From assembly GCA_043806735.1 (NCBI GenBank), contig JAZDGR010000050.1, positions 280 to 64,279 of the forward strand: a stretch of 64,000 bases of DNA. Direction: 5' to 3'. Positions within the stretch are counted from its first letter, which is position 1. Each line of letters opens with the position of its first letter. Positions 1-64,000 of this stretch are shown here, in pieces. The notes below the pieces were generated by a model that did no database searches, was not told the DNA's origin, and was given only the letters and a program-made list of their open reading frames with translations. The position numbers were made by a program, and so were the translations under genes. The stretch comes from a bacterium (GTDB lineage Bacteria; Bacteroidota; Bacteroidia; Bacteroidales; FEN-979).

Positions 1-276
1 GGCATGTCGGATTATCAGGTCAGAACATACAAAGGTTTTCTCAACCATATGACCTTAACCTGTGTGGCATTGGAATGGGTCCTGACAGAGAGATTGGAAA
101 ATGCCAGCAACATTCTACTGTTATCAGTAAACGATGTCCGGATTCTGATTGCAAAAGAAATAAGGTCAAGGTTCGATTATGACTGCAATGAAAACCGTGG
201 AGAACAGTTGAAAAAAAGGCATAGGCAAAGGCAAAACGACTTCAACCGATATTATGAACTCAATTTACCAAAGTAG
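1..276 (+). mobile_element. IS701-family transposase, C-terminal part (runs in from the left edge)
   Basis: GMSDYQVRTYKGFLNHMTL resembles the G(L/M)xxY(E/Q)xRxWxG(W/F)xxH C-terminal motif of IS701 transposases; ORF stop lies in AAAGTAG, close to a probable right end. Confidence 0.7.
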
Positions 277-280
277 AACT

Positions 281-1714
281 ATGCACAAACCTGGTATCGG
301 CATCTTTTTTTTCGTCTTTTTTCTATCTGCTTTCTCATTTGCTTTTCAGCCTGAAGGGTACAAGGTAAAATTCCGAATCTACGGACTCAGGGATACGGTT
401 TGTCTGGTTGCAAATTATTACGGGAATGGCGCTTACATCAAAGATACGCTGCGTGTGGACAGGGATGGACGTTGCTTCTTCGAGGCCCCGGCCGACCTGT
501 TGAAAGGAGTTTACATTCTGGTGATCACCGATAAGAATTACTTCGATTTTGTGATTAACAACGACCGTAAATTCACGATGGAAACCGACGTAAGCGATCC
601 ATCAGGCCGGATGAAGATCACAGGATCTCCTGAAAACCAGGAGTTCTATGACTACCTTCATTACAACCAGGAAAAATTCAGAGAGATCCAGGCACTTCAG
701 GCGAAAATTCAGGCGTTTGAAAGCAATCCGGATAGTGTCACGGCCATCAATAAACGAATTACCGGATTGAACGATACCATCATCGCCTATAAACTGAACC
801 TTGTCAAAGAACGGCTCTCCTCTTTCCTGGCCATGTTGATCAACGCCATGAAAGAACCGGTCATCCCGGAAATTCCGATCCTCGCAAACGGCCGCAAAGA
901 TTCTACTTTTGCTTACAGGTATTACAAACACCATTACTGGGATGACATGGATCTTACGGATAACCGGCTTATCCGGACTCCGGTATTTCACAATAAGTTA
1001 AAGAAGTATTTCGACCAGGTGGTTGTGCAACAGCCTGATTCCATTATCAAGGAGGCGACCATTCTCGTTGAAAAAGCCCGGCCCGATCCCGAAATGTTCA
1101 AGTACATCGTTTGGTTTCTGACCTATCACTATGAGAACTCTGAAATCATGGGGTTTGATAAAGTATGGGTTCATATTGTGGATACTTACTATATCACTGG
1201 GCAGGTCACGTGGGTTTCGGCACCTGTTATGGAGAATATCGTAAAGAAAGCAAACCGAACACGTTCTCTTCTGATCGGGAAAATCGCTCCGAATATGATC
1301 ATGGTGGATACGAACAACCAACTTGTTTCCATGTACAACCTGAAATCAGATCTTCTCATCCTGTTATTCTGGGATCCCGATTGCGGCCATTGTGAGAAGG
1401 AGCTTCCCCAGCTGAAAGAACTTTATGACAAGTACAAAGAGGCCTATGGCCTGGAGATTTTCGCCGTTTGTTCCGACACCTCAATCGTCAAATGGAAGGA
1501 ATATATTAAAAAGAAAAAAATGACCTGGATTAATGTGGACGGGCCACGGACATTGACCGGAGATTATCATACACAATACGATGTTCAGACCACACCCGTC
1601 ATCTATATCCTTGACCGGGATAAAAAGATCATTGCTAAACGGCTTCAGACCGATCAGATAGAGTTGTTTTTAAAGAACTACCGGAAGAAAACTGTGAGCG
1701 TGCCAGAAAAGTAG
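281..1714 (+). CDS. Exported thioredoxin-like/TlpA redoxin (DUF5106-type N-terminal region)
   Basis: Signal peptide from ATG 281 (MHKPGIGIFFFVFFLSAFSFA); WDPDCGHC CxxC motif in the C-terminal redoxin domain. Confidence 0.8.
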   Translation: MHKPGIGIFFFVFFLSAFSFAFQPEGYKVKFRIYGLRDTVCLVANYYGNGAYIKDTLRVDRDGRCFFEAPADLLKGVYILVITDKNYFDFVINNDRKFTMETDVSDPSGRMKITGSPENQEFYDYLHYNQEKFREIQALQAKIQAFESNPDSVTAINKRITGLNDTIIAYKLNLVKERLSSFLAMLINAMKEPVIPEIPILANGRKDSTFAYRYYKHHYWDDMDLTDNRLIRTPVFHNKLKKYFDQVVVQQPDSIIKEATILVEKARPDPEMFKYIVWFLTYHYENSEIMGFDKVWVHIVDTYYITGQVTWVSAPVMENIVKKANRTRSLLIGKIAPNMIMVDTNNQLVSMYNLKSDLLILLFWDPDCGHCEKELPQLKELYDKYKEAYGLEIFAVCSDTSIVKWKEYIKKKKMTWINVDGPRTLTGDYHTQYDVQTTPVIYILDRDKKIIAKRLQTDQIELFLKNYRKKTVSVPEK

Positions 1715-1740
1715 GCACTGCGGCACCGAGGCACATTATA

Positions 1741-2088
1741 TTATTTCGCTGCTTCTTCGAGTACTGCCTTAAAGGCTTCCGGGTGGTTCATAGCCAGGTC
1801 GGCCAGCGTTTTCCGGTTGATGGCGATATTTTTCTCCGCGAGTTTTCCTATTAACAAAGAATAGGACATCCCGTAAGTACGGGCTCCGGCGTTGATACGG
1901 ATGATCCACAGGCTGCGGAAATTCCGTTTCTTCGTTCTGCGGTCACGGTAGGCATAGGTTAATCCTTTTTCAACAGAGTTTTTTGCAACTGTATGGACGT
2001 TCTTCCTTCTACCGAACTGTCCTTTTGCTAGTTTAAGGACTTTCTTTCTTCTCGCTTTTGCGGCGACTGCATTGACTGATCTTGGCAT
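1741..2088 (-). CDS. rplT: 50S ribosomal protein L20
   Basis: [16 protein letters not shown]...YAYRDRR...[11 protein letters not shown]; follows rpmI. Confidence 0.98.
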
Positions 2089-2149
2089 TTTACCTGTTTT
2101 TTGTCTTAGCGCCCCTTCCCGGGACCTTTCAGCTAAGCACAGTGAAACA

Positions 2150-2344
2150 TTAATTCTGAAGCATCTCTTTTACATTGGCCTCATCTGCTTTGTGAACCGT
2201 CGTAGAGTAGGTAAGATTCCTCTTCCGCTTAGTCGATTTCTTCGTCAGGATGTGGCTTTTATAAGCATGCTTCCGTTTGATTTTACCGGTGCCTGTCAGT
2301 GCGAATCTTTTCTTCGCACCGGATTTTGACTTCATTTTTGGCAT
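2150..2344 (-). CDS. rpmI: 50S ribosomal protein L35
   Basis: [14 protein letters not shown]...[14 protein letters not shown]. Confidence 0.98.
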
Positions 2345-2362
2345 TTGCGTAATTGTTTTGGG

Positions 2363-2914
2363 TCATTTCTTAGGAGCGATTATCATAATCATCCGTTTGC
2401 CTTCTAGCCGCGGCATCTGTTCAATTTTTCCGTAATCCACGACTCCTTGGGCAAATTTCAGCAAAATGAGTTCTCCCTGTGCTTTATAGATGATAGACCG
2501 GCCTTTGAAAAAAACGTCCACCTTGACTTTCGCGCCGTCTTTTAAAAATTTGATGGCATGATTCAATTTGAAGTTAAAATCATGATCATCGGTGTTTGGC
2601 CCTAACCTGATCTCTTTAATGACCACCTTGGCTGTTTTCGCCTTCATCTCTTTCTGCTTCTTCTTCAGCTCATAAAGGAACTTTTTGTAGTCGATCACTT
2701 TACAAACCGGGGGATTTGCTGTTGGCGAGATTTCCACAAGGTCAAGTCCGAGATTCTCGGCGATAGACAAGGCTTCTCTGATGTTGTATATGCCCGGCTG
2801 GACATTTTCACCCACTACACGAACGACGGGTGATTTAATTCTTTCATTGATAAAATGAGGGTCTTCCTTTTTTTGTGGTCTGAAGCGCCTCGGAGCATTA
2901 AACGGCGTAGCTAT
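2363..2914 (-). CDS. infC: Translation initiation factor IF-3, non-canonical ATA start
   Basis: LDLVEISP...[19 protein letters not shown] motifs. Frame stays open to ATA at 2914-2912, which includes the INERI motif and is preceded by AGGAGGT. Confidence 0.93.
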
Positions 2915-2985
2915 TTTTTTACCTCCTATTGTTTAATAATTAAGAATTACGAATTACGAATGAAAAACTATTCACTACTCACTAC

Positions 2986-4926
2986 TCACAAATCTCCCAA
3001 TTCTGCCTTCATCTCTTCTTTCACCTGCTGAATAAACTGTTCTACTTTCTGCGGCCCAAGATCACCTTCTCCATGCTTTCTCACAGCTACTGTGCCTTCA
3101 TTTTCCTCCCTCTCTCCTACCACAAGCATATACGGAATTTTCATCAGTTCCGCATCACGGATCTTTTTCCCGGCTTTCTCATTCCGCTCGTCAACGAGGG
3201 CGCGAAGTTCGAAATTATTCAGCAAATTTAAAACTTTTTTTGCATAATCGTGGTATTTTTCGCTGATTGGCAGCACGATAACCTGGTCTGGAGCAAGCCA
3301 TAACGGGAAATTTCCACCGGTGTGTTCGAGTAGTACTGCGACAAACCGTTCCATTGATCCGAAAGGTGCACGGTGGATCATCACCGGCCGATGCTTCTGG
3401 TTGTCGGCACCAATGTATTCTAGTTCGAATCGTTCGGGCAGATTGTAATCCACCTGGATCGTACCCAATTGCCATTTCCGGCCGAGGGCATCCTGTACCA
3501 TAAAATCCATCTTTGGGCCATAGAATGCAGCCTCTCCGGGTACAACCACAGCTTCCAGGCCGGTTTCCCCGGCAACCTCCAGGATCGCCTGCTCGGCTTT
3601 ATCCCAGTTCTCATCTGATCCGATGTACTTTTCTTTGTTGGTTTTATCCCTCAGCGATATCTGCACAGTGAAATCTTTAAAACTCAGCGCTTTGAAGATC
3701 AGCATGACGATCTTCATCACTCCTTTGAATTCCTCTTTTACCTGATCAGAGGTGCAGAATATATGCGCATCATCCTGGGTAAAACCCCTGACGCGCGTAA
3801 GTCCGTGAAGCTCGCCGCTCTGTTCGTAACGGTATACGGTTCCGAATTCTGCCATACGAATGGGCAGGTCCTTGTATGAATGTGGTTGGGAACTGTAGAT
3901 TTCGCAGTGATGCGGACAATTCATCGGCTTTAGGAAGAACTCTTCTCCCGGAATGGGCGTGGTGATCGGTCTGAATGAACTCTCCCCATATTTCTGATAA
4001 TGGCCTGAGATCTTGTACAGCTCTACATTTCCGATATGGGGACAAATCACCTGGACATATCCCATCTTTTTCTGTGTTCTCTTCAGAAAAGTTTCCAGCT
4101 GTTCGCGGAGTTGGGCGCCCCGGGGTAACCACAGCGGAAGTCCTTGTCCAACGCGTTGCGAAAAAGTAAAGAGCTCCAGTTCCTTTCCAAGTTTCCGGTG
4201 GTCCCGCTTTTTGGCCTCTTCCAGCAGTACAAGATACTCATCCAGCTCTTTCTGTTTCGGGAAGGTGATGCCGTAAATGCGGGTCAGCTGTTTGCGGGTT
4301 TCATCCCCTCTCCAGTAAGCACCGGCAATGGTCAGCAATTTTATGGCCTTAATTGGACCGGAGTCAGGAAGGTGAGGACCTCTGCAAAGGTCGGTGAAAT
4401 GGCCTGATTCATAAAAGGTAATCTCCACGTCCTGCAGGTCATTGATCAATTCGATCTTGTACGTATCCCCTTTCCGGATAAAATAATCAAGCGCCTCGCT
4501 CCTGGATTTCTCAATCCTGCGGAATGGTTGATTTTCTCGGGCCAATTCCAGTATCTTCTGTTCAATCTTCGGAAAATCGTCGGAAGAGATGGAGTAATTT
4601 CCAAAATCAATGTCGTAATAAAATCCGTTCTCGATATCCTGCCCGATGCCAAACTTCACCCCAGGATAAAGCAATTCAATCGCTTCGGCCATCAGGTGCG
4701 CCGAGGAATGCCACATCGTGGCTTTTCCTTCCGGGTCGCTCCAGGTAAATAGTTTTATTGCGGCATCTTTCCGGATTGGCCGGGTGAGATCCCATACTTC
4801 CCCATCCACTTTCACCGAAAGCACATTTCTGGCAAGCCCTTCACTGATGCTTTGAGCAATCTGAAGACCGGTAGTTCCATCCGGGTATTGTCTCACCGAA
4901 TTATCTGGCAAAGTGATATCTATCAT
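2986..4926 (-). CDS. thrS: Threonine--tRNA ligase
   Basis: TGS domain, [39 protein letters not shown]. Confidence 0.98.
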
Positions 4927-5069
4927 CGCTTAGTTTTCCTTGTTTTCGGGCGGCAAAGGTAGAAAGAATTTGAGAAGAATTTCCAAAATTTCCCGGATAT
5001 TTGCGATCCGGCTCTTTTACTGGGATAAATATAGAACTATTTATGATATAAGTCATTGAATTAATTTTA

Positions 5070-5759
5070 ATGAGAGCTCTGATCATTCAAAACTGCGAAG
5101 CTGAATCGTTTGGTTTGGTTGAAGTTTACCTGAAAGAGAATGGGATCCCGTTTGATGTATTTCACGTATATACCTTACAGAAATTCCCTCCCAGGTCTCT
5201 GTATAATCCTGTATTTATTGGGGGCACCCCCCTTTCCGTCAACGAAATGGGACGGCATCCCTTCCTGATGGTAGAGTTTCACTATCTGAAACAAGCGATG
5301 CAAGAGGGAAAAGCTCTGTTCGGTATCTGTTTCGGAGCTCAGTTCCTGGCAAAGCTCCTCGGTGCGGATGTAAAGAAAAATCCGGTTCCGGAGATCGGTG
5401 TCTATCGTGTGGAACTTACTCCCGCCGGAATAAAAGATCCCCTTTTCAGAGGATTCCCTGAGACGTTCCCGGTATTTCAATGGCATGGGGATACCTTTGA
5501 TATTCCGGAAGGGAGTATTAACCTATTGTCGTCGAAGAGCTGTCAGAATCAGGCATTCCGTCATGGAAAAAGTGCAGGGTTGCAGTTTCATCTGGAAGTC
5601 ACATCCCGGGATGCGGAGGAATGGTCGCTGAAGTACCGGCATGAACTAAACCTCGTAAATAAAACCAGAGACCAGGTGATTGCAGAGTGCAGGGAAGCTG
5701 AAGAAGAGATGAAACGTCTTGCCTTTCTTCTGCTTGACAATTTTTTCAGCCTGAGTTAA
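5070..5759 (+). CDS. Type 1 glutamine amidotransferase (GMP synthase-like, stand-alone)
   Basis: FGICFGAQ nucleophile motif, QWHGDTF, QFHLE. Confidence 0.88.
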   Translation: MRALIIQNCEAESFGLVEVYLKENGIPFDVFHVYTLQKFPPRSLYNPVFIGGTPLSVNEMGRHPFLMVEFHYLKQAMQEGKALFGICFGAQFLAKLLGADVKKNPVPEIGVYRVELTPAGIKDPLFRGFPETFPVFQWHGDTFDIPEGSINLLSSKSCQNQAFRHGKSAGLQFHLEVTSRDAEEWSLKYRHELNLVNKTRDQVIAECREAEEEMKRLAFLLLDNFFSLS

Positions 5760-5808
5760 AGTCGATTTTGTACTTTTGCTTATCAACCCGTTTAACCATC
5801 AGAGTTAT

Positions 5809-7476
5809 ATGACCAGGTTTGTTTGTTCATCCCTATGTTTTTTTATGTTATGTTCAGGGCTTTAGTGCGGTTCCCTCTCGGCATCTGGACAGGGGATGCC
5901 ACCGTTGAACATTACGATCTTTGACTCCGCGGCCACTGAGGGGTATTATTTCATGGTTCCGTACAGAGCCGCTCCGCCTTATACCTACCTCCATCCGCAA
6001 CTCATCCTTGATCACTGGGGAAGAATCATCTACTACCGCATTTTTTCCGGCCTTCCCATCTGGAATACAAACACATTAGATTTCAAGATACAACCTGACG
6101 GAAGGATGACCTATTATTCACGGTCGCTTGATCTTTTTTGTGTTATGGACAGTACGTTCACCATAGTTGACTCCCTGGATGTTGTTCATGGTTATGCGTT
6201 GGATATACATGATTGTCAATTTCTTCCCGATAACCATTACCTGATGCTGGCACAGGAATCAAGGTACATGAACCTGACTGCCTATCACTGGTTCGGGCCG
6301 AATAACAACCAGCCGGGCGGGGCAAATGCAGAAGTGATCGGCGCCGCCATCCAGGAATTCGATGAGAACGAAAACCTGGTTTGGGAGTGGAAAGCCCATG
6401 ATCATTTCGACTTCTCGGATGTAGATTCGGTTTGGCTTGCCGGTCCAAATAAAGTAGACTGGACCCATTCCAATGCGTTTGAATGGGATACCGATGGAAA
6501 CATCCTGCTTTCCTCCAGGCATTTCAATGAAATTACAAAGATCAACCGGCAAAACGGAAACATCATCTGGCGCCTGGGCGGGAAAAAGAACCAGTTCACC
6601 TTTTCCAATGATCCGCTCCGGTTTAACGGACAGCATGATATTCGCCGGATCGAAAACGGACATATCACCATTTTCGATAACGGGAAGTATCATGTTCCAC
6701 CGATGGCAAGAGCCGTGGAATATTCGCTGAATGAAAATAGCAAAATTGCCACGCTGGAATGGGAATATATTTATGACAGCACGATGTACAGCAATTCCCT
6801 GGGGAATTTCCAAACCATTGAAAATGGCAACAGAGTGATCGATTTTGGGAATTTATCAGGAAGTTTCCCCTGGTTTGTGGTTGTGAAGGAGGACAAATCA
6901 AAAGTGATGGAAATCTCCTGCCCGGATGAGTACGTAAGTTACCGGGCTTTTAACTATCTAATGCTCCCCTGGGAATTTCACCGCCCGTCAGTGGATTGTT
7001 ATCAGGCCGGAAGTTATTTTGTTCTTGAAGCTGAGCCGGGCCACTCTGAATACCGATGGTCGACGGGAGCGACCACGCAGTCGATTCCGGTCACCAGCAC
7101 TGGCACTTACTGGGTATTCGTCCCGCACGGGGAAGGACATATTTGTTCCGATTTTATCGAGGTGACCAGTATGAGCGACCCCTGTCCCCATGTAGGCCTG
7201 ACTGAGCCCCTTCCGCCGGAGGAAATCACGCTTCAATGCAGTCCAAATCCGGTGACGAACTCGGCGAGTATCTGTTTCTTTCTCCCTGCTGAAACGATGG
7301 TCAGGCTGATCTTGTCGGACCTTTCAGGGAAACCTGTCTTTTCGGTTCCGAACGCTACATATCCGGCAGGAAAACACACCATTCCTTTAAGTATTGACTG
7401 TATTTCAAAAGGACTGTATTTTCTTTATCTGCAGACCGGAGAAGAAATCATCATTCAGAAAGTAATTGTCCTCTAA
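5809..7476 (+). pseudogene. Aryl-sulfate sulfotransferase (ASST family) with T9SS C-terminal domain; in-frame TAG in the signal peptide
   Basis: WTHSNA, LLSSRH, GQHD, FDNG and YRA motifs; SPNP...GLYFL T9SS tail. ATG 5809 is in frame with the 5896 ORF but interrupted by TAG at 5863-5865. Confidence 0.75.
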
Positions 7477-8702
7477 GAACATTACCCATCGCATATTCCG
7501 CCAGGGCTGCAATGGTAAAACTGGAGTTGACCCCTAAATTTCCCTGAATCGCCGAGCCGTCGAGGATGTACATATTGGGATATCCGAAGGCATTCACGCG
7601 GTTCATCCCGTCATTTTTAATGGTCAGGCTCTTTTTGAAGAGCCCTTTCTTCAGCGTCATTCGCATGGCGTTGTCCACGGTCTGCATCACCAGGAAGATG
7701 ATCGTGTTGGACGCCCAGTCAGGATTGAGCATCATCCGGAGAAACTTCCGGGGATGCAAGAGGACAGTTCCAAGAAACTTTACCGGCCTGAGAAACACAG
7801 GATGCATATTTCCTGTCGCCATGGTGAGCAGTGTCTTCATGAGGTTGGACCCGTCGGGATACTTGACTATCTCAATCCAGGTATCTTTTTCAAGCTTGAA
7901 TATGGAGCTGATTGCCACTCCATTGTTCAGTTTGACGTTTGCGGCGGATGCAGTGCACAGTGTCTCGGAATTGGTGCGAAGAGTTTCTCCCAAACGGTCG
8001 CTCAGGTTGGGAAGGGTTTTGTAAATATATTTCTGGTGAAGCAACAACTTCAGAGTTCCAAGCACCCCACCGGCTACCACCAGCCCTCTGGAACGAAACA
8101 CCAGGGATCCGTTTCGTTTTTTTGATTTTGTGGACACAGAATAGAGTCCGTCCGCAAACTCGACTTTTCAGGCGAGGGTTTCTGAAAGAATGAGAACCCC
8201 AAGCCTTTCGGCAAACCAAAGGTAATTCTTATCAAGCGTATTTTTTGCATTTTCACGGCATCCGACCATGCAGCCGGCACATTCGGTACAGGGGTTCCTG
8301 TGAGGTCCTTCCCCTTGGAAATACGGATCTAGAGAAGCTTTTTCAGAATTATAGTAGACTCCCACATAGACATGATCAAAGGAACTCTCTTTCCCCATAT
8401 CCTTTGCCACCTCCCTTAGCACTTCATCTTCTTTGTAGAGTTTATCCAGCTTAACCCTGCCAAGCATGGTTCCGGCTTTCTCATAGCAGGGCTCCAGCGC
8501 TGACGCCCAATCGTTAAACCGGGTCCACTGTTCGTTCTGAAAAAATCCCGGAGGGGGCTTCATCAGGGTGTTTGCGTAGACCAGGCTTCCGCTTCCCCTT
8601 TTCCAACACCAGCACAGAATAGCCTTTTTCTGCCAGGCGCAGGGCAGACACGCTACCCCCAAAGCCTGAACCTATGACGATATAGTCCCACTCCTCCTTC
8701 AT
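7451..8702 (-). pseudogene. Degraded GMC oxidoreductase (cholesterol oxidase-like)
   Basis: [19 protein letters not shown] motif, [34 protein letters not shown]. Split by a frameshifting deletion, an in-frame TGA (8168-8170) and an apparent C-terminal deletion. Confidence 0.85.
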
Positions 8703-8734
8703 AGTAGCAAGTTACAGAAAAAGAATCGATCTTG

Positions 8735-10720
8735 TCATCTCACCACTGCAATCTTTTTCATCACTACCCCAAGGGCTGTTGTGGCTTTCACCAGATAGAT
8801 TCCGGAAGACAGGTCCGAAACATTTATGGGGGAGTTCTGCCTCCCTTCTTCTTCCCGGAGCCGGACTGTTTTTCCGAAACTGGTCATCAGCTCAATTGTT
8901 TTTAAAGGTACGTCGCTGCTGACGTGGATCACCCCTGAAGCCGGATTTGGATAGACCTCAACCCGGAATCCCTGAAGGTCGTCAATGCCTGTCATAAGCA
9001 CTTCAACCGTATCGGATGGAATGGATTCACAATAGGCATTATCAAATAGAGCGATAATATAATAATACAGAACAGGAGAACTAAGTGGCGGATCTGTATC
9101 CAGATAAGAAGTATCAGTGACAGGCTCCGGGGTAAGGAGGGTAAAAGCTGTTCCCACATCACTACTGCGATAGACATTGTATCCATATACCTCCTGTGTG
9201 ATGGACCCGGGGGAGAAAATAAGGGCCGGGCCTTTGTTTACCGTATCGGGTATCAGGATCCGCAGGTTGATCAGATAGTCGCCAGTGGTGGAGGGAGTAA
9301 GCGCTAAATAATCGGGGAATGAACCATAAAGAGATCCCCCTTGTGGACCGGAATTATCAGAGGACAAACGTGGATATGCATTATCCGGAGCCAGACCCAT
9401 GGGCTGCAGAAAAATTCCGACCATGCCACCACCCAGTCCGCTGATGCTGTCAAGTGAAATGTCTTCTTCCCAACCCCCATCTTCACTTGTAAAAAATGGG
9501 CCAATGGTGGCCACCTCCATGTATGTTGACCAATCGACCACATGGATCCTGTATTTCCAGTTACAGGGATATCCCCAAACAGCATGATGGAAGTCAATTT
9601 CGTAAAGCAACGCATATTGAAAACCTGACAGGTCAAATACGGTTCCATACACCCAGTCGAAGGATTGTAACGAGGCTGTAGCCGGATTTCCGTCATGATA
9701 AGCGATCTCTTCCTGAATCCATGATTGCGGAAAGCCCTGGTTGCAGATGGGAGGGTGCCATGAAAGGAGAACATCCTGACCGTTAAAATCCCCGGTTGGA
9801 GAGACTGGAGGGTTGCAATAAGGTGTAATACAAATATTGTCCAGATACCAGTTGGCAATATCTGCACTGTTATCCCCAAAAGCCCGGAACCGGATTTTCA
9901 TGATCCCGCCTCCGGCATCCGGGATTTCATGGTGGACATGTTCCCATCCAAAGGAACCGGTATTGGAAAACAGATCCATAAGATGCCACATGTCCTTATA
10001 ATAGACCTCTGCCGCCATGTTCTCTGCTCCGGTTGTGCTGACATCATCCAACCGGATATCGTAATCGAAATGAATGACTGCACAAGTGAACGGACCGGCA
10101 TTGATCAAATGACTGTATAGACACAAAATGTTGGTATAATTGGTATCAGCAGGAGTTCCCGTATAGGTAGCAGCCGGCGCCGGGAACCCCTCCAGAGTGG
10201 TGATGGTCCAGTTTCCTTGAGACGGGTAGAAAGACCATTCGGTATATGCAAAGGAAGCCTGATCCCAATGTTCACAAAATGGCAGACATCCGGAACAAAT
10301 AATGATGATCTCTTCCGGACCAGCCGGAACCGATTCGTCAAAAAAACCGGGATAGTCGTATTCCGTCAAATCATAATAGGCGGAAACGGAATAGGTACGG
10401 TCACCGGGCATGACCGTAAAATCGTAATACCAGGTAGTATCCTGACCTGACACGTATGCCAGGTAAGCGCCATCCCGGTAGATTCTGTACCCGATTAGTC
10501 CAGGAGGATTGCTGATTACCGGCTTATCCCAGGTTAAATAGGCATCGCATTCTACAGCTTCTACCTCCAGATTTGTGGGAGGCTCTAAGGTATACCAGGG
10601 AAGTTGAGCGCAAAGCCCTACTCCCCCAAAAATAAGAAGGATCAACAAAATTCCTCTCAGAAGTGTTGATATGGAGGTAAAAAAAAACATATTGGAATAT
10701 AATCTGGATGAATAGAGCAT
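8735..10720 (-). CDS. Secreted protein with FN3-like repeats and T9SS C-terminal domain
   Basis: Hydrophobic N-terminal signal region; PPTNL...W...GYRIYR and GYNVYR FN3-like motifs; VYPNP...GIYLV tail. True start may be a later Met. Confidence 0.75.
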   Translation of the reverse strand: MLYSSRLYSNMFFFTSISTLLRGILLILLIFGGVGLCAQLPWYTLEPPTNLEVEAVECDAYLTWDKPVISNPPGLIGYRIYRDGAYLAYVSGQDTTWYYDFTVMPGDRTYSVSAYYDLTEYDYPGFFDESVPAGPEEIIIICSGCLPFCEHWDQASFAYTEWSFYPSQGNWTITTLEGFPAPAATYTGTPADTNYTNILCLYSHLINAGPFTCAVIHFDYDIRLDDVSTTGAENMAAEVYYKDMWHLMDLFSNTGSFGWEHVHHEIPDAGGGIMKIRFRAFGDNSADIANWYLDNICITPYCNPPVSPTGDFNGQDVLLSWHPPICNQGFPQSWIQEEIAYHDGNPATASLQSFDWVYGTVFDLSGFQYALLYEIDFHHAVWGYPCNWKYRIHVVDWSTYMEVATIGPFFTSEDGGWEEDISLDSISGLGGGMVGIFLQPMGLAPDNAYPRLSSDNSGPQGGSLYGSFPDYLALTPSTTGDYLINLRILIPDTVNKGPALIFSPGSITQEVYGYNVYRSSDVGTAFTLLTPEPVTDTSYLDTDPPLSSPVLYYYIIALFDNAYCESIPSDTVEVLMTGIDDLQGFRVEVYPNPASGVIHVSSDVPLKTIELMTSFGKTVRLREEEGRQNSPINVSDLSSGIYLVKATTALGVVMKKIAVVR

Positions 10721-10808
10721 AAATTACGGGCAAATACTTACCCGATCCAAATATACAAAAAAAAACCTAAAATTTTCAAAAAAAATTCAGAAACTTTCGA
10801 ACCGGATT

Positions 10809-12215
10809 TCAGACTCCGGATCTGGTCAGGTAATCATGCATCGACCGGGCGGCAATGCGTCCGGCACCCATGGCGAGGATCACTGTTGCGGCACCGGTCA
10901 CGATATCACCGCCGGCCCAAACCCGGTCCATGGATGTTTTACCGGTACTTTCGTCCACCACGATGGTGCCTTTGGATGATATTTCCAGTTCCGGTGTAGT
11001 CTGGGGTATGATTGGGTTCGGGCTGTTTCCGATGGCCACAATGCAGGCATCCATCTGCATCCGGAATTCGGATCCATTTACACGGATAGGCCTTCGCCGG
11101 CCGGATTGATCGGGTTCTCCCAGCTCCATTCTGGAGCATTCAATCTCCTGCAACCACCCCTCTACATCGCCAAACAGTTTTTCCGGAAGCGTTAAAAAAT
11201 GAAAGATCACTCCCTCTTCTTCTGCATTCTCAAATTCCTCGAGCCGCGCGGGCAACTCCTGCCGTGACCTGCGGTACACAATGTAAGCTTCCTCCGCGCC
11301 CAGCCGGAGCGCCGTACGCGCACAATCCATAGCCACGTTCCCTCCGCCGACAACGGCAACTTTCTTATGGCGTTTTACCGGGGTGTATGTTTTCGGATAC
11401 TGGAAGCCTCTCATCAGATTTACCCGGGTCAGGTATTCATTCGCTGAATAGACTCCGTTCAGGTTTTCTCCCGGGATCTCCATGAACCAGGGCAATCCGG
11501 CTCCTGTACCCAGAAATACCGCATCGTATTCAGTTAGTATCTTGGAAAGGGATCTGATTTTTCCGACTACATAGTTACAAACCAGTTTAACACCCAACTG
11601 TTGAAGATAATTGATCTCCCTGCTGACAACCTTTCCGGGTAAACGGAATTCCGGGATACCATAAGTGAGAACTCCCCCTGGTTCATGCAGCGCTTCGACC
11701 ATCGTAACCTCATGTCCGGCCAGAATCAGGTCACCGGCAACCGTGATTCCGGCAGGTCCGGATCCGATTACCATCACTCTTTTTCCGGTACTTTTGTTAA
11801 TTTCCGGCAAGTCCATGTGGTCCTGTGAGGCTTCCCATTCTGCGGCAAACCGTTCAAGCCTGCCGATCGCTACCGGTGATCCTTTTTTCCCCAGCACACA
11901 CTTGATCTCACACTGCTCTTCCTGTGGACAAACCCTCCCACAAACTCCCGGAAGGCAATTCTTTTCCTTCAACATTTTAATGGCATGGGTAAAATCTTCC
12001 TCTGCAATGCATTTAATGAACCCGGGAATATTGATCTCTACGGGGCAGCCATCGATGCAGAATGGCTTTTTACATTGCAGGCATCTGCTGGCTTCTTCCA
12101 CGGCCAGTTCAGGAGTGTATCCCAGTGCCACTTCCTGGAAGTTTCTCCGCCGGATATACGGCGGTTGTTTGGGCATCTCGACCCTGATGTAATTCACGGT
12201 TTTCTTTTCTGCCAT
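10809..12215 (-). CDS. nfnB: NfnB / GltD-like NADPH-binding large subunit of NADH-dependent ferredoxin:NADP+ oxidoreductase
   Basis: EASRCLQC...CP, CGRVCPQEEQCE, IGSGPAG, VGGGNVAMD, AGGDIVTGAATVILAMGAG; directly follows an NfnA-like gene. Likely start MAEKK at 12215. Confidence 0.88.
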   Translation of the reverse strand: MAEKKTVNYIRVEMPKQPPYIRRRNFQEVALGYTPELAVEEASRCLQCKKPFCIDGCPVEINIPGFIKCIAEEDFTHAIKMLKEKNCLPGVCGRVCPQEEQCEIKCVLGKKGSPVAIGRLERFAAEWEASQDHMDLPEINKSTGKRVMVIGSGPAGITVAGDLILAGHEVTMVEALHEPGGVLTYGIPEFRLPGKVVSREINYLQQLGVKLVCNYVVGKIRSLSKILTEYDAVFLGTGAGLPWFMEIPGENLNGVYSANEYLTRVNLMRGFQYPKTYTPVKRHKKVAVVGGGNVAMDCARTALRLGAEEAYIVYRRSRQELPARLEEFENAEEEGVIFHFLTLPEKLFGDVEGWLQEIECSRMELGEPDQSGRRRPIRVNGSEFRMQMDACIVAIGNSPNPIIPQTTPELEISSKGTIVVDESTGKTSMDRVWAGGDIVTGAATVILAMGAGRIAARSMHDYLTRSGV

Positions 12216-13047
12216 ATCGGTTTCCTCCACATCCGGAATGATGAACAAGAAATGCTTCTTCGCCTACATATTGTTTTCTCCGTTTTGCCAGTTCTTCCCA
12301 ATCCACATACCTGCCGTCGAAATCAGGACCATCGACACAGGCAAATTTCATCTTTCCATTCACGGTACAGCGGCATACGCCACACATCCCTGTCCCGTCA
12401 ATCATGATCGTGTTCAGGGTAACAATGATGGGAACATCGTAATGAGCATACTCCTGGGTGGTCTTGTACGACAATGTCATACACCCGTTTGCAATTATCC
12501 GGTCGGGTCTGATCCCGGTTTCCCTGATGATATCCTCGCCTTTGTTGATGTGCCCTTTGTAGCCATAACTGCCGTCCCGGGTAAGTTTAATCACTTTATC
12601 ACTGTATTCCGCCAATTTGTCCTCCCAGTAAAGGAGGTTTTTACTTCGTCCTTCCATGATGGTTATCACCACGTTGCCTTTTTTCTTCAACGCTCTGACG
12701 ACCGGGAAAATTGATCCCATCCCGAAACAACCACCAATGCAGATGACAGTGCCAAAACGGTCTATTTTCGTGGGTTTGCCAAGCGGGCCGACCACCGTTG
12801 GAATGGTGTCACCGGCTTTGAGCATGGCCAGTTTCCCAGTGGATGTGCCCACCTCCATGAAAACGATGGTCAACGTTCCCTCTTTATGGTCCCAATCGGC
12901 TGCTGATAAGGGGATTCTTTCAGCCCCTTCGCCGGCATGGACGATGACAAACTGTCCCGGTTGTATCTCTTCAATGACCTCAGGAGCACGAACCACCAGC
13001 AAGTGGAGGTTGGGGACGATCATTTTTCTTTCAACAATCTCAAACAT
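12109..13047 (-). CDS. nfnA: NfnA-like FAD/[2Fe-2S] small subunit (sulfide dehydrogenase/PyrK-like)
   Basis: PGQFVI, ERIPLS, VVGPLG, MIDGTGMCGVCRC...CVDGPDF. Confidence 0.88.
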   Translation of the reverse strand: MFEIVERKMIVPNLHLLVVRAPEVIEEIQPGQFVIVHAGEGAERIPLSAADWDHKEGTLTIVFMEVGTSTGKLAMLKAGDTIPTVVGPLGKPTKIDRFGTVICIGGCFGMGSIFPVVRALKKKGNVVITIMEGRSKNLLYWEDKLAEYSDKVIKLTRDGSYGYKGHINKGEDIIRETGIRPDRIIANGCMTLSYKTTQEYAHYDVPIIVTLNTIMIDGTGMCGVCRCTVNGKMKFACVDGPDFDGRYVDWEELAKRRKQYVGEEAFLVHHSGCGGNRYGRKENRELHQGRDAQTTAVYPAEKLPGSGTGIHS

Positions 13048-15367
13048 GATCCCTCATTATATTTATGTAGCAAGGATTACTTTCGAATTTCAATTTTCCG
13101 TTTGTGGTAGTCAGATAAATGGTTCCCCGGGGGATATTTTTTCTGATTACCGAAGTAGAACTCATTTTCTTTCCTGGAGTAAGAAGTTGTATAGGGTCAC
13201 CCTGCTTAACCCCCAGTTTTTTAGCGTCGAACGGATTGAGTATCACGTTACCGGGTTGAATCAGCTCCCCGAACGCTGAAATATCCCTGCCAAGGTTCGA
13301 ATTGTTATAAACATGCGGATTTTTCTCCTGTATCAATATATAGGGATATTTCTTGCCGGAAGGGGAAGCCTTCTTTGTAACAGCCGTTACAGTTTTACCG
13401 GAATACCTGGGTATTTTCGCCGGACCGGAAATCCACTGTTTCATCTCTCGGGAGGAAAACCCTGCACTCTTTGTCTTCCTGGTTCCGGTCAGAGCAGATA
13501 ATATCTCATTATGGGAACGGGCGTATCCGTGTGGGAGAGCAACCGGCTTGATTTTTTTTATTTTACCGCCGGTGCTAAGATAGGACCCTCCTGCTTCCCC
13601 CCAAAGAGCGGCCGGCAACAGTACATCCGGATATAATCCAGGAGGAACCGGAAAGGCATCCTGGTAAATCATATGTTTCACATCCAGTGTTTCGGTAAAG
13701 GGAGCATCACCAATGAGGTAGAGGGTGTTTATTTTTCCCTCTTTGATTTTCCTGTATATCTCCTCAACCGGTTTCAGGTTGATCAGTGAAAGCAATCCGT
13801 TTAGATTCCCATACGGAGTGGGAATAAAGAGGCTGGAATTGGTCAGCCGGGCAACCTGCTGAATTTTCGTCAACAGTCCGCAGCAATCCGTTAAGGAGAT
13901 GATCTGGGGGCCAACGACGATAACTGACCGTTTTGCTTTTTTCAATGTACCGCTGAGTTCTTTGATCGCCGGCAGGCTGCATTGTCCGTTTTTCATACAG
14001 AGGATCATTTGGTCAAAGTACTCCTCCTCTTTCCCCGGAACCGGAAAAAATCTGTGCCGGGCAAACCGTGATGTAGTGTCGCCAATCCATCCGACCTGAT
14101 AATACGGGATCCCCCTGTCAGCAGCAGACTTGATGGCCAGTGTCAACGGGGCGAAATTATAGTTCCCGTTCAGGAAAAGAGAGAGAACAGCATCGGCTGT
14201 ATTTACCTTTTCCAGTTCCACTGATTGCTTCGCCAGATGAAGATAAGAAAGGAAATGTTCATCCAGGCAGGATGCGGTGAATTCGCTGGTTCGCAATATG
14301 GTTTCTCCAAAAAATTTTGCTGCGTGGATCTCTTCCAGGGTCAGACCGGGGGAAATAAACAAGGCCGAACGTCCGGGGCGGGTACCCTCCAGGATCTCGC
14401 GGGTTTTTTCAAGGGCAAAATCCCAGGTAACAATGCCATACCCTTCCGGATACCGGTATTCTGGTTCGAGGATCCGTTCGGTTCTGTTGACAAGTTCGCT
14501 CAGGCAGAAGCGTCCCTTGACACAAAGATCTCCTCCTGACTCATGAGGTTTACCGGGAGGTACAGTCCCCACGATTTTATCTTTTACGGTCAACGCCTGC
14601 AAATCACAATTCAGGCTGCAAAGCGGGCAGGCTGAAGGGGCATATTTTTCAGGTACTCCCCACCATTTCCTGCTTTTCTCCGACATCGCACCGGTCGGAC
14701 AAACGGAAACACATGCCCCGCAGAACTCACAGTCTGCCTCCACATGTGAGGCATCGAAAGAAGGGCCGATAGTGGTCAACTTCCCCCTTTGTTTTAGGGA
14801 AAGCACAGCGCTTTTCCGGTGCTCATTGCAGATCCGGACACATCGCCCGCAATAAATGCATAAATTATAATCCCTGTCGAAAAACGGATCAAACTTTTCC
14901 AGGGGAATCCCCCGGTAAAGACCGGGTAAGGTAAGCTCATCTATCCCAAATTCGTCGACGATCCGTTGCAGTTCACAGTCGTTATCCTTCGGGCACCATC
15001 TGCAACCGGTGGTTATTCCGACCTTTCTGATGGTCTCCTGGAAGACTTTACACCCTTCAATATCATCACACATCAGGCAGGCCGCGGGGTGTTCGCTAAG
15101 AATTAACTGGATCAACTCCCGGCGCATTTCCTGTAAGACTTTCGTGTTCGTACGAACAATCATTCCCTCCTCTGCCATGGTGGTACAGGAGGTAGGGTAC
15201 CCGTTTCTTCCTTCAATTTCGACCACACATAACCGGCAACCGCCATACGGAGTCAGTTCCGGGTGTGCGCAAAGAGTAGGAATGTCGATGCAATTTTTTC
15301 TGGCTGCATCAAGAATGGTTACGGGTTTGCCCAGGTGGATTTCCCGGTTGTCAATAGTCAGATTCAT
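13040..15367 (-). CDS. NuoG/FdhA-like FeS subunit with a molybdopterin-oxidoreductase fold
   Basis: [2Fe-2S] IPTLC...GGCRLC...SC; HxxxCxxC; CIYCGRCVRIC and CEFCGACVSVCP; CPLCSLNC...LCVKG; degenerate Mo-bisPGD domains. Confidence 0.85.
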   Translation of the reverse strand: MNLTIDNREIHLGKPVTILDAARKNCIDIPTLCAHPELTPYGGCRLCVVEIEGRNGYPTSCTTMAEEGMIVRTNTKVLQEMRRELIQLILSEHPAACLMCDDIEGCKVFQETIRKVGITTGCRWCPKDNDCELQRIVDEFGIDELTLPGLYRGIPLEKFDPFFDRDYNLCIYCGRCVRICNEHRKSAVLSLKQRGKLTTIGPSFDASHVEADCEFCGACVSVCPTGAMSEKSRKWWGVPEKYAPSACPLCSLNCDLQALTVKDKIVGTVPPGKPHESGGDLCVKGRFCLSELVNRTERILEPEYRYPEGYGIVTWDFALEKTREILEGTRPGRSALFISPGLTLEEIHAAKFFGETILRTSEFTASCLDEHFLSYLHLAKQSVELEKVNTADAVLSLFLNGNYNFAPLTLAIKSAADRGIPYYQVGWIGDTTSRFARHRFFPVPGKEEEYFDQMILCMKNGQCSLPAIKELSGTLKKAKRSVIVVGPQIISLTDCCGLLTKIQQVARLTNSSLFIPTPYGNLNGLLSLINLKPVEEIYRKIKEGKINTLYLIGDAPFTETLDVKHMIYQDAFPVPPGLYPDVLLPAALWGEAGGSYLSTGGKIKKIKPVALPHGYARSHNEILSALTGTRKTKSAGFSSREMKQWISGPAKIPRYSGKTVTAVTKKASPSGKKYPYILIQEKNPHVYNNSNLGRDISAFGELIQPGNVILNPFDAKKLGVKQGDPIQLLTPGKKMSSTSVIRKNIPRGTIYLTTTNGKLKFESNPCYINIMRDHV

Positions 15368-17241
15368 TCTTCTTTCCTTGAAGTGATTACGATAGCATTG
15401 CCTGCAATCGCATCAAACCGGCATACATCGTAGCATGCACGGCATTTGATGCATTTTTCTTTATCCAGGTTGTGCGGTTCGGAGCGGGGGCCTATAATCG
15501 CTCCGGTAGGACACACACTGACGCATCGCTGGCACCCGGTACATTTCTCCCTGATCACCGTATATTCTATCAGTGAGGTGCATACGAGAGCCGGGCAGTA
15601 ATATTCGTTCAGATGCTCCACATATTCAGGCCGGAAATAATGGAGGGTGGTGAGAACAGGATTTGGAGCCGTTTGCCCTAACCCGCATAGAGAAGTTGCT
15701 TTTACCAGTTTTGCCAGCGACTCCAGTTTATCCAGGTACTCGGGTTCCGCTTCTCCCTTACATATTTTCTCCAGAATTTCAACCATGTGACGGGTGCCGA
15801 CTCTACAGGGGGTACACTTCCCGCAGGATTCCTTCTGGATAAAATCCAGAAAGTACCTGGCTATATCGACCACACAGGTATCCTGATCCATTACAATTAA
15901 TCCGCCTGAACCCATGATGGAACCGACCGAGGCAAGCGTTTCATAGGTCACCGGGGTATCCAGGAGTTCTTTCGGAACGCATCCTCCCGAAGGGCCCCCT
16001 GTCTGAACCGCTTTAAAGGGTTTTTGTGTTCCGCCGCCGATATCAAAGATAATTTTCCGCAAAGGGGTTCCAAGCGGAACTTCAATCAACCCGGAACGCC
16101 GGATCTTTCCTACGAGAGAAAATGTTTTTGTCCCGAAATTCCCTTCCACTCCATATTGTCTGTACCACTTGGGTCCATTTCTAAGAATATGAGGTATTGT
16201 GCCGAGGGTTTCAACATTATTGATGACGGTGGGCTTTTCATGCAACCCGGAAACAGCAGGAAACGGAGGCCGGGTTCGCGGCATGCCCCGTTTCCCTTCA
16301 ATGGAATGGATCAGTGCTGTTTCCTCCCCGCATACAAAAGCACCCGCTCCCTCTTTAATTGTAATGGAAAAAGAAAAATTCGATCCGAGGATATTCTGTC
16401 CGATTAATCCATATTCTTTTACCTGTTTCAACGCCTGCTGCAACCGCAGGATTGCAAGAGGATACTCCGCTCGGATGTAAATATATCCCTGTGAGGCGCC
16501 AATGGCATAGGCAGCGATCAGCATTCCTTCCAGGAGTGCATGCGGGTCGCTTTCAATCAGCAGACGATTCATAAATGCCCCGGGATCGCCTTCGTCGGCA
16601 TTGCAGATCAGGTATTTCTCGTCAGCCTTGGTATTCCTGCAGGTTCTCCATTTTATGCCGGTCGGAAAGCCTGCTCCCCCTCTTCCACGCAATCCTGCTT
16701 CGGTGATTTCATCGATGATCTCGTCAGGCGATCTTCCCAGGGCCTTCGAAAGTCCCTCATATCCGTTGTTGGCTATGTAATGGTGAATATTTTCCGGGTC
16801 GATCAGACCGCAATTTTTCGTCACGATGCGTACCTGAGGTTTCAGCATGGGCTGATCAAAAAATCTTGGAATGCTGTCGAAAGATTCCGTTCCGAAATGA
16901 CCCAGTACTTTTCCTTTATGACACTCTTTGTCAAGTAAATACTTACGGAGAATTACCTCGGCAAACTTCTCATCGACATTTCCAAAGGAGACCCGTGGAT
17001 TTCCGAAAGCAGAAATATCCATGATCGGTTCGAGGTAGCATGTTCCGATGCATCCCACCTCCACTAACTGGGCCGAAATCTGATTTTTCTTCAGGGTGTT
17101 CAGTATGGCTTGCTTGACTTTATCCGCACCCGCGGCTTTCCCGCAGGAAGCCATCCCCAGATAAATAACAGGCTCTTTTGAAGTGAGTAAAGCATCCCAT
17201 TCTGCTGAACTTTTCTTTTTGAGTTTAGTGAAGTTATTCAT
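15364..17241 (-). CDS. NuoF/HydB-like NADH-binding flavoprotein subunit
   Basis: GLRGRGGAGFPTG, CNADEGDPGAF, GAGAFVCGEET, ESCGKCTPCR, SLCGLG, C-terminal 2x[4Fe-4S]; N-terminal thioredoxin-like FeS domain. Confidence 0.93.
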   Translation of the reverse strand: MNNFTKLKKKSSAEWDALLTSKEPVIYLGMASCGKAAGADKVKQAILNTLKKNQISAQLVEVGCIGTCYLEPIMDISAFGNPRVSFGNVDEKFAEVILRKYLLDKECHKGKVLGHFGTESFDSIPRFFDQPMLKPQVRIVTKNCGLIDPENIHHYIANNGYEGLSKALGRSPDEIIDEITEAGLRGRGGAGFPTGIKWRTCRNTKADEKYLICNADEGDPGAFMNRLLIESDPHALLEGMLIAAYAIGASQGYIYIRAEYPLAILRLQQALKQVKEYGLIGQNILGSNFSFSITIKEGAGAFVCGEETALIHSIEGKRGMPRTRPPFPAVSGLHEKPTVINNVETLGTIPHILRNGPKWYRQYGVEGNFGTKTFSLVGKIRRSGLIEVPLGTPLRKIIFDIGGGTQKPFKAVQTGGPSGGCVPKELLDTPVTYETLASVGSIMGSGGLIVMDQDTCVVDIARYFLDFIQKESCGKCTPCRVGTRHMVEILEKICKGEAEPEYLDKLESLAKLVKATSLCGLGQTAPNPVLTTLHYFRPEYVEHLNEYYCPALVCTSLIEYTVIREKCTGCQRCVSVCPTGAIIGPRSEPHNLDKEKCIKCRACYDVCRFDAIAGNAIVITSRKEE

Positions 17242-17692
17242 ATTTGCCCCACATCTCCTTTAGTTTGATAATATTTACCTTGCTTTGAATGTCATCGTCG
17301 ATCTTCACAACGGGGGCCAATGCACAACATCCAAGGCAGGCAACCCGGTTCAAATCGAATTTTTTATCCGCAGTACATTCTCCGGGTTTGACTTCCAGGT
17401 CTCTTATGCAGGTTTCCAGTAAGGTTTCCCCTCCGTTGACATGGCAGGCGGTCCCCAGGCATATGCTGATAGAATGCCGGCCAGGTTCGGTAAATCGAAA
17501 CTGAGAGTAAAAGGAAGCCACCCCGTATACCTGGCTTTCCGTTAATTTTAAATAACCAGCGATGGTTTCCACGATCTCTTCCGAGATATAACCGCAGGTC
17601 GCCTGGGCCTTTTGAAGGAGCGGAATTAAACTCCCTTCTTCCACCTGACACGATTGAAGAATTTCGGAAAAAGAGGTGTTGGTTAACTCCAT
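17234..17692 (-). CDS. NuoE/HydC-like [2Fe-2S] subunit
   Basis: VASFYSQF, ICLGTACHV, ACLGCCALAPV. Confidence 0.93.
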   Translation of the reverse strand: MELTNTSFSEILQSCQVEEGSLIPLLQKAQATCGYISEEIVETIAGYLKLTESQVYGVASFYSQFRFTEPGRHSISICLGTACHVNGGETLLETCIRDLEVKPGECTADKKFDLNRVACLGCCALAPVVKIDDDIQSKVNIIKLKEMWGKYE

Positions 17693-17714
17693 AACTCTTG
17701 CTATTAGTGGGCAA

Positions 17715-18963
17715 TTAATGTAATAAAATACAGTCAGTCAACTCTGCTTCACCCCGGGCGCAATCCTGGGCAAATGTTTCGCAGGTTGGCGCCCCGCATA
17801 GACCACAGTCATTTTTAGGAAGCTTCTGATAAATTCTCTCTTTTTGTTTCATTCGTTTGATCGAAGTAGCCAGATCTGAGGACTGTGTCCTGGTCGGTCT
17901 TGGCAAGATATGATGTCTCAGGAAATAATATTTTTCCCGGTATTTCTGTATGACCTCCGCTTCGTTGAACGCGATGGGGTCGCCATATCTTTTTTCAAGC
18001 AGGATCGCATTGTGTCTCGATATATATGGATTCTCCACGCAAAAAACTCCTCCGATACATCCTTGCGGGCAGGTAAACGCTTCGATATAATCCACATTTC
18101 TTAATCTTGAATCTTCAATGTCATTAAGTACCATCATAATATTCTCAATCCCGGTGACCGATAGGCATCTTTCCGAATCCAAGAATTGATGGAAATGGCC
18201 TATCACTCCCCATCCTCTGCCGTAAAAGAAATCCTCTTCCGGCACGTGGGGTCTCCGGGTTTCCTGAATCTCTAATATTTCCGGTAAAATGATATTATAA
18301 ATATCGTTTATTGCAATCGCACCATCAAACCAGGACTTTTCTTTTTCGGCAGGCTCTTTTATGGAAACAACCATAGCAGGACAGGGAGAAATATAAATCG
18401 CACCGATTTTGTGGACAGGTATCCCCAGTTTTTTCGCATATTTTTTTTTTGGATTCCTTTGCCGTAATCTCACGCGGAACATCAAACGTGGAGATCAGCT
18501 CCATCAAATTGGGATATTTGACCTGGATCAACCGGATCACAGAGGGGCAGAATGAACTAATAATCGGTTTTATTTCCGGATTCGTCATTAAATGCTGGGA
18601 GATGGCAAACGTCAACTCGTGGCTTAGCAGAGAAATATCTACAACGGCATCAAACCCGACCTTTTTCAAAGCCTGATGTACCAATCCCGGATGAATGGAT
18701 GGGCCGAATTGTGTATATAAAGTACGGGAAGGGATGGCGATCCTGAATGCAAATTTATCAAAGTCACTGATCTCATCGATGACCGGAACAAACACATTTT
18801 CAGGACATACATGTATGCAAGCTCCACAGTCAACGCAAAGGTCATCGTAATAAGTAATTTGACCGTGTCGGAGCCTGATAGCCCGGGTAGGACATGCTCT
18901 GATGCATTTCATCCGACCCGTGCATTTTTCGGAAATAATTACGTGTGAATGAAAAAAGTTCAT
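17715..18963 (-). pseudogene. HfsB-like regulatory protein with an Fe-hydrogenase large-subunit fold, frameshifted in an A10 run
   Basis: N-terminal ferredoxin motifs, SSFCP, ISPCPA, CPQGCIGG, C-terminal LPKNDCGLCGAPTC. ORFs 18325-18963 and 17715-18485 join if one base is removed from T10 at 18441-18450. Confidence 0.8.
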
Positions 18964-19781
18964 TTCACATAAAATATGGTTTCTATGGTCGTCCCCTCAT
19001 TAACTTTGCTGTCAATTTTAAGCTTATCTGAATTTTTCTTTATATTCGGAAGTCCCATCCCGGCTCCGAAACCCAAAGCTCGTTGCTCCTCGGTAGCCGT
19101 CGAATATCCTTCCTTCATGGCCAATTCAATATTCTCAATTCCCTTTCCCTGATCAGCTATTACGATATTAATCTCTTTATCACTTGCTGATAATTTTACA
19201 TCTGCACTTTTGGCGTGCATGACCACGTTCATCTCTGCTTCATAGGTCGAGATAGATACCCTTCTGATCAATTGGGCGTCATACCCGATGGACTTCAGAA
19301 TGGTCTTCACCTGGGTAGACACCATTCCCGCACTGGCAAAGTCTTGTCCGTCAATCCGGAATGCATACGTGGTGACATTCTTGGTTTTTTTGGCTGTTTC
19401 AAAGATATCTTCTCCAGCTGACACCTCACCTTTAATGCTGGCAATGTTCACACAGGATTCATACATGTCGGTGTGCGTAGTCAGTATTATCAACCCTTTT
19501 TCTTTTGCGAATTTTCGAATCTCTTCATCGGGGGTCTTGCTTCTGATGAAAATAATCCCTTTGAATTCAGCCATGTATGCAGAGATAGCTGCCTGTAACG
19601 AATTTAAACCGGTTAGCAGGATGGCACCGGACTGGCCGTATGCCAGCACATCGCTCATCAGGTCTGAGGCATAAATACTTGACACAAACTGCCCGGTATT
19701 ATTGTTCCCAACGATGACCTCAGCCTGTAACGACTCAATGATTTTCTGAATCTCAATGCAATGGTTTTTTTCTTCCGGCAT
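18960..19781 (-). CDS. DRTGG domain fused to an anti-sigma-type Ser/Thr kinase (HATPase_c)
   Basis: ASDLMSDVL N-terminal domain; YEAEMNVVMHA, DQGKGI, EGYSTA, GFGAGMGLPNIKK. Confidence 0.88.
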   Translation of the reverse strand: MPEEKNHCIEIQKIIESLQAEVIVGNNNTGQFVSSIYASDLMSDVLAYGQSGAILLTGLNSLQAAISAYMAEFKGIIFIRSKTPDEEIRKFAKEKGLIILTTHTDMYESCVNIASIKGEVSAGEDIFETAKKTKNVTTYAFRIDGQDFASAGMVSTQVKTILKSIGYDAQLIRRVSISTYEAEMNVVMHAKSADVKLSASDKEINIVIADQGKGIENIELAMKEGYSTATEEQRALGFGAGMGLPNIKKNSDKLKIDSKVNEGTTIETIFYVK

Positions 19782-19796
19782 AGCTCAGACATTCGC

Positions 19797-20126
19797 TCAT
19801 CTCAGGCCTGCCTCAACCAGCTTGCTAGCCAGCTGGAAGCTTGATAACGGACTGCTAAGAATGATCACGTGAAAACGATTGGCAAGTTCGATGGTATCCT
19901 CCGGGACTTTTTTACCGTTAGTTACTACTACAGCGGATATATCGATCAGATTGGCAGCGGAGACGACGTTCTTATGCGTCTGGACCGTCAGCCAGATATT
20001 TCCGGCCTGTGCACTACTCATGACATCTGACAACATATCAGAAATAAAAGCACCTGATATTTCCTTGTCCTCTACGTTGGTGAGTGTAATTAGCGATAGT
20101 TTTTCAATAATTTCCTGAAGCTTCAT
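19797..20126 (-). CDS. Small DRTGG-domain protein (hydrogenase-operon associated)
   Basis: GAFISDMLSDVM, IWLTVQTHKNVV. Confidence 0.85.
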   Translation of the reverse strand: MKLQEIIEKLSLITLTNVEDKEISGAFISDMLSDVMSSAQAGNIWLTVQTHKNVVSAANLIDISAVVVTNGKKVPEDTIELANRFHVIILSSPLSSFQLASKLVEAGLR

Positions 20127-20170
20127 GGTTGATCTTCTTAAATTAATAATTTTACATATTGAGGGTATTT

Positions 20171-20707
20171 TTATTCGGGAGGTGTCAGGGACAACATACC
20201 AACATCCTTAATTACTTCAGCAAAGCAGGTAGATATGCTATCTATTGGCTCAGACGAAACAATTTTAATCCTGGAACGGGAAGATTTTCGTCGCTGGTTA
20301 AAATACTCTTCGAGGATTGAAATTTTCTCGGGACTCAACTGTTTCCGTTCTGATACCGGGAAAAAACCAAAAGCTACGTATACCCAAACACGGTCTTTCT
20401 CAAGCTCTTTCATCAACTTATCGATCGCACATTTCTCATCGCATCCGGTACACATCATCAAACCGGAGAGTTCGTTGAACTGAACAATTTCACCGCATTG
20501 GGTACACTGCAGATCAAATTGAATCGATTGGGCGCTTTCCACGACATTCCAGAAATGTTCGCCTTCGCGATATTCTTCTAACGGAGGGCTTTGATCAAAT
20601 GAGAAATAGGTTGAGGTTTTATTACACCGGAAACAATTCTCGGTAATAATAAAACCGGGTTGAATATGAATCATTTCCCACAGATGCTTACATGTTGTTT
20701 TCTGCAT
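20171..20707 (-). CDS. Cys-rich hypothetical protein
   Basis: 178-aa ORF co-oriented at the head of the redox operon; CFRC, CTQC and CTGCDEKC motifs. Confidence 0.7.
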   Translation of the reverse strand: MQKTTCKHLWEMIHIQPGFIITENCFRCNKTSTYFSFDQSPPLEEYREGEHFWNVVESAQSIQFDLQCTQCGEIVQFNELSGLMMCTGCDEKCAIDKLMKELEKDRVWVYVAFGFFPVSERKQLSPEKISILEEYFNQRRKSSRSRIKIVSSEPIDSISTCFAEVIKDVGMLSLTPPE

Positions 20708-20853
20708 GTCTCAACAGTTAAATTGTACAAATGTATGAAACGAAATGAAAATGTCAAGCACCATTTCTCATAAATAATTTATAAAGGACACGGGATCCTT
20801 GATTCCGGAGTGTAGTGAAGATTATACCCTGGATAGAATGGATAACCGGATCT

Positions 20854-22830
20854 TTACCGCCCCACGATCTTGAACTCTGTCCGGCGGTTATTGGCGCGGC
20901 CTGCTTCGGTTTCGTTAGTGTCGATAGGCTGCGAAAAGCCATAACCGGAGTAGGTCAAGCGGCTCGGGGAGATCCCATGCTGAACGAGATAATCGAAGAC
21001 AGCTCTGGCACGATTTTTTGACAGTTCCAGGTTGTGCTGCTCCGAGCTAATGCTATCGGTGTGACCGCTGATTTCGATTTTCAGCGCAGGATTGCGTTGT
21101 AGAAGTCCGGTCAGTTTCTCCAGCTCAATGTAGGATTCCGGTTTGAGGTCAAATTTATCCGTATCAAAAAAGATGTTCCTGAGCACGACGGTCTCCCCCA
21201 CCCGGATAGGCTGCAAGGGAATGTTCTTTAGGAAGGGTGTGGCCTGCTCCCGGATGCCGGATAAGGAGAAGTGATCGGAGTAGAAGAGATATCCTTCCCG
21301 GGAGACAGATAGCGCGTAGTCACGGTTGGTGGGCAGGCAAACCAGGAAAGATCCGTCGATGGGGTCGGAGATGGATTGAACGGAGACCTGGTTCAGCTGC
21401 AGATCAATCAGTTCAAACCTGGCCTGCAGTCGTTTCTTTGTTTCCTTATCGTAAACAATTCCTTTCAGATAAGTCACCGGATTCGGCTGAGCTTCCGGGT
21501 AAATAGGAAATGCATAGATATCCTGTCTGCCTTTTCCCCCCAGCTTATCCGACGAGATGTAGGCAAGATCCCCTGTGGTGTTGACCACCAGGGTGATCTC
21601 ATCCGCAGAGGTATTGATCGGGTAGCCCAGATTTACCGGTTTCTTCCAGGATCCATCGGGTAGTTTCCTGGAATAAAAAAGATCAAGACCTCCCATCCCC
21701 TGGTGTCCCTTTGAAGCAAAGTATAGCGTTTGATTATCGGGGTGAATGAACGGATTTTGTTCCTCTCCGAAGGTGTTGATCGAATCGCCCAGGTTCACGG
21801 GAAAAGACCAGTCTCCGTTGGGGAGTAGCTCTGTTTTCCAGATATCTGAACTTCCTTTTCCGCCTTCCCGCTTACTTGCAAAATAGAGGGTTTTCCCGTC
21901 GGAAGAAAAAGAGGGCTGTGAATCCCAGGCAGGCGAATTCACTACCGGCCCCAGGTTACGGGGTGTCGACCAGTGGATTCCCATTTTCCACGACCAGTAA
22001 ATATCGCAGCTTCCGAAACCATCTTCCCGCTGACAGGCTGCAAAGAAGAGGAGTTGCCCGTCGGGCGAAATGGAAATAGCGCCTTCATTTCCGCGGGTAT
22101 TGATCGGAGGGCCAAGGTTCTTTGCCAATCCCCAAACAGTGTCGCGGATAAGATTCGAGCTATAAAAATCCTCTTCCACTGCATCAGATACTTCATGCGT
22201 TAGCAGGCTGGTTGGCAAACGGCGCGTAAAAAAGAGCGTTTGCTTGTCGGAGGATATCGCATTGATGTATTCATCATGCGGTGTATTGATGCTGTCGCCC
22301 AGGTTTACCGGATGAAACGGTACCGGGTTGCTCAGGGCACGGATCGCGAAGTCGCATCGTTGGATATTTTCCTCCGTCTGCCACCGCCGGTTGACCGGTC
22401 CCTTGTTATAGGCAAGGTATTTCTCATAATGCTGTTTGGCCTTTTCATAGAGACCTGAGGCCAGCTCCAGATTCCCAAGGATAACATAAAGCGTATAGTC
22501 GAGATCAGGAGCCAGTCGCATCGCTCTGTCATAATACGCAATGGCTTCCGCGGGATTTCCCTGTTCTGCCATTATATCTCCTGACAGAGCCAGGGCTTCA
22601 GCAAATTGCGGATCTGCTTCCACGGCTTTCTTTAGGGAAAAGATGGCGTTTTGATAATCGCGAACCTGGTACTGTTCAAATGCCTGGTAGTAGAACTTTT
22701 CCGCTTTTTTGGAGGTAGTTGAGAGTTTTCCGGGGAATTGGGCGAGTGAAGAGTGAACAGTGAACAGTGAAAAGTGAATAGTGAATAGTGATAAGAAAAA
22801 AAGGAGTTTTAGGTTGCGGGAGAGGGGCAT
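20854..22830 (-). CDS. TPR/PD40/OmpA-family protein (PorE-like)
   Basis: TPR N-terminus, repeated NLGxxIN PD40 units, NIFFD...GHTD...LSKNRA...NRRTEF OmpA domain. Confidence 0.92.
   Translation of the reverse strand: MPLSRNLKLLFFLSLFTIHFSLFTVHSSLAQFPGKLSTTSKKAEKFYYQAFEQYQVRDYQNAIFSLKKAVEADPQFAEALALSGDIMAEQGNPAEAIAYYDRAMRLAPDLDYTLYVILGNLELASGLYEKAKQHYEKYLAYNKGPVNRRWQTEENIQRCDFAIRALSNPVPFHPVNLGDSINTPHDEYINAISSDKQTLFFTRRLPTSLLTHEVSDAVEEDFYSSNLIRDTVWGLAKNLGPPINTRGNEGAISISPDGQLLFFAACQREDGFGSCDIYWSWKMGIHWSTPRNLGPVVNSPAWDSQPSFSSDGKTLYFASKREGGKGSSDIWKTELLPNGDWSFPVNLGDSINTFGEEQNPFIHPDNQTLYFASKGHQGMGGLDLFYSRKLPDGSWKKPVNLGYPINTSADEITLVVNTTGDLAYISSDKLGGKGRQDIYAFPIYPEAQPNPVTYLKGIVYDKETKKRLQARFELIDLQLNQVSVQSISDPIDGSFLVCLPTNRDYALSVSREGYLFYSDHFSLSGIREQATPFLKNIPLQPIRVGETVVLRNIFFDTDKFDLKPESYIELEKLTGLLQRNPALKIEISGHTDSISSEQHNLELSKNRARAVFDYLVQHGISPSRLTYSGYGFSQPIDTNETEAGRANNRRTEFKIVGR
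22745..22793. repeat. Seven tandem AGTGA(A/T)N heptamers inside the OmpA signal peptide
   Basis: agtgaag agtgaac agtgaac agtgaaa agtgaat agtgaat agtgata. Confidence 0.9.
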
Positions 22831-22881
22831 GATCTGTTTGTCAGGGGATTGACAAAGGTACTCTTTTCCCGTAATTTATGT

Positions 22882-23589
22882 CTACGGGATGCCGATGTAT
22901 TTATGGCTCTGCAGGGAGAGTTTCCAGCCAGGATGGGCTTTAATATACTGAATGATCAGGGGAAGCATCTCATCACGGCGGCTCCATTCCGGCTGTAAAA
23001 ACAGGTGGCAATCCGGAGATACCTGCGAAGCCTGTTGTTCTGCCCATGCAAGGTCTTCCGGTTCATGTATGATCACCTTAAGTTCTTGGCTGATGGCATA
23101 AAACTCCTCACGGGGAGGCCACTCCCGTTTGGGAGAAAGGCAGATCCAATCCCATATCCCGCTCAGGGGCTGGGTACCTGAGGTTTCGAGGAAGGTTTTG
23201 ATGCTGGTTGCTGGTTGCTGGCTGCTGGTTGCTGGTACCTCATGGCTATTGCCACTTGCCTGGTGGCTCATGACTGGTGTCTCATGGCTGAATTTCAGCT
23301 GCTGACATAGATAATCCAGATTATAACGCAGCGGCTCGCCACCGGTGATAATTACCGCATTTGCAGAGCATTTTCGAGCCCGATATACCATCTGATCAGT
23401 CTCGACGGGGGGGAACAGTTCCGCGTTCCACGATTCCTTGACATCACACCACTCACAGCCCACATCACATCCACCAACCCGGATAAACCAAGCTGCCGAA
23501 CCGGTATGAAAACCCTCTCCCTGGAGGGAGAAGAACTCTTCCATTGCAGGAAGAAGTTTGCCGGAATCGAGAAGTTCTTTTTGGGCCAT
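22882..23589 (-). CDS. queE: 7-carboxy-7-deazaguanine synthase (radical SAM)
   Basis: FFSLQGEG, GCDVGCEWCD, ITGGEP, ETSG, LSPK, LSLQSHK. Confidence 0.93.
   Translation of the reverse strand: MAQKELLDSGKLLPAMEEFFSLQGEGFHTGSAAWFIRVGGCDVGCEWCDVKESWNAELFPPVETDQMVYRARKCSANAVIITGGEPLRYNLDYLCQQLKFSHETPVMSHQASGNSHEVPATSSQQPATSIKTFLETSGTQPLSGIWDWICLSPKREWPPREEFYAISQELKVIIHEPEDLAWAEQQASQVSPDCHLFLQPEWSRRDEMLPLIIQYIKAHPGWKLSLQSHKYIGIP
23203..23237. repeat. GCTGG(T/C)(T/A) heptamer array inserted in frame in queE
   Basis: gctggtt gctggtt gctggct gctggtt gctggta, encoding part of PATSSQQPATS. Confidence 0.85.
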
Positions 23590-23620
23590 AGTTGCTTGTC
23601 CCCAACCCCCCTGAAGGGGG

Positions 23621-24490
23621 CTATTTTTTTGCCGCCTTCAGCGTATTCTGCAATAAGGAGACGATGGTCATAGGTCCCACACCACCTGGGACAGGAGTGA
23701 TGTAGCTGCAACTGTTCGCAATTTTATCGAAATCGACATCGCCTGCTAGACGGAAACCCGATTTCTTTGATTCATCGGGGATCCTGTGGACACCCACATC
23801 GATCACAACGGCATCTTTCTTAACCATGCCGGCTTTTACGAAATGAAGTTTGCCCATTGCCACAATCAGGATGTCGGCTTCCCGGGTATAGTTTGCAATC
23901 TCCTTCGTAAAACTGTGACAGAGGGTGACCGTGCAGTTTCCCGGACTGGCTTTTCGGGAAAGGAGAATGCTGATGGGGGTTCCTACAATATGGCTGCGCC
24001 CCAGGACCACGCAATGCTTCCCCCCGGTTTCAACTTTATACCGGTCAAGCAGCGTGACGATTCCCATAGGAGTTGCAGGAAGAAAACAAGGTAATCCCAG
24101 CATCATCCTTCCCAGGTTGACGGGATGAAACCCATCGATGTCCTTGGTTGGATCGAACCGTTCGATCACCTTTTGCTCGTTTATGTGAGGGGGAAGGGGT
24201 AACTGAACGATAAATCCGTCCACCTCCTCATCCCGGTTTAAAAAATCGACCGCATCGAGCAACGCTTTTTCACTTATGTTTGAGGGATACCGGTAGACCG
24301 ATGAGGTCATCCCGACCTCCCGGCTGCTTTTTTCTTTCGAGGATACATAGGTCTGACTGGCCGGATCTTCTCCTACCAGGATGGCGGCAAGATGAGGTGT
24401 TTTTTCACCCCGGTCGATCCTGGCAGCAACCTCACCCGCGATCTCGGCTTTGATTTTATCAGCCAGCTCTTTTCCGTCTAATAGGGTCAT
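23621..24490 (-). CDS. folD: Bifunctional methylenetetrahydrofolate dehydrogenase/cyclohydrolase
   Basis: VQLPLP, KDIDGFHP, PATP, GRSHIVG, TPVPGGVGPMT. Confidence 0.97.
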   Translation of the reverse strand: MTLLDGKELADKIKAEIAGEVAARIDRGEKTPHLAAILVGEDPASQTYVSSKEKSSREVGMTSSVYRYPSNISEKALLDAVDFLNRDEEVDGFIVQLPLPPHINEQKVIERFDPTKDIDGFHPVNLGRMMLGLPCFLPATPMGIVTLLDRYKVETGGKHCVVLGRSHIVGTPISILLSRKASPGNCTVTLCHSFTKEIANYTREADILIVAMGKLHFVKAGMVKKDAVVIDVGVHRIPDESKKSGFRLAGDVDFDKIANSCSYITPVPGGVGPMTIVSLLQNTLKAAKK

Positions 24491-24578
24491 TGAATTTTGA
24501 TTTTATAAAAGGGTCATTAAGGTCATTTGGGTCATTAGGGAAAATTTTCCTATAATGACTTTAATGACTTTAATGGCT

Positions 24579-25913
24579 TTAGTGACTTTTCATATTCCTC
24601 GCGATATGTGCCAAGTTTCTCCCTTTATTCGTTGTCATCACCCGCATCACTTTCCGGGTATCTTCGAACTGTTTCAGCAGGCGGTTCACCTCCTGGATCG
24701 AGGTTCCGGAACCTTCGGCAATCCGTTTTCTCCTGCTTCCGTTCATGACAGAAGGATCGGAGCGTTCGACAGGGGTCATGGAATAGATAATTGCTTCAAT
24801 ATTTTTAAATGCATTGTCATCAATATCCAGGTTACGGATGGCTTTCCCCACCCCGGGGATCATCCCCATGAGGTCTTTCACGTTTCCCATCTTCTTTATC
24901 TGCTTAATCTGTGAAAGGAAATCATTAAAATCAAACTGGTTTTTGGCAATTTTCTTCTGGAGCTTCTTGGCCTCTTCTTCGTCGTACTGTTCCTGCGCTT
25001 TTTCCACCAGCGAAACAATGTCTCCCATGCCCAGGATCCGGTCGGCCATTCGGGCCGGGTAAAAAATATCGAGGGCATCCATCTTCTCGCCGATTCCTAC
25101 GAATTTGATCGGCTTATTGACCACCGATTTGATGCTTAACGCAGCTCCACCCCGCGTGTCTCCATCAAGTTTGGTGAGTACCACGCCGTCGAAGTTCAGC
25201 CGGTCATGGAATGCCTTGGCCGTGTTCACCGCATCCTGACCAGTCATGGAATCGACCACAAAGAGGGTCTCCTGGGGGTTGATAGCCTTTTTGATGGCTG
25301 CGATCTCTTCCATCATCTTTTCATCAATTGACAAACGGCCTGCAGTATCCACGATCACCGCCTGATAGCCGTACTCTTTCGCATGTTTTACGGCATGGCT
25401 TGCAATTTTCACCGGCTCCATATTCCCTTCTTCTGTGAATACCTGGACCGCGATTTGCTCACCCAGCACTTTCAACTGATCAATAGCGGCCGGCCGGTAA
25501 ATGTCCCCGGCCACCAGCAACACCTTTTTGTTCCGTTTGGTTTTAAGATGGTGGGCAAGTTTAGCCGAAAACGTGGTTTTTCCCGAGCCCTGCAATCCCG
25601 CAATCAGAATCACGGCCGGATCGCCTTTCAGGTTAATCTCGCTTTTCTCCTCTCCCATCAACCTGATCAGCTCGTCGTGCACGATCTTTACCATCACTTG
25701 TCCGGGAGACACCGCTGTCAACACGTTTTGTCCCAATGCCTGTTCCTTCACATCGTCGGTGAACTGCTTGGCAATCTTATAACTGACATCGGCATCCAGC
25801 AGGGCTTTCCGGACATCCTTCAGGGTTTCCGCTACGTTGATTTCCGAAATGTGGCCATGCCCCTTTAAAACCTTAAAAGCCCTGTCGAGTTTATCGCTTA
25901 ATCCTTCAAACAT
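24579..25913 (-). CDS. ffh: Signal recognition particle protein Ffh
   Basis: GLQGSGKTT, DTAGR, TKLDGDTRGGAALS, RILGMGD, M-domain. Confidence 0.98.
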   Translation of the reverse strand: MFEGLSDKLDRAFKVLKGHGHISEINVAETLKDVRKALLDADVSYKIAKQFTDDVKEQALGQNVLTAVSPGQVMVKIVHDELIRLMGEEKSEINLKGDPAVILIAGLQGSGKTTFSAKLAHHLKTKRNKKVLLVAGDIYRPAAIDQLKVLGEQIAVQVFTEEGNMEPVKIASHAVKHAKEYGYQAVIVDTAGRLSIDEKMMEEIAAIKKAINPQETLFVVDSMTGQDAVNTAKAFHDRLNFDGVVLTKLDGDTRGGAALSIKSVVNKPIKFVGIGEKMDALDIFYPARMADRILGMGDIVSLVEKAQEQYDEEEAKKLQKKIAKNQFDFNDFLSQIKQIKKMGNVKDLMGMIPGVGKAIRNLDIDDNAFKNIEAIIYSMTPVERSDPSVMNGSRRKRIAEGSGTSIQEVNRLLKQFEDTRKVMRVMTTNKGRNLAHIARNMKSH

Positions 25914-26074
25914 CGCAATTGAAATAGTTGGTTCTGGACTGCAAAAGTAAACATTCCGGGGGACTTGCTTTTCCGTAAAACTTCAAATTTTTGTCGATAA
26001 CTTTTTCATTTGTTTGATTTCTTTAGTATGTTTGTAGTGGGTAATGTATTATTTATTCACTTAAATCTTAAATC

Positions 26075-27634
26075 ATGATGAAAAAGTTCCTTAGTTTATC
26101 GATTTCTCTGGCATTAAGTGTTTGGGCCATCGGGCAAACAGGATGGATTCAGGTTGATGTCGATTTAGATCCCGGAAGGAAAGTTGGCCAGATCTCCGAC
26201 GGGATGAATGATCCGACTGCATTATGGGCAATGGCAGTGGATGGCACCACGGCCATCGTTGATGAATATACAAGGTCAATCGATGGAGGTCTTACGTGGA
26301 ATCAAGGCTCTTTCAACGCCGGTACAGGATTGTCACAATTATTTGCCATTGACGCAAATACCTGTTGGGCTGTATTCAACACGGGCGCTTCCCAGGGTCT
26401 TTACAAAACCGTTAACGGTGGGACAACCTGGATTAAAAAAGGAACTGCGTATGGCGCCAGTTCTTTTGCCAATATCATGCACTTCTTTAATGACAATGAT
26501 GGAGTCGCAATGGGTGATCCTCTTGGAGGATATTACGAAATTTACACGACCACCGATGGAGGCGAAACGTGGACCCGTGTTCCCCAGGCAAACATTCCAG
26601 CACCTACTGCGGGAGAATATGGAATCACGGGGAATTATTGCGCCAGTGGGGATCATATCTGGTTTGGAACTAACCAAGGCAGAATATTTCATTCCGCAAA
26701 TAAAGGGGTTAACTGGACTGCTGCGTTGACTGTTTTCGGAAACGTTGAAACCGTTATCCCTGAATTTGCTGATCCGTTGAATGGGATCGCTTACAGGTCG
26801 TATCTGAACATGGGGATTGAGCCAGTGCTTAACGTGACCACCGATGGGGGTGCAACCTGGACGGAACTATTTGTAACGGGCGATATGTATGCCCGGTATA
26901 TCGAGTATGTCCCCGGAACTGTTGAGACGTATGTCGGTTCTTCCAGTGAAGCAGGAGCGAATGGAATTTCGTATAGTTATGATGGCGGAACCACCTGGAC
27001 AACGATCACTGCAGGATATGATTTCGGAGCCTCCGCGTGGAGTGATAATGAGGACGGTTTGGCTGGAGGCACGGTAGCAACCAACGGTACCGGAGGAATG
27101 TATATTTATGACGGCGATCCTCTTGGACCGGTTGTAGCCAATTTTGAAGCGAATGTCACCGCCATTGAGCTGGGAGACCAGGTTATCTTCACGGATCTCT
27201 CTACCGGAAGTCCTACCAGCTGGGCCTGGGTATTTGAAGGAGGCTCCCCGGGCACTTCCTATCTGCAAACCCCTCCGGCTATTACTTACAGCACTCCTGG
27301 CCTCTGGGATGTAACCCTGGTCGTTTCGAATGTTAACGGTTCCGACACACTAACTATCCCTGATTATATTTATGTGGGTGGAGTAGGTATCAACGACCAT
27401 TCCTCTGCTACGGTAACTATTTTCCCGAATCCGGTCTCAGACGTCCTGAACATCAACGGAACAGAAACCATTCAGGAGCTTCAGGTGTTAAACCTGGTCG
27501 GACAGGTTGTGTACAACCAGAAAGTGGACAACACTACCGTTGTCCTGAACCTTGACAACCTCAAGGCCGGCGTATATAACCTGAGGATAAAGATGGCTGA
27601 TGGATGTGTCAACAAGAAGATCATAGTGAATTAA
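26075..27634 (+). CDS. Secreted BNR/YCF48-like beta-propeller + PKD + T9SS C-terminal domain (paralog 1)
   Basis: Signal peptide; repeated TxDGGxTW Asp-boxes; FTDLS...W PKD; IFPNP...GVYNL tail. Confidence 0.85.
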   Translation: MMKKFLSLSISLALSVWAIGQTGWIQVDVDLDPGRKVGQISDGMNDPTALWAMAVDGTTAIVDEYTRSIDGGLTWNQGSFNAGTGLSQLFAIDANTCWAVFNTGASQGLYKTVNGGTTWIKKGTAYGASSFANIMHFFNDNDGVAMGDPLGGYYEIYTTTDGGETWTRVPQANIPAPTAGEYGITGNYCASGDHIWFGTNQGRIFHSANKGVNWTAALTVFGNVETVIPEFADPLNGIAYRSYLNMGIEPVLNVTTDGGATWTELFVTGDMYARYIEYVPGTVETYVGSSSEAGANGISYSYDGGTTWTTITAGYDFGASAWSDNEDGLAGGTVATNGTGGMYIYDGDPLGPVVANFEANVTAIELGDQVIFTDLSTGSPTSWAWVFEGGSPGTSYLQTPPAITYSTPGLWDVTLVVSNVNGSDTLTIPDYIYVGGVGINDHSSATVTIFPNPVSDVLNINGTETIQELQVLNLVGQVVYNQKVDNTTVVLNLDNLKAGVYNLRIKMADGCVNKKIIVN

Positions 27635-27748
27635 TCTTCGTTCTCCTTCTTGTTTTTAAAATTTCTGTCAGTTAGTTATTCTGTTTGACAGATTTCTTCG
27701 TATGTTTGTAGTGAGCAATTATTAATTATTCACTAAAACTGTTTCATT

Positions 27749-29341
27749 ATGAAGAAGATTCTACTTTCAGTTTTTGCTTTTGCAACGATTGCATTGGCAA
27801 CTTACGCACAATGTCCGTGGACTGAATATGCTACGGGATTTACTACCGCTTCCCGTGGCATCAACAGCGTTTGTGCGGTGGATGACCAGGTGGTATGGGC
27901 TACTGCCTATGACGGCAGCGGCGGCAGTGCCCCCTGCCAACAATACACCCGTTCGACCGATGGCGGACTCACCTGGACTCCAGGGACCATCCCCGGGATC
28001 ACCGCTCTTGACCTGGCGATGGTCAGTGCCATCAGCGACCAGGTAGCTTGGATCGTGGCTTATCCCCCGGGAGCAACCACCACAGGCCAGGGTATTTACT
28101 ACACTTCCAACGGAGGTACTACATGGGCCAAGCAAGCATCCGCTCTGTTCACCAATGCGGCTTCCTTTGTCAATTGTGTACATTTCTGGGATGCCAACAA
28201 CGGCTGGTGCATGGGCGACCCCATCAACGGGGAATATGAAATCTACACCACCACCAACGGAGGCACCAACTGGGTGGCCGTTCCCGGGGCCAACATCCCG
28301 AATCCTGTTAGCGGTGAATTTGGCGTTGTCGGGTACTACTCTGTAGTGGGAGACATTGTATGGTTCGGAACCAATAAAGGCCGGGTGTATAAATCGATAG
28401 ACAAAGGGAATAACTGGACTGTCGCTGTTTGTACCCCGCTAAATAACAAGTACATTCAGCCTTACTTCAAGGATGAGAACTTTGGTTTCTGCCAGGATAA
28501 AAATGCGGCAACTACCGGTGCTCTGGCTGTAACCACCGATGGTGGAACTACGTGGACCGCCGTGACTCAGACCGGAACTGTGTACTGGAACGACATGGCG
28601 TACATTCCCGGGACAACGGGGACATGGCTTTCCACCGGAGCCGCCACCACAGGATCCGGAGTGACTTATAGCTTTGATGACGGGAACAACTGGACGGAAT
28701 GGGTCGATTGCCAGGGAACCCAGTTCCTGGCTACCGATTTTATCGATACTGAAACTGGTTGGGCGGGAAGCTTCAATACCGATGCAACAACCGGAGGCAT
28801 GTGGGTTTTCACGGGCAACCTGGTTCCTCCCGTTCCTCCAGTGGCTGATTTTGAAGCCAACTATACCGGTATTGAACTTGGAGACCAGGTTATTTTCACC
28901 GACCTTTCCACCGGGAATCCCTCGAGCTGGGCATGGACCTTCGAAAGCGGAAGCCCCGGGACATCCTATTTACAAGCTCCTCCCGCTATTACTTACAATA
29001 CTCCTGGCAGCTGGGACGTCACGCTCACGGTAACCAATGTGAACGGCACCAACACGTTAACCATCCCTGATTATATTTATGTTGGCGGCGTTGGCATCAA
29101 CGATCATTCAAATGCTACAGTTACGATTTTCCCGAATCCGGTGACAGACGTTCTGAATATCAACGGAACAGCAGCCATTCAGGAAGTACAAGTATTGAAT
29201 CTGGTCGGCCAAGTTGTATCCAACCAGAAAGTGGACAACACTACCGTTGTTCTAAACCTTGACTACCTCAAGGCCGGAATCTATAACCTCAGGGTGAAGA
29301 TGGCCGACGGATATGTCAACAAGAAGATTGTAGTGAATTAA
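27749..29341 (+). CDS. Secreted BNR/YCF48-like beta-propeller + PKD + T9SS C-terminal domain (paralog 2)
   Basis: Same architecture as the upstream gene; near-identical PKD and CTD region. Confidence 0.85.
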   Translation: MKKILLSVFAFATIALATYAQCPWTEYATGFTTASRGINSVCAVDDQVVWATAYDGSGGSAPCQQYTRSTDGGLTWTPGTIPGITALDLAMVSAISDQVAWIVAYPPGATTTGQGIYYTSNGGTTWAKQASALFTNAASFVNCVHFWDANNGWCMGDPINGEYEIYTTTNGGTNWVAVPGANIPNPVSGEFGVVGYYSVVGDIVWFGTNKGRVYKSIDKGNNWTVAVCTPLNNKYIQPYFKDENFGFCQDKNAATTGALAVTTDGGTTWTAVTQTGTVYWNDMAYIPGTTGTWLSTGAATTGSGVTYSFDDGNNWTEWVDCQGTQFLATDFIDTETGWAGSFNTDATTGGMWVFTGNLVPPVPPVADFEANYTGIELGDQVIFTDLSTGNPSSWAWTFESGSPGTSYLQAPPAITYNTPGSWDVTLTVTNVNGTNTLTIPDYIYVGGVGINDHSNATVTIFPNPVTDVLNINGTAAIQEVQVLNLVGQVVSNQKVDNTTVVLNLDYLKAGIYNLRVKMADGYVNKKIVVN

Positions 29342-29358
29342 ATTTGTTTCACTATTAC

Positions 29359-29394
29359 AGAAGGGGCAATTCATGAATTGCCCCTTCTTTTTTT
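29359..29394. terminator. Palindromic hairpin between convergent genes (probable intrinsic terminator; REP-like sequence)
   Basis: AGAAGGGGCAATTCATGAATTGCCCCTTCT perfect palindrome followed by a T run. Confidence 0.8.
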
Positions 29395-31217
29395 TACATC
29401 CGGTCGGGGGCCTCTATCCCCAGCAATGCCATCCCTTTTTTTAACACGGAACCGGTAAAAGTGGATAACACCAAACGAAACCGGATAATTTCCGGGTTCT
29501 CCTCACGCAGGACGGGAATCTCCTGGTAGAACTGATTGTATTCTTTGGCAAGCTCGTAAATGTAATTGGCAACCAACGCCGGACTGAGCTCCTCTCCTGC
29601 TTGTTTCACAACCGTGGGATACAGGTATAGTAATCGGATGAGTTCGCGCTCTACTGGAAGCATCGAGAGTTTTTCGGTGACTGGTGACTGGTGACTGGTG
29701 ACTGGAAACTGCAAACTGCAAACTGCAAACTGGTATCCGGCATCAGATGCTTTTCTCAGTAATGACTGAATCCGGGCATAGGTATACTGGATGAAAGGAC
29801 CGGTGTTGCCGTTGAAATCGATTGACTCTTTGGGATCGAAAAGCATGTTCTTCTTGGGGTCCACTTTCAGGATAAAGTACTTTAGCGCACCCATTCCCAG
29901 CATGTTGAATAGCCGTTCGGCCTCCTCTTGTGGAAAATCACCAACCTTACCCAGTTCCCGGGTTGTCTCTTCGGCCGTCTGGAACATTTCATCCATGAGA
30001 TCATCCGCATCCACCACCTTCCCTTCCCTCGATTTCATCTTCCCTTCAGGCAGCTCCACCATGCCATAAGAAAGGTGGTAAAGCGCATTCGCAGACGGCT
30101 TCCCAAGTTTCTTCAACACCCTCTTCAAAACATCAAAATGGTAGATCTGTTCGTTTCCCACCACATAGATCATCTTCGAAGGATGATATTCCTCATAACG
30201 CTCTTCTGCGGTTCCAAGGTCCTGCGTTATGTAAACGGAAGTTCCGTCGGCCCGCAGGAGCAGCTTCTCATCCAGCCCCTCGTCTGTCAGATCAATCCAG
30301 ATACTGCCATCGGATTTCTGAAAAAGTAAGCCTTTCTCCAGCCCTTCAAAAACCAGCTCCTTCCCGAGGAGGTAAGTATCGCTCTCATAATAGATCTTAT
30401 CAAACCTGACGCCCAAACGCCGGTAAGTCTTGTCAAATCCGTCGTACGCCCATCCGTTCATCGTTTGCCATAAACGAAGGATGATAGGGTCTCTAGTCTC
30501 CCACTGCCTCAGAATATCCTGGGCCTGCCCGATCAGAGAGGCAACTTTCATGGCCTCATCTTCGATCATTCCGGTTTCGATCAGGGACCGGATCTCCTCT
30601 TTCAAATGCTGTTCAAACAACACATAGTACTTCCCTACCAGATGATCGCTTTTCATTCCGGAAGATTGGGGTGTTTCTCCCTCTCCCCATCTCATGTATG
30701 CAAGCAGGGATTTGCAGATATGAATTCCACGGTCGTTGACCAGGTTTACTTTTCTGACATCATATCCATTTGCCCCGAGGATCAAGGCAAGGGAATAGCC
30801 CAGCAGGTTGTTGCGTATGTGGCCCAGATGAAGCGGTTTGTTCGTATTCGGGGAGGAGTATTCCAGCACAACCGGAAGGTCGTTGCGGGCAAGAGATGTG
30901 CCGAATTCAACCGAATTGACATGGGCATAAAGAAACCCGATCCAAAAATCCTCGGTCAGGACCAGGTTGAGGAATCCCTTGATGACATTAAAATCCTTTA
31001 TCTCCGGAAGCCGTTGTGCCAGAAACTGCCCGACTTCTGCAGTTGTCTGCTCCGGGGATTTCCGGGAGTACTTTACCAGGGGAAATATTACGACGGTAAA
31101 GTCCCCTTCAATATCCTGTTTCGTTTTCTCAAATCCAATCACGCTGGGAGCGAGCTCCTGTCCGTACAGCTCTTTCACCGCAATGGTACAAAGATCCCGG
31201 ATTTTGTCTTCGATCAT
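29394..31217 (-). CDS. argS: Arginine--tRNA ligase
   Basis: EYSSPNTNKPLHLGHIRN (HIGH), KMKSREG, GNTGPFIQYTYARI; likely start MIEDK at 31217. Confidence 0.97.
   Translation of the reverse strand: MIEDKIRDLCTIAVKELYGQELAPSVIGFEKTKQDIEGDFTVVIFPLVKYSRKSPEQTTAEVGQFLAQRLPEIKDFNVIKGFLNLVLTEDFWIGFLYAHVNSVEFGTSLARNDLPVVLEYSSPNTNKPLHLGHIRNNLLGYSLALILGANGYDVRKVNLVNDRGIHICKSLLAYMRWGEGETPQSSGMKSDHLVGKYYVLFEQHLKEEIRSLIETGMIEDEAMKVASLIGQAQDILRQWETRDPIILRLWQTMNGWAYDGFDKTYRRLGVRFDKIYYESDTYLLGKELVFEGLEKGLLFQKSDGSIWIDLTDEGLDEKLLLRADGTSVYITQDLGTAEERYEEYHPSKMIYVVGNEQIYHFDVLKRVLKKLGKPSANALYHLSYGMVELPEGKMKSREGKVVDADDLMDEMFQTAEETTRELGKVGDFPQEEAERLFNMLGMGALKYFILKVDPKKNMLFDPKESIDFNGNTGPFIQYTYARIQSLLRKASDAGYQFAVCSLQFPVTSHQSPVTEKLSMLPVERELIRLLYLYPTVVKQAGEELSPALVANYIYELAKEYNQFYQEIPVLREENPEIIRFRLVLSTFTGSVLKKGMALLGIEAPDRM
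29676..29731. repeat. Eight-unit heptamer array (GGTGACT x4, GGAAACT, GCAAACT x3) inside argS
   Basis: Read directly; encodes QFAVCSLQFPVTSHQSPVT in the anticodon-binding domain. Confidence 0.92.
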
Positions 31218-31318
31218 TTTCAAACGGTTCACGCTGCAAAGGTAAACCAGTTCGGCGAAAATCGCATCCCGATTTGGCGAATTTGCTAAAAAAACGTAGG
31301 TTTGCAAAAAATGTCTAT

Positions 31319-32665
31319 ATGAAAAAGAATGTACTCATCATTGGCGCCGCGGGAAGGGATTTCCACAATTTCAATACGTACTACCGAAACAATCCTGAGT
31401 ACCATGTTGTCGCCTTCACTGCCACTCAAATTCCCGACATCGACGGGAGAAAATATCCGGCCGCCCTGGCAGGAAAACTTTATCCAAAAGGCATTCCGAT
31501 TTATTCCCAGGATGAACTCCCGACCCTCATAAAAAAACATCGGGTCGACGTCTGCAATTTTGCATACAGTGATGTGACATACAAGCACGTCATGAACCTG
31601 AGCGCCATTGTCAATGCAGCGGGCGCTAACTTTATCCTGCTGGGTCCCAAAGATACCATGCTCAAAAGCACCAAACCGGTGATCGCGGTCGGAGCTACCC
31701 GCACCGGTTGCGGGAAGAGCCAGACCTCCCGCCGAATCATTGAGATCCTGATGTCAAAAGGGGTAAATGTGGTCGCTGTCCGCCACCCGATGCCTTATGG
31801 CGACCTGGTTGCACAAAAAGTTCAGCGGTTTGCCACCATCAAAGACCTGGAAAAACACAAATGCACCATCGAAGAGATGGAGGAATACGAACCTCATGTG
31901 GTTCGCGGCAATGTGATTTATGCCGGCGTTGACTATGAAGCCATTTTGCGGGCGGCTGAGATAGACCCGAAAGGTTGCGATGTAATTCTGTGGGACGGAG
32001 GGAATAACGACTTTCCTTTCTACCGGCCCGATCTGATGGTGACCATCGCCGACCCTCACCGTCCGGGCGCAGAAGTGAACTACTATGCCGGAGAGGTGAA
32101 CCTTCGGATCGCGGATGTTGTGGTGATTAACAAAATCGATTCGGCATACCCTGAACATATCAAAACCGTCCGCGATAACATCCGGAAATTAAACCCAAAC
32201 GCGATAGTTGTAGATGCGGCTTCTCCCATCAGAGTGGATAACATCTCTGTCATCCGCGGAAAAAAAGTCCTGGTGATTGAGGATGGCCCTACCCTCACCC
32301 ACGGAGAGATGAAGATCGGAGCCGGTGTGGTTGCCGCGGAGAAATACGGGGCGGCCGAACTGGTGGATCCCCGTCCGTTTGTAGTCGGCAGATTGGCCGA
32401 CACGTTCCAGATCTATCCCAATATAGGGCATCTCCTTCCCGCTATGGGCTATGGCGAGCAGCAGGTAAAAGACCTGGAAGCTACCATTAACAAGACCCGG
32501 TGCGACTCGGTGGTAATTGCCACTCCGATTGACCTGAACCGTCTGATTAAGATCCGGAAGCCCAATACACGCGTCTATTATGATCTTCAGGAGATCGGAG
32601 AACCCAGTCTGAATACGATTCTCGGGGACTTCCTGAAGAAATACAAAGTAAAAGGTAAAACGTAA
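31319..32665 (+). CDS. Cyclic 2,3-diphosphoglycerate synthetase-like P-loop protein (possible arginine synthetase ArcE)
   Basis: GAAGRDFHNFN, RTGCGKSQTS, RHPMPYG, TIEEMEEYE, WDGGNND, EDGPTLTHG, LPAMGY. Confidence 0.8.
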   Translation: MKKNVLIIGAAGRDFHNFNTYYRNNPEYHVVAFTATQIPDIDGRKYPAALAGKLYPKGIPIYSQDELPTLIKKHRVDVCNFAYSDVTYKHVMNLSAIVNAAGANFILLGPKDTMLKSTKPVIAVGATRTGCGKSQTSRRIIEILMSKGVNVVAVRHPMPYGDLVAQKVQRFATIKDLEKHKCTIEEMEEYEPHVVRGNVIYAGVDYEAILRAAEIDPKGCDVILWDGGNNDFPFYRPDLMVTIADPHRPGAEVNYYAGEVNLRIADVVVINKIDSAYPEHIKTVRDNIRKLNPNAIVVDAASPIRVDNISVIRGKKVLVIEDGPTLTHGEMKIGAGVVAAEKYGAAELVDPRPFVVGRLADTFQIYPNIGHLLPAMGYGEQQVKDLEATINKTRCDSVVIATPIDLNRLIKIRKPNTRVYYDLQEIGEPSLNTILGDFLKKYKVKGKT

Positions 32666-32676
32666 GGATTTCGAAA

Positions 32677-33588
32677 GTGAAAAACAAGAGTCTGATCTCC
32701 ATCAATGATTTCACCCGGGAGGAACACATCCGGATCCTCGACCTGGCGGAAGCCTTCGAAAGGCAACCCACGCAACGGATCCTGGAAGATTTTGTGGTGG
32801 CCTCCCTTTTCTTTGAACCTTCCACCCGGACCAGGCTCAGCTTTGAGTCGGCTGCTTCGCGGTTGGGAGCCCAGTTAATCGGCTTCTCGGAACCGGCCAG
32901 CACCAGCCTCCAAAAAGGGGAATCGCTGCGGGACACCATCCGTACGATCAGCAATTACAGCGATATCATCATCATGCGCCACCCCAGGGAAGGAAGCGCC
33001 CGGTTTGCCAGCGAAATATCTTCGGTACCTGTCATCAATGCCGGAGATGGATCAAATCAGCACCCCACGCAAACGTTGCTGGATCTCTATTCCATCCGGA
33101 AAACGCAAGGGACTTTGGATAACCTCCATATTGCATTTGTGGGGGACCTGAAGTATGGCCGCACCGTTCATTCCCTGGTGATGGCATGTTGCAATTACAA
33201 CACTACTTTTCACCTGGTTTCCCCTCCTGATCTGAAACTTCCCAGTTCGGTAAAAATTCACATCAAGGAGAAATGCCTTTCCTACTATCAATACACCGAC
33301 ATGCTGGAAGTAATCCCCAAGGTGGATATCATCTACATGACCCGTATCCAGAAGGAACGGTTCTCCGATCCGATAGATTATGAGAAGGTAAAGAATTCCT
33401 ACATCCTGCGTGAGTCGATGCTGGAACCGGCCAAACCTACGATGAGGATCCTCCACCCCCTTCCAAGAGTCAATGAGATCGCCATTGATGTGGACCAGAA
33501 TCCGAAAGCTTACTATTTCACCCAGGCTCTGAATGGCGTATTTGTGCGGGAGGCATTGCTTGCTTCCATTCTGGGAGTAGTTGAATAA
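32677..33588 (+). CDS. pyrB: Aspartate carbamoyltransferase catalytic subunit
   Basis: FFEPSTRTRLSF, NAGDG..QHPTQ, GDLKYGRTVHS, HPLPR. Confidence 0.97.
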   Translation: MKNKSLISINDFTREEHIRILDLAEAFERQPTQRILEDFVVASLFFEPSTRTRLSFESAASRLGAQLIGFSEPASTSLQKGESLRDTIRTISNYSDIIIMRHPREGSARFASEISSVPVINAGDGSNQHPTQTLLDLYSIRKTQGTLDNLHIAFVGDLKYGRTVHSLVMACCNYNTTFHLVSPPDLKLPSSVKIHIKEKCLSYYQYTDMLEVIPKVDIIYMTRIQKERFSDPIDYEKVKNSYILRESMLEPAKPTMRILHPLPRVNEIAIDVDQNPKAYYFTQALNGVFVREALLASILGVVE

Positions 33589-33601
33589 TAAACAACCTGT
33601 T

Positions 33602-34069
33602 ATGGCGAAAAAAGAGATTATCAAAGAGCTGAAAGTCACGGCAATTGAAAACGGAACCGTGATCGATCACATTCCTTCCCAGAATGTATACCAGGTGCTC
33701 CGGATTCTCAACCTTACTGAATACGGGGACCAGCTCCTGATCGGGACCAATCTCGAAAGTCAGAAGATGGGAAAGAAGGGGATCATCAAGGTCAGCAACA
33801 AATACTTCAAGCCAGAAGAGATCAATAAAATCGCGCTCGTTGCTCCCTCGGCAACCCTAATCGTGATTCATGATTTCAACGTAACGGAGAAAAAGCAGGT
33901 TTCTGTTCCCGACCAGGTCGAGAAGATTGTCAAATGCTTCAATCCGAACTGCATTACCAATCACGAAGAGATGCCGACACGATTTACTGTAACTGACAAA
34001 AAGGAGTTGAGGCTTCGCTGCAGGTACTGCGAAAAGATCACGGCGAAAGACAATATTGTTTTCAATTAG
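33602..34069 (+). CDS. pyrI: Aspartate carbamoyltransferase regulatory subunit
   Basis: ENGTVIDHI, KKGIIK, CFNPNCITN, CRYCE zinc site. Confidence 0.96.
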   Translation: MAKKEIIKELKVTAIENGTVIDHIPSQNVYQVLRILNLTEYGDQLLIGTNLESQKMGKKGIIKVSNKYFKPEEINKIALVAPSATLIVIHDFNVTEKKQVSVPDQVEKIVKCFNPNCITNHEEMPTRFTVTDKKELRLRCRYCEKITAKDNIVFN

Positions 34070-34138
34070 GAATTCAAAATAATTCCACTACTTTCACCAA
34101 GGCAACCAGGCACCAAGGCAACGAGGCACCACAACATC

Positions 34139-34789
34139 ATGTCACCACCTCACCATATCCTGAAACTAATCTCAGAAGGTGAGCATCAGCTGCTGGATTT
34201 CAAGTTCGAAATCTCGGATGCGCATAAAATTGCGCGGGCCCTATCAGCCTTTGCCAATACCGACGGGGGCCGGCTGTTGATTGGCGTCAAGGACAATGGA
34301 TCAATTGCAGGGGTCAGGTCAGAAGAAGAATACTATATGCTGGATGCTGCAGCAAACATCTATTGCAGTCCATCTGTCCCATTTCAAGTTAAGCAATGGT
34401 CACTTTCGGGGAAGACAGTACTGGAAGCCATCATCAAAAAAAGCGACAGAAGGCCTCATTTTGCCGAGGATCCTAAAGGTAAATGGGCTGCCTATGTCAG
34501 GGTCCATGACCAGAATTTTCCCGTCAACCGGATTTTGCTGAAAGTCTGGCAACTTGAGAAGCAATCCAAAGGAATCTTCCTCAAGTATACCTTGAACGAA
34601 AAGGCATTGCTTGCTTATCTGGAGGAAAATCCCACCATTACGATAAACCGGTTCATGAGGATTACCGGATTAAACCGCTTCATGGCTGAACAATCCCTGA
34701 TCAGGCTGATCTCGTTGAAGGTTCTTGAAATTCAATTTACTGAAAACGAAGTATTCTATAAGCTTTCATCCGGTTCAGAAAAGGAATAA
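34139..34789 (+). CDS. AlbA_2/Schlafen-like putative DNA-binding domain protein
   Basis: EGEHQLLDFK...AFANTDGGRLLIGVKD. Confidence 0.85.
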   Translation: MSPPHHILKLISEGEHQLLDFKFEISDAHKIARALSAFANTDGGRLLIGVKDNGSIAGVRSEEEYYMLDAAANIYCSPSVPFQVKQWSLSGKTVLEAIIKKSDRRPHFAEDPKGKWAAYVRVHDQNFPVNRILLKVWQLEKQSKGIFLKYTLNEKALLAYLEENPTITINRFMRITGLNRFMAEQSLIRLISLKVLEIQFTENEVFYKLSSGSEKE

Positions 34790-34823
34790 AAAAGATGTTA
34801 TCTTTGTACCACTCCAATTATTT

Positions 34824-35468
34824 ATGAGAAAGAATCTGATAATTCCTTTGTTTTGTATCCCATCCCTTGCCTGCCAGAGCCAGGATGTCATCTATGATAC
34901 GGTTATTCCTTCTGCTTCGGAAGGAATATCCTATGCAACTGCGAAACCGGCGTCGCGGTTCAAGACTACTCTCTCTCTGGGCACTGAGTTTTCTTCCTCT
35001 TCGTGGTACGGATCGGGCCTTTCCACTTATATTTCTCCGGCCTTTTCGTACCGGGTTAACGCACGGCTGTCTTTTCGGGCAGGCGTGACACTTTCGAATA
35101 CTGCCCTTTTCAACTACCAGCCATGGTATATGTCAGAATCCTTTCAACCCGTCAATGCAAATTTTTCGAAAGCACTTCTCTTTGTTGAAGGGACCTACCT
35201 GGTTTCAGAAAGACTGACGCTATCGGGAGGAGCATTTAAAGAATTTACGCTGGACTCCAGAAGCCCGGTAGCCCTCCCTTTTACAACAAACAATCCCGAG
35301 GGGTTTTATCTGAACGCGGATTACAAGATTGCAAACGGGGTTCACATCCAGGCGGGATTCGGGTATACAAAAGGATATGTTCCGTTCTACGGATCCCCTT
35401 TGTATGATCCTTCCCCCTTTTACAGAAACTCCTTTACTCCCGGTTTCCCGGGCTTTCCAAACTGGTAG
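34824..35468 (+). CDS. Exported hypothetical protein (possible small outer-membrane beta-barrel)
   Basis: Signal peptide from MRKNL; alternating aromatic beta-strand pattern. Confidence 0.6.
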   Translation: MRKNLIIPLFCIPSLACQSQDVIYDTVIPSASEGISYATAKPASRFKTTLSLGTEFSSSSWYGSGLSTYISPAFSYRVNARLSFRAGVTLSNTALFNYQPWYMSESFQPVNANFSKALLFVEGTYLVSERLTLSGGAFKEFTLDSRSPVALPFTTNNPEGFYLNADYKIANGVHIQAGFGYTKGYVPFYGSPLYDPSPFYRNSFTPGFPGFPNW

Positions 35469-35604
35469 ATCAGGACGAAACTTCACTTCGATCGCGGAAC
35501 AGGTTTCATCTACAGAAATACCTGTTTTATCCAAACTTTTTCTCTCTGATCTGGGTTTTTTGTAACATTGCGATCAGGTAACATGTTAAGAACTTCTTGA
35601 ATTT

Positions 35605-36645
35605 ATGACAAAAAGAAAGATCCTCCGTTTTCTGTCACACCTGCTTTTCTGGGTCTTTATCGTAAGTTTCTTCACGTTTATTTATGGCGTAAGGAGTGGA
35701 AAATATTTTGAAATCTTCCAGATACTCTTGGGGACTCTCCCCATCGACATGCTGTATACCTACTTCCTGATATACCTGCTGATCCCGGTTTTTCTGCTGA
35801 AGAGAAGATACGCCTGGTTTGTGCTTCTGTTCATCAGCTCCTTTACAGCCGTTGTCATACTCGAGTGGACCATCAACTATTTCATCCTGTATCCCTCCAT
35901 CTACTCCGATTATGAAAAATGGAAGGACACCATTCACTATTTTTCGGGCTCTGCGCTGATGCTTTATGTATCCCTCGGCTTTGTGATTCTTCTTGCCTCT
36001 GCCATCAAACTATCCAGGTTCTGGATGCAATCGCAGCAGGACAAAGCCGAACTCGAGATCCAGAACCGCAAAAGCGAACTGGCTTTACTTCGCAGCCAGG
36101 TGAATCCACATTTTCTGTTTAATACACTGAATAACATTGATGCATTAATCCGGAAAGACCCGGAAAGGGCCTCCGATTCCCTTGTGAAGCTTTCGGAAAT
36201 GATGCGGTATTTTATCTACGAAGCAACCACCGAAAAGGTTCCCCTTGAGAAAGAGATCGACTACCTCCATTGTTTCATTGAACTGCAGCGGATTCGTTAC
36301 AAAGACCCCGGGTACATCCGGTTCCAGGTAACAGGATCGACCAACGGGATCCGGATTGCCCCTATGCTGTTTATCCCGTTCGTAGAGAACGCATGCAAAC
36401 ATGGAACTGCCGGGAGACAAATCCCATCCATTCTGGTTGATTTATGGATCCAGCCGGAAGAGATCCGGTTTGAAGTAGTCAATTACCTGGAAGTTCGCCC
36501 CGCCCAGATCAAAGATCCGGGACAAGGAATCGGACTGTCCAATGTACAGCGAAGGCTGGACCTGATTTACCCTGAAAAATACAGTCTGATCACGGAACAA
36601 GTCGCTGATCAGTACAAAGTTGTCTTAACGATCTCCCTCCTATGA
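35605..36645 (+). CDS. LytS/YehU-family sensor histidine kinase
   Basis: TM helices, LRSQVNPHFLFNTLN, ENACKHG, GIGLSNV. Confidence 0.93.
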   Translation: MTKRKILRFLSHLLFWVFIVSFFTFIYGVRSGKYFEIFQILLGTLPIDMLYTYFLIYLLIPVFLLKRRYAWFVLLFISSFTAVVILEWTINYFILYPSIYSDYEKWKDTIHYFSGSALMLYVSLGFVILLASAIKLSRFWMQSQQDKAELEIQNRKSELALLRSQVNPHFLFNTLNNIDALIRKDPERASDSLVKLSEMMRYFIYEATTEKVPLEKEIDYLHCFIELQRIRYKDPGYIRFQVTGSTNGIRIAPMLFIPFVENACKHGTAGRQIPSILVDLWIQPEEIRFEVVNYLEVRPAQIKDPGQGIGLSNVQRRLDLIYPEKYSLITEQVADQYKVVLTISLL

Positions 36646-37373
36646 ATATCCGGTGCATTGTGGTGGATGATGAGCCGCTGGCCATCGAAAAGCTCACTGA
36701 TTATATCAGCAGGATTCCCTATCTGAAATTGCAGGCGTCATTCAACAATGTCATCGATGCCATGGAATTCCTTCGTGACCAATCGATAGATCTTGTGTTT
36801 CTGGATATTCAGATGGATACCTTTACCGGGATCCAGTTGCTGGAGATCGTTAGAAATCCGCCCAAAGTCATCATTACGACTGCCTACGACAGCTTTGCCG
36901 TGAAAGGATATGAACTGGACGTGACAGATTACCTTTTGAAACCGATTTCGTTTGAACGGTTTCTTAAAGCGGTCAATAAAGTATGCGAGGAGATCTGTTC
37001 CGGGAAAACTGTCCTGCCCGTTCTCCCTCAGGAAAACACGGAAAAGTTTTCTTCCGATTTCATTTTCGTCAAAGCAGATTACCACCTGCACAAGGTAAGG
37101 CTCAGTGATATTCTGTTTATCGAAGGGATGAAAGATTATCTTCGCCTTCATCTGCCGAACGAGCGGATCATGACCCTGATGAGCTTTGTAAAAATGGAGA
37201 AGGTGCTTCCCCCGGAACGGTTCATGCGGGTACATAAATCGTTCATCATCTCCCTGGAAAAAATTGAACGCATCGAGCGAAACATGATCCTGATTGCTAC
37301 CCATAAAATCCCGATCGGAAATAAGTACAAAAAAACCTTTTTTGAATACCTGGAGAAAGGGAAGATCCTGTAA
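36642..37373 (+). CDS. LytTR-family response regulator
   Basis: VDDEPLA, FLDIQM, DYLLKP, FMRVHKSFI. Confidence 0.95.
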   Translation: MNIRCIVVDDEPLAIEKLTDYISRIPYLKLQASFNNVIDAMEFLRDQSIDLVFLDIQMDTFTGIQLLEIVRNPPKVIITTAYDSFAVKGYELDVTDYLLKPISFERFLKAVNKVCEEICSGKTVLPVLPQENTEKFSSDFIFVKADYHLHKVRLSDILFIEGMKDYLRLHLPNERIMTLMSFVKMEKVLPPERFMRVHKSFIISLEKIERIERNMILIATHKIPIGNKYKKTFFEYLEKGKIL

Positions 37374-37612
37374 AAGTTTTCTGAAATATTGCCAAAAGCA
37401 AAAGTATTTTTTGCATTTTTTCCCAATTGCCTGAGAACCCGTCCAAGATTTATTGTTTTTTACTTATTTTCTCCAGTTTCCGATTGTACTTCAGATTCGT
37501 TTTGCAAAATCTGCCAGAGTGAAGCGCTGGTATTGGAATTTCCGTTTCATTTCCGTCAATTCCTATGGTTTCTTTGTTGCGAAATAAGTTCATTCATAAA
37601 ATCACAAACGCC

Positions 37613-38437
37613 ATGAAGACAATAACCTATTACCTGGGCTACCTTTTCGCGAGCCTGATGTTCGTCAACCCGCGCATTGGACAGATCACCACCGACAGTT
37701 ACATAGATGCCGTGACTGGAGACACGGTCAAAGCGAAAAATGCAGAGAAATTTGATCCGGTAAACCGGTTCCATCCAATGGCCCCTGGTAGCGCCAAATG
37801 GAAGAAAAATGAAGATCCGGCTTCCCAGGCACTCCGTTCCCTGAGAAGGGCAAATACAGTCAACTATATTTCAATAGGTCTGGGGCTGGCAAGCAATATT
37901 GAAATGGCGATCATTGGCGGATTTCCTCTGGAGGTTGATGAAGGACTGAATCCGGGTGTCAACGTATCTCACATGATCCTGGGTATCGGAAGGTTATCCA
38001 TATCGCTTTTCCCTATAATTAGTATCGCCAACGCCAGAAAAGTATTAAAACCCTGGCGGGTATCTCCGGAGATTGCCCCGACTTGCAAGAAACTCTTTTC
38101 CTATATGGATGTAGCTCAGGTTCTGACGGCAGCTGCGCCGGTTTTATGCGTTGCCGGAGGCATCATGATGATAGCTGCTTCTACCTCCCGTACAGAATAC
38201 GTCTACCCTGATTACCATACTTCAATAAAAAATCCGGCGTTAAAGACCGCGGGGTGGATTTGCCTCGGAGCAGGTCTTGCGGCTTCGATCACATCAGCTA
38301 TTTGCATTGATCTTGCCAAAAAGGAGCTCAGGGGAAAAATGGGCTCAATGAAAGTGTCTGCGGGGCCAGCCGGCGTTGGAGTGATCTACCACTTGCCGGG
38401 ACAACCCAACCTCCAGAAAACCAACAGGACAAACTAG
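37613..38437 (+). CDS. Membrane hypothetical protein
   Basis: Long ORF with several hydrophobic segments. Confidence 0.6.
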   Translation: MKTITYYLGYLFASLMFVNPRIGQITTDSYIDAVTGDTVKAKNAEKFDPVNRFHPMAPGSAKWKKNEDPASQALRSLRRANTVNYISIGLGLASNIEMAIIGGFPLEVDEGLNPGVNVSHMILGIGRLSISLFPIISIANARKVLKPWRVSPEIAPTCKKLFSYMDVAQVLTAAAPVLCVAGGIMMIAASTSRTEYVYPDYHTSIKNPALKTAGWICLGAGLAASITSAICIDLAKKELRGKMGSMKVSAGPAGVGVIYHLPGQPNLQKTNRTN

Positions 38438-38483
38438 CCTCTGTAATCTTCCAGGGTAAACGTTTCTCCATCCGCTAATGAAA

Positions 38484-40730
38484 TTATTGTACGATCAGCT
38501 TGGCCATATAGATCTCATTGCCTGCCTGTAATACGAGAAGATAAAATCCCTTCGAAAACCCTGGAAGAGGCAAAACAACCCGATGAGATCCCGGACCTTT
38601 CCTCCCTTCTTCCCAGTGCAGGACCCGGGTTCCTGTTTGGGTATACAAATCCAGCGTAACAGGTGTTTCTGCTGACAACCGGTAGTTGACCGTTGTTTCT
38701 TCCCGGCATGGGTTGGGCTGGCTGGTTAACCGGGTGACAAGGGATCTTCGGCGTGGGGTATCCCCGATGCCGGTGGAGGATTTGAATTTCTCGTTGACCA
38801 CGAATTCCAACAGGGTTTTGGCATCCAGTGTATCGAGATAGTATACCGGAACGGAGAGTACGATGACCTTGAAATCATCCCCCAGGTATTCGATACCAAT
38901 GGGTTTGTTTTTCATCTTCCCCTGGGTGGTGGCCGTATCGTACGCGCTGTTGAACCGGTAGATCAATGTTGCATCGGGTGTCGGGAAAATACATTCCACA
39001 TTCAACACATGACCCGGGAATTGAGCCATTGATTTTAACGGATCTATCCACAGCGAATCGTAATCAGAGGCAACCGGGTACGCTCCGTTCAATGCAGCCG
39101 CAGGCTTCCGTTCCACCTGTTGAATTTTGAAGGTGTTAAAGATCTCTTCATCCGGAGTAAAAACCTGGTTGAATTTCACATTTTGAGCGATCAGGAAGCT
39201 GGGTTGAAAGCTGGCCAGGAAAAATTGTCCGCCGTTCTTTGCATAGCTGATAATGTCCTCCCGGTTCCGCACAAATGATGAATTCGGCTGGTCAGAGTAT
39301 GTGTTTGAGAGCCACACTATTTTCTGGTACTTCCCCAGGATGGCCAGGGTTAAGGAGTCCTCCACTGAAGCATCGGAATAATCATACACCAGATCCTTGA
39401 AAATGTACTGATAAAACGCGGTTACGACCGAATCGGCCGGATTGTTCACTCCTCCCCTGGAGTCCTTGACCACCAGCAGGTCCCTGCTTTTCGGAGTCAC
39501 GGCGCCGTGTGTTATATTGGAGGGAACACTTTCTTAATCATCCTGGTCGATGGAGGTGATGTAGTAATAATAATCGGTCCCTGCCACGGCCGTTGAATCC
39601 ACATAGAAACTATCGGCGCCTGCTGTTTGCGCCAGCACGGAAAAACCTGAATCAGGATCAGCGCTTCGGTAAATAGCATACGCCTTGACATGAGCGTTTG
39701 CTGTGGGCTTCCAGGTAACAGTGACATTCGATTTTCCGGGGATACAGGAAGGTTCCTGGGGGACCGGGGTGAATTGTTCGTGCAGGAGAACCGCTGCCGT
39801 GGCGATGGCAGCTTCCAGGCAATAGTCCATTGTGCAATTGGTCACGCTGTCGCCACTTGTATGGTAAAAGGGATTCAGCTTTCTTTCCTGAAATCCGGCC
39901 ACGCAGTACCCCTTCTCCATGAAGAAAGTTCCGTCTGACGGCGGATAGGGTCCTAAGAACAGGCTGAGATCAGTATATTCCGTAACGCACCAGGTGGTCA
40001 GATCGGCCGTCCAGGCGCTGTTCCCTGTTTCTGTGTCCACGCTCCAGATCTCGAAAGGTGTCCCGTCATCGTACGCGACCATATCGTTGCAAACCATCAG
40101 GCGAAGATCCTCCTGGCTTTGCTCAATTTTATTTGCGTAATTGAGGCTGCCGGTGTAATGGACATACCCCATCAGTTCTTCGGCTGCGAAGGTCACGAAA
40201 CGGATGGTGGATGCCGGGGAAAAGCCTTTTTCTTTCAGCACCCTGGCTATTTCCAACGCTACCGCCGTTCCGCTCGCGTTATCATCGGCGCCCGGAGCCG
40301 GTTGATGCGGGTCGGGATTGACGTAGTCATCGTGGTGGGCGCTCACGATATAGATCTCGCCGGGCGCAGATGCCCCTTCGAAGGTCGCCACCACATTGTA
40401 TTGCCAGACAGAATCTTCGGGGACCGTTTCCCCGACAACCTTAAAGGAATCCAGTACCACATCGGAATATCCGTAGGATGTAAATTTTGAGGCAATCCAA
40501 CCGGCCACCTCCCGCCGGTTTTCCGCATACATAAACCGGGTTCCCAGGTTTACCATGGATTGCATTACGGAGATCAGGCTGTCTTTGTCAATGGTAGCAA
40601 GTATTTCATTGATGACAGGATTTGAGCCGGATCCCATCTGACCGGGATTGTACTGTAAGCAGGACTGACTAAATAGCCAGAAGGAATTTCCCAGAAGCAA
40701 TAGGGATAGAAGGAGCAGCTTTGCTTTCAT
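38484..40730 (-). pseudogene. M28-family metallopeptidase + FN3 + T9SS C-terminal domain, interrupted by an in-frame TAA
   Basis: SAHHD, PGADDNASG, FAAEE, NDM, YHT. ORFs 39534-40730 and 38484-39500 are in one frame, separated by TAA at 39534-39536 (DQDD*ESVPSN). Confidence 0.8.
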
Positions 40731-40908
40731 ACATCGGATTTTACAGCGAAATAACGGTATTTACAACGGAACGGGCAAACTTAATCGATCATCCCGGGAA
40801 AACTCTAGATCAGTATATGACCTGGTGGATTGCAAGGAAGTGCTTCGTCGTTCTACCTTCTGACTTCCAGTTCTAACTTCGTATTTCTGGCTTCGTACTT
40901 TATTATCG

Positions 40909-40997
40909 CGGAGAGAGAGGGATTCGAACCCCCGGTCCCGGTTCCCCAGGACAACGGTTTTCAAGACCGCCGCATTTAACCGCTCTGCCATCTCTCC
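40909..40997 (-). tRNA. tRNA-Ser(TGA)
   Basis: Reverse complement GGAGAGATGGCAGAGCGG...GCGGTCT-TGA-AAACCGT, long variable arm, GGTTCGAATCC, acceptor TCTCTCC-G. Confidence 0.96.
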
Positions 40998-41085
40998 AAA
41001 GATCAGTGAATAGTGAAAAGTGAATGACGAACAATTAATTTTTACTTTTCACTTTTCACTTTTCACTTTTCTCTAATTTGATCGG

Positions 41086-41116
41086 CAAAAGTACTATGAA
41101 TTCAAAAGATTACAAA
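41086..41116 (-). promoter_or_regulatory. Bacteroidota sigma-A promoter for tRNA-Ser(TGA)
   Basis: Minus strand TTTG (-33), 19-nt spacer, TACTTTTG (-7). Confidence 0.65.
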
Positions 41117-41255
41117 ATGACTGCGGGCGTGCAAAGCGAGCCCGGAAAAGGGACGACCATCTTTTTTACACTGGACTGATTTATCATATTCACTATCTTT
41201 ACCCTATAATTCCTATCACGTGGATTTTAATTTTAATCCGTTAAATCCCGAATCT

Positions 41256-42920
41256 ATGAAAAAAATGAGGAATGCAATCTTAATAGGTTTGTCGTGCATG
41301 CTGTGTTTCCTGTTTGGAACTTGTATCCGTAACGAGGTTAACAGGATAGAGGCCGTTGATGTGAACCACGCGGAAAAACTGATCGGTATGGAATTCAGCC
41401 GGTCAGAAACTGACAGCATGCTGAATCTGCTGAATGACCAGCTGAAAAATTATGAGAACATGCGGAAGGTGAAACTTCCAAACAATGTTCCACCGGCCTT
41501 TGAATTTAATCCTGTCCCTGTTGGAAAACGGTTTGAAACCAGTAAAATACTGCTTGAGATTTCTGATTACAGCGATACAAAACTTCCCGCAGACCCGCAT
41601 GAACTTGCCTTTTATTCCATAGGACAGCTATCCTGGCTGATCCATTCAAAACAGATATCTTCGGAAAAGCTGACGTATTTTTTTGTTGACCGTTTGAAAA
41701 AATACAGCCCGGCGCTGCATTGTGTGGTGACCTTCACCGATTCGCTTGCCATTGAGCAGGCAAAGCAGGCAGATCAGGAGCTCGCGTCAGGAAAGGATCG
41801 TGGACTATTGCACGGGATTCCTTACGGGATCAAGGATATGTTCTATACTCGGAATTACCGGACCACCTTTGGTTCGCCTCCCTTTGAAAACCAGCTGGTG
41901 GATGAAGATGCCACCGTGGTGGAAAAACTGCGCGAAGCGGGAGCAGTCCTTGTTGCAAAGTTGTCGCTGGGAGAACTGGCCATGGATGACGTATGGTTTG
42001 GCGGGAAAACCCGCAATCCCTGGGATACAGCAAAAGGATCAAGCGGAAGTTCGGCCGGTCCTGCCAGTGCTGTTTCTGCCGGACTGGTGCCATTTGCCAT
42101 CGGCTCGGAAACCTGGGGCTCTATCGTTTCACCATCCACCGTCTGCGGTGTCACCGGGCTGCGTCCCACCTACGGCCGTGTAAGCCGGTACGGAGCGATG
42201 GCGCTGAGCTGGACGATGGACAAGATCGGCCCGCTCTGCAGGACGGCCGAAGATTGCGCCGTTGTCCTGGATGCCATCTATGGCCCCGACGGGAAAGACC
42301 AGACAGTATTTGATATTCCTTTCAACTATTCGCATCAAATGGATTTCAGGAACCTAAGGATCGGAGTGCTTTCGCAGGATTTTGATAAGGACACCTCCAT
42401 AAACAAGCCTTTCAATGATGCCGCTCTCCTGCAACTGCAAAACATGGGTGCAACACTGATCCCCGTCGAGCTCCCGGAATTCCCATACATGGATATGTCG
42501 ATCCTGCTCATGTGCGAAGCCGCTTCGGCCTTTGACGACCTGACGCTGTCGGACCGGGACGACCTTATGGTGCAGCAGGCGAGAGATCGCTGGCCAAACC
42601 TTTTCCGTGCCGCTCATTTCATCCCGGCCACTGAATATATCCGGGCAAACCGTCTGCGGTATCTAATAGTACAACAAATGGACAGGTTGATCAGTGAATT
42701 CGATGTACTGGTGGCTCCCTCCCATGCCGGGGACAACCTGCTGGCCACAAATCTGACCGGTCATCCTTCGGTTGTCCTGCCAAATGGGTTCATTGATCCA
42801 AATACCCCGGTAAGCATTGTGTTCATCGGGCAGCTTTTCGGTGAGGGAGACCTGATCGCCATCGCCAAAAAATACCAGGATGCAACCGGGTTTCAAAAAA
42901 AGCATCCCCCTATGTTCTAA
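41256..42920 (+). CDS. Amidase signature family enzyme (exported)
   Basis: LHGIPYGIKD, GSSGSSAGPA, IGSETWGSI, NLTGHP; N-terminal signal peptide. Confidence 0.92.
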   Translation: MKKMRNAILIGLSCMLCFLFGTCIRNEVNRIEAVDVNHAEKLIGMEFSRSETDSMLNLLNDQLKNYENMRKVKLPNNVPPAFEFNPVPVGKRFETSKILLEISDYSDTKLPADPHELAFYSIGQLSWLIHSKQISSEKLTYFFVDRLKKYSPALHCVVTFTDSLAIEQAKQADQELASGKDRGLLHGIPYGIKDMFYTRNYRTTFGSPPFENQLVDEDATVVEKLREAGAVLVAKLSLGELAMDDVWFGGKTRNPWDTAKGSSGSSAGPASAVSAGLVPFAIGSETWGSIVSPSTVCGVTGLRPTYGRVSRYGAMALSWTMDKIGPLCRTAEDCAVVLDAIYGPDGKDQTVFDIPFNYSHQMDFRNLRIGVLSQDFDKDTSINKPFNDAALLQLQNMGATLIPVELPEFPYMDMSILLMCEAASAFDDLTLSDRDDLMVQQARDRWPNLFRAAHFIPATEYIRANRLRYLIVQQMDRLISEFDVLVAPSHAGDNLLATNLTGHPSVVLPNGFIDPNTPVSIVFIGQLFGEGDLIAIAKKYQDATGFQKKHPPMF

Positions 42921-43016
42921 AATGGATGACGTTCTTTTTTAGACTTTTATGAGCCGTATAGCATTTGTGGGTTTGATCCATTTATCTCCTACCTTTAACC
43001 TCTAATTCCCAATAAT

Positions 43017-44953
43017 ATGCGAACGTTCTTGTTCACCTTGCTTTTTCTGGTTGGAGTACAAACAACTTTGGCTCAGAAAGAAGGCAAAGCCCTGATCGAC
43101 TCCCTGTATACGGCTTTGCCCGGAATGAAGGAGGATACCGGCATGGTCAGACTACTGGCAGCGATAAACTTCGAAATGCGCATTGTAAATCCCAGAGAGG
43201 GGTTGAAACCGGGTCTTACCGCCCTGCACTCCTCCGGGAAGCTCAATTATCTATACGGGGAAGGGCTATCTCATTATTCCCTCGGAATCAATTATGCTTA
43301 TATGTCAAGGTTTCCTGAATCCGTAGACCAACTCCTGAAAGCACAGGTGATCTTCGAGAAACTCAAGGATTACAATCTTATCTGTGCAACTTATCTGGGG
43401 CTTGCATTATCATACAGAGATCTTGACTCTACTATTTCCTTTAAGTATCTTCTTAAAGCCAAAGAGATAATGCCTCAAAGCACGGTTAGTGTATGGAAAG
43501 TCAGGAACACTGGTAATATTGGCAACATTTACCGATCACTAAATCATTTGGATTCTGCGGGAAAATACCTGTCTCTCCAATTAAAACTGAGTAAGGATTA
43601 TCATCTGAATTATGAAATGATGCTGGCAAAAAACAGATTTGGATGGCTATATTTGAAACGTAACAACCTGGACTCAGCATTTATATTTCTCAAAACCGGC
43701 TTGGACTATTTCAAGTCCATTGGGGCAAACTACCTGGTTGCAGAGAATAGTGCTATTTTAGGCCATATATTGGTAAGGATTTACCTTGCAGATGGTTCAC
43801 ATAAAAACCAGGTTCTCAGGGAAGCCAAAGTTTATGCTGAGGAAGCACTGCAAGCCGCACAGGAGATCGGAATGATCGAGGTATCCGATGCAAGTGTAGT
43901 GCTATCAGATATATATAAAATAGAAGGGAATAGTGCTAAGGCTCTTGATTATCTTCAGCAGTCATATAAATATAAAGATAGCATCTTAGGACTAAAAATT
44001 GTGAACAAAGCTACTTTTCTCAATTGGAAATATGAACAGGAATTAAAAGACAAACAGGTTGAAGTGCTGGAATTGCGCAACAGACAGCAGTTCACATTGA
44101 TCATTGCAACAGGAATAATTGCTGTGATCCTGGTCATCGTTGTGCTCTTTATCATCAGCAGCCGGAAAAAACTGAAGAAGGCATACAACCTGGTAAACCA
44201 GCAAAAGGATGAAATTACCCGGGTCCTCGGTGAACTCAAACTACAAACCTGAAACTTGAAACCTCGAACCTGAAACTTGAATCTGCCAACCAGGAGCTGG
44301 AAGCTTTTTCCTACTCTGTCTCGCACGACCTGCGCGCCCCGGTGCGGCGGATCGAAGGGCTCTGCACCATGCTCGGGGAGGATTACGAGAAACAACTGGA
44401 TGAGGCAGGCAGGGATCTGTTATCCCGCATCACCGGATCGACGGTCCTGATGAACACACTGATAGAGGATATGCTGAAACTCTCCAGGATCACGCGTCAG
44501 TCGGTCACCAAAGCGCCCTGCGACATCAGTGAAATGGCAGGAAAGATCTGCGAGGATGTAAGACTGACCTACCCGGAAAAAGTAGTGATCTGCAATATCG
44601 AAGAGGGAATGCGTGCGGAGGCCGATTCCAACCTGATGCAGATAGCCCTGCAGAACCTGATCGACAATGCTTTTAAATACAGCTACAAAGCAGAACATCC
44701 GGAAGTCACCATCGGAAGTGAAATGAAAGAGAACAAAAGGGTCATCTTCGTCCGGGACAATGGGGTGGGTTTTGACATGAGTCGGGCAGGAAAGCTCTTC
44801 ACCCCCTTCCAGCGGCTGCACAGCGATGAGGAGTTCAAAGGGAGCGGGATCGGGCTTGCAACGGTCAAACGGATTATCGTCAAACATGGAGGCAGCATTC
44901 ATGCTGAAAGCGAGCCCGGGAAGGGGACGACCTTCTTTTTTACGTTTGAATAA
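43017..44953 (+). pseudogene. TPR-sensor histidine kinase, frameshifted inside a heptamer array
   Basis: Signal, TPR and TM regions in the first frame (stop 44250-44252). ESANQELEAFSYSVSHDLRAP HisKA and NLIDNAFKY/DNGVGF/GIGLA HATPase follow in another frame. Confidence 0.85.
44233..44280. repeat. AAC(C/T)NNN heptamer array (one 6-nt and six 7-nt units)
   Basis: aactca aactaca aacctga aacttga aacctcg aacctga aacttga. Confidence 0.9.
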
Positions 44954-45258
44954 GTCGTCTGGTGCGATATTGATCGATGATCCGTCAGGATCATCCGTTA
45001 ATCCGCAGAGGGTATCAGTGAACCGGTAATGCCTTTCGATGTCATTTTCATCACGGCATTTAACCATGCTGTCATGACCAAACTGTCACGATAGTCATCA
45101 GGCTGGCATCAGAAATCGCCAGGATCACCAGGGAGTTAGTCTGCATCGACTAACCGGATGGGATAAAGGTAATCACAGAAAATTCTTGCTGCGAAGATGA
45201 ACTTCATTACTTTTGTACAGAAGGATTGTTCCTGTGCATGAAAGATTAAACCTTGCCG

Positions 45259-46938
45259 ATGCAGTTGTTTAACAAAGATTACCGGGCCTTAGGCTACTTA
45301 TGGAAATATATCAGGCCGTTCAAGGAACGATTTCTTTTCCTGAATATCCTGTCCCCCGTTTACTCTGCCCTGGGTGGGGCATCCTTTCTCTTTATCAAGA
45401 GATTACTGGACGATGGATTTCTGGTCAACAATTCCCAGGAAATCGGGAACACCATCCTGATCCTTTTTGGGATTTTCTTTGCCCAGACGTTGATTGATCT
45501 TCTGCAGACCTACCTGCACAACAAAACCACCAACACCATAATGATCGATATCAAAGACAGGTTGTACAATGCCGTTATATCCAATTACAGGGCCATCCGT
45601 ACCAGGCAACAGGCCGGCGAGATCCTTTCGAGGTTTTATATCGACACCAGCAATTTCATCACGCTAATAAATATCCTTTCCTTAGAGCTGATCAAACAGC
45701 TGTTTACCCTGGTGTCCATCATGGCAGTACTCTTCTACCTGAACTGGAAATTCGCCCTGATCCTGTTCCTGGCCTATCCTCTGTTTATCCTCCCATTGAT
45801 AAAACTCGGTCACTGGCTCCGGAATCTCAGTCAGCATTACCTGCACGCCTACGGCAAATCAAACAGTATACTCTACGAATCGTTGTATGGATACCTTATC
45901 ATCAAGACCTATAACCTGATTGCTCATTTCAAGGATAAATACAAGACGAACAATGAGAAGCTGGCCAACAATTTGCTCAGGTCCACCATGATCTCGAAAC
46001 TGGTAGGACCGATCAATGACCTGGCCTCTTTTGTGGGACTGGCCCTGATTCTTTATTTCAGCATTGTACAGGTACAATCAGGAGCCCTCACGGTTGGCAG
46101 TCTGGTGGCATTTCTTGTAGCATTGATGAAGTTCTATCAGCCTGCCAAAACCCTCTTTAATCTTTATAATTCCATCCAATCCGCGTTCCCCGGATACCTC
46201 AGGATGAAGAGCGTGCTGGAATCTCATGAAGATACAACAAGGCATGAAGAAATCCAGAAAGTATCTTTCAAGGAGTGCCTGGAACTCAAACATGTCACGT
46301 TCTCCTATGACAATCAGAAAAGGATCCTCGATGACGTAAGCCTGAGGGTCAATAAAGGGGCAAAAGTGGCTATTATCGGGCGAACGGGCGCCGGGAAGTC
46401 TACGCTGATCAGTCTGCTGCTTGGCCTGATTCAACCCGGGAAAGGAACTATTCTCATCGACGGCAGGAGCTATCAGGAGTTGAACCGGGAAAGCGTATTC
46501 AGCCTGTTTTCCTATATCTCGCAGGAACCTATTCTGTTCAATGATTCGATCAGGTATAACATTCAGCTGGGGAAACTGGAGAGTTCAGGGGATGAACTCA
46601 TTGAGGCCAGCAAAAAAGCACAGTTGCACTCCTTTGTAACGAATATTCAGGATGGATACGATACGATCGTGGGCGACAGGGGGGATATGTTATCGGGCGG
46701 GGAAAGACAACGGATAACCATTGCCAGGGCTTTGCTGAGAAATGCGCCAATCATCATTTTTGACGAAGCCACCTCCTCGCTGGATTATGAAACCGAATCG
46801 GATATTAAAAAGGAGGTTTTCAGGTTATCCGCCGACAAAACACTCATCATAATTACCCATCGGCTTACCACCCTCAAGGGAGTGGATAAAGTATACAATA
46901 TCCAGGATGGTAAACTGGTGGAATCAAACTGGGAATAG
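45259..46938 (+). CDS. ABC exporter, fused TMD-NBD (RiPP cluster)
   Basis: TM domain; GRTGAGKST, LSGGERQR, IIFDEATS. No C39 peptidase domain visible. TACTTTTG -7 box at 45208-45215. Confidence 0.93.
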   Translation: MQLFNKDYRALGYLWKYIRPFKERFLFLNILSPVYSALGGASFLFIKRLLDDGFLVNNSQEIGNTILILFGIFFAQTLIDLLQTYLHNKTTNTIMIDIKDRLYNAVISNYRAIRTRQQAGEILSRFYIDTSNFITLINILSLELIKQLFTLVSIMAVLFYLNWKFALILFLAYPLFILPLIKLGHWLRNLSQHYLHAYGKSNSILYESLYGYLIIKTYNLIAHFKDKYKTNNEKLANNLLRSTMISKLVGPINDLASFVGLALILYFSIVQVQSGALTVGSLVAFLVALMKFYQPAKTLFNLYNSIQSAFPGYLRMKSVLESHEDTTRHEEIQKVSFKECLELKHVTFSYDNQKRILDDVSLRVNKGAKVAIIGRTGAGKSTLISLLLGLIQPGKGTILIDGRSYQELNRESVFSLFSYISQEPILFNDSIRYNIQLGKLESSGDELIEASKKAQLHSFVTNIQDGYDTIVGDRGDMLSGGERQRITIARALLRNAPIIIFDEATSSLDYETESDIKKEVFRLSADKTLIIITHRLTTLKGVDKVYNIQDGKLVESNWE

Positions 46939-46946
46939 GTAAATCC

Positions 46947-47486
46947 ATGCCGATAGATTATACCACGGAGATGATCCTGGCGCTTGACATCCTGAATGCC
47001 AACGGATATTTATGGACACGCGTCAAGGCAAATAACTCGGCTCCCCTGATCAACGAAGGGGATATGATCTGCCTGAAGAAAAGCGGGTATGCATTGAAAA
47101 AGGGGGATCTTGTAGCGCTGGATTACCAAAAGCTATTCATCGTTCAGCGAATTGTCAAACTCAGCGGGGAAACCATTTACACCAAGGCAGATCATTCGGA
47201 AAAAGGCCCGTTCATGCAACCGATCGGGATCGTTGCAGGAAAAGTGGTGCTTATAAAAAAAACACAGGATCTCCTGAATATTGATAACCGGCTCTGCGAC
47301 CGGATTCACCTCCTCATCACACGATATTCAGTAGGACGTAGCGAAACCTACATAAATACAGGATTTTTCTATCGTAAATTTTTTCATAAACTGAGAAGAT
47401 CCATCCTGAAACGTCTATTGAAACTGGAAATCATTATAGGTAGAAAATATGCGAAGAACGTTGATCCGGGATTACAAATCCCTTGA
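46947..47486 (+). CDS. S24/S26 peptidase-like protein with degenerate catalytic motifs
   Basis: RVKANNSAPLINEGD...IVQRIV...YTKAD aligns with the GxSMxP..GD / HR / TKGD pattern but lacks the SM and HR residues. Confidence 0.65.
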   Translation: MPIDYTTEMILALDILNANGYLWTRVKANNSAPLINEGDMICLKKSGYALKKGDLVALDYQKLFIVQRIVKLSGETIYTKADHSEKGPFMQPIGIVAGKVVLIKKTQDLLNIDNRLCDRIHLLITRYSVGRSETYINTGFFYRKFFHKLRRSILKRLLKLEIIIGRKYAKNVDPGLQIP

Positions 47487-48687
47487 ATTTCAGCGTCTGA
47501 ATAAGGTACTCGGGTTGCTTACCCATTACCGGGAAGGGGAACTCAGAGAGCATATACCGTTTATCCGCAGACTGGAGATCAGCCAGTATTACCTGGCATT
47601 GCTGGAGAAACAGCTTGCTACCGAGCCTGAAGTAGTTGCGCAACTGGTCAAGCACAAAAAGGAGACCCTGTTCAATAATCTCTATTACCTTAATCATGCC
47701 GCCCGGCTACTTTCCCGGTTGAAAGAAAGAAAAATCGATTGCATCGTGTTGAAAGGCCTTTCTTTTATCAATCATCTTTATGAAGACATAGGTTTACGGC
47801 CATTTGGCGACCTGGATCTTCTCATTCACCGGGAAGATGTAAGAGGTTTTCTTGAAGTGATGGAACAGGAAGGGTTCAACCTTAAATGTGAAGTGAAAGA
47901 TTCTGACAATACGGATGATTTCGACATGTACAATGCGGAAACAAAGGTGAAGATTGACATTTTAACAACATTAAACGGAGGGTTCTATTTCAGTCGTTAT
48001 TACAACCTGGATACCTCGCAGATCTGGGAGCGGAAAAAACTAGTGAAAATTCAGGACACGGAAACCTACCGGTTAAGTGAAGAAGACGAGCTATTGTATT
48101 CCATCGTTCACCTTGCTTTTCATCTTAATTTTCATGTCGAAATCAAATGGCTTTTTGATCTCCGGTATTTCCTGGAAAAATACAAGAAAACGCTGGATAC
48201 GGGGTACATCATCGAACAGGTCAGAAAAGCGGGACTTACACACGTCATCTTTGCCGTCACAGAGATCATGTATTGGATATTTCAAAAGGATTATTCTGCC
48301 GTTTTTGGGATTGTTAAGCCCCGTTTTTATCTTTTTGATAAAACCTGGCTCAGGTTTTATGCCTTCCCTCCCCGGCTGTTCGGGATCTGCCTGGAATTTC
48401 CCGGAGTCATAAACAGAATGGCGATCACCTTTATGAAATATTCCCTGATTTCCATACCGAAAAAGAAATGGAAATTTATTACCGACCGGGTTTTTCCTGA
48501 TTTTGACCGGATTACCTTTGCCTATACGCAGCGGTTCAGGATCCCCCTGAAACTCTATTTCCCAATGATACGCATGCTATTCCTGCTGTTATCGCCTGTT
48601 TTCCTGACCTGTCTCTTCGTGATCTTCCTGGGTTCGACAGTCATTGTGAAGATCATTCTGTTAAAGCAGACTTTTTTGTATGAATGA
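47449..48687 (+). CDS. Nucleotidyltransferase family protein (NTP_transf_5-like)
   Basis: IVLKG...Y...LRPFGDLDLLI motif, HLAFH...WLFDL. Confidence 0.85.
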   Translation: MRRTLIRDYKSLEFQRLNKVLGLLTHYREGELREHIPFIRRLEISQYYLALLEKQLATEPEVVAQLVKHKKETLFNNLYYLNHAARLLSRLKERKIDCIVLKGLSFINHLYEDIGLRPFGDLDLLIHREDVRGFLEVMEQEGFNLKCEVKDSDNTDDFDMYNAETKVKIDILTTLNGGFYFSRYYNLDTSQIWERKKLVKIQDTETYRLSEEDELLYSIVHLAFHLNFHVEIKWLFDLRYFLEKYKKTLDTGYIIEQVRKAGLTHVIFAVTEIMYWIFQKDYSAVFGIVKPRFYLFDKTWLRFYAFPPRLFGICLEFPGVINRMAITFMKYSLISIPKKKWKFITDRVFPDFDRITFAYTQRFRIPLKLYFPMIRMLFLLLSPVFLTCLFVIFLGSTVIVKIILLKQTFLYE

Positions 48688-49189
48688 CCTTTACGAAGTC
48701 AAGCTGGAACTGGTCGCGAACCAATTACTTTCAGGTCAAACCGTGAAAGTCAGGGCCAGCGGCCACAGCATGACCCCTTTTATCCATGATGGGGATCTAC
48801 TTACCCTGCACAGGGTAAGGACGGCTAACTTACAGCCGGGTGAAATTGTCGCATTCATCCGGAACGGGCTCCTTTTTATTCACCGGATCATTGAAGTCAG
48901 CATGACGGATGAAATGGTTTTGACAAAAGGAGACAACCTGTTGATCTCTGATAAATTATTAAAACCGGAAGAGGTCCTGGGCAGCGTGATCGACATCAAT
49001 GATATATCTGTGACAACCAGGAGGATCATGCATCACCTCTTTTTTCAATTATACCGGTTTTGTTTGCTGGCCGGGAATGTTAAAAACGCTTATGAGAACC
49101 ATAGGATTGTTCAACTATCCATGGATTCTCAAAGGTTCAGGATGTGTTCGGTCATCCTCCGGGTTTACAGGTTTTTCGTTTTTCTGTAA
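48680..49189 (+). CDS. S24/S26-family peptidase (signal peptidase I-like, Ser/His dyad)
   Basis: ASGHSMTPFIHDGD, FIHRII, LTKGDN. Confidence 0.85.
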   Translation: MNDLYEVKLELVANQLLSGQTVKVRASGHSMTPFIHDGDLLTLHRVRTANLQPGEIVAFIRNGLLFIHRIIEVSMTDEMVLTKGDNLLISDKLLKPEEVLGSVIDINDISVTTRRIMHHLFFQLYRFCLLAGNVKNAYENHRIVQLSMDSQRFRMCSVILRVYRFFVFL

Positions 49190-49213
49190 TTTGTTTTTCT
49201 TATTTTTGACGGC

Positions 49214-50101
49214 ATGAACACTATTGACCAACCTCTGTTAGAGAACTATTTTCACGGAGTAAGTGATCTTGGACACGATCGCTTTAATCTCAGGATCGGC
49301 GGAATCGGCCTTTCGGTGAATGCGGTAAAAGATCCCCTGTTTGAAGCAGCGGTATCCAAGTACGAAGAGTTCCTCACACCGGAAAAATTCCCGGAAGCCG
49401 TTCATTTTTATTATGTACAAACGCTTCCTCAGCCGGAAGCCATCACGAAGACGTTCGACACTTACAAAGAACTCTTTACAACATCTTTGAACCGCCATTT
49501 GTACATCTATCGCTGGGACTTCATAGGAATCATTGAACTTGCCGCCCGGACCGGGAAATTCATCTTATTCAACCCCGCCTTTATGACCTATGAATCCATC
49601 ATACGGATTTTTTATTCCCTGCTGACCGTAGAGAACCACGGATTTTTGCTTCATGCCTCCTCCCTGATTCATAAAGAGAAAGGTTATTCTTTTTTTGGCC
49701 TATCCGGCAGCGGAAAATCCACGGTGGTGAAGCTTTCGGAGTCGGATGAATGCCTGACCGACGAACTCACGATGATCAAAAAGGATCAAGGCAGATATAT
49801 TACTGCAGGGACTCCTTTTCATGGAGAGATTCCTCTTTACATAAACAAGACGGCAGCGCTGGCCAATATGTTTTTGTTAAAGAAATCCGAAACAACCCAC
49901 TTCCGTAAAATGAGCCGGTCAGAGATTTATCCGATCCTGCTGAGAAACGTCTTGTTTTTCAGCGATGACTGGGAACTAAGGCAAAAGATATTCACCACCA
50001 TTATCGACCTGGCTGACCGGGTAGCTATTTACGAAATGAATTTTGAAAAAAACGAAAAATTCTGGAGGATCATTGATCATGGATTTAAAGACGAAGATTA
50101 A
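49214..50101 (+). CDS. HPr kinase-related P-loop kinase
   Basis: LLHASSL...FFGLSGSGKST...LTDE...GTPFHG. Confidence 0.8.
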   Translation: MNTIDQPLLENYFHGVSDLGHDRFNLRIGGIGLSVNAVKDPLFEAAVSKYEEFLTPEKFPEAVHFYYVQTLPQPEAITKTFDTYKELFTTSLNRHLYIYRWDFIGIIELAARTGKFILFNPAFMTYESIIRIFYSLLTVENHGFLLHASSLIHKEKGYSFFGLSGSGKSTVVKLSESDECLTDELTMIKKDQGRYITAGTPFHGEIPLYINKTAALANMFLLKKSETTHFRKMSRSEIYPILLRNVLFFSDDWELRQKIFTTIIDLADRVAIYEMNFEKNEKFWRIIDHGFKDED

Positions 50102-50357
50102 GCGCAACGCGAACAGTTCGTTTCAAATTGCCGATGGCAAAGCGGTCGTCATGCTGGCGGTGAATTCAAACATTTTCACCCTGAATGAAATCGGGACCTT
50201 ACTATGGGAACTGCTGGACACACCAAAAACCATTGAAGAGCTGGTGTCGGGCGCTCAGAAAAAATTCCCGGAAGATAATCAGGGAACCATCCGGCAGGAA
50301 ATCCTCGAATTTATCAAAGAATGTTTAACGGAACAATTACTGGTTCAAGGGGATTGA
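50079..50357 (+). CDS. PqqD-family RiPP recognition element (stand-alone)
   Basis: 92 aa; FTLNEIGTLLWELLD...TIEELV...ILEFIKEC...LL winged-helix pattern; GGAGG upstream of ATG 50079. Confidence 0.88.
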   Translation: MDLKTKIKRNANSSFQIADGKAVVMLAVNSNIFTLNEIGTLLWELLDTPKTIEELVSGAQKKFPEDNQGTIRQEILEFIKECLTEQLLVQGD

Positions 50358-50358
50358 C

Positions 50359-51420
50359 GTGCCAAATTTCGAGAACACCGAATCCTACCGGTTCCTGAAA
50401 AAACATGCCGTTAAACACCTTATTCCCCTGACGGCCTTGCTTGAGCTCACCTATCAATGCAACCTGGATTGCAGCTGTTGCTATAATGTCAGAAACGAAC
50501 GACCGCTGCTGACCTTGCAGGAATATGACCTGTTGTTTTCCGACCTGAGGAAGGAAGGAACCTTTATTTTTACATTAAGTGGCGGCGAACCCTTTATGCG
50601 GAAGGATTTTTTCGACATCCTGGATCTGGTCAGGAAACATGGTTTTGGTTTCCGGATTTTCACCAACGGCACCTTACTGAATGAAGAAAAGATGATCCGG
50701 TTAAAGAATTATCCATTACTCGGAATGGAAATGAGCCTTTGGGGATCCAATCCTGAAATCAATGACAAACTGATGGGCAAACCCGGCACCTTTCACCGGA
50801 TCATCGAAACAGCGAAGGGATTAAAAAAACACGGGATTCCGTTCACCATCAAGACGACCGTTTGTGCCGGGAATTATTCCGATTTCGGCAACATTAAACT
50901 GCTGGTTGAAAGTCTGGGAGCCGAGTTCCGCTATTCTCCCTGGCTGACGATGAGGCTGGACGGCGATCGTTCCAATATGAATTTCCGGCTGAATGAACCC
51001 CAGGCAAGAGCGTTCTATACCATTCATGATAAGGCCTATGCCGACCAGGATCCTGTGGCTCAGCGAAAAAAGAATCTGAGCAAATCCACTACTAAAAACT
51101 TCAAGGGATATATGTGCCTTGCCGGGATATCTACTTTTGCACTCAATCCGTTCGGCGATGTATTTCCTTGTATCGATATCCCTGTCAGGGCAGGAAATGT
51201 CAGGGAAACCAACTTCCGGGAGATATGGAAGGAAGCCGCTGTCATGAAAAAATTAAGGAGACTCCGGGTGACCGATGCCAGGGATTGTATGGAATGTAGT
51301 CTCAAGCCCTCTTGTGCAAGATGTCCGGGTATTGCGTTGGTGGAAACGGGCAAACTGACAAACCCGTTCTCTTACGCCTGCCTTTTAGCAAAAATCGAAC
51401 AGGACATTCAAAATTGTTAA
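50359..51420 (+). CDS. Radical SAM/SPASM peptide-modifying enzyme
   Basis: ELTYQCNLDCSCCY (CxxxCxxC), SGGEP, FTNG; SPASM CLAG...GDVFPC...GN...CMEC...SCARCPG...AC. Confidence 0.93.
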   Translation: MPNFENTESYRFLKKHAVKHLIPLTALLELTYQCNLDCSCCYNVRNERPLLTLQEYDLLFSDLRKEGTFIFTLSGGEPFMRKDFFDILDLVRKHGFGFRIFTNGTLLNEEKMIRLKNYPLLGMEMSLWGSNPEINDKLMGKPGTFHRIIETAKGLKKHGIPFTIKTTVCAGNYSDFGNIKLLVESLGAEFRYSPWLTMRLDGDRSNMNFRLNEPQARAFYTIHDKAYADQDPVAQRKKNLSKSTTKNFKGYMCLAGISTFALNPFGDVFPCIDIPVRAGNVRETNFREIWKEAAVMKKLRRLRVTDARDCMECSLKPSCARCPGIALVETGKLTNPFSYACLLAKIEQDIQNC

Positions 51421-51427
51421 AAAAAAA

Positions 51428-51459
51428 TTTGCATTTTGATTTGCAGTTATTTACTTTTA
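51428..51459 (+). promoter_or_regulatory. Putative promoter for the precursor peptide gene
   Basis: TTTG (51428-51431), 20-nt spacer, TACTTTTA (51452-51459; one mismatch to TAnnTTTG). Confidence 0.5.
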
Positions 51460-51508
51460 CCAAAATTTTTTTGTTTTCAACTATTGTTTCACTAACAAAA
51501 GGATTCCT

Positions 51509-51670
51509 ATGGAGAACAAAACCGAAACTCTTTTGAAATGGCAAAAGCCCATGATTGAAGTGAAGGAAATTTTTGAAAAAACTGCCTTAAATTGTGATGG
51601 CAGCCCCTTTAACAATCAACAAACTAACCCGAAGCAAAGCGCCGGTTCTTGTGGCTATTGGTACAGTTAA
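51509..51670 (+). CDS. Putative RiPP precursor peptide, 53 aa (absent from the ORF track)
   Basis: MENKTETLLKWQKPMIEVKEIFEKTALNCDGSPFNNQQTNPKQSAGSCGYWYS; WxxPxI RRE-type leader motif; directly after the rSAM gene; AAGGA upstream of the ATG. Confidence 0.85.
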   Translation: MENKTETLLKWQKPMIEVKEIFEKTALNCDGSPFNNQQTNPKQSAGSCGYWYS

Positions 51671-51680
51671 TGTTACCTAC

Positions 51681-51715
51681 CTATTTCAATCCAGCCAAAC
51701 CAGCCATTGAAATAG
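51681..51715 (+). terminator. Stem-loop after the precursor gene (stabiliser or partial terminator)
   Basis: CTATTTCAAT / ATTGAAATAG 10-bp inverted repeat, 15-nt loop, no clear U tract. Confidence 0.5.
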
Positions 51716-51809
51716 ATTAAGAACATTTTCTTCAGGTATTGCTTTGAATAACCCATGGATTGTATCTTATCTTACAAGATGCAATTTTTGGGTTTTTTAT
51801 GTAACTAGG

Positions 51810-52745
51810 GTGACGACAAAATACGTATACATCTCTTCTCTTCCGCGCAGCGGATCTACGTTGCTTTCCATGCTACTGGGTTCGCATGAAAAGATATTCT
51901 CCCCGGGAGAATTTGTATTGTTCGGTCAGGCGCTTCAGTCTAATTCAACCTGTACCTGCGGGAAACCCATCCGGGAATGCGACTTCTGGGGGTTTATCAT
52001 TGAAAAGCTGACTCAGCAAGGTTTTACAGGCAAACAGGAAAACGGGGGTAACTTTGTTACGCTGGTTTATCCTTTTGAATTCATGAAATCACGGCTTCAG
52101 AAAAGCCTGATAAAACTTTATTACTATGCCTTGCTTCATCATAGCCGGTTCTTAATCGATATTGCGACAGCAAATAGAAAAGGGTATCCCTATCATATGA
52201 AAAAGGCAGTAACTAATTCAACTATCCTGCTCGAGAACCTGTACCAATATTTTCCTGACCCGGATACCATCATACTGGATGCCAGTAAAACGGTCACTAC
52301 ATTGAATCACCTGTACATCAAACAACCCTTTCCGGTGAAAGTGATCGCTTTGATCAGGGACGGGCGGGGCTCCGTAAATTCCTGGCTCAAGTCTGACCAG
52401 ACATCGTTCATTGATACTGTCAAATCCTGGCAGTTCCATATGGAGACCCAGCAAAAGTCGCTTAAGGGCATCAAGGCCGGGGATAAAATCTTTGTCAGGT
52501 ACGAAGACCTTTGCAGGAATCCTGAAGGTGAATTAAAACGGCTGTGTGATTTTTTAGAGATACCCTACCAGGGGAAAATGTTAGCAATGGAGGGTCCGTT
52601 TCACATGCTGGGGGGCAATCCCGGGACGTATGCAAGCACCAAAACGATCCGTCTTGATAACGGGTGGGCGTGTAGTTTTGATAAGGAACAGCTGACTTTG
52701 TTCGACGAACTGGCCGGATCCCTGAACAAGGAGCTGGGGTATTGA
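51810..52745 (+). CDS. PAPS-dependent sulfotransferase
   Basis: SLPRSGSTLL 5'-PSB loop, ILDASK, LIRDGRGSVNS 3'-PB, VRYEDLC..P; likely GTG start at 51810. Confidence 0.88.
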   Translation: MTTKYVYISSLPRSGSTLLSMLLGSHEKIFSPGEFVLFGQALQSNSTCTCGKPIRECDFWGFIIEKLTQQGFTGKQENGGNFVTLVYPFEFMKSRLQKSLIKLYYYALLHHSRFLIDIATANRKGYPYHMKKAVTNSTILLENLYQYFPDPDTIILDASKTVTTLNHLYIKQPFPVKVIALIRDGRGSVNSWLKSDQTSFIDTVKSWQFHMETQQKSLKGIKAGDKIFVRYEDLCRNPEGELKRLCDFLEIPYQGKMLAMEGPFHMLGGNPGTYASTKTIRLDNGWACSFDKEQLTLFDELAGSLNKELGY

Positions 52746-52768
52746 GGGGATCTACCCCATCCCCCCAG

Positions 52769-52794
52769 CCCCCTTCCCCAGGAAGGGAAGGGGG
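52769..52794. repeat. GC-rich hairpin (REP-like or terminator) closing the cluster
   Basis: CCCCCTTCCC-caggaa-GGGAAGGGGG, followed by AAGTACG-type heptamers. Confidence 0.6.
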
Positions 52795-52867
52795 AGTGCA
52801 AAGTACGAAGTCAGATGTACGAAGTACGAGGAAAGTTAGAAGGCAGGAATAAGAATCCTAAAAATTT

Positions 52868-52909
52868 GTCAGGTAACTACCGGTATTTACCTGACTTTTT
52901 TTATCTTTG
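52868..52909 (+). promoter_or_regulatory. Palindromic operator and -7 box of the AbiE operon
   Basis: GTCAGGTAA-c-TACCGGTA-t-TTACCTGAC (28 bp, one mismatched pair), then TATCTTTG at 52902-52909. Confidence 0.7.
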
Positions 52910-52927
52910 CAGCAAATATCAATTTCA

Positions 52928-53653
52928 ATGAAAACAACAGATATTATTGGTGATAAAATAAACAGGCTTCCGGTTGGCTATGTTTTCACCTATGAGTATT
53001 TTAATCTGCCGGTGGACAAGATTGATGCCCTTACCAAGGCCCTTAGCCGTTTGGTACAGGAGGGTAGGATTCGTAAACTCTCTCCAGGCAGGTTCTATAA
53101 ACCCCGACTTACTGAATTTGGAGAACTGCAACCTGAAGTTTACCAGGTGGTGAAGGACCTGCTGGAACAAAATGGTAAAATTTCCGGATACCTTACCGGA
53201 TATTCTGTTTACAACCAACTCGGCCTTACGACTCAGGTTTCCGGTATCATTCAGATTGGCACCAACGAAATGAAAAAAAGCATCACACGGGGCATGTATA
53301 AAATCCGCTTTATGAAGCAGCCAAATAAAATAACCAGAGAAAACATACCCCTGCTGCGCATTCTCGATGCAATCCGTAACATCAAAGAAATCCCTGATAC
53401 TACTATAGAGCAATCCTGTAAAACCCTTTTAACACTCATCAAAAAAATCAATAAATCAGACAGGGAAACATTCCTGCGTCTTGCAAAAAAATACAACCCT
53501 GCTGCACGTGCCATGACCGGTGCAATTTTTGAAATTTGTTTTAGCCCAAAGGCAGCCGAGCCACTGTATAAATCATTGAATCCATCGTCATCATACAAAT
53601 TTGGAATATCAGCAAATATATTACCTAACAAACAACAATGGAATATCCTATGA
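52928..53653 (+). CDS. AbiEi-type (DUF6088-like) antitoxin
   Basis: wHTH KALSRLVQEGRIRKLSPGRFYKP; YNQLGLTTQV; ATGA overlap with the AbiEii gene. Confidence 0.82.
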   Translation: MKTTDIIGDKINRLPVGYVFTYEYFNLPVDKIDALTKALSRLVQEGRIRKLSPGRFYKPRLTEFGELQPEVYQVVKDLLEQNGKISGYLTGYSVYNQLGLTTQVSGIIQIGTNEMKKSITRGMYKIRFMKQPNKITRENIPLLRILDAIRNIKEIPDTTIEQSCKTLLTLIKKINKSDRETFLRLAKKYNPAARAMTGAIFEICFSPKAAEPLYKSLNPSSSYKFGISANILPNKQQWNIL

Positions 53654-54612
53654 ACCTGCACAACGAAAAAAGTTCATTCACAGCCGCTATACAGGCTGCA
53701 TCCGACAGATTAGGAATACTTCCGGTATTTATTGAAAAAGACTACTGGATTACATTGGTATTAAAAAGACTTTCAGAAAGCAAATTCAATGATAGTGTCG
53801 TTTTCAAAGGTGGTACATCTCTCTCTAAGGGACACAAACTCATCAATCGCTTTTCTGATGACATTGATATTGCTGTAATCAATGTTCCTGATATGTCGTG
53901 CAATAAAGTGAAAAATCTTATTCGTGATGTGGAAAAATATATTTCTGCAGACCTGGCAGAAATTACAGATTCTCCGTATGCGAGCAAGGGCTCACGTTTC
54001 AGAAAATCCATTTTCACTTATCCTAAAACAGGAGATTCTCGCTTTTATCAAGAGGTTTCAGACAAATTGAGTATTGAAATAAATTCCTTTGCCAATCCTT
54101 ATCCTTACGAAAAGCGCGAAATCAACAGCCTTATCAGTACGTCTCTCGCATTAAACAATCAAACTGACCTGATAAAGAAATATGAATTAATGCCATTCGC
54201 AATAAATGTCCTTCATACGAATCAGACTCTGCTCGAAAAACTGGTTTCTTTATTCAGATCTTCTTTTGAGAAAGACCCGGTCGCTGGCATTTCTGGTAAA
54301 ATCCGACATTTCTATGATTTGTTTTATCTTTTATCTGATAAGGATTGTAAAGCACTCATAGATTCTGAAGATTTCTCTGCTCAATTCAATGATGTCTGGT
54401 CCCGTGATCAGGTTACTTTTGATGAACCGGAAGGATGGCAGGATAAATCAGTTTCTGAATCACCTTTGTTTCTCATATTTCCTGAATTATGGGATGCACT
54501 AAGAAGTACTTACAACAAGGAATTATTTGCTTTGGCCTTCGCTGAAATCCCTGAAGAAAGAAAGGTTGCAGATGCTTTTATGTACATTATTAACAAGATT
54601 TCCAAGGCTTGA
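53650..54612 (+). CDS. AbiEii/AbiGii-family nucleotidyltransferase toxin
   Basis: IEKDYW, VFKGGTSLSK, RFSDDIDI, TLLEK, RHFYDL. Confidence 0.9.
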   Translation: MNLHNEKSSFTAAIQAASDRLGILPVFIEKDYWITLVLKRLSESKFNDSVVFKGGTSLSKGHKLINRFSDDIDIAVINVPDMSCNKVKNLIRDVEKYISADLAEITDSPYASKGSRFRKSIFTYPKTGDSRFYQEVSDKLSIEINSFANPYPYEKREINSLISTSLALNNQTDLIKKYELMPFAINVLHTNQTLLEKLVSLFRSSFEKDPVAGISGKIRHFYDLFYLLSDKDCKALIDSEDFSAQFNDVWSRDQVTFDEPEGWQDKSVSESPLFLIFPELWDALRSTYNKELFALAFAEIPEERKVADAFMYIINKISKA

Positions 54613-54708
54613 TACACATAAGAGAATAGATTCGTACATAATCCCTCGTGCTTCTTGATTGGTAATTAAGGTTACATTTGCACACAAAAAAACAAATCAA
54701 ACTACAAT

Positions 54709-55005
54709 ATGTATATCTCCATCATGAGCCACTTCATTGATGATAACGGAAACATTGCAAAAGAAATGCATAAAGAAGGCAGAGAACTCGCAAGTTTCTT
54801 TGCACTTCTTGTCGATACGGCCACGAAGAACTATCCTTCACCTGTAAAATCCTCCGGGATAAGATGCAGGAAGAAAAAGTGTACAGGCACCATTGTTATT
54901 GGGATGGATACTGAAAATGAAGTAATTGAGTGGCATTGCACAACATGCAACGAAGGTGGAAAAATAAGTGGCTGGCAAGGTAGCAAGTGGGATAATCGGA
55001 AATAG
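54709..55005 (+). CDS. Small Zn-ribbon-like hypothetical protein
   Basis: CRKKKC...WHCTTC...ISGWQGSKWD. Confidence 0.65.
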   Translation: MYISIMSHFIDDNGNIAKEMHKEGRELASFFALLVDTATKNYPSPVKSSGIRCRKKKCTGTIVIGMDTENEVIEWHCTTCNEGGKISGWQGSKWDNRK

Positions 55006-55014
55006 TTTCTAGTC

Positions 55015-55215
55015 CTATCGCAATTTTTCATTAACATACTCCACCACCCCCTCCATATCCAGCTCTTTATTTGAAGAGAAGTAGCGGATGAAGTGTAAGC
55101 CGAATTCAATCCGTTGGCGGTTCACGGTAATTCTTTCATAGATTGGCATGGTGCCATCTTTTAGCACTTTTGTTCTTTTGATGAAGAACAAGAGGGTACA
55201 TGTTGCTCGTGTCAT
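55015..55215 (-). pseudogene. Truncated tyrosine integrase (N-terminal arm-DNA-binding domain only)
   Basis: TLLFFIKRTK..KDGTMPIYERITVNRQRIEF matches the N-terminus of Bacteroidota integrases; no catalytic domain follows; lies downstream of a tRNA 3' end. Confidence 0.75.
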
Positions 55216-55452
55216 AGCTCTGATTTTAGGTTTACAAAACTAGATTTTCAGAGCAAAAGAGTGAAATGCAAAGTACTGCAAATCAGTGAGAAATCACCTA
55301 AATAGGTGGACTTGGCTGTTTTCGATTTTAGTCCACCGATTAGTCCACCTCATTAGTGCATTTTTCTGCGTTTTTTAGCGTTTTCGGCAAAAAAGAAAAC
55401 CACTGAAAGCGCAGAATTTCAGTTGTTTACGTTAACTTGCTTTATTATTCAG

Positions 55453-55541
55453 CGGAGAGACAGGGATTCGAACCCTGGGACCCAGTTACCCGGGTCAACG
55501 GTTTTCGAGACCGCCCCATTCGACCGCTCTGGCATCTCTCC
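55453..55541 (-). tRNA. tRNA-Ser(CGA)
   Basis: Reverse complement GGAGAGATGCCAGAGCGG...GCGGTCT-CGA-AAACCGT, long variable arm, GGTTCGAATCC, TCTCTCC-G. Confidence 0.96.
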
Positions 55542-55759
55542 GGAATCAGTGAACAGTGAAAAGTGAACAGTGAAAAGCATTAATTGTTCATTGTTCGTTG
55601 TTCATTGTTCATTTTGATCGGCAAAATTAGGAAGGTTTAAGGAGATAAAAAAGCAATCGTTGATCCATAAATCCCGTTTATTCGTCCATTAAGGTTGCAT
55701 ATGGTGGTGAATACAAATACCTTTGTGCCGAACTAGTTTTTAATAGAAAAGGATATCAT

Positions 55760-57229
55760 ATGAAACGATTTTTTGCCATAATCAGTCTGTCACTATTTCT
55801 TTCCTCATCCGGAGCCGATGCACGCAACTTGTGGGCATACCTGAGTTATGCGACGTTTTCCTCTCCGGACGGTCCCTATATTGAAACCTATTTGTCGGTG
55901 GACGCAAGCACGGTTTTATTTGTAAGACAGGAAGACGGAAACTACCAGGCTGCTGTAAACATCATCATGACTTTCAAACAAAATGACGAGATCAAAGCCT
56001 ATAAAAAATATGAACTGAAAAGTCCGACCGTAGCAGATACGATGAACCGCAACTTCCAGTTCATTGATCAGCAGAGATTCCTTCTCCCTAATGGGATGTA
56101 TGATTTCGAAGTTCAGCTGATGGATCAGAATAAAAAGGGTCAGCTTGCACCTATGCCCTATACACAGACTGTAACCATCGACTATCCTGCAGGAAAGCCG
56201 GCTGTTTCAGGTATTGAGCTGATCAAGAGCTATACTAAAAACGAGGCACAGAGTGCAATCAGCAAATCGGGGTTCGACCTGGTCCCGTTTGTGTTTAGTT
56301 TCTATCCTTCCGTCGACAACCGGATGATCTTTTACTTTGAGGTTTACCATATGGACCAATATGCGGGAGCAGGGGAAAAATATCTTCTCTCCTATTTTGT
56401 TGAGACTTTCGAGAACAGTCAGCTGGTTAGAGATCTGGCAAAGAGCAAGAAGGAAATCGCAAAGCCGGTAACTCCCATCCTCGCTGATTTCAATATCAAC
56501 AACCTTCCGACTGGCAATTTTAACCTGGCGGTTGAAGTCCGGGATCAGAAAAACAATGTTCTGGCTTCCCGGAAACTGTTTTTTCAGCGAAGTAATCCCA
56601 ATGCAGAGATGATCATGGAAGATTTGACGATGGCAAATACTGTAAGCTCTTTTGTCGAAAAATATACCTATGCTGACAGTCTGAGAGAATATGTAAGTTC
56701 GACCTATCCGATCTCTTCTGCGCTGGAGAAGAACTTCCTGAAAGGGAATCTGAAAACCGCCAGCCTTGGGGTGCTGCAGCAATATTTTCTCGGGTTCTGG
56801 CAGCGGCGCGATCCTGCCAATCCTCAAAAAGCCTGGGAAAATTACAAATACCAGGTGGAGGTAGCCCAGCACAATTTCGGAACCCCGGTAAAAAAAGGCT
56901 ATCAAACCGACCGGGGGAGGGTTTTTCTTCAGTACGGGGCACCGAACGTCCGCGTGGAACGGGCCAACGAACCCAGCAACTACCCTTATGAGATCTGGCA
57001 ATATTATTCCCTCGGCAACCAGACCAACCGGAAATTCGTTTTTTACTCTCCCGACATGGTTACCAGTGATTTCTTCCTCCTGCACTCCGACGCCATCGGT
57101 GAGATCTACAATCCCCGCTGGCAGGTCGACCTCCGGAGCCGGATGTACCAAACCCTCGACATTTCCGATACCCAGGTAATCAATGCCTGGGGCGACATGC
57201 AGGAAGATTACTGGACCCTGCCCTATTAA
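55760..57229 (+). CDS. GWxTD-domain protein
   Basis: FWQRRDP, KGYQTDRGRVFLQYGAP, YPYEIWQY; signal peptide. Confidence 0.88.
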   Translation: MKRFFAIISLSLFLSSSGADARNLWAYLSYATFSSPDGPYIETYLSVDASTVLFVRQEDGNYQAAVNIIMTFKQNDEIKAYKKYELKSPTVADTMNRNFQFIDQQRFLLPNGMYDFEVQLMDQNKKGQLAPMPYTQTVTIDYPAGKPAVSGIELIKSYTKNEAQSAISKSGFDLVPFVFSFYPSVDNRMIFYFEVYHMDQYAGAGEKYLLSYFVETFENSQLVRDLAKSKKEIAKPVTPILADFNINNLPTGNFNLAVEVRDQKNNVLASRKLFFQRSNPNAEMIMEDLTMANTVSSFVEKYTYADSLREYVSSTYPISSALEKNFLKGNLKTASLGVLQQYFLGFWQRRDPANPQKAWENYKYQVEVAQHNFGTPVKKGYQTDRGRVFLQYGAPNVRVERANEPSNYPYEIWQYYSLGNQTNRKFVFYSPDMVTSDFFLLHSDAIGEIYNPRWQVDLRSRMYQTLDISDTQVINAWGDMQEDYWTLPY

Positions 57230-57283
57230 TAATTACGAATTACGAAGTTCGAAGTACGAATTAAGGGTGAGAATTTTGTACAT

Positions 57284-58330
57284 TTGGGCCTTATTTTCAC
57301 ACCTGTGTATAGTGTTGCAGTCGTCATCCTGAACTGGAACGGGAAAAAATATCTTGAGCAATTCCTCCCTTCCTTGATTCAACATACGGGATCTGACGCT
57401 GAAATCATTGTAGCTGACAATGCTTCATCAGATGATTCTGTTCCTTTCCTGCAACAGCATTTCCCTTCCGTACGAATCATCCGGAATTCTGAAAACTGGG
57501 GATTTGCGCGGGGCTATAACCTGGCGTTACGTCAGATTGACGCCAAATATTATGTCTTGCTAAACTCTGATATCGAAGTTACTGCCGGCTGGCTGAACCC
57601 TGTCATCCGGTTGATGGAACAGGATCCCAGTGTGGGAGCCTGCCAGCCCAAGATCCGTTCCTGGAATAACCGTTCTGCCTTTGAATACGCAGGCGCAGCC
57701 GGAGGTTTCATTGACGAATACGGGTATCCCTTTTGCCGGGGGAGGTTGTTTCTGACTATTGAAGAAGATCACGGTCAGTACGATGATGTGGCAGAGATCT
57801 CCTGGGCAACCGGCGCCTGTATGTTTGTCAGGAGTGACTTGTATCACCGGTTGGGAGGGCTGGACGATGACTTTTTCGCGCATATGGAGGAGATCGATTT
57901 CTGCTGGAGGTTACATAATCATGGCTATAAAGTACTGTATTGTCCCACTTCTGTGGTCTACCATATTGGTGGAGGAACCCTCCCAAAAGCCTCCTGGCGG
58001 AAAACCTACCTCAACTTCCGGAATAATTTCATGGTGCTTTACAAAAACCTTCCCGCCAGGTTTCTGATCAAGGTGTTTGCCGTTCGTTTACTCCTCGACG
58101 GGGTGGCAGCTTACAAATTTTTGTTTCAGGCCGGGTTTAAAGATTTTTGGGCTGTCGCCAGAGCCCATATCAGCTTCTACAAAGCGTTGCCCTCGTTGCG
58201 AAAAAAACGAAAAGCCCTGAAACATGCCAGCATGAAAATGATGTACAAGCGGTCCGTCGTCTTCGACTATTACCTCCGCGGAAAAAAACGTTTCTCCCAG
58301 CTCAATAAGGATAAATTCTTTTCTGCCTGA
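57284..58330 (+). CDS. GT2-family glycosyltransferase
   Basis: VVILNWNG, ADNASSD, LLNSD, WATGAC, FFAHMEEIDFCWR; start may be GTG near 57305. Confidence 0.92.
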   Translation: MGLIFTPVYSVAVVILNWNGKKYLEQFLPSLIQHTGSDAEIIVADNASSDDSVPFLQQHFPSVRIIRNSENWGFARGYNLALRQIDAKYYVLLNSDIEVTAGWLNPVIRLMEQDPSVGACQPKIRSWNNRSAFEYAGAAGGFIDEYGYPFCRGRLFLTIEEDHGQYDDVAEISWATGACMFVRSDLYHRLGGLDDDFFAHMEEIDFCWRLHNHGYKVLYCPTSVVYHIGGGTLPKASWRKTYLNFRNNFMVLYKNLPARFLIKVFAVRLLLDGVAAYKFLFQAGFKDFWAVARAHISFYKALPSLRKKRKALKHASMKMMYKRSVVFDYYLRGKKRFSQLNKDKFFSA

Positions 58331-58331
58331 A

Positions 58332-58754
58332 TCAGGGCTTCTTCAGAAAACTTTCCACAGCCAACCGGTAGGAATCGAGCCCAAATCCGATGATGCTACC
58401 TTGTACATGTGGGGATAACAGAGAGATATGACGAAACGATTCGCGGGCAAAAATATTTGAAATGTGAACCTCCACCACCGGTGTGCTGATCGACTTCACG
58501 GCATCTGCTATCGAAACGGAGGTATGGGTATATCCCCCGGCATTCAGGATGATCCCGTCGTAAATAAAACCAACTTTCTGCAATGCATCAATGATCTCGC
58601 CTTCGACGTTCGACTGATAATATTGTATGGTAATCTCCGGGAATTTTTTTCGTAGCTTTTTCAGGTAGACCTCAAAACTCTCGGTTCCGTATATTTCGGG
58701 CTCCCTTTTACCCAGCAGGTTCAAATTTGGTCCGTTAATGATGATCAGCTTCAT
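58332..58754 (-). CDS. aroQ: Type II 3-dehydroquinate dehydratase
   Basis: INGPNLNLLGKREPEIYG, QSNVEG, THTS, EVHISN. Confidence 0.96.
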   Translation of the reverse strand: MKLIIINGPNLNLLGKREPEIYGTESFEVYLKKLRKKFPEITIQYYQSNVEGEIIDALQKVGFIYDGIILNAGGYTHTSVSIADAVKSISTPVVEVHISNIFARESFRHISLLSPHVQGSIIGFGLDSYRLAVESFLKKP

Positions 58755-58898
58755 GCCGGCTAAACTAAGCGCCAAAGTTATAATAAAAATGGTGAAATGG
58801 TGAAATAGTGAAATGGTGAAATATCCTATGCAATCATGGCAATAAATGGCAATTCATGGCAATTCATGACAATAAATGATTACCTTTGTACCACTATC

Positions 58899-58973
58899 AA
58901 CTAGGGGTGCCTTAAAACACAGGCTGAGATCATACTCTTTGAACCTGATCCGGGTAATGCCGGCGTAGGGATT
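58899..58973 (+). promoter_or_regulatory. TPP riboswitch
   Basis: AGGGGTGC...GGCTGAGAT.ATAC...GAACCTGATCCGGGTAATGCCGGCGTAGGGA matches the THI-box consensus. Confidence 0.93.
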
Positions 58974-59047
58974 AAAATTCAAGCTTTGATTAACTCCTCT
59001 ATTGATCAGTTTATTCAACTATCTATTATCATTAAACTTGATCAATT

Positions 59048-61486
59048 ATGAAACCAAAAACAAATTTGACCACAAGTCTGGTCCTGCTGCTTCTGGGAAT
59101 GATACAAATTCCACTGGCATTGCACGGACAGACCACCCTCCGGGGAACTGTTTCCGATCAGAAAACCGGTAAACCGCTGACGGGAGCTCATGTTTGTATT
59201 GAGAATACATTCTATGCAACCGCCACAGATCCGGACGGAAAGTTTCTTTTTAGCGGATTGCGGCCAGGGAATTATTCTCTCAAAACGACCTATGTAGGTT
59301 ATAAACCCATCGCCATTCAGCTCCGGATGAAATCTGACACCGTGGTAAATTTCTCTATGGAAGAGATGGCTATTCTTGGAGATGAAGTGAACATTGTAGC
59401 GACACGGGCCGGAGAGAAGTATCCAACGGCTTATTCCACCATCACACCGATGGAGATTGAGGAGGCAAACCTCGGAAAGGATATGCCCTACATCATCCAG
59501 ACTACCCCCTCTGTAACAGTCACTTCCGATGCCGGAAACGGAATCGGGTATACCGGCATCTATATCCGGGGGACTGATCTTACGCGGATCAACGTTACGA
59601 TAAACGGGATCCCGGTAAACGACGCGGAATCGCAGGGCGTATGGTTTGTGGACCTGCCCGATCTGGCCTCCTCCACCGAAAATATCCAGATCCAGCGCGG
59701 CGTGGGCACTTCAACCAACGGGGCCGGGGCATTTGGAGCCACCATCAACATCCTGACGACCGAAACCGACCCGGATCCTTACGGGGAACTGTCAGCCAGT
59801 TACGGAACCTTCAACTCATACAAAACCACCCTGAAATTCGGATCGGGTATTCTGAAATCGGGATTTGCCGTCGATGGCCGTCTCTCTTACATCTCCTCCC
59901 AAGGATACATCGACCGGGCCTTCTCCAGGCTAAGGTCCTATTATATCAGCGGAGGTTACTATGGAAAGAATACCACCCTGAAGCTGATCAATTTTTCGGG
60001 ACACGAAAAAACCTATCAGGCGTGGGAAGGGGTTCCGCTGGATTCGCTGGGAACCAACCGGAGGTACAATCCGGCCGGTCAGTACACCGATTCCTCCGGA
60101 CAGATCCAGTACTACGACAACCAGACCGACAACTATACCCAAAACAACTACCAGCTCATCTTCTCCCAGCGGATCGGCAATGCCTGGAATATCAATGCAG
60201 CCATCCACCTAACGACCGGGAACGGGTACTACGAAAGTTACAAGCAAGATGAATACTTTGCCGAATACGGACTTCAGGATGTAATTATCGGCGGGGATAC
60301 AATTACGAACACAAATCTGGTGAACCGGAAAATGATGGACAACAGCTTCTATGGGATGACCTTTTCAGCCAATTACATCCAACCTGACAGGTTCAATGTG
60401 ATTCTGGGCGGCGCGCTGAATCAATATTACGGGGAGCATTTCGGGAAGGTGATCTGGGCACAATTTGCCTCCAACGGAGACAACGAACGCAATTGGTATT
60501 ACAATACCGGCCTGAAGAATGATTTCAACATCTATGCAAAAGCCACCTGGCAGGCCCTGAAAAAACTGACCTTATTTGCCGACCTTCAGTACCGTCATGT
60601 CGGATACCGGCTGAACGGAACCCTGGACGACCTGCAGCAAATTGACCAGGTTCATCTGTTCAATTTCTTTAATCCGAAAGCCGGCCTCTTTTGTACCTTC
60701 TCGGAACACCTGAACGCCTATTTTTCTTTCAGTGTAGGAAACAGGGAACCCAGTCGTAACAATTATCTGGATGCCGATTCCAATCACATGCCCATGCCGG
60801 AAAGGCTCTACGACTATGAGTTGGGGGTGACCTACAACCGTACCAAGTGGACGGCCGGTGTCAACCTCTATTTCATGGATTACAAAGATCAGCTGGTCCT
60901 GACCGGGGAGATCAACAATGTTGGAGAAGCCATTATGGTCAATGTTCCGAAGAGTTACCGGGCCGGAATTGAGCTCTCCGCAGGTGTAAATCTCTGGAAT
61001 AAGATCCAATGGGACATCCAGGGTACGCTGAGCCTTAACAAAATCAAAAATTTCACCGAGTACGTTGACGGGTATGATTCAGCCTGGAATTTTACCGGAC
61101 AGGTTTCCAAATATCTGGGAACCACCGACCTCTCCTTTTCACCGGAACTCCTTCTCGGAAGTATTCTGACCTATAAACCCGTGAAGGGACTATCGGCTTC
61201 CCTGCAATCGAAATTTATCGGAAAGCAATTCATTGACAATACCTCCAGCGACAGTCGTTCGTTGCACCCTTACTTTGTCAATAATCTGGTACTGGCCTAT
61301 AATTTCAAGCTGAAGCCCTTTTCCGGAATTGGCCTCAATCTCATGGTGAATAACCTTTTCAGCCAGCAGTACGAATCCAACGCCTGGGTTTACCGCTATT
61401 TCTATGCTGATCAACCCTTTGAGTTGAACGGCTACTTCCCCCAGACCCTGATCAATTATATGGTCGGCATCACCCTGAAACTCTGA
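59048..61486 (+). CDS. TonB-dependent receptor, probable thiamine importer
   Basis: CarboxypepD-like N-domain, plug IRG...RINVTINGIP, C-terminal barrel; downstream of the TPP riboswitch. Confidence 0.9.
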   Translation: MKPKTNLTTSLVLLLLGMIQIPLALHGQTTLRGTVSDQKTGKPLTGAHVCIENTFYATATDPDGKFLFSGLRPGNYSLKTTYVGYKPIAIQLRMKSDTVVNFSMEEMAILGDEVNIVATRAGEKYPTAYSTITPMEIEEANLGKDMPYIIQTTPSVTVTSDAGNGIGYTGIYIRGTDLTRINVTINGIPVNDAESQGVWFVDLPDLASSTENIQIQRGVGTSTNGAGAFGATINILTTETDPDPYGELSASYGTFNSYKTTLKFGSGILKSGFAVDGRLSYISSQGYIDRAFSRLRSYYISGGYYGKNTTLKLINFSGHEKTYQAWEGVPLDSLGTNRRYNPAGQYTDSSGQIQYYDNQTDNYTQNNYQLIFSQRIGNAWNINAAIHLTTGNGYYESYKQDEYFAEYGLQDVIIGGDTITNTNLVNRKMMDNSFYGMTFSANYIQPDRFNVILGGALNQYYGEHFGKVIWAQFASNGDNERNWYYNTGLKNDFNIYAKATWQALKKLTLFADLQYRHVGYRLNGTLDDLQQIDQVHLFNFFNPKAGLFCTFSEHLNAYFSFSVGNREPSRNNYLDADSNHMPMPERLYDYELGVTYNRTKWTAGVNLYFMDYKDQLVLTGEINNVGEAIMVNVPKSYRAGIELSAGVNLWNKIQWDIQGTLSLNKIKNFTEYVDGYDSAWNFTGQVSKYLGTTDLSFSPELLLGSILTYKPVKGLSASLQSKFIGKQFIDNTSSDSRSLHPYFVNNLVLAYNFKLKPFSGIGLNLMVNNLFSQQYESNAWVYRYFYADQPFELNGYFPQTLINYMVGITLKL

Positions 61487-61565
61487 AAAGAAGGGCAAAC
61501 CGCCTACGAAAACGATGAAAAATCGTATCTTGCACAACCCTGCTTACTGAATAAAATCAAGAAAC

Positions 61566-64000
61566 ATGAAACGACTTACGCTTATTCTCCTGCTGTCACT
61601 TACCCTCGTCATTCCGGCAGAGTTGCTTTTTGGGCAGACGACGGTCATTGACTACACCACGCTCCTTGCGATGGATCCGAATGTGCGGATCGGGACGCTC
61701 GATAACGGCCTTGTTTACTACATCCGGCAAAACAAGAAACCGGAAAAACGGGTGGAGCTGCGCCTGGTTGTAAATGCCGGATCCATCCTGGAAAACAACA
61801 GTCAGCTCGGGCTGGCTCATTTTACCGAACACATGTGTTTTAACGGGACCAGGAGTTTTCCAAAGAACGAGCTGATCAATTTCCTGCAGAAGACGGGTGT
61901 TCAGTTTGGCGCCGACATCAATGCTTATACCGGCTTTGATGAGACCGTTTACATGCTGAAACTTCCGACCGACGAGGAAGGGCTAGTTGAAAAAGGGTTC
62001 CAGGTCCTCGAGGAGTGGGCCCATGAAGTTACCTTCGACGGAAAAGAGATAGACAAGGAACGGGGGGTGATCGTTGAGGAGTGGCGTTTGGGACTGGGGG
62101 CGCAGGACCGGATGATGAAAAAGTTTCTTCCGGTGATCCTGAAAGGGTCGCAATACGCGGAACGGATCCCTATTGGGAAAGTCGAGATTCTGGAGAGTTT
62201 TAAACATGATACCCTCCGGGCTTTTTATTATACCTGGTACAGGCCAGATCTGCAGGCGGTTGTTGTAGTTGGTGACATTAACCCGGACTCGGCGGAACAA
62301 CAGATCAAAACGCATTTTTCGGGGCTCACTAATCCCACGACCGAGCGGGAGCGCGTAGTGTTTGATCTCCCCGGAAACCGGGAACCTCTGATTGCTATTA
62401 CCACCGACAAGGAAGCGATGCAGAACGTTATCCTGATGTTCTGGAAGCATCCGAAAAAACAGGTGCAGAACCTGGGTGATTTTAAAGAACACATTGCTGG
62501 AGAACTTTTTACCGGTATGTTGAATCAGCGGTTCACCGAGTTGTCGCAGCAGCCCGATTGTCCGTTTGTATTTGCCAATGCCGGGTATGGCGATTTTCTT
62601 GCCCGCACCCGCGACTCCTACCTGATGACCACCATGCCTAAAGAGAATCAAACCGGTCAGACCCTGGCCGTTGTGCTTGCTGAAAATGAGCGGGTGCGAC
62701 GCTACGGATTTACTTCTACTGAATTTACCCGGCAGAAGGAAGAAATGCTGAGCCGATATGAGCAGGCCGCGAAGGAATTTGACAAGACTGAGTCGGAGAA
62801 TTTTGCCAGGGCTTATGTAGATAATTACCTGAATCATTCTCCGATCCCGGGCGCACAAAAAGAGTTCAAGTACCTGACCAAACTCCTGCCTGAAATCACC
62901 CTGGAAGAAGTTAACCAGCTGGCTCAAAAGTGGGTGACTGACGACAATCTGGCAATGGTAATCATGGGCCCGGAAAAAGAGGGACTGAATATCCTCACTG
63001 AATCCGAGGTTCTGGAGATCATCCGGAGTTCCAAAACCCAGGAACTCCAGGCCTATATAGATAATTTCAGGGAAGAACCGCTGGTCACGGCAGACCTTTC
63101 TGGAGGAGCTGTCGCAGAAATGAAAACACTTAGCGAGCTCGGTTATACCGAACTAACCCTTTCCAATGGCCTCCGCGTCATCCTGAAACCCACCACCTTT
63201 AAAAATGACGAGATCCTTGTTTCGGCTTATAGTCCGGGCGGAAGCTCCCTGGTGGAAGACGACCAGTTTCTTTCTGCCAGCTTCGCCTCTTCCATCATCG
63301 ACCAGAGCGGAGCGGGGGAATTTGACAACGTGGAATTGCAGAAAAAGCTGAAGGGGGAAAACCTGTCGATCTCTCCCTATATCGACGATGTAAAAGAGGG
63401 CTTCAGGGGGAATAGTACCCCCAAAGATCTCCAAACACTGATGGAACTGGTTTATCTGTATTTTGAGGGGCCCCGCAAGGATACTTCTGCGTTTCAGGCA
63501 TTCATCTCACAGATGGAGAACCAGATGAAGTTCATGAAAAGCAACCCCATCATGGCATTCTATGATACCCTCTTCAAAACGGCCTTCCCCGGGAACAAAC
63601 GCCTCATCATTTTCCCGACCCAACAGCAACTTGAATCGATTGTACTTGATACCGTTTTCCGGATTTATTGCAACCGTTTTGCCGATGCATCGGACTTTAC
63701 TTTCCTGCTGGTCGGCAATTTCACCGTCGATTCGATTACCCCGCTGGTAACGAAATATCTCGGGAACCTGCCTTCGCTAAAGCGCGTTGAAACCTGGCGG
63801 GATAAGGCGCCCCGGTTTGCTTCCGGGTCCACAAACACCTTTTTTTACAAAGGAGCCGATCCGCAGAGCATGGTTGGGATTACCATGTCGGAACCTTTTA
63901 GTTGGAATGAGAACAATGTTCTCTACCTCATAATGCTGAAAGAGATCCTGAGCATTAAGCTCGTCGAGGTGATCCGGGAAAAGCTGAGCGGGGTTTACTC
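61566..64000 (+). CDS. M16-family (PqqL-like) zinc protease, truncated by the window end (absent from the ORF track)
   Basis: ATG 61566 MKRLTLILLL signal peptide; LDNGLVYY, GLAHFTEHM (HxxEH), NAYTGFDETVY, KERGVIVEEWR. Confidence 0.92.
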   Translation, partial: MKRLTLILLLSLTLVIPAELLFGQTTVIDYTTLLAMDPNVRIGTLDNGLVYYIRQNKKPEKRVELRLVVNAGSILENNSQLGLAHFTEHMCFNGTRSFPKNELINFLQKTGVQFGADINAYTGFDETVYMLKLPTDEEGLVEKGFQVLEEWAHEVTFDGKEIDKERGVIVEEWRLGLGAQDRMMKKFLPVILKGSQYAERIPIGKVEILESFKHDTLRAFYYTWYRPDLQAVVVVGDINPDSAEQQIKTHFSGLTNPTTERERVVFDLPGNREPLIAITTDKEAMQNVILMFWKHPKKQVQNLGDFKEHIAGELFTGMLNQRFTELSQQPDCPFVFANAGYGDFLARTRDSYLMTTMPKENQTGQTLAVVLAENERVRRYGFTSTEFTRQKEEMLSRYEQAAKEFDKTESENFARAYVDNYLNHSPIPGAQKEFKYLTKLLPEITLEEVNQLAQKWVTDDNLAMVIMGPEKEGLNILTESEVLEIIRSSKTQELQAYIDNFREEPLVTADLSGGAVAEMKTLSELGYTELTLSNGLRVILKPTTFKNDEILVSAYSPGGSSLVEDDQFLSASFASSIIDQSGAGEFDNVELQKKLKGENLSISPYIDDVKEGFRGNSTPKDLQTLMELVYLYFEGPRKDTSAFQAFISQMENQMKFMKSNPIMAFYDTLFKTAFPGNKRLIIFPTQQQLESIVLDTVFRIYCNRFADASDFTFLLVGNFTVDSITPLVTKYLGNLPSLKRVETWRDKAPRFASGSTNTFFYKGADPQSMVGITMSEPFSWNENNVLYLIMLKEILSIKLVEVIREKLSGVY

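Follow-up and report, generated by a model that had tools for sequence, protein, structure and literature searches.

A conserved operon of nine genes, centred on a 53-residue peptide, in a Bacteroidales genome: a putative variant of the LPP and SynChlorMet toolkits with a dedicated sulfotransferase

Among the systems that resemble the locus described here are the linear polyphosphorylated peptides (LPP) of Bacillota, made by LppA/K/B/S/D/N and characterised in 2026. Their peptidase, LppS, has an S29/H68/D93 triad, and their leader reads YxxP...FET; Sulfotransfer_3 proteins occur near 1 of 126 cluster-1 peptidases in that work, and its main text contains 'radical' and 'SPASM' 0 times (PMC13381572). 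SynChlorMet cassettes (TIGR04248–TIGR04251) come from another direction. One of these, in a genome we call G553, scores over the ScmE cut-off and combines an ABC protein, radical SAM (rSAM) enzymes, PqqD, an HprK-like protein, an S26 peptidase and a nucleotidyltransferase (NTase)—the same toolkit as ours—with a Cys-containing peptide that ends in Ser. Lasso clusters of the paeninodin/pseudomycoidin kind share with our locus a WxxP leader, an HprK-like kinase, a DxD NTase and a C-terminal Ser (PadeK, PsmK, PsmN; PMC6993621). Sulfated RiPPs (RaxX/RaxST, Ssl/Ssc; PMC11143521) share a PAPS-dependent, TPST-like sulfotransferase, with a conserved core Tyr and a source of PAPS here to match, but these systems have no rSAM enzyme, kinase or S26 peptidase. 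Finally, a compendium of RRE-rSAM systems, PMC10288494, sets out in its 2023 supplement the 'Other Uncharacterized' precursor groups 15, 16 and 18, of which group 16 has a Y-x-x-P ... F-E-T-A-A-L-A-C leader, several Cys and a terminal Ser.

Our window, the 64-kb stretch of DNA that was analysed, contains nine intact ORFs between 45259 and 52745, all on the + strand and separated, in gene order, by +8, -38, -8, +24, -23, +1, +88 and +139 nt. The first-pass annotation took these nine co-oriented genes for a RiPP-type operon in which lasso-type tailoring genes accompany a radical SAM enzyme, and this stands: the precursor gene is the neighbour of that for an rSAM/SPASM enzyme, the RRE/leader pair is lasso-like, and neither a lasso cyclase nor a B2 cysteine peptidase is found among the nine ORFs, a difference from lasso clusters that would make ring formation radical-based. 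The nine-gene set recurs in relatives in two gene orders, and with different flanking genes. The order is identical to ours in L016/L017, L019 and L020, and circularly permuted in L022 and G408. Since the set recurs while its flanks change, and since the peptide gene is under purifying selection (pN/pS 0.05–0.31 in 21/21 pairs from seven homologues), the operon goes beyond chance; the same ratios, across all pairs, led us to reject the reading of the peptide as a chance ORF. The locus is a real, conserved nine-gene operon built around the gene for a 53-residue peptide. A sigma-70 promoter scan stayed at chance level (9 found, 14.1 expected), no RNA holder is listed for 49200–52800, and viral contigs scanned with the rSAM alignment contained zero relatives. 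The best plasmid match proved to be a YcaO/TfuA cluster unrelated to the cassette, and other rSAMs of the same order (about 500 aa, E 1e-41 to 1e-57) had no such cassette in the three examined of eight.

The precursor gene (51509..51670, +) belongs to no family, and an ORF of its type occurs only once in the genome; homologues 56–81% identical occupy the same position in related loci. The leader, W11-x-x-P14-x-I ... F22-E-K-T-A-L, is of the lasso WxxP type, and the core runs from C29 to C48-G-Y50-x-x-S53, with the C-terminal Ser that goes with such leaders. Eighteen homologues conform to C-x18-C-G-Y-x-x-S after a [WY]xxP leader. Invariant in all 18 are E23, A26, L27, C29, K42 and C48; position 34 is F/Y and position 36 N/S, again in 18/18, Y50 is kept in 17/18, and S53 in 17–18/18. 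Position 28 is Asn in the window's peptide vs Ala in 13 of the 18 homologues. A C-terminal Ser also ends 10 of 12 more distant candidate precursors, picked by eye; of the genome's 1491 long ORFs, by comparison, 89 end in this way. In all probability the 53-residue ORF is the substrate of the cassette and would be bound by its RRE; the gene, its conservation and its leader motif are plain.

Searches with the precursor found little else: no NCBIfam family for any of the 18 sequences, 3 matches among 301 genomes of one phylum (in the leader only, the cores being different), 0 among 201 of a second, and 1 among 151 near G408, that being G408 itself. ESM Atlas matches to the peptide all scored under 0.9 and serve as leads only. 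Between the precursor and sulfotransferase genes (51671..51812, +) the transcript would form strong hairpins followed by a T-rich run (z -4.3). Such hairpins are present in 7/7 homologous spacers (z -3.6 to -6.9) and are likely an mRNA stabiliser or a partial terminator.

The system had been proposed as undescribed, and this was overstated. Its RRE + S26 + HprK + NTase + ABC core is that of LPP (PMC13381572), a real SynChlorMet cassette carries the same toolkit plus two rSAMs, and precursors with a homologous leader appear as group 16 in the PMC10288494 supplement. With LPP, the window has in common a discrete RRE, an SpI-like peptidase, an NTP transferase plus an exporter of MsbA-like type (PF05402, TIGR02228 over its cut-off, PF14907, PF00664/PF00005), and an LPP-like leader, [YW]xxP, that ends near F-E-(x)-T; by its motifs, though not by its HMM scores, the HprK-like kinase would be a further common element. 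The LPP leader consensus proper, YxxPxVLxHQxIxFETxxS, in which core position 3 is a Ser, is missing here: the leader W-x-K-P-x-I-E-V-K-E-I-F-E-K-T-A-L-x-C has no Ser three residues past the Thr, and its spacing differs from that of LPP by one residue. LPP, moreover, are linear and have no ring-forming enzyme, whereas the window has an rSAM/SPASM protein. For these two reasons we do not file the locus under LPP. To the LPP set it adds the rSAM, a two-Cys core with a terminal Ser, a second and apparently dead S26 protein, and a dedicated sulfotransferase, all in a Bacteroidales host.

Nor do we file it under ScmE/SCM. SynChlorMet has two rSAM/SPASM genes, ScmE and ScmF, and the window one, which falls outside the ScmE branch of our tree; the family cut-offs are missed throughout, with 20.9 bits against 125 for ScmC, 23.4 against 100 for ScmD, 117.4 against 400 for ScmE and 55.2 against 400 for ScmF. 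In the two SynChlorMet stretches compared, no sulfotransferase was seen. The core of group 16 differs from ours, the sections of PMC10288494 consulted here discuss no tailoring enzymes, and the supplement has 0 matches to TALAC, FEKTAL or CGYNDS, motifs of our subfamily. The operon would be a variant, itself uncharacterised, of a toolkit for peptide modification, the first description of whose core dates from 2026. What is new is the dedicated sulfotransferase with its conserved Tyr, an S26 protein without the catalytic His, and an NTase with a predicted membrane anchor.

The first steps of maturation are the easiest to assign. The stand-alone PqqD/RRE (50079..50357, +; 92 aa; PF05402, 49.4 bits) has as its nearest solved sequences 9x90, 5v1u and 9x8z—PbaB1, TbiB1 and LppB—PbaB1, of a lasso system, being the closest, and it would bind the WxxP leader. 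'Two S26 peptidases' had been annotated, and this is right for one of them. S26b (48680..49189, +; 169 aa) is an anchorless signal peptidase I of the archaeal/ER type (TIGR02228, 55.3 bits; cut-off 51.85) that aligns to SEC11A/C over the S-M-x-P, H-R and K-G-D motifs; its S30/H68/D85/D91 are intact, and invariant in 7/7, and it thus looks catalytic, with the Ser/His/Asp set of LppS. Very probably it would remove the leader, RRE-dependently, as LppS does. Cleavage after A26-L27-x28 would leave a 25-aa core of 2738.11 Da, unmodified, and cleavage after T25 a 28-aa core of 3036.28 Da. S26a (46947..47486, +; 179 aa) has the S24/S26 fold (PF00717, 24.3 bits; cut-off 23.3) and is homologous to S26b (hhalign 96%), but the genes are not equivalent: Ser31 is retained, in 21/21 clusters, while the loop is two residues shorter and Gln67 replaces the His base in 20/21. 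On the strength of that Gln we reject two active peptidases; S26a is quite probably dead, and would be a non-catalytic adaptor or scaffold. The MsbA-like ABC exporter (45259..46938, +; 559 aa; PF00664, 133.6 bits; PF00005, 110.2 bits) is LppD-like, lacks a peptidase domain, has orthologues of 63–88% identity in the same cassette, and would export the product.

The rSAM/SPASM maturase (50359..51420, +; 353 aa from a GTG start; PF04055 + PF13186) abuts the RRE gene in every locus examined, has no close paralogue found in the genome, and gives a model with pLDDT 84. Besides C34/C38/C41 it has seven SPASM cysteines (253, 271, 310, 313, 319, 322 and 341). It reaches no NCBIfam cut-off among the 25 best of 71 matches; the top ones are heme-biosynthesis models (AhbD/NirJ), a role that we reject, the score being 137.8 bits against a cut-off of 500 and AhbD/NirJ lying outside the rSAM clade. 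Fold searches do not discriminate, since CteB, SkfB, PqqE and SuiB all match at 16–20% identity. A six-residue active-site profile (the method of PMC10288494), Y-S-F-S-I-D, was compared with five reference enzymes, no triceptide synthase among them, and scored SkfB 11, StsB 5, SuiB 5, PqqE 1 and CteB 0; within this set the four barrel positions match those of SkfB (Y-S-F-S vs Y-T-F-S), and positions 5–6 do not.

We lean toward thioethers formed from Cys29 and Cys48, probably S-to-C-alpha (sactionine) links, for which Lys42 and Asn36 would be candidate acceptors. An SPASM/twitch rSAM beside a Cys-containing core is the mark of sactipeptides, and the two invariant core cysteines and the seven-Cys SPASM domain point the same way. 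The enzyme might, instead, join carbons at an aromatic residue—a three-residue cyclophane at F34-x-N36, for instance, or a Lys42-aromatic link—and leave Cys29 and Cys48 to pair as a disulfide once the peptide is exported, with no other change to the pathway. The core does contain F/Y34-x-N/S36, which fits the aromatic-x-X motif of triceptides and the aromatic-x-N/S form in particular; these positions and K42, each 18/18, are as well conserved as the cysteines, which lie far apart where those of hairpin sactipeptides are clustered, and the leading NCBIfam matches include models for WgkB, MftC and PqqE. We think this rather unlikely, all the same. Of 71 NCBIfam matches, the 25 best include no triceptide-maturase model; by active-site profile the enzyme stands well away from PqqE and scores lower with SuiB than with SkfB. 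Related rSAMs in two other genomes (G918/G877) adjoin two-Cys precursors that keep the post-leader Cys without the aromatic motif, one core having no Phe, Tyr or Trp at all; and PMC10288494 predicts its six uncharacterised precursor groups to be sactipeptides, among which group 16, with our leader, may be counted.

Two enzymes would elaborate the other end of a thioether-linked core. The HprK-like P-loop kinase (49214..50101, +; 295 aa) has weak HMM matches only, TIGR04355 (E 8e-5) and ScmC (E 1.8e-4), both far under cut-off; its His147, Walker A (162–170) and D183-E184 motifs are kept in 8/8 rows. By analogy with PadeK and PsmK it would likely (poly)phosphorylate the C-terminal Ser53, Ser32 being the alternative site. 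The C-terminal Ser is the substrate site of PsmK/PsmN, and PsmN puts hexoses on the phospho-Ser (PMC6993621). Against this stand the kinase's place under every family cut-off and the precedent of LppK, whose target is the internal core Ser3 and not a terminal Ser (PMC13381572). The NTase (47449..48687, +; 412 aa; PF14907, 143.7 bits) is PsmN/LppN-like, with both Asp of D121-x-D123 invariant in 7/7. It has a predicted C-terminal membrane helix (376–394), and a hydrophobic C-terminal segment is present in all homologues examined; anchored in this way it may well place a sugar or a nucleotide on the phosphate as a cap, in the manner of PsmN.

The PAPS-dependent sulfotransferase (51810..52745, +; 311 aa from the GTG at 51810, or 333 aa from an alternative TTG at 51744; PF13469, 68.3 bits; residues R13/T17/E34/S191) had been counted in the operon, rightly. 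It lies 3' of the precursor in 8/8 distinct loci whose sequence covers that stretch, and so belongs to the operon; we reject it as a bystander, because in L022 and G408 the gene is internal. Its model is closest to TPST1 (Z 18.9, rmsd 4.6, 237 aligned), and the three best structural matches are all TPSTs, in a tie with an olefin-synthase sulfotransferase (Z 17.9); by sequence, the CurM sulfotransferase ranks first. We favor sulfation of Tyr50, with PAPS that would come from the genome's own cysD and cysNC, which lie on another contig than the operon, whereas the ssl cluster has its own cysCDN. Parallels to SslST are the C-G-Y-[WYF] of the precursor and, in the enzyme, R13/T17/E34, the R/T/E residues being general to PF13469. 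In a thioether ring, SslST sulfates the Tyr of a Gly-Tyr-Phe segment, via R12/T16/E33 (PMC11143521). The putative link between Tyr and sulfotransferase comes from one clade compared with three outgroup genomes, and not from the gene context of the 11 distant precursors; no sulfotransferase orthologue turned up in either G918 or G877, where the precursors are without Tyr.

The sulfate might go, instead, to a sugar added by the NTase to phospho-Ser53, or to a Ser/Thr hydroxyl, and the product be a sulfo-glyco-phosphopeptide. PF13469 spans carbohydrate and beta-hydroxyacyl sulfotransferases, the best PDB sequence matches are the CurM and Ols enzymes, and the sole NCBIfam match is a weak one to NoeE (E 5e-4). 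A phospho-Ser-linked hexose of the kind that PsmN makes (PMC6993621) would provide the acceptor. We think this unlikely, given that TPSTs score Z 18–19 vs 13.2 and 9.8 for heparan-sulfate and trehalose sulfotransferases, that Tyr50 is so widely kept (17/18), and that distant NTase-bearing cassettes have no sulfotransferase within the stretches compared.

Taken together, the best reading would be a thioether-linked, Ser-phosphorylated, Tyr-sulfated peptide, trimmed of its leader and exported, and we put its probability at roughly 0.55. We would see in it, with low confidence, either an extracellular signal or a peptide that is surface-associated, and less readily a classical bacteriocin. That the peptide is a modified tag or carrier, staying at the membrane and tied to envelope or exopolysaccharide assembly through the anchored NTase, is quite improbable. 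The membrane helix predicted for the NTase in all homologues examined would suit such a role, and LPP and paeninodin clusters do sit in capsule loci, their native products undetected (PMC13381572). But in the loci of this clade no polysaccharide gene block was seen next to the cassette (judged by reading ORFs, with family scans for a minority of the flanking ones), a dedicated exporter and leader peptidase are always present, and hairpins 3' of the precursor gene are typical of an abundant small transcript.

A bolder version of the exported, modified peptide, and a doubtful one, would make the locus the prototype of a RiPP class in which four chemistries are combined on the 25-residue core: radical-SAM rings of new connectivity (Cys to Lys42/Asn36), Tyr sulfation, Ser polyphosphorylation, and a sugar or nucleotide cap. 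Assembly would take place at the membrane, with S26a docking the RRE-leader onto the NTase; a complex predicted for NTase residues 1–370 with S26a scored 0.01, the mark being 0.32, and speaks neither for nor against this. LppN was inactive in a heterologous host (PMC13381572), and an S26a adaptor would resemble the missing partner invoked for its silence. The literature searched yielded neither a characterised product of an HprK/RRE/S26/NTase/rSAM cassette nor a RiPP that combines radical-SAM crosslinking, sulfation and phosphorylation; if we are right, the three would be united in one peptide. RRE-dependent S26 leader peptidases would then reach beyond Bacillota, and a conserved pseudo-peptidase would gain a role in RiPP assembly. 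What SynChlorMet-like cassettes make is a question on which this also bears. With one rSAM, a short precursor and few key residues (C29, F34, N36, K42, C48, Y50, S53), each enzyme can be given a specific and cheap test. The HprK/RRE/S26/NTase/rSAM cassette, for its part, is widespread in uncultured anaerobes, with relatives in records of Omnitrophota, Bacillota, Acidobacteriota and other lineages.

Nine intact ORFs, all on the + strand, occupy 45259–52745, much as the first-pass annotation had drawn them; its claim of nine co-oriented genes was right, and the feature is real. In operon order they encode an ABC exporter, an S24/S26-like protein (S26a), an NTP_transf_5 nucleotidyltransferase (NTase), a signal peptidase I of the archaeal kind (S26b), a P-loop protein, PqqD, a radical SAM enzyme with SPASM domain (rSAM; 50359–51420), a 53-aa peptide (51509–51670) and a Sulfotransfer_3 protein. 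Successive junctions measure +8, -38, -8, +24, -23, +1, +88 and +139 nt. Families were assigned by Pfam and NCBIfam, except that the peptide has no assignment and the P-loop protein has only weak HprK-related and ScmC matches. Among the matches listed for the 11 proteins scanned, S26b is the sole one to pass an NCBIfam cut-off (TIGR02228, 55.3 versus 51.85).

We infer the chemistry of the operon throughout: it would work like the tailoring line of linear polyphosphorylated peptides (LPP) or paeninodin, with a radical SAM ring-former added. LPP is the closest characterised system. In that system core Ser3 is polyphosphorylated by LppK, leader removal after F-E-T is the work of LppS (S29/H68/D93) and requires the RRE, and deletion of lppN is without effect, for which the authors blame a missing partner; the LPP core has no radical SAM enzyme, unlike the window operon (PMC13381572). 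The SynChlorMet (SCM) cassette and the operon have a toolkit in common. Membership of SCM was considered and rejected, the locus failing the SCM tests, and by their defining tests the operon stands outside the LPP, SCM and lasso families alike. In the open literature, from which subscription journals are largely excluded, we found no paper on the product of an rSAM, kinase, S26 and NTase combination, with or without a sulfotransferase. What is new here is a dedicated sulfotransferase with a matching Tyr, a conserved putative pseudo-peptidase, and an apparently anchored NTase.

The precursor is the sole ORF of its kind in its genome. It is under purifying constraint: pN/pS is 0.05–0.31 in all 21 pairs of seven homologues (43 ungapped codons). 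Strong hairpins lie 3' of the peptide gene in 7/7 loci. Its profile, searched against 1.84 billion representatives, returned 12 clusters. The 18-row alignment, whose counts overstate independence because seven of the rows are close kin, has E23, A26, L27, C29, K42, C48 and S53 invariant, F or Y at position 34 in every row, and N36, G49 and Y50 in 17 rows each. In the leader, W or Y occupies position 11 in 18/18 and P14 is present in 17/18; the leader conforms to [Y/W]xxPx[hydrophobic], the leader motif of discrete lasso-type RREs (PMC13381572). The solved sequences nearest to the RRE are PbaB1, TbiB1 and LppB. Precursors with a homologous leader form 'Other Uncharacterized' group 16 of PMC10288494, and the window precursor's subfamily is absent from that paper's precursor spreadsheet. 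Six uncharacterised groups are predicted there to be sactipeptides; group 16 may be one of the six.

In the radical SAM enzyme, C34/C38/C41 are accompanied by seven SPASM cysteines. With seven ligands, one auxiliary iron site stays free, a trait seen in thioether-forming enzymes, among others. Its model (pLDDT 84) matches CteB, SkfB, PqqE and SuiB about equally. At six active-site positions taken from PMC10288494 it reads Y-S-F-S-I-D, with BLOSUM62 sums of 11 for SkfB, 5 each for StsB and SuiB, 1 for PqqE and 0 for CteB, and this profile points weakly to sactionine chemistry. Related enzymes in two other genomes, G918 and G877, match the rSAM profile at E about 1e-75 and read Y-T-F-S-V-L; the precursors there have two Cys, and one of the cores has no Phe, Tyr or Trp. 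An aromatic crosslink in the window's peptide, with the Cys pair forming a disulfide, is nonetheless possible, since F/Y34-x-N/S36 and K42 are conserved to the same degree as the cysteines. The rSAM falls, in a 39-row midpoint-rooted tree that left out characterised maturases, within a clade of 31 rows (support 99/96), apart from true ScmE and NirJ/Ahb-like enzymes; most rows of known context in this clade are linked to kinase, RRE and S26 genes. At residue 40, a site of the SAM-cluster motif that is usually aromatic, the ten close homologues covering it all carry Cys (C-x3-C-x-C-C), whereas in distant relatives His or Tyr predominates.

S26b keeps S30, H68, D85 and D91 in 7/7 homologues and can be aligned with SEC11A/C, which argues that it is likely the leader peptidase. 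By analogy with LPP the candidate cut would fall after T25; alternatively it may fall after A26-L27-x28, an A-x-A signal-peptidase motif. The unmodified core would weigh 3036.28 Da with the T25 cut and 2738.11 Da with the cut before C29. Residue 28 (51590–51592) is Asn in the window, Ala in 13/18 precursors and Ser in 3/18, and this Asn may shift or slow leader cleavage. S26a is homologous to S26b (hhalign 96%), and is probably catalytically dead, to judge from its residues: its loop at the Ser is two residues shorter than that of S26b, Gln replaces His in 20 of 21 clusters, and K-A-D stands in place of K-G-D in 20 of 21. It is at least as conserved as S26b (mean column identity 77% versus 68%), and immediately precedes the NTase in every locus showing both. 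Elsewhere, S26-fold domains occur in fusions with NTase, PqqD or ABC proteins; the fused S26 of L002, a locus from Omnitrophota, retains Ser and His, unlike S26a. S26a may act as an adaptor. The most divergent S26a homologue, P0156, retains His where the other 20 carry Gln, and possibly represents a stage on the way to inactivity.

Across 8/8 rows the P-loop kinase retains His147, the Walker A motif and D183-E184; the last corresponds in HprK to D-D (D158/D159 in PsmK, the pseudomycoidin kinase). PsmK phosphorylates the Ser at the C-terminus, and this phosphate then receives hexoses from PsmN (D134/D136) (PMC6993621). Family precursors end in Ser in 17/18 cases, the exception being extended by five residues, as do 10 of 12 candidates at distant loci, chosen by leader motif and position, versus 6% of long ORFs in the window's genome. 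With the PsmK precedent, these frequencies favour Ser53 as the putative target over Ser32, present in 14/18. The NTase keeps D121-x-D123, and all homologues examined have a C-terminal hydrophobic segment (376–394).

For the sulfotransferase model (pLDDT 77) the nearest structure is TPST1 (Z 18.9, rmsd 4.6, 237 aligned), in a tie with tick TPST (Z 18.3), TPST2 (18.0) and an olefin-synthase enzyme (17.9); heparan-sulfate enzymes fall below this group (Z 13.2), and CurM ST ranks first by sequence and by Foldseek. SslST, whose sulfation target is a Tyr flanked by Gly and Phe (Gly-Tyr-Phe) inside a thioether ring, requires R12, T16, E33 and S183 (PMC11143521). The window enzyme's R13, T17, E34 and S191 are invariant in 7/7, and the precursor core ends in C-G-Y-[WYF]. 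The gene follows the peptide in 8/8 loci whose DNA is visible at that point (the window, G001, G004, G006, G007, G408, L020 and L022), with near-duplicates counted once (L016/L017 with G006; L019 with G004) and L018 and L021, which end before the peptide, excluded. G918 and G877, genomes of unstated completeness, yielded no orthologue, and a third, G1059 (completeness also unstated), gave only a weak, incomplete match, on a different contig; the precursors of all three have no core Tyr. In the window's genome, CysD and a fusion of CysN with APS kinase are encoded on a contig other than the operon's (C54, 12730–15676), near a glycosyltransferase-like ORF. It also has a second, distant sulfotransferase (contig C152, 4407–5923; E 3e-9 to the cassette profile).

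The names of homologues place the clade in Bacteroidales/Bacteroidia. The rSAM is matched in 3/10 same-genus genomes and 0/50 others of the family, and the precursor profile in 4/10 and 0/79; a search of 400 genomes across the order gave one close match, in another family (G408, E 1.9e-187), and a metagenome scan gave seven loci. The window's gene order is preserved in L016/L017, L019 and L020, with fragments of it in G004, G006 and G007. In L022 and G408 (rSAM 54% identical) the full set of nine forms a circular permutation: kinase, RRE, rSAM, peptide, sulfotransferase, ABC, S26a, NTase, S26b. Flanking genes vary from locus to locus, and the patchy distribution of the cassette fits gain or loss as a unit.

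Upstream in the window, a TPR sensor ORF (43017–44252) and a HisKA/HATPase ORF (44342–44953) have the look of a single histidine kinase interrupted by a change of frame near 44250—a real break or an assembly slip—inside a short repeated stretch. Downstream lie a DUF6088 and AbiEii pair (52907–54612), a 66-aa Arm DNA-binding integrase remnant (55015–55215, - strand) and tRNA-Ser(CGA) (55452–55541, - strand). This region, 52907–55541, has a GC content of about 0.39 and may be an island, now decayed, located at the tRNA. A second tRNA-Ser, tRNA-Ser(TGA), lies at 40908–40997.

Among related cassettes, one that exceeds the ScmE cut-off occurs in 7/101 genomes of one family, and comprises an ABC gene, a pair of rSAMs, a Cys-containing peptide that ends in Ser, PqqD, an HprK-like gene, S26 and NTase. 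L064 carries a genuine SynChlorMet cassette; its likely precursor, a 66-aa peptide with Cys repeats and a terminal Ser (8277–8477, - strand), is encoded between PqqD and the second rSAM. Omnitrophota cassettes L002 (2904–11187) and L001 (1418–5937) have three rSAMs around one Ser-ending precursor, and L002 encodes a 631-aa S26-GNAT-NTase fusion. Two single-rSAM cassettes (PqqD, rSAM, kinase, S26, ABC and NTase) have basic, Pro/Arg-rich candidate precursors that end in Ser (L050, 13205–13474; L051, 13397–13579).

Follow-up and report, generated by a model that had tools for sequence, protein, structure and literature searches.

A 53-codon gene in a Bacteroidales contig as putative precursor gene of a cross-linked, phosphorylated and sulfated peptide

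A 53-codon open reading frame in the stretch of Bacteroidales DNA analysed here (64,000 nt, hereafter the window) is a real, conserved, coding gene, and selection and linkage together indicate that it is almost certainly the precursor gene of its own cassette of nine plus-strand genes, several of which overlap (Table 1). On sequence grounds, we see about an even chance that its product is an exported peptide that resembles the linear polyphosphorylated peptides (LPPs) of Bacillota, which are encoded by lppA-K-B-S-D-N (main text of Popov et al., 2026, PMC13381572), and that is cut near Ala26, cross-linked through Cys, phosphorylated at Ser53 and sulfated at Tyr50.

Table 1. Genes of the precursor cassette, with positions in the window
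Gene product	Position	Strand	Features
MsbA-like ABC exporter without peptidase domain (LppD-like)	45253..46938	+	PF00664 and PF00005
S24/S26-fold protein	46947..47486	+	Gln replaces catalytic His in 4/4 aligned orthologues; overlaps nucleotidyltransferase start
PF14907 NTP_transf_5 nucleotidyltransferase (LppN/PsmN-like)	47449..48687	+	E 1e-41; RPFGDLDLL motif
Archaeal-type signal-peptidase-like S24/S26 protein (LppS-like)	48680..49189	+	TIGR02228 55.3 bits, cut-off 51.85
HPr-kinase/PEPCK-fold kinase-like protein	49214..50101	+	His147, GxSGxGK(S/T)T P-loop and Asp183-Glu184 conserved
Stand-alone PqqD/RRE	50079..50357	+	Solved relatives are lasso and LPP RREs 9x90, 5v1u, 9x8z
Radical SAM/SPASM enzyme	50359..51420	+	C34/C38/C41; SPASM Cys 253, 271, 310, 313, 319, 322, 341
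Precursor peptide	51509..51670	+	53 aa; leader W11-x-K-P14...F22-E-K-T-A26; core about L27-S53 with C29, C48, Y50, S53
PF13469 PAPS-dependent sulfotransferase	51744..52745	+	PRSGST, Glu56, RDGRG, CxCG-x5-C insert

The frame quoted in an earlier note on this DNA was found exactly as given, running from ATG to TAA with a 53-aa translation that includes WQKPMI, FEKTALNC, Cys29, Cys48 and a YWYS end. Compared with the copy in a same-genus genome (G081), 18.5 synonymous differences in 30.5 sites were counted vs. 15.5 non-synonymous ones in 128.5 sites (Fisher p 1.9e-7), giving dN 0.132, dS 1.24 and a dN/dS of about 0.11, and against the copy in G437 pN was 0.27 with saturated synonymous sites. Among 33,913 small ORFs of the host genome the window ORF ranked first (E 0.039; runner-up E 1.5) with a profile of 36 Acidobacteriota-type peptides (described below), which held zero window-type sequences among its seeds and whose seed-picking pattern was composed after the window peptide had been seen. 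An AAGGA lies 5 nt upstream of the ATG and is not preserved in G081 or G437; promoter and terminator scans gave 9 promoter-like sites vs. 14.1 expected and 14 terminator-like sites vs. 8.8 expected, and no conclusion was drawn from them. A tblastn search of the host genome, by gene content probably that of a Bacteroidota member, gave no second copy of the peptide or of the cassette genes. The same note had called the peptide unannotated, which applies in that neither Pfam nor NCBIfam holds a family for it or for the 20 members of its peptide alignment, and fails in that the sequence was already in a predicted-protein collection. The ESM Atlas leads for the peptide were all under 0.9 and pointed to unnamed clusters, 2/3 of them mostly Acidobacteriota.

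Homologous peptides numbered 21, of which 19 were distinct from the W/Y onward, and the two duplicates were left out. P14, I16, E23, A26, L27, C29, D30 and the final Ser are present in all 19, and in 18 the stretch running from Cys29 through Ser53 is 25 residues long. The typical end of this stretch is C-G-Y-x-x-S. The sixth-last residue (Cys48) is Cys in 18/19, Lys42 is kept in 18/19, and Phe34 and Tyr50 in 17/19 each, so that both core Cys pointed out before are borne out by the alignment; the exceptions are Gly at position 48 in P0003, Phe at position 50 in P0285 and a different tail in P0290. Position 51 is Trp in three peptides, and N, A, C, D, H and S also occur at positions 51-52. By source name, the distant members include one Candidatus Pacearchaeota and one Candidatus Coatesbacteria.

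The window-type cassette is rare. Among 90 genomes of the host family, the peptide profile and the sulfotransferase search detected their targets in the same five (host, G081, G083, G086 and G088); a kinase orthologue was found in four of these and not in G083, a genome that is 69% complete and whose contig begins at the peptide. The radical-SAM enzyme search of 400 order-level genomes added one cassette, in G437; a match in G405 was discarded, its radical-SAM locus being unrelated. The peptide profile had zero matches in 400 class-level genomes, no match in 5/6 genomes of the G437 family and none in viral contigs. The search for such peptides beside homologous enzymes, proposed in the earlier note, was thus positive in G081, G083, G086, G088 and G437, and the ABC exporter was also found in these five cassettes. 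In all six genomes the sulfotransferase gene lies directly 3′ of the peptide gene, and these genomes are kin, not independent events. The order in G437 (kinase-RRE-rSAM-peptide-ST-ABC-S26-NT-S26) is permuted, which places the sulfotransferase inside the cassette.

Beyond these relatives, the host radical-SAM protein matched six distant loci in the genome collection, including two of Omnitrophota, L001 (1680-5937) and L002 (904-11185), in which three radical-SAM genes lie around the gene of a peptide that has a YETPK leader and ends in SS, and an HPr-kinase-like gene. Additionally, L002 encodes an S24-led 631-aa protein and a PqqD. These cassettes are related to that of the window, but their peptide differs. 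A different cassette was observed in the host family itself (G021, L016 4919-10089; G012, L017 4402-9496), with a short peptide bearing a YSKPKVERIRLD leader, a PqqD, an HPr-kinase-like protein, a 751-aa S24-led protein and a nucleotidyltransferase-like protein, and with no radical SAM seen; it is LPP-like, in a non-Bacillota host.

A much larger family surrounds the window subfamily. With a mixed peptide profile, 773 precursor clusters at 50% identity were matched (E <= 0.001), and the FExxALxC motif named in the earlier note proved to belong to a large, real family. Radical-SAM relatives in the next ring show 30-35% identity, and those few whose organism is named come from Acidobacteriota. 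Of 554 metagenome loci the best 80 were examined, and 51 of these contain a peptide with the pattern YxKP-x6-(V/I)F-E-T-x-AL-x-C-GK...C...S-stop, termed Acidobacteriota-type here, beside S26, kinase and RRE genes, as do 35 of the 37 loci whose upstream sequence reaches 2.6 kb or more. Its leader spacing is identical to that of the window peptide, the common register being (Y/W)xxP-x6-(V/I)FE-xx-AL-x-C...C...S-stop. The wider-family alignment consisted of the best 150 of the 773 clusters, one of which is P0002, and 147 of the other 149 were parsed. All 147 end in Ser and have exactly two core Cys; none has Tyr or Trp in the last five residues, and 141 have neither from the first Cys onward. These results support the earlier assignment as a RiPP precursor whose RRE-type (W/Y)xxP leader ends near FEKTAL; its leader and Cys are supported, its aromatic C-C chemistry poorly so (see below), and the C-terminal Ser, the sulfotransferase with Tyr50 and the LPP-type peptidase had been overlooked. 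Two loci carry two precursor copies each with identical cores, L020 (353-517 and ~3100-3245) and L077 (1182-1352 and 4414-4629). Large secreted-looking proteins often adjoin the Acidobacteriota-type cassettes (L022 8332-10164, L025 3753-6179, L047 2975-5152, L082 2765-4900), and the window-type cassettes in L013-L015 and L101 showed none as neighbours.

The discrete RRE very probably binds W11-x-x-P14-x-I16, as LPP and lasso leaders are bound. Its nearest solved structures are 9x90 and 5v1u; it retains the Asn equivalent to LppB N33, and LppB D70 corresponds to Glu in this RRE and to Asp in its four close relatives, although the leader aromatic of the window peptide is Trp. Trp is tolerated by LppB (PMC13381572).

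Leader removal would, with only slightly less assurance, fall to the intact S24/S26 protein, whose Ser, His and Asp are present in 4/4 orthologues; the analogy is LppS, which requires S29/H68/D93 and the RRE (PMC13381572). A cut after the invariant Ala26 is favoured, at roughly even confidence: when the aromatic is set at -16 in LppA numbering, the cut falls there, and Cys29 takes the place of the LPP phospho-Ser3. In this register Thr is at -3 in 137/147 wider-family peptides and Ala at -1 in 147/147, although the latter was built into the parsing pattern and one of the two unparsed matches has Thr. The wider-family -3 Thr and -1 Ala agree with the -3/-1 rule of type I signal peptidases, to which the window peptide, with Lys at -3, is a poor fit. 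If the FE motif is taken as the reference instead, the cut falls after Lys24, a tentative alternative, and a cut before Cys29 appears unlikely. Unmodified cores starting at Thr25, Leu27 and Cys29 would have monoisotopic masses of 3137.32, 2965.24 and 2738.11, respectively. The second S24/S26 protein is likely an inactive peptidase copy, judging from its missing His.

The kinase-like protein matched TIGR04355, TIGR04249 and TIGR04352 weakly, all under cut-off, and its probable role is to (poly)phosphorylate the invariant C-terminal Ser53. Lasso HPr-like kinases phosphorylate a C-terminal Ser (PMC8498205), and in LPP the kinase modifies Ser3 of the core instead of the C-terminus (PMC13381572). 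The nucleotidyltransferase might attach a sugar to the Ser53 phosphate, a step that we place somewhat below even chance: PsmN attaches a hexose to the C-terminal phospho-Ser of pseudomycoidin (PMC8498205), and LppN was without observed activity (PMC13381572). The ABC exporter is likely to secrete the product.

For the sulfotransferase, which probably starts at the GTG at 51810, the case for and the case against sulfation of Tyr50 within C-G-Y appear evenly balanced. A dedicated sulfotransferase adjoins a precursor with a conserved Tyr in 6/6 genomes, as in Tyr-sulfated RiPPs, and CysD and an APS kinase domain are present in the host for PAPS supply. Its nearest solved relatives are TPST1/2 and CurM-ST, which are simply the solved members of the sulfotransferase fold (TM ~0.5). 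The Tyr tail and the sulfotransferase co-occur: the subfamily has Tyr50 in 17/19, the wider family has no Tyr or Trp in the last five residues of its 147 peptides, and the 80 Acidobacteriota-type loci (599 kb; best 80 of 554; 14 with 4 kb on both sides) gave no sulfotransferase with a profile that detects two distant sulfotransferases in the control locus L109. The six cassette genomes are kin, so the link between sulfotransferase and Tyr may be a single event. SslST offers a parallel, as it sulfates Tyr5, between Gly4 and Phe6, within a thioether ring (PMC11143521).

Alternatively, the sulfotransferase may act on a sugar added to phospho-Ser53 (or on Ser/Thr) and yield a sulfated phosphoglycopeptide in which Tyr50 is structural. 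This is improbable in our estimate, even though pseudomycoidin receives a hexose from PsmN at its C-terminal phospho-Ser, and putative sulfotransferase genes, along with nucleotidyltransferases, flank Firmicutes lasso clusters (PMC8498205). The next sulfotransferase relative found (in G783) has a further sulfotransferase and an ABC transporter as neighbours and, within 3.5 kb, no peptide cassette, which makes a sugar acceptor possible, and P0285 has Phe at position 50; but no glycosyltransferase or sugar-nucleotide gene was present among the scanned cassette proteins, and the joint appearance of Tyr tail and sulfotransferase speaks against this alternative.

As for the radical SAM/SPASM enzyme, we lean slightly towards it making Cys-to-carbon thioethers with Cys29 and Cys48. 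An RRE-linked SPASM-Cys radical SAM enzyme and a conserved core Cys are both present, as in sacti- and ranthipeptides, and among solved proteins SkfB is the best match in sequence and CteB in fold, at ~20% identity; for the predicted model (pLDDT 91.8), CteB was the top fold match (TM 0.71). CteB has an open, thiol-binding auxiliary site. The window clade lacks an eighth SPASM Cys (position 260) that 16 of 24 aligned relatives have, P0019 and P0021 (54% identical) among them, and therefore an open auxiliary site is not a family trait. The top NCBIfam scores, all far under cut-off, were those of AhbD, NirJ2, WgkB and MftC, none of which is, to our knowledge, a thioether enzyme. The residues in proximity positions 1-6 are Y,S,F,S,I,D in the window enzyme vs. 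Y,T,F,S,Q,L in SkfB, Y,T,I,S,K,L in StsB and F,F,T,S,H,Q in CteB. From the Acidobacteriota type to the window type, positions 3, 5 and 6 change from K to F, from V to I/V and from Q to D, respectively, and the subfamily may thus have an altered chemistry.

That no thioether forms, and that the cassette instead yields a Cys29-Cys48 disulfide, an oxidised Cys (formylglycine- or thioaldehyde-type) or an epimerised or decarboxylated residue, is an unlikely alternative. A disulfide would require just the two Cys that all 147 wider-family cores have; eight SPASM Cys, as in 16/24 relatives, are also carried by anSME; AhbD and MftC are among the top NCBIfam scores; and proximity residues 5-6 equal those of no compared thioether enzyme. 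However, SkfB and CteB, which among solved proteins are nearest in sequence and fold, are thioether enzymes, the window clade shows the seven-Cys SPASM pattern, the enzyme accompanies the peptide in 51/80 loci (35/37 with enough upstream DNA; best 80 of 554), and Cys is the sole invariant reactive core residue apart from the last Ser. Least probable by far is an aromatic C-C or C-O cross-link of the cyclophane type at Phe34, Tyr50, Trp51 or Tyr52: Phe34 and Tyr50 are each present in 17/19, the proximity residues have changed from the Acidobacteriota type and WgkB is the third NCBIfam match, but the aromatic C-C cross-links once proposed from the YWY end are poorly supported because Trp51 is not conserved (3/19, positions 51-52 being often non-aromatic), and 141/147 wider-family cores lack Tyr and Trp.

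In comparison with known systems, the cassette is closest in composition to the LPP pathway as given in the main text of PMC13381572. An SpI-like Ser/His/Asp peptidase, a separately encoded RRE, a kinase resembling HprK (by weak profiles and motifs), an NTP transferase, an MsbA-like exporter and a (Y/W)xxP leader with a downstream FE motif are common to both, and Cys29 lies 18 residues past Trp11, as LPP Ser3 does past Tyr-16. However, three genes of the cassette go beyond that set, namely those for the radical-SAM/SPASM enzyme, the sulfotransferase and the S26 copy that lacks the His, and that main text contains none of the words radical SAM, SPASM, sulfotransferase, Bacteroid or Acidobacter. 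The LPP consensus YxxPxVLxHQxIxFETxxS does not fit either: the window peptide has Trp for Tyr, its FE is 11 and not 13 residues past the aromatic, and no xxS follows FEx; its core is short and of fixed length, contains two Cys and ends in Ser. The LPP pathway is described as being without a cyclising enzyme, hence its linear product, whereas the window-type cassette has a fixed radical-SAM/SPASM gene. LPPs are moreover described there as restricted to Bacillota. The cassette would work like an LPP pathway with added cross-linking and sulfation. Neither the published leader consensus nor its gene content makes it an LPP cassette, and it is not a lasso cassette, nor SynChlorMet by model cut-offs.

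With the lasso systems of paeninodin (PadeK) and pseudomycoidin (PsmK/PsmN), as presented in PMC8498205, the WxxP leader and the PqqD-like RRE are in common, and modified lasso systems also have a kinase with an invariant C-terminal Ser, a nucleotidyltransferase and sometimes a sulfotransferase gene. No lasso cyclase or B2 protease was found among the proteins scanned between 45253 and 55002; in their place the window has the radical-SAM enzyme and the S26 peptidase. Similar to the sacti- and ranthipeptide systems of SkfB, StsB and CteB, there are an RRE-dependent SPASM enzyme and a Cys-containing core (PMC10288494), but the window enzyme is ~20% identical to theirs, scores far below the NCBIfam cut-offs and differs at proximity residues 5-6. 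RaxX/RaxST and the SslST/SscST lanthipeptides likewise combine a TPST-like sulfotransferase with an adjacent precursor that has a Gly-Tyr-aromatic motif near Cys; they are likened by motif and fold, and differ in ring chemistry and leader and in being described without a kinase (PMC11143521). HPr-kinase-like, PqqD-like and SPASM genes also stand together in SynChlorMet (TIGR04248-TIGR04251), but the ScmC, D, E and F models scored far below cut-off (20.9/125, 23.4/100, 117/400 and 55/400, respectively), and the window has one SPASM gene. We know of no kinase, nucleotidyltransferase, S26 peptidase or sulfotransferase from sacti- or ranthipeptide clusters.

A bolder and rather doubtful proposal is that the cassette represents a RiPP class in which one short peptide bears a sulfotyrosine along with a C-terminal (poly)phosphate or phosphoglycan and a thioether macrocycle made by the radical-SAM enzyme, that this lineage acquired the Tyr tail and the sulfotransferase in a single module added to a widespread scaffold of LPP origin, and that the dead signal-peptidase copy is an adaptor presenting the peptide to the nucleotidyltransferase; such an adaptor could explain the inactivity of LppN alone. 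In the literature searched, which mostly excluded subscription papers, no description of the cassette and no product of the wider family, large as it is (773 clusters), was found; the peptide family may be among the uncharacterised groups in the Precord supplement, which covers ~15,000 RRE-linked radical-SAM enzymes. The window offers a compact case, in which a single 53-residue substrate has predicted sites at Cys29, Cys48, Tyr50 and Ser53 with one enzyme for each. It would take LPP-type leader processing beyond Bacillota, bring a further radical-SAM reaction and enlarge the small set of sulfated RiPPs, and the His-less S26 copy would be a handle on the requirements of PF14907 nucleotidyltransferases.

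To the right of the cassette, window positions 52907-55541 (GC ~37-40%) hold a DUF6088 and AbiEii-type toxin-antitoxin pair and a 98-aa ORF of no known kind, with an Arm-DNA-bind_5 integrase fragment on the minus strand (55015-55215) next to a tRNA-Ser(CGA) at 55452, and look like a decayed islet. An assignment of the cassette to this tRNA-Ser islet was dropped because the cassettes of the relatives have other neighbours; neither the DUF6088/AbiEii pair nor the integrase-arm fragment is beside them. No tRNA was seen beside the cassette in the other loci scanned apart from G081, where the cassette end adjoins a tRNA-Ser(GGA) (L015 276-364), unlike the tRNA-Ser of the window. To the left, at 43017-44953, there are a TPR sensor ORF (411 aa) and, after it in a different frame, a 203-aa ORF with a histidine kinase domain, and the two may be one split or frameshifted sensor kinase.
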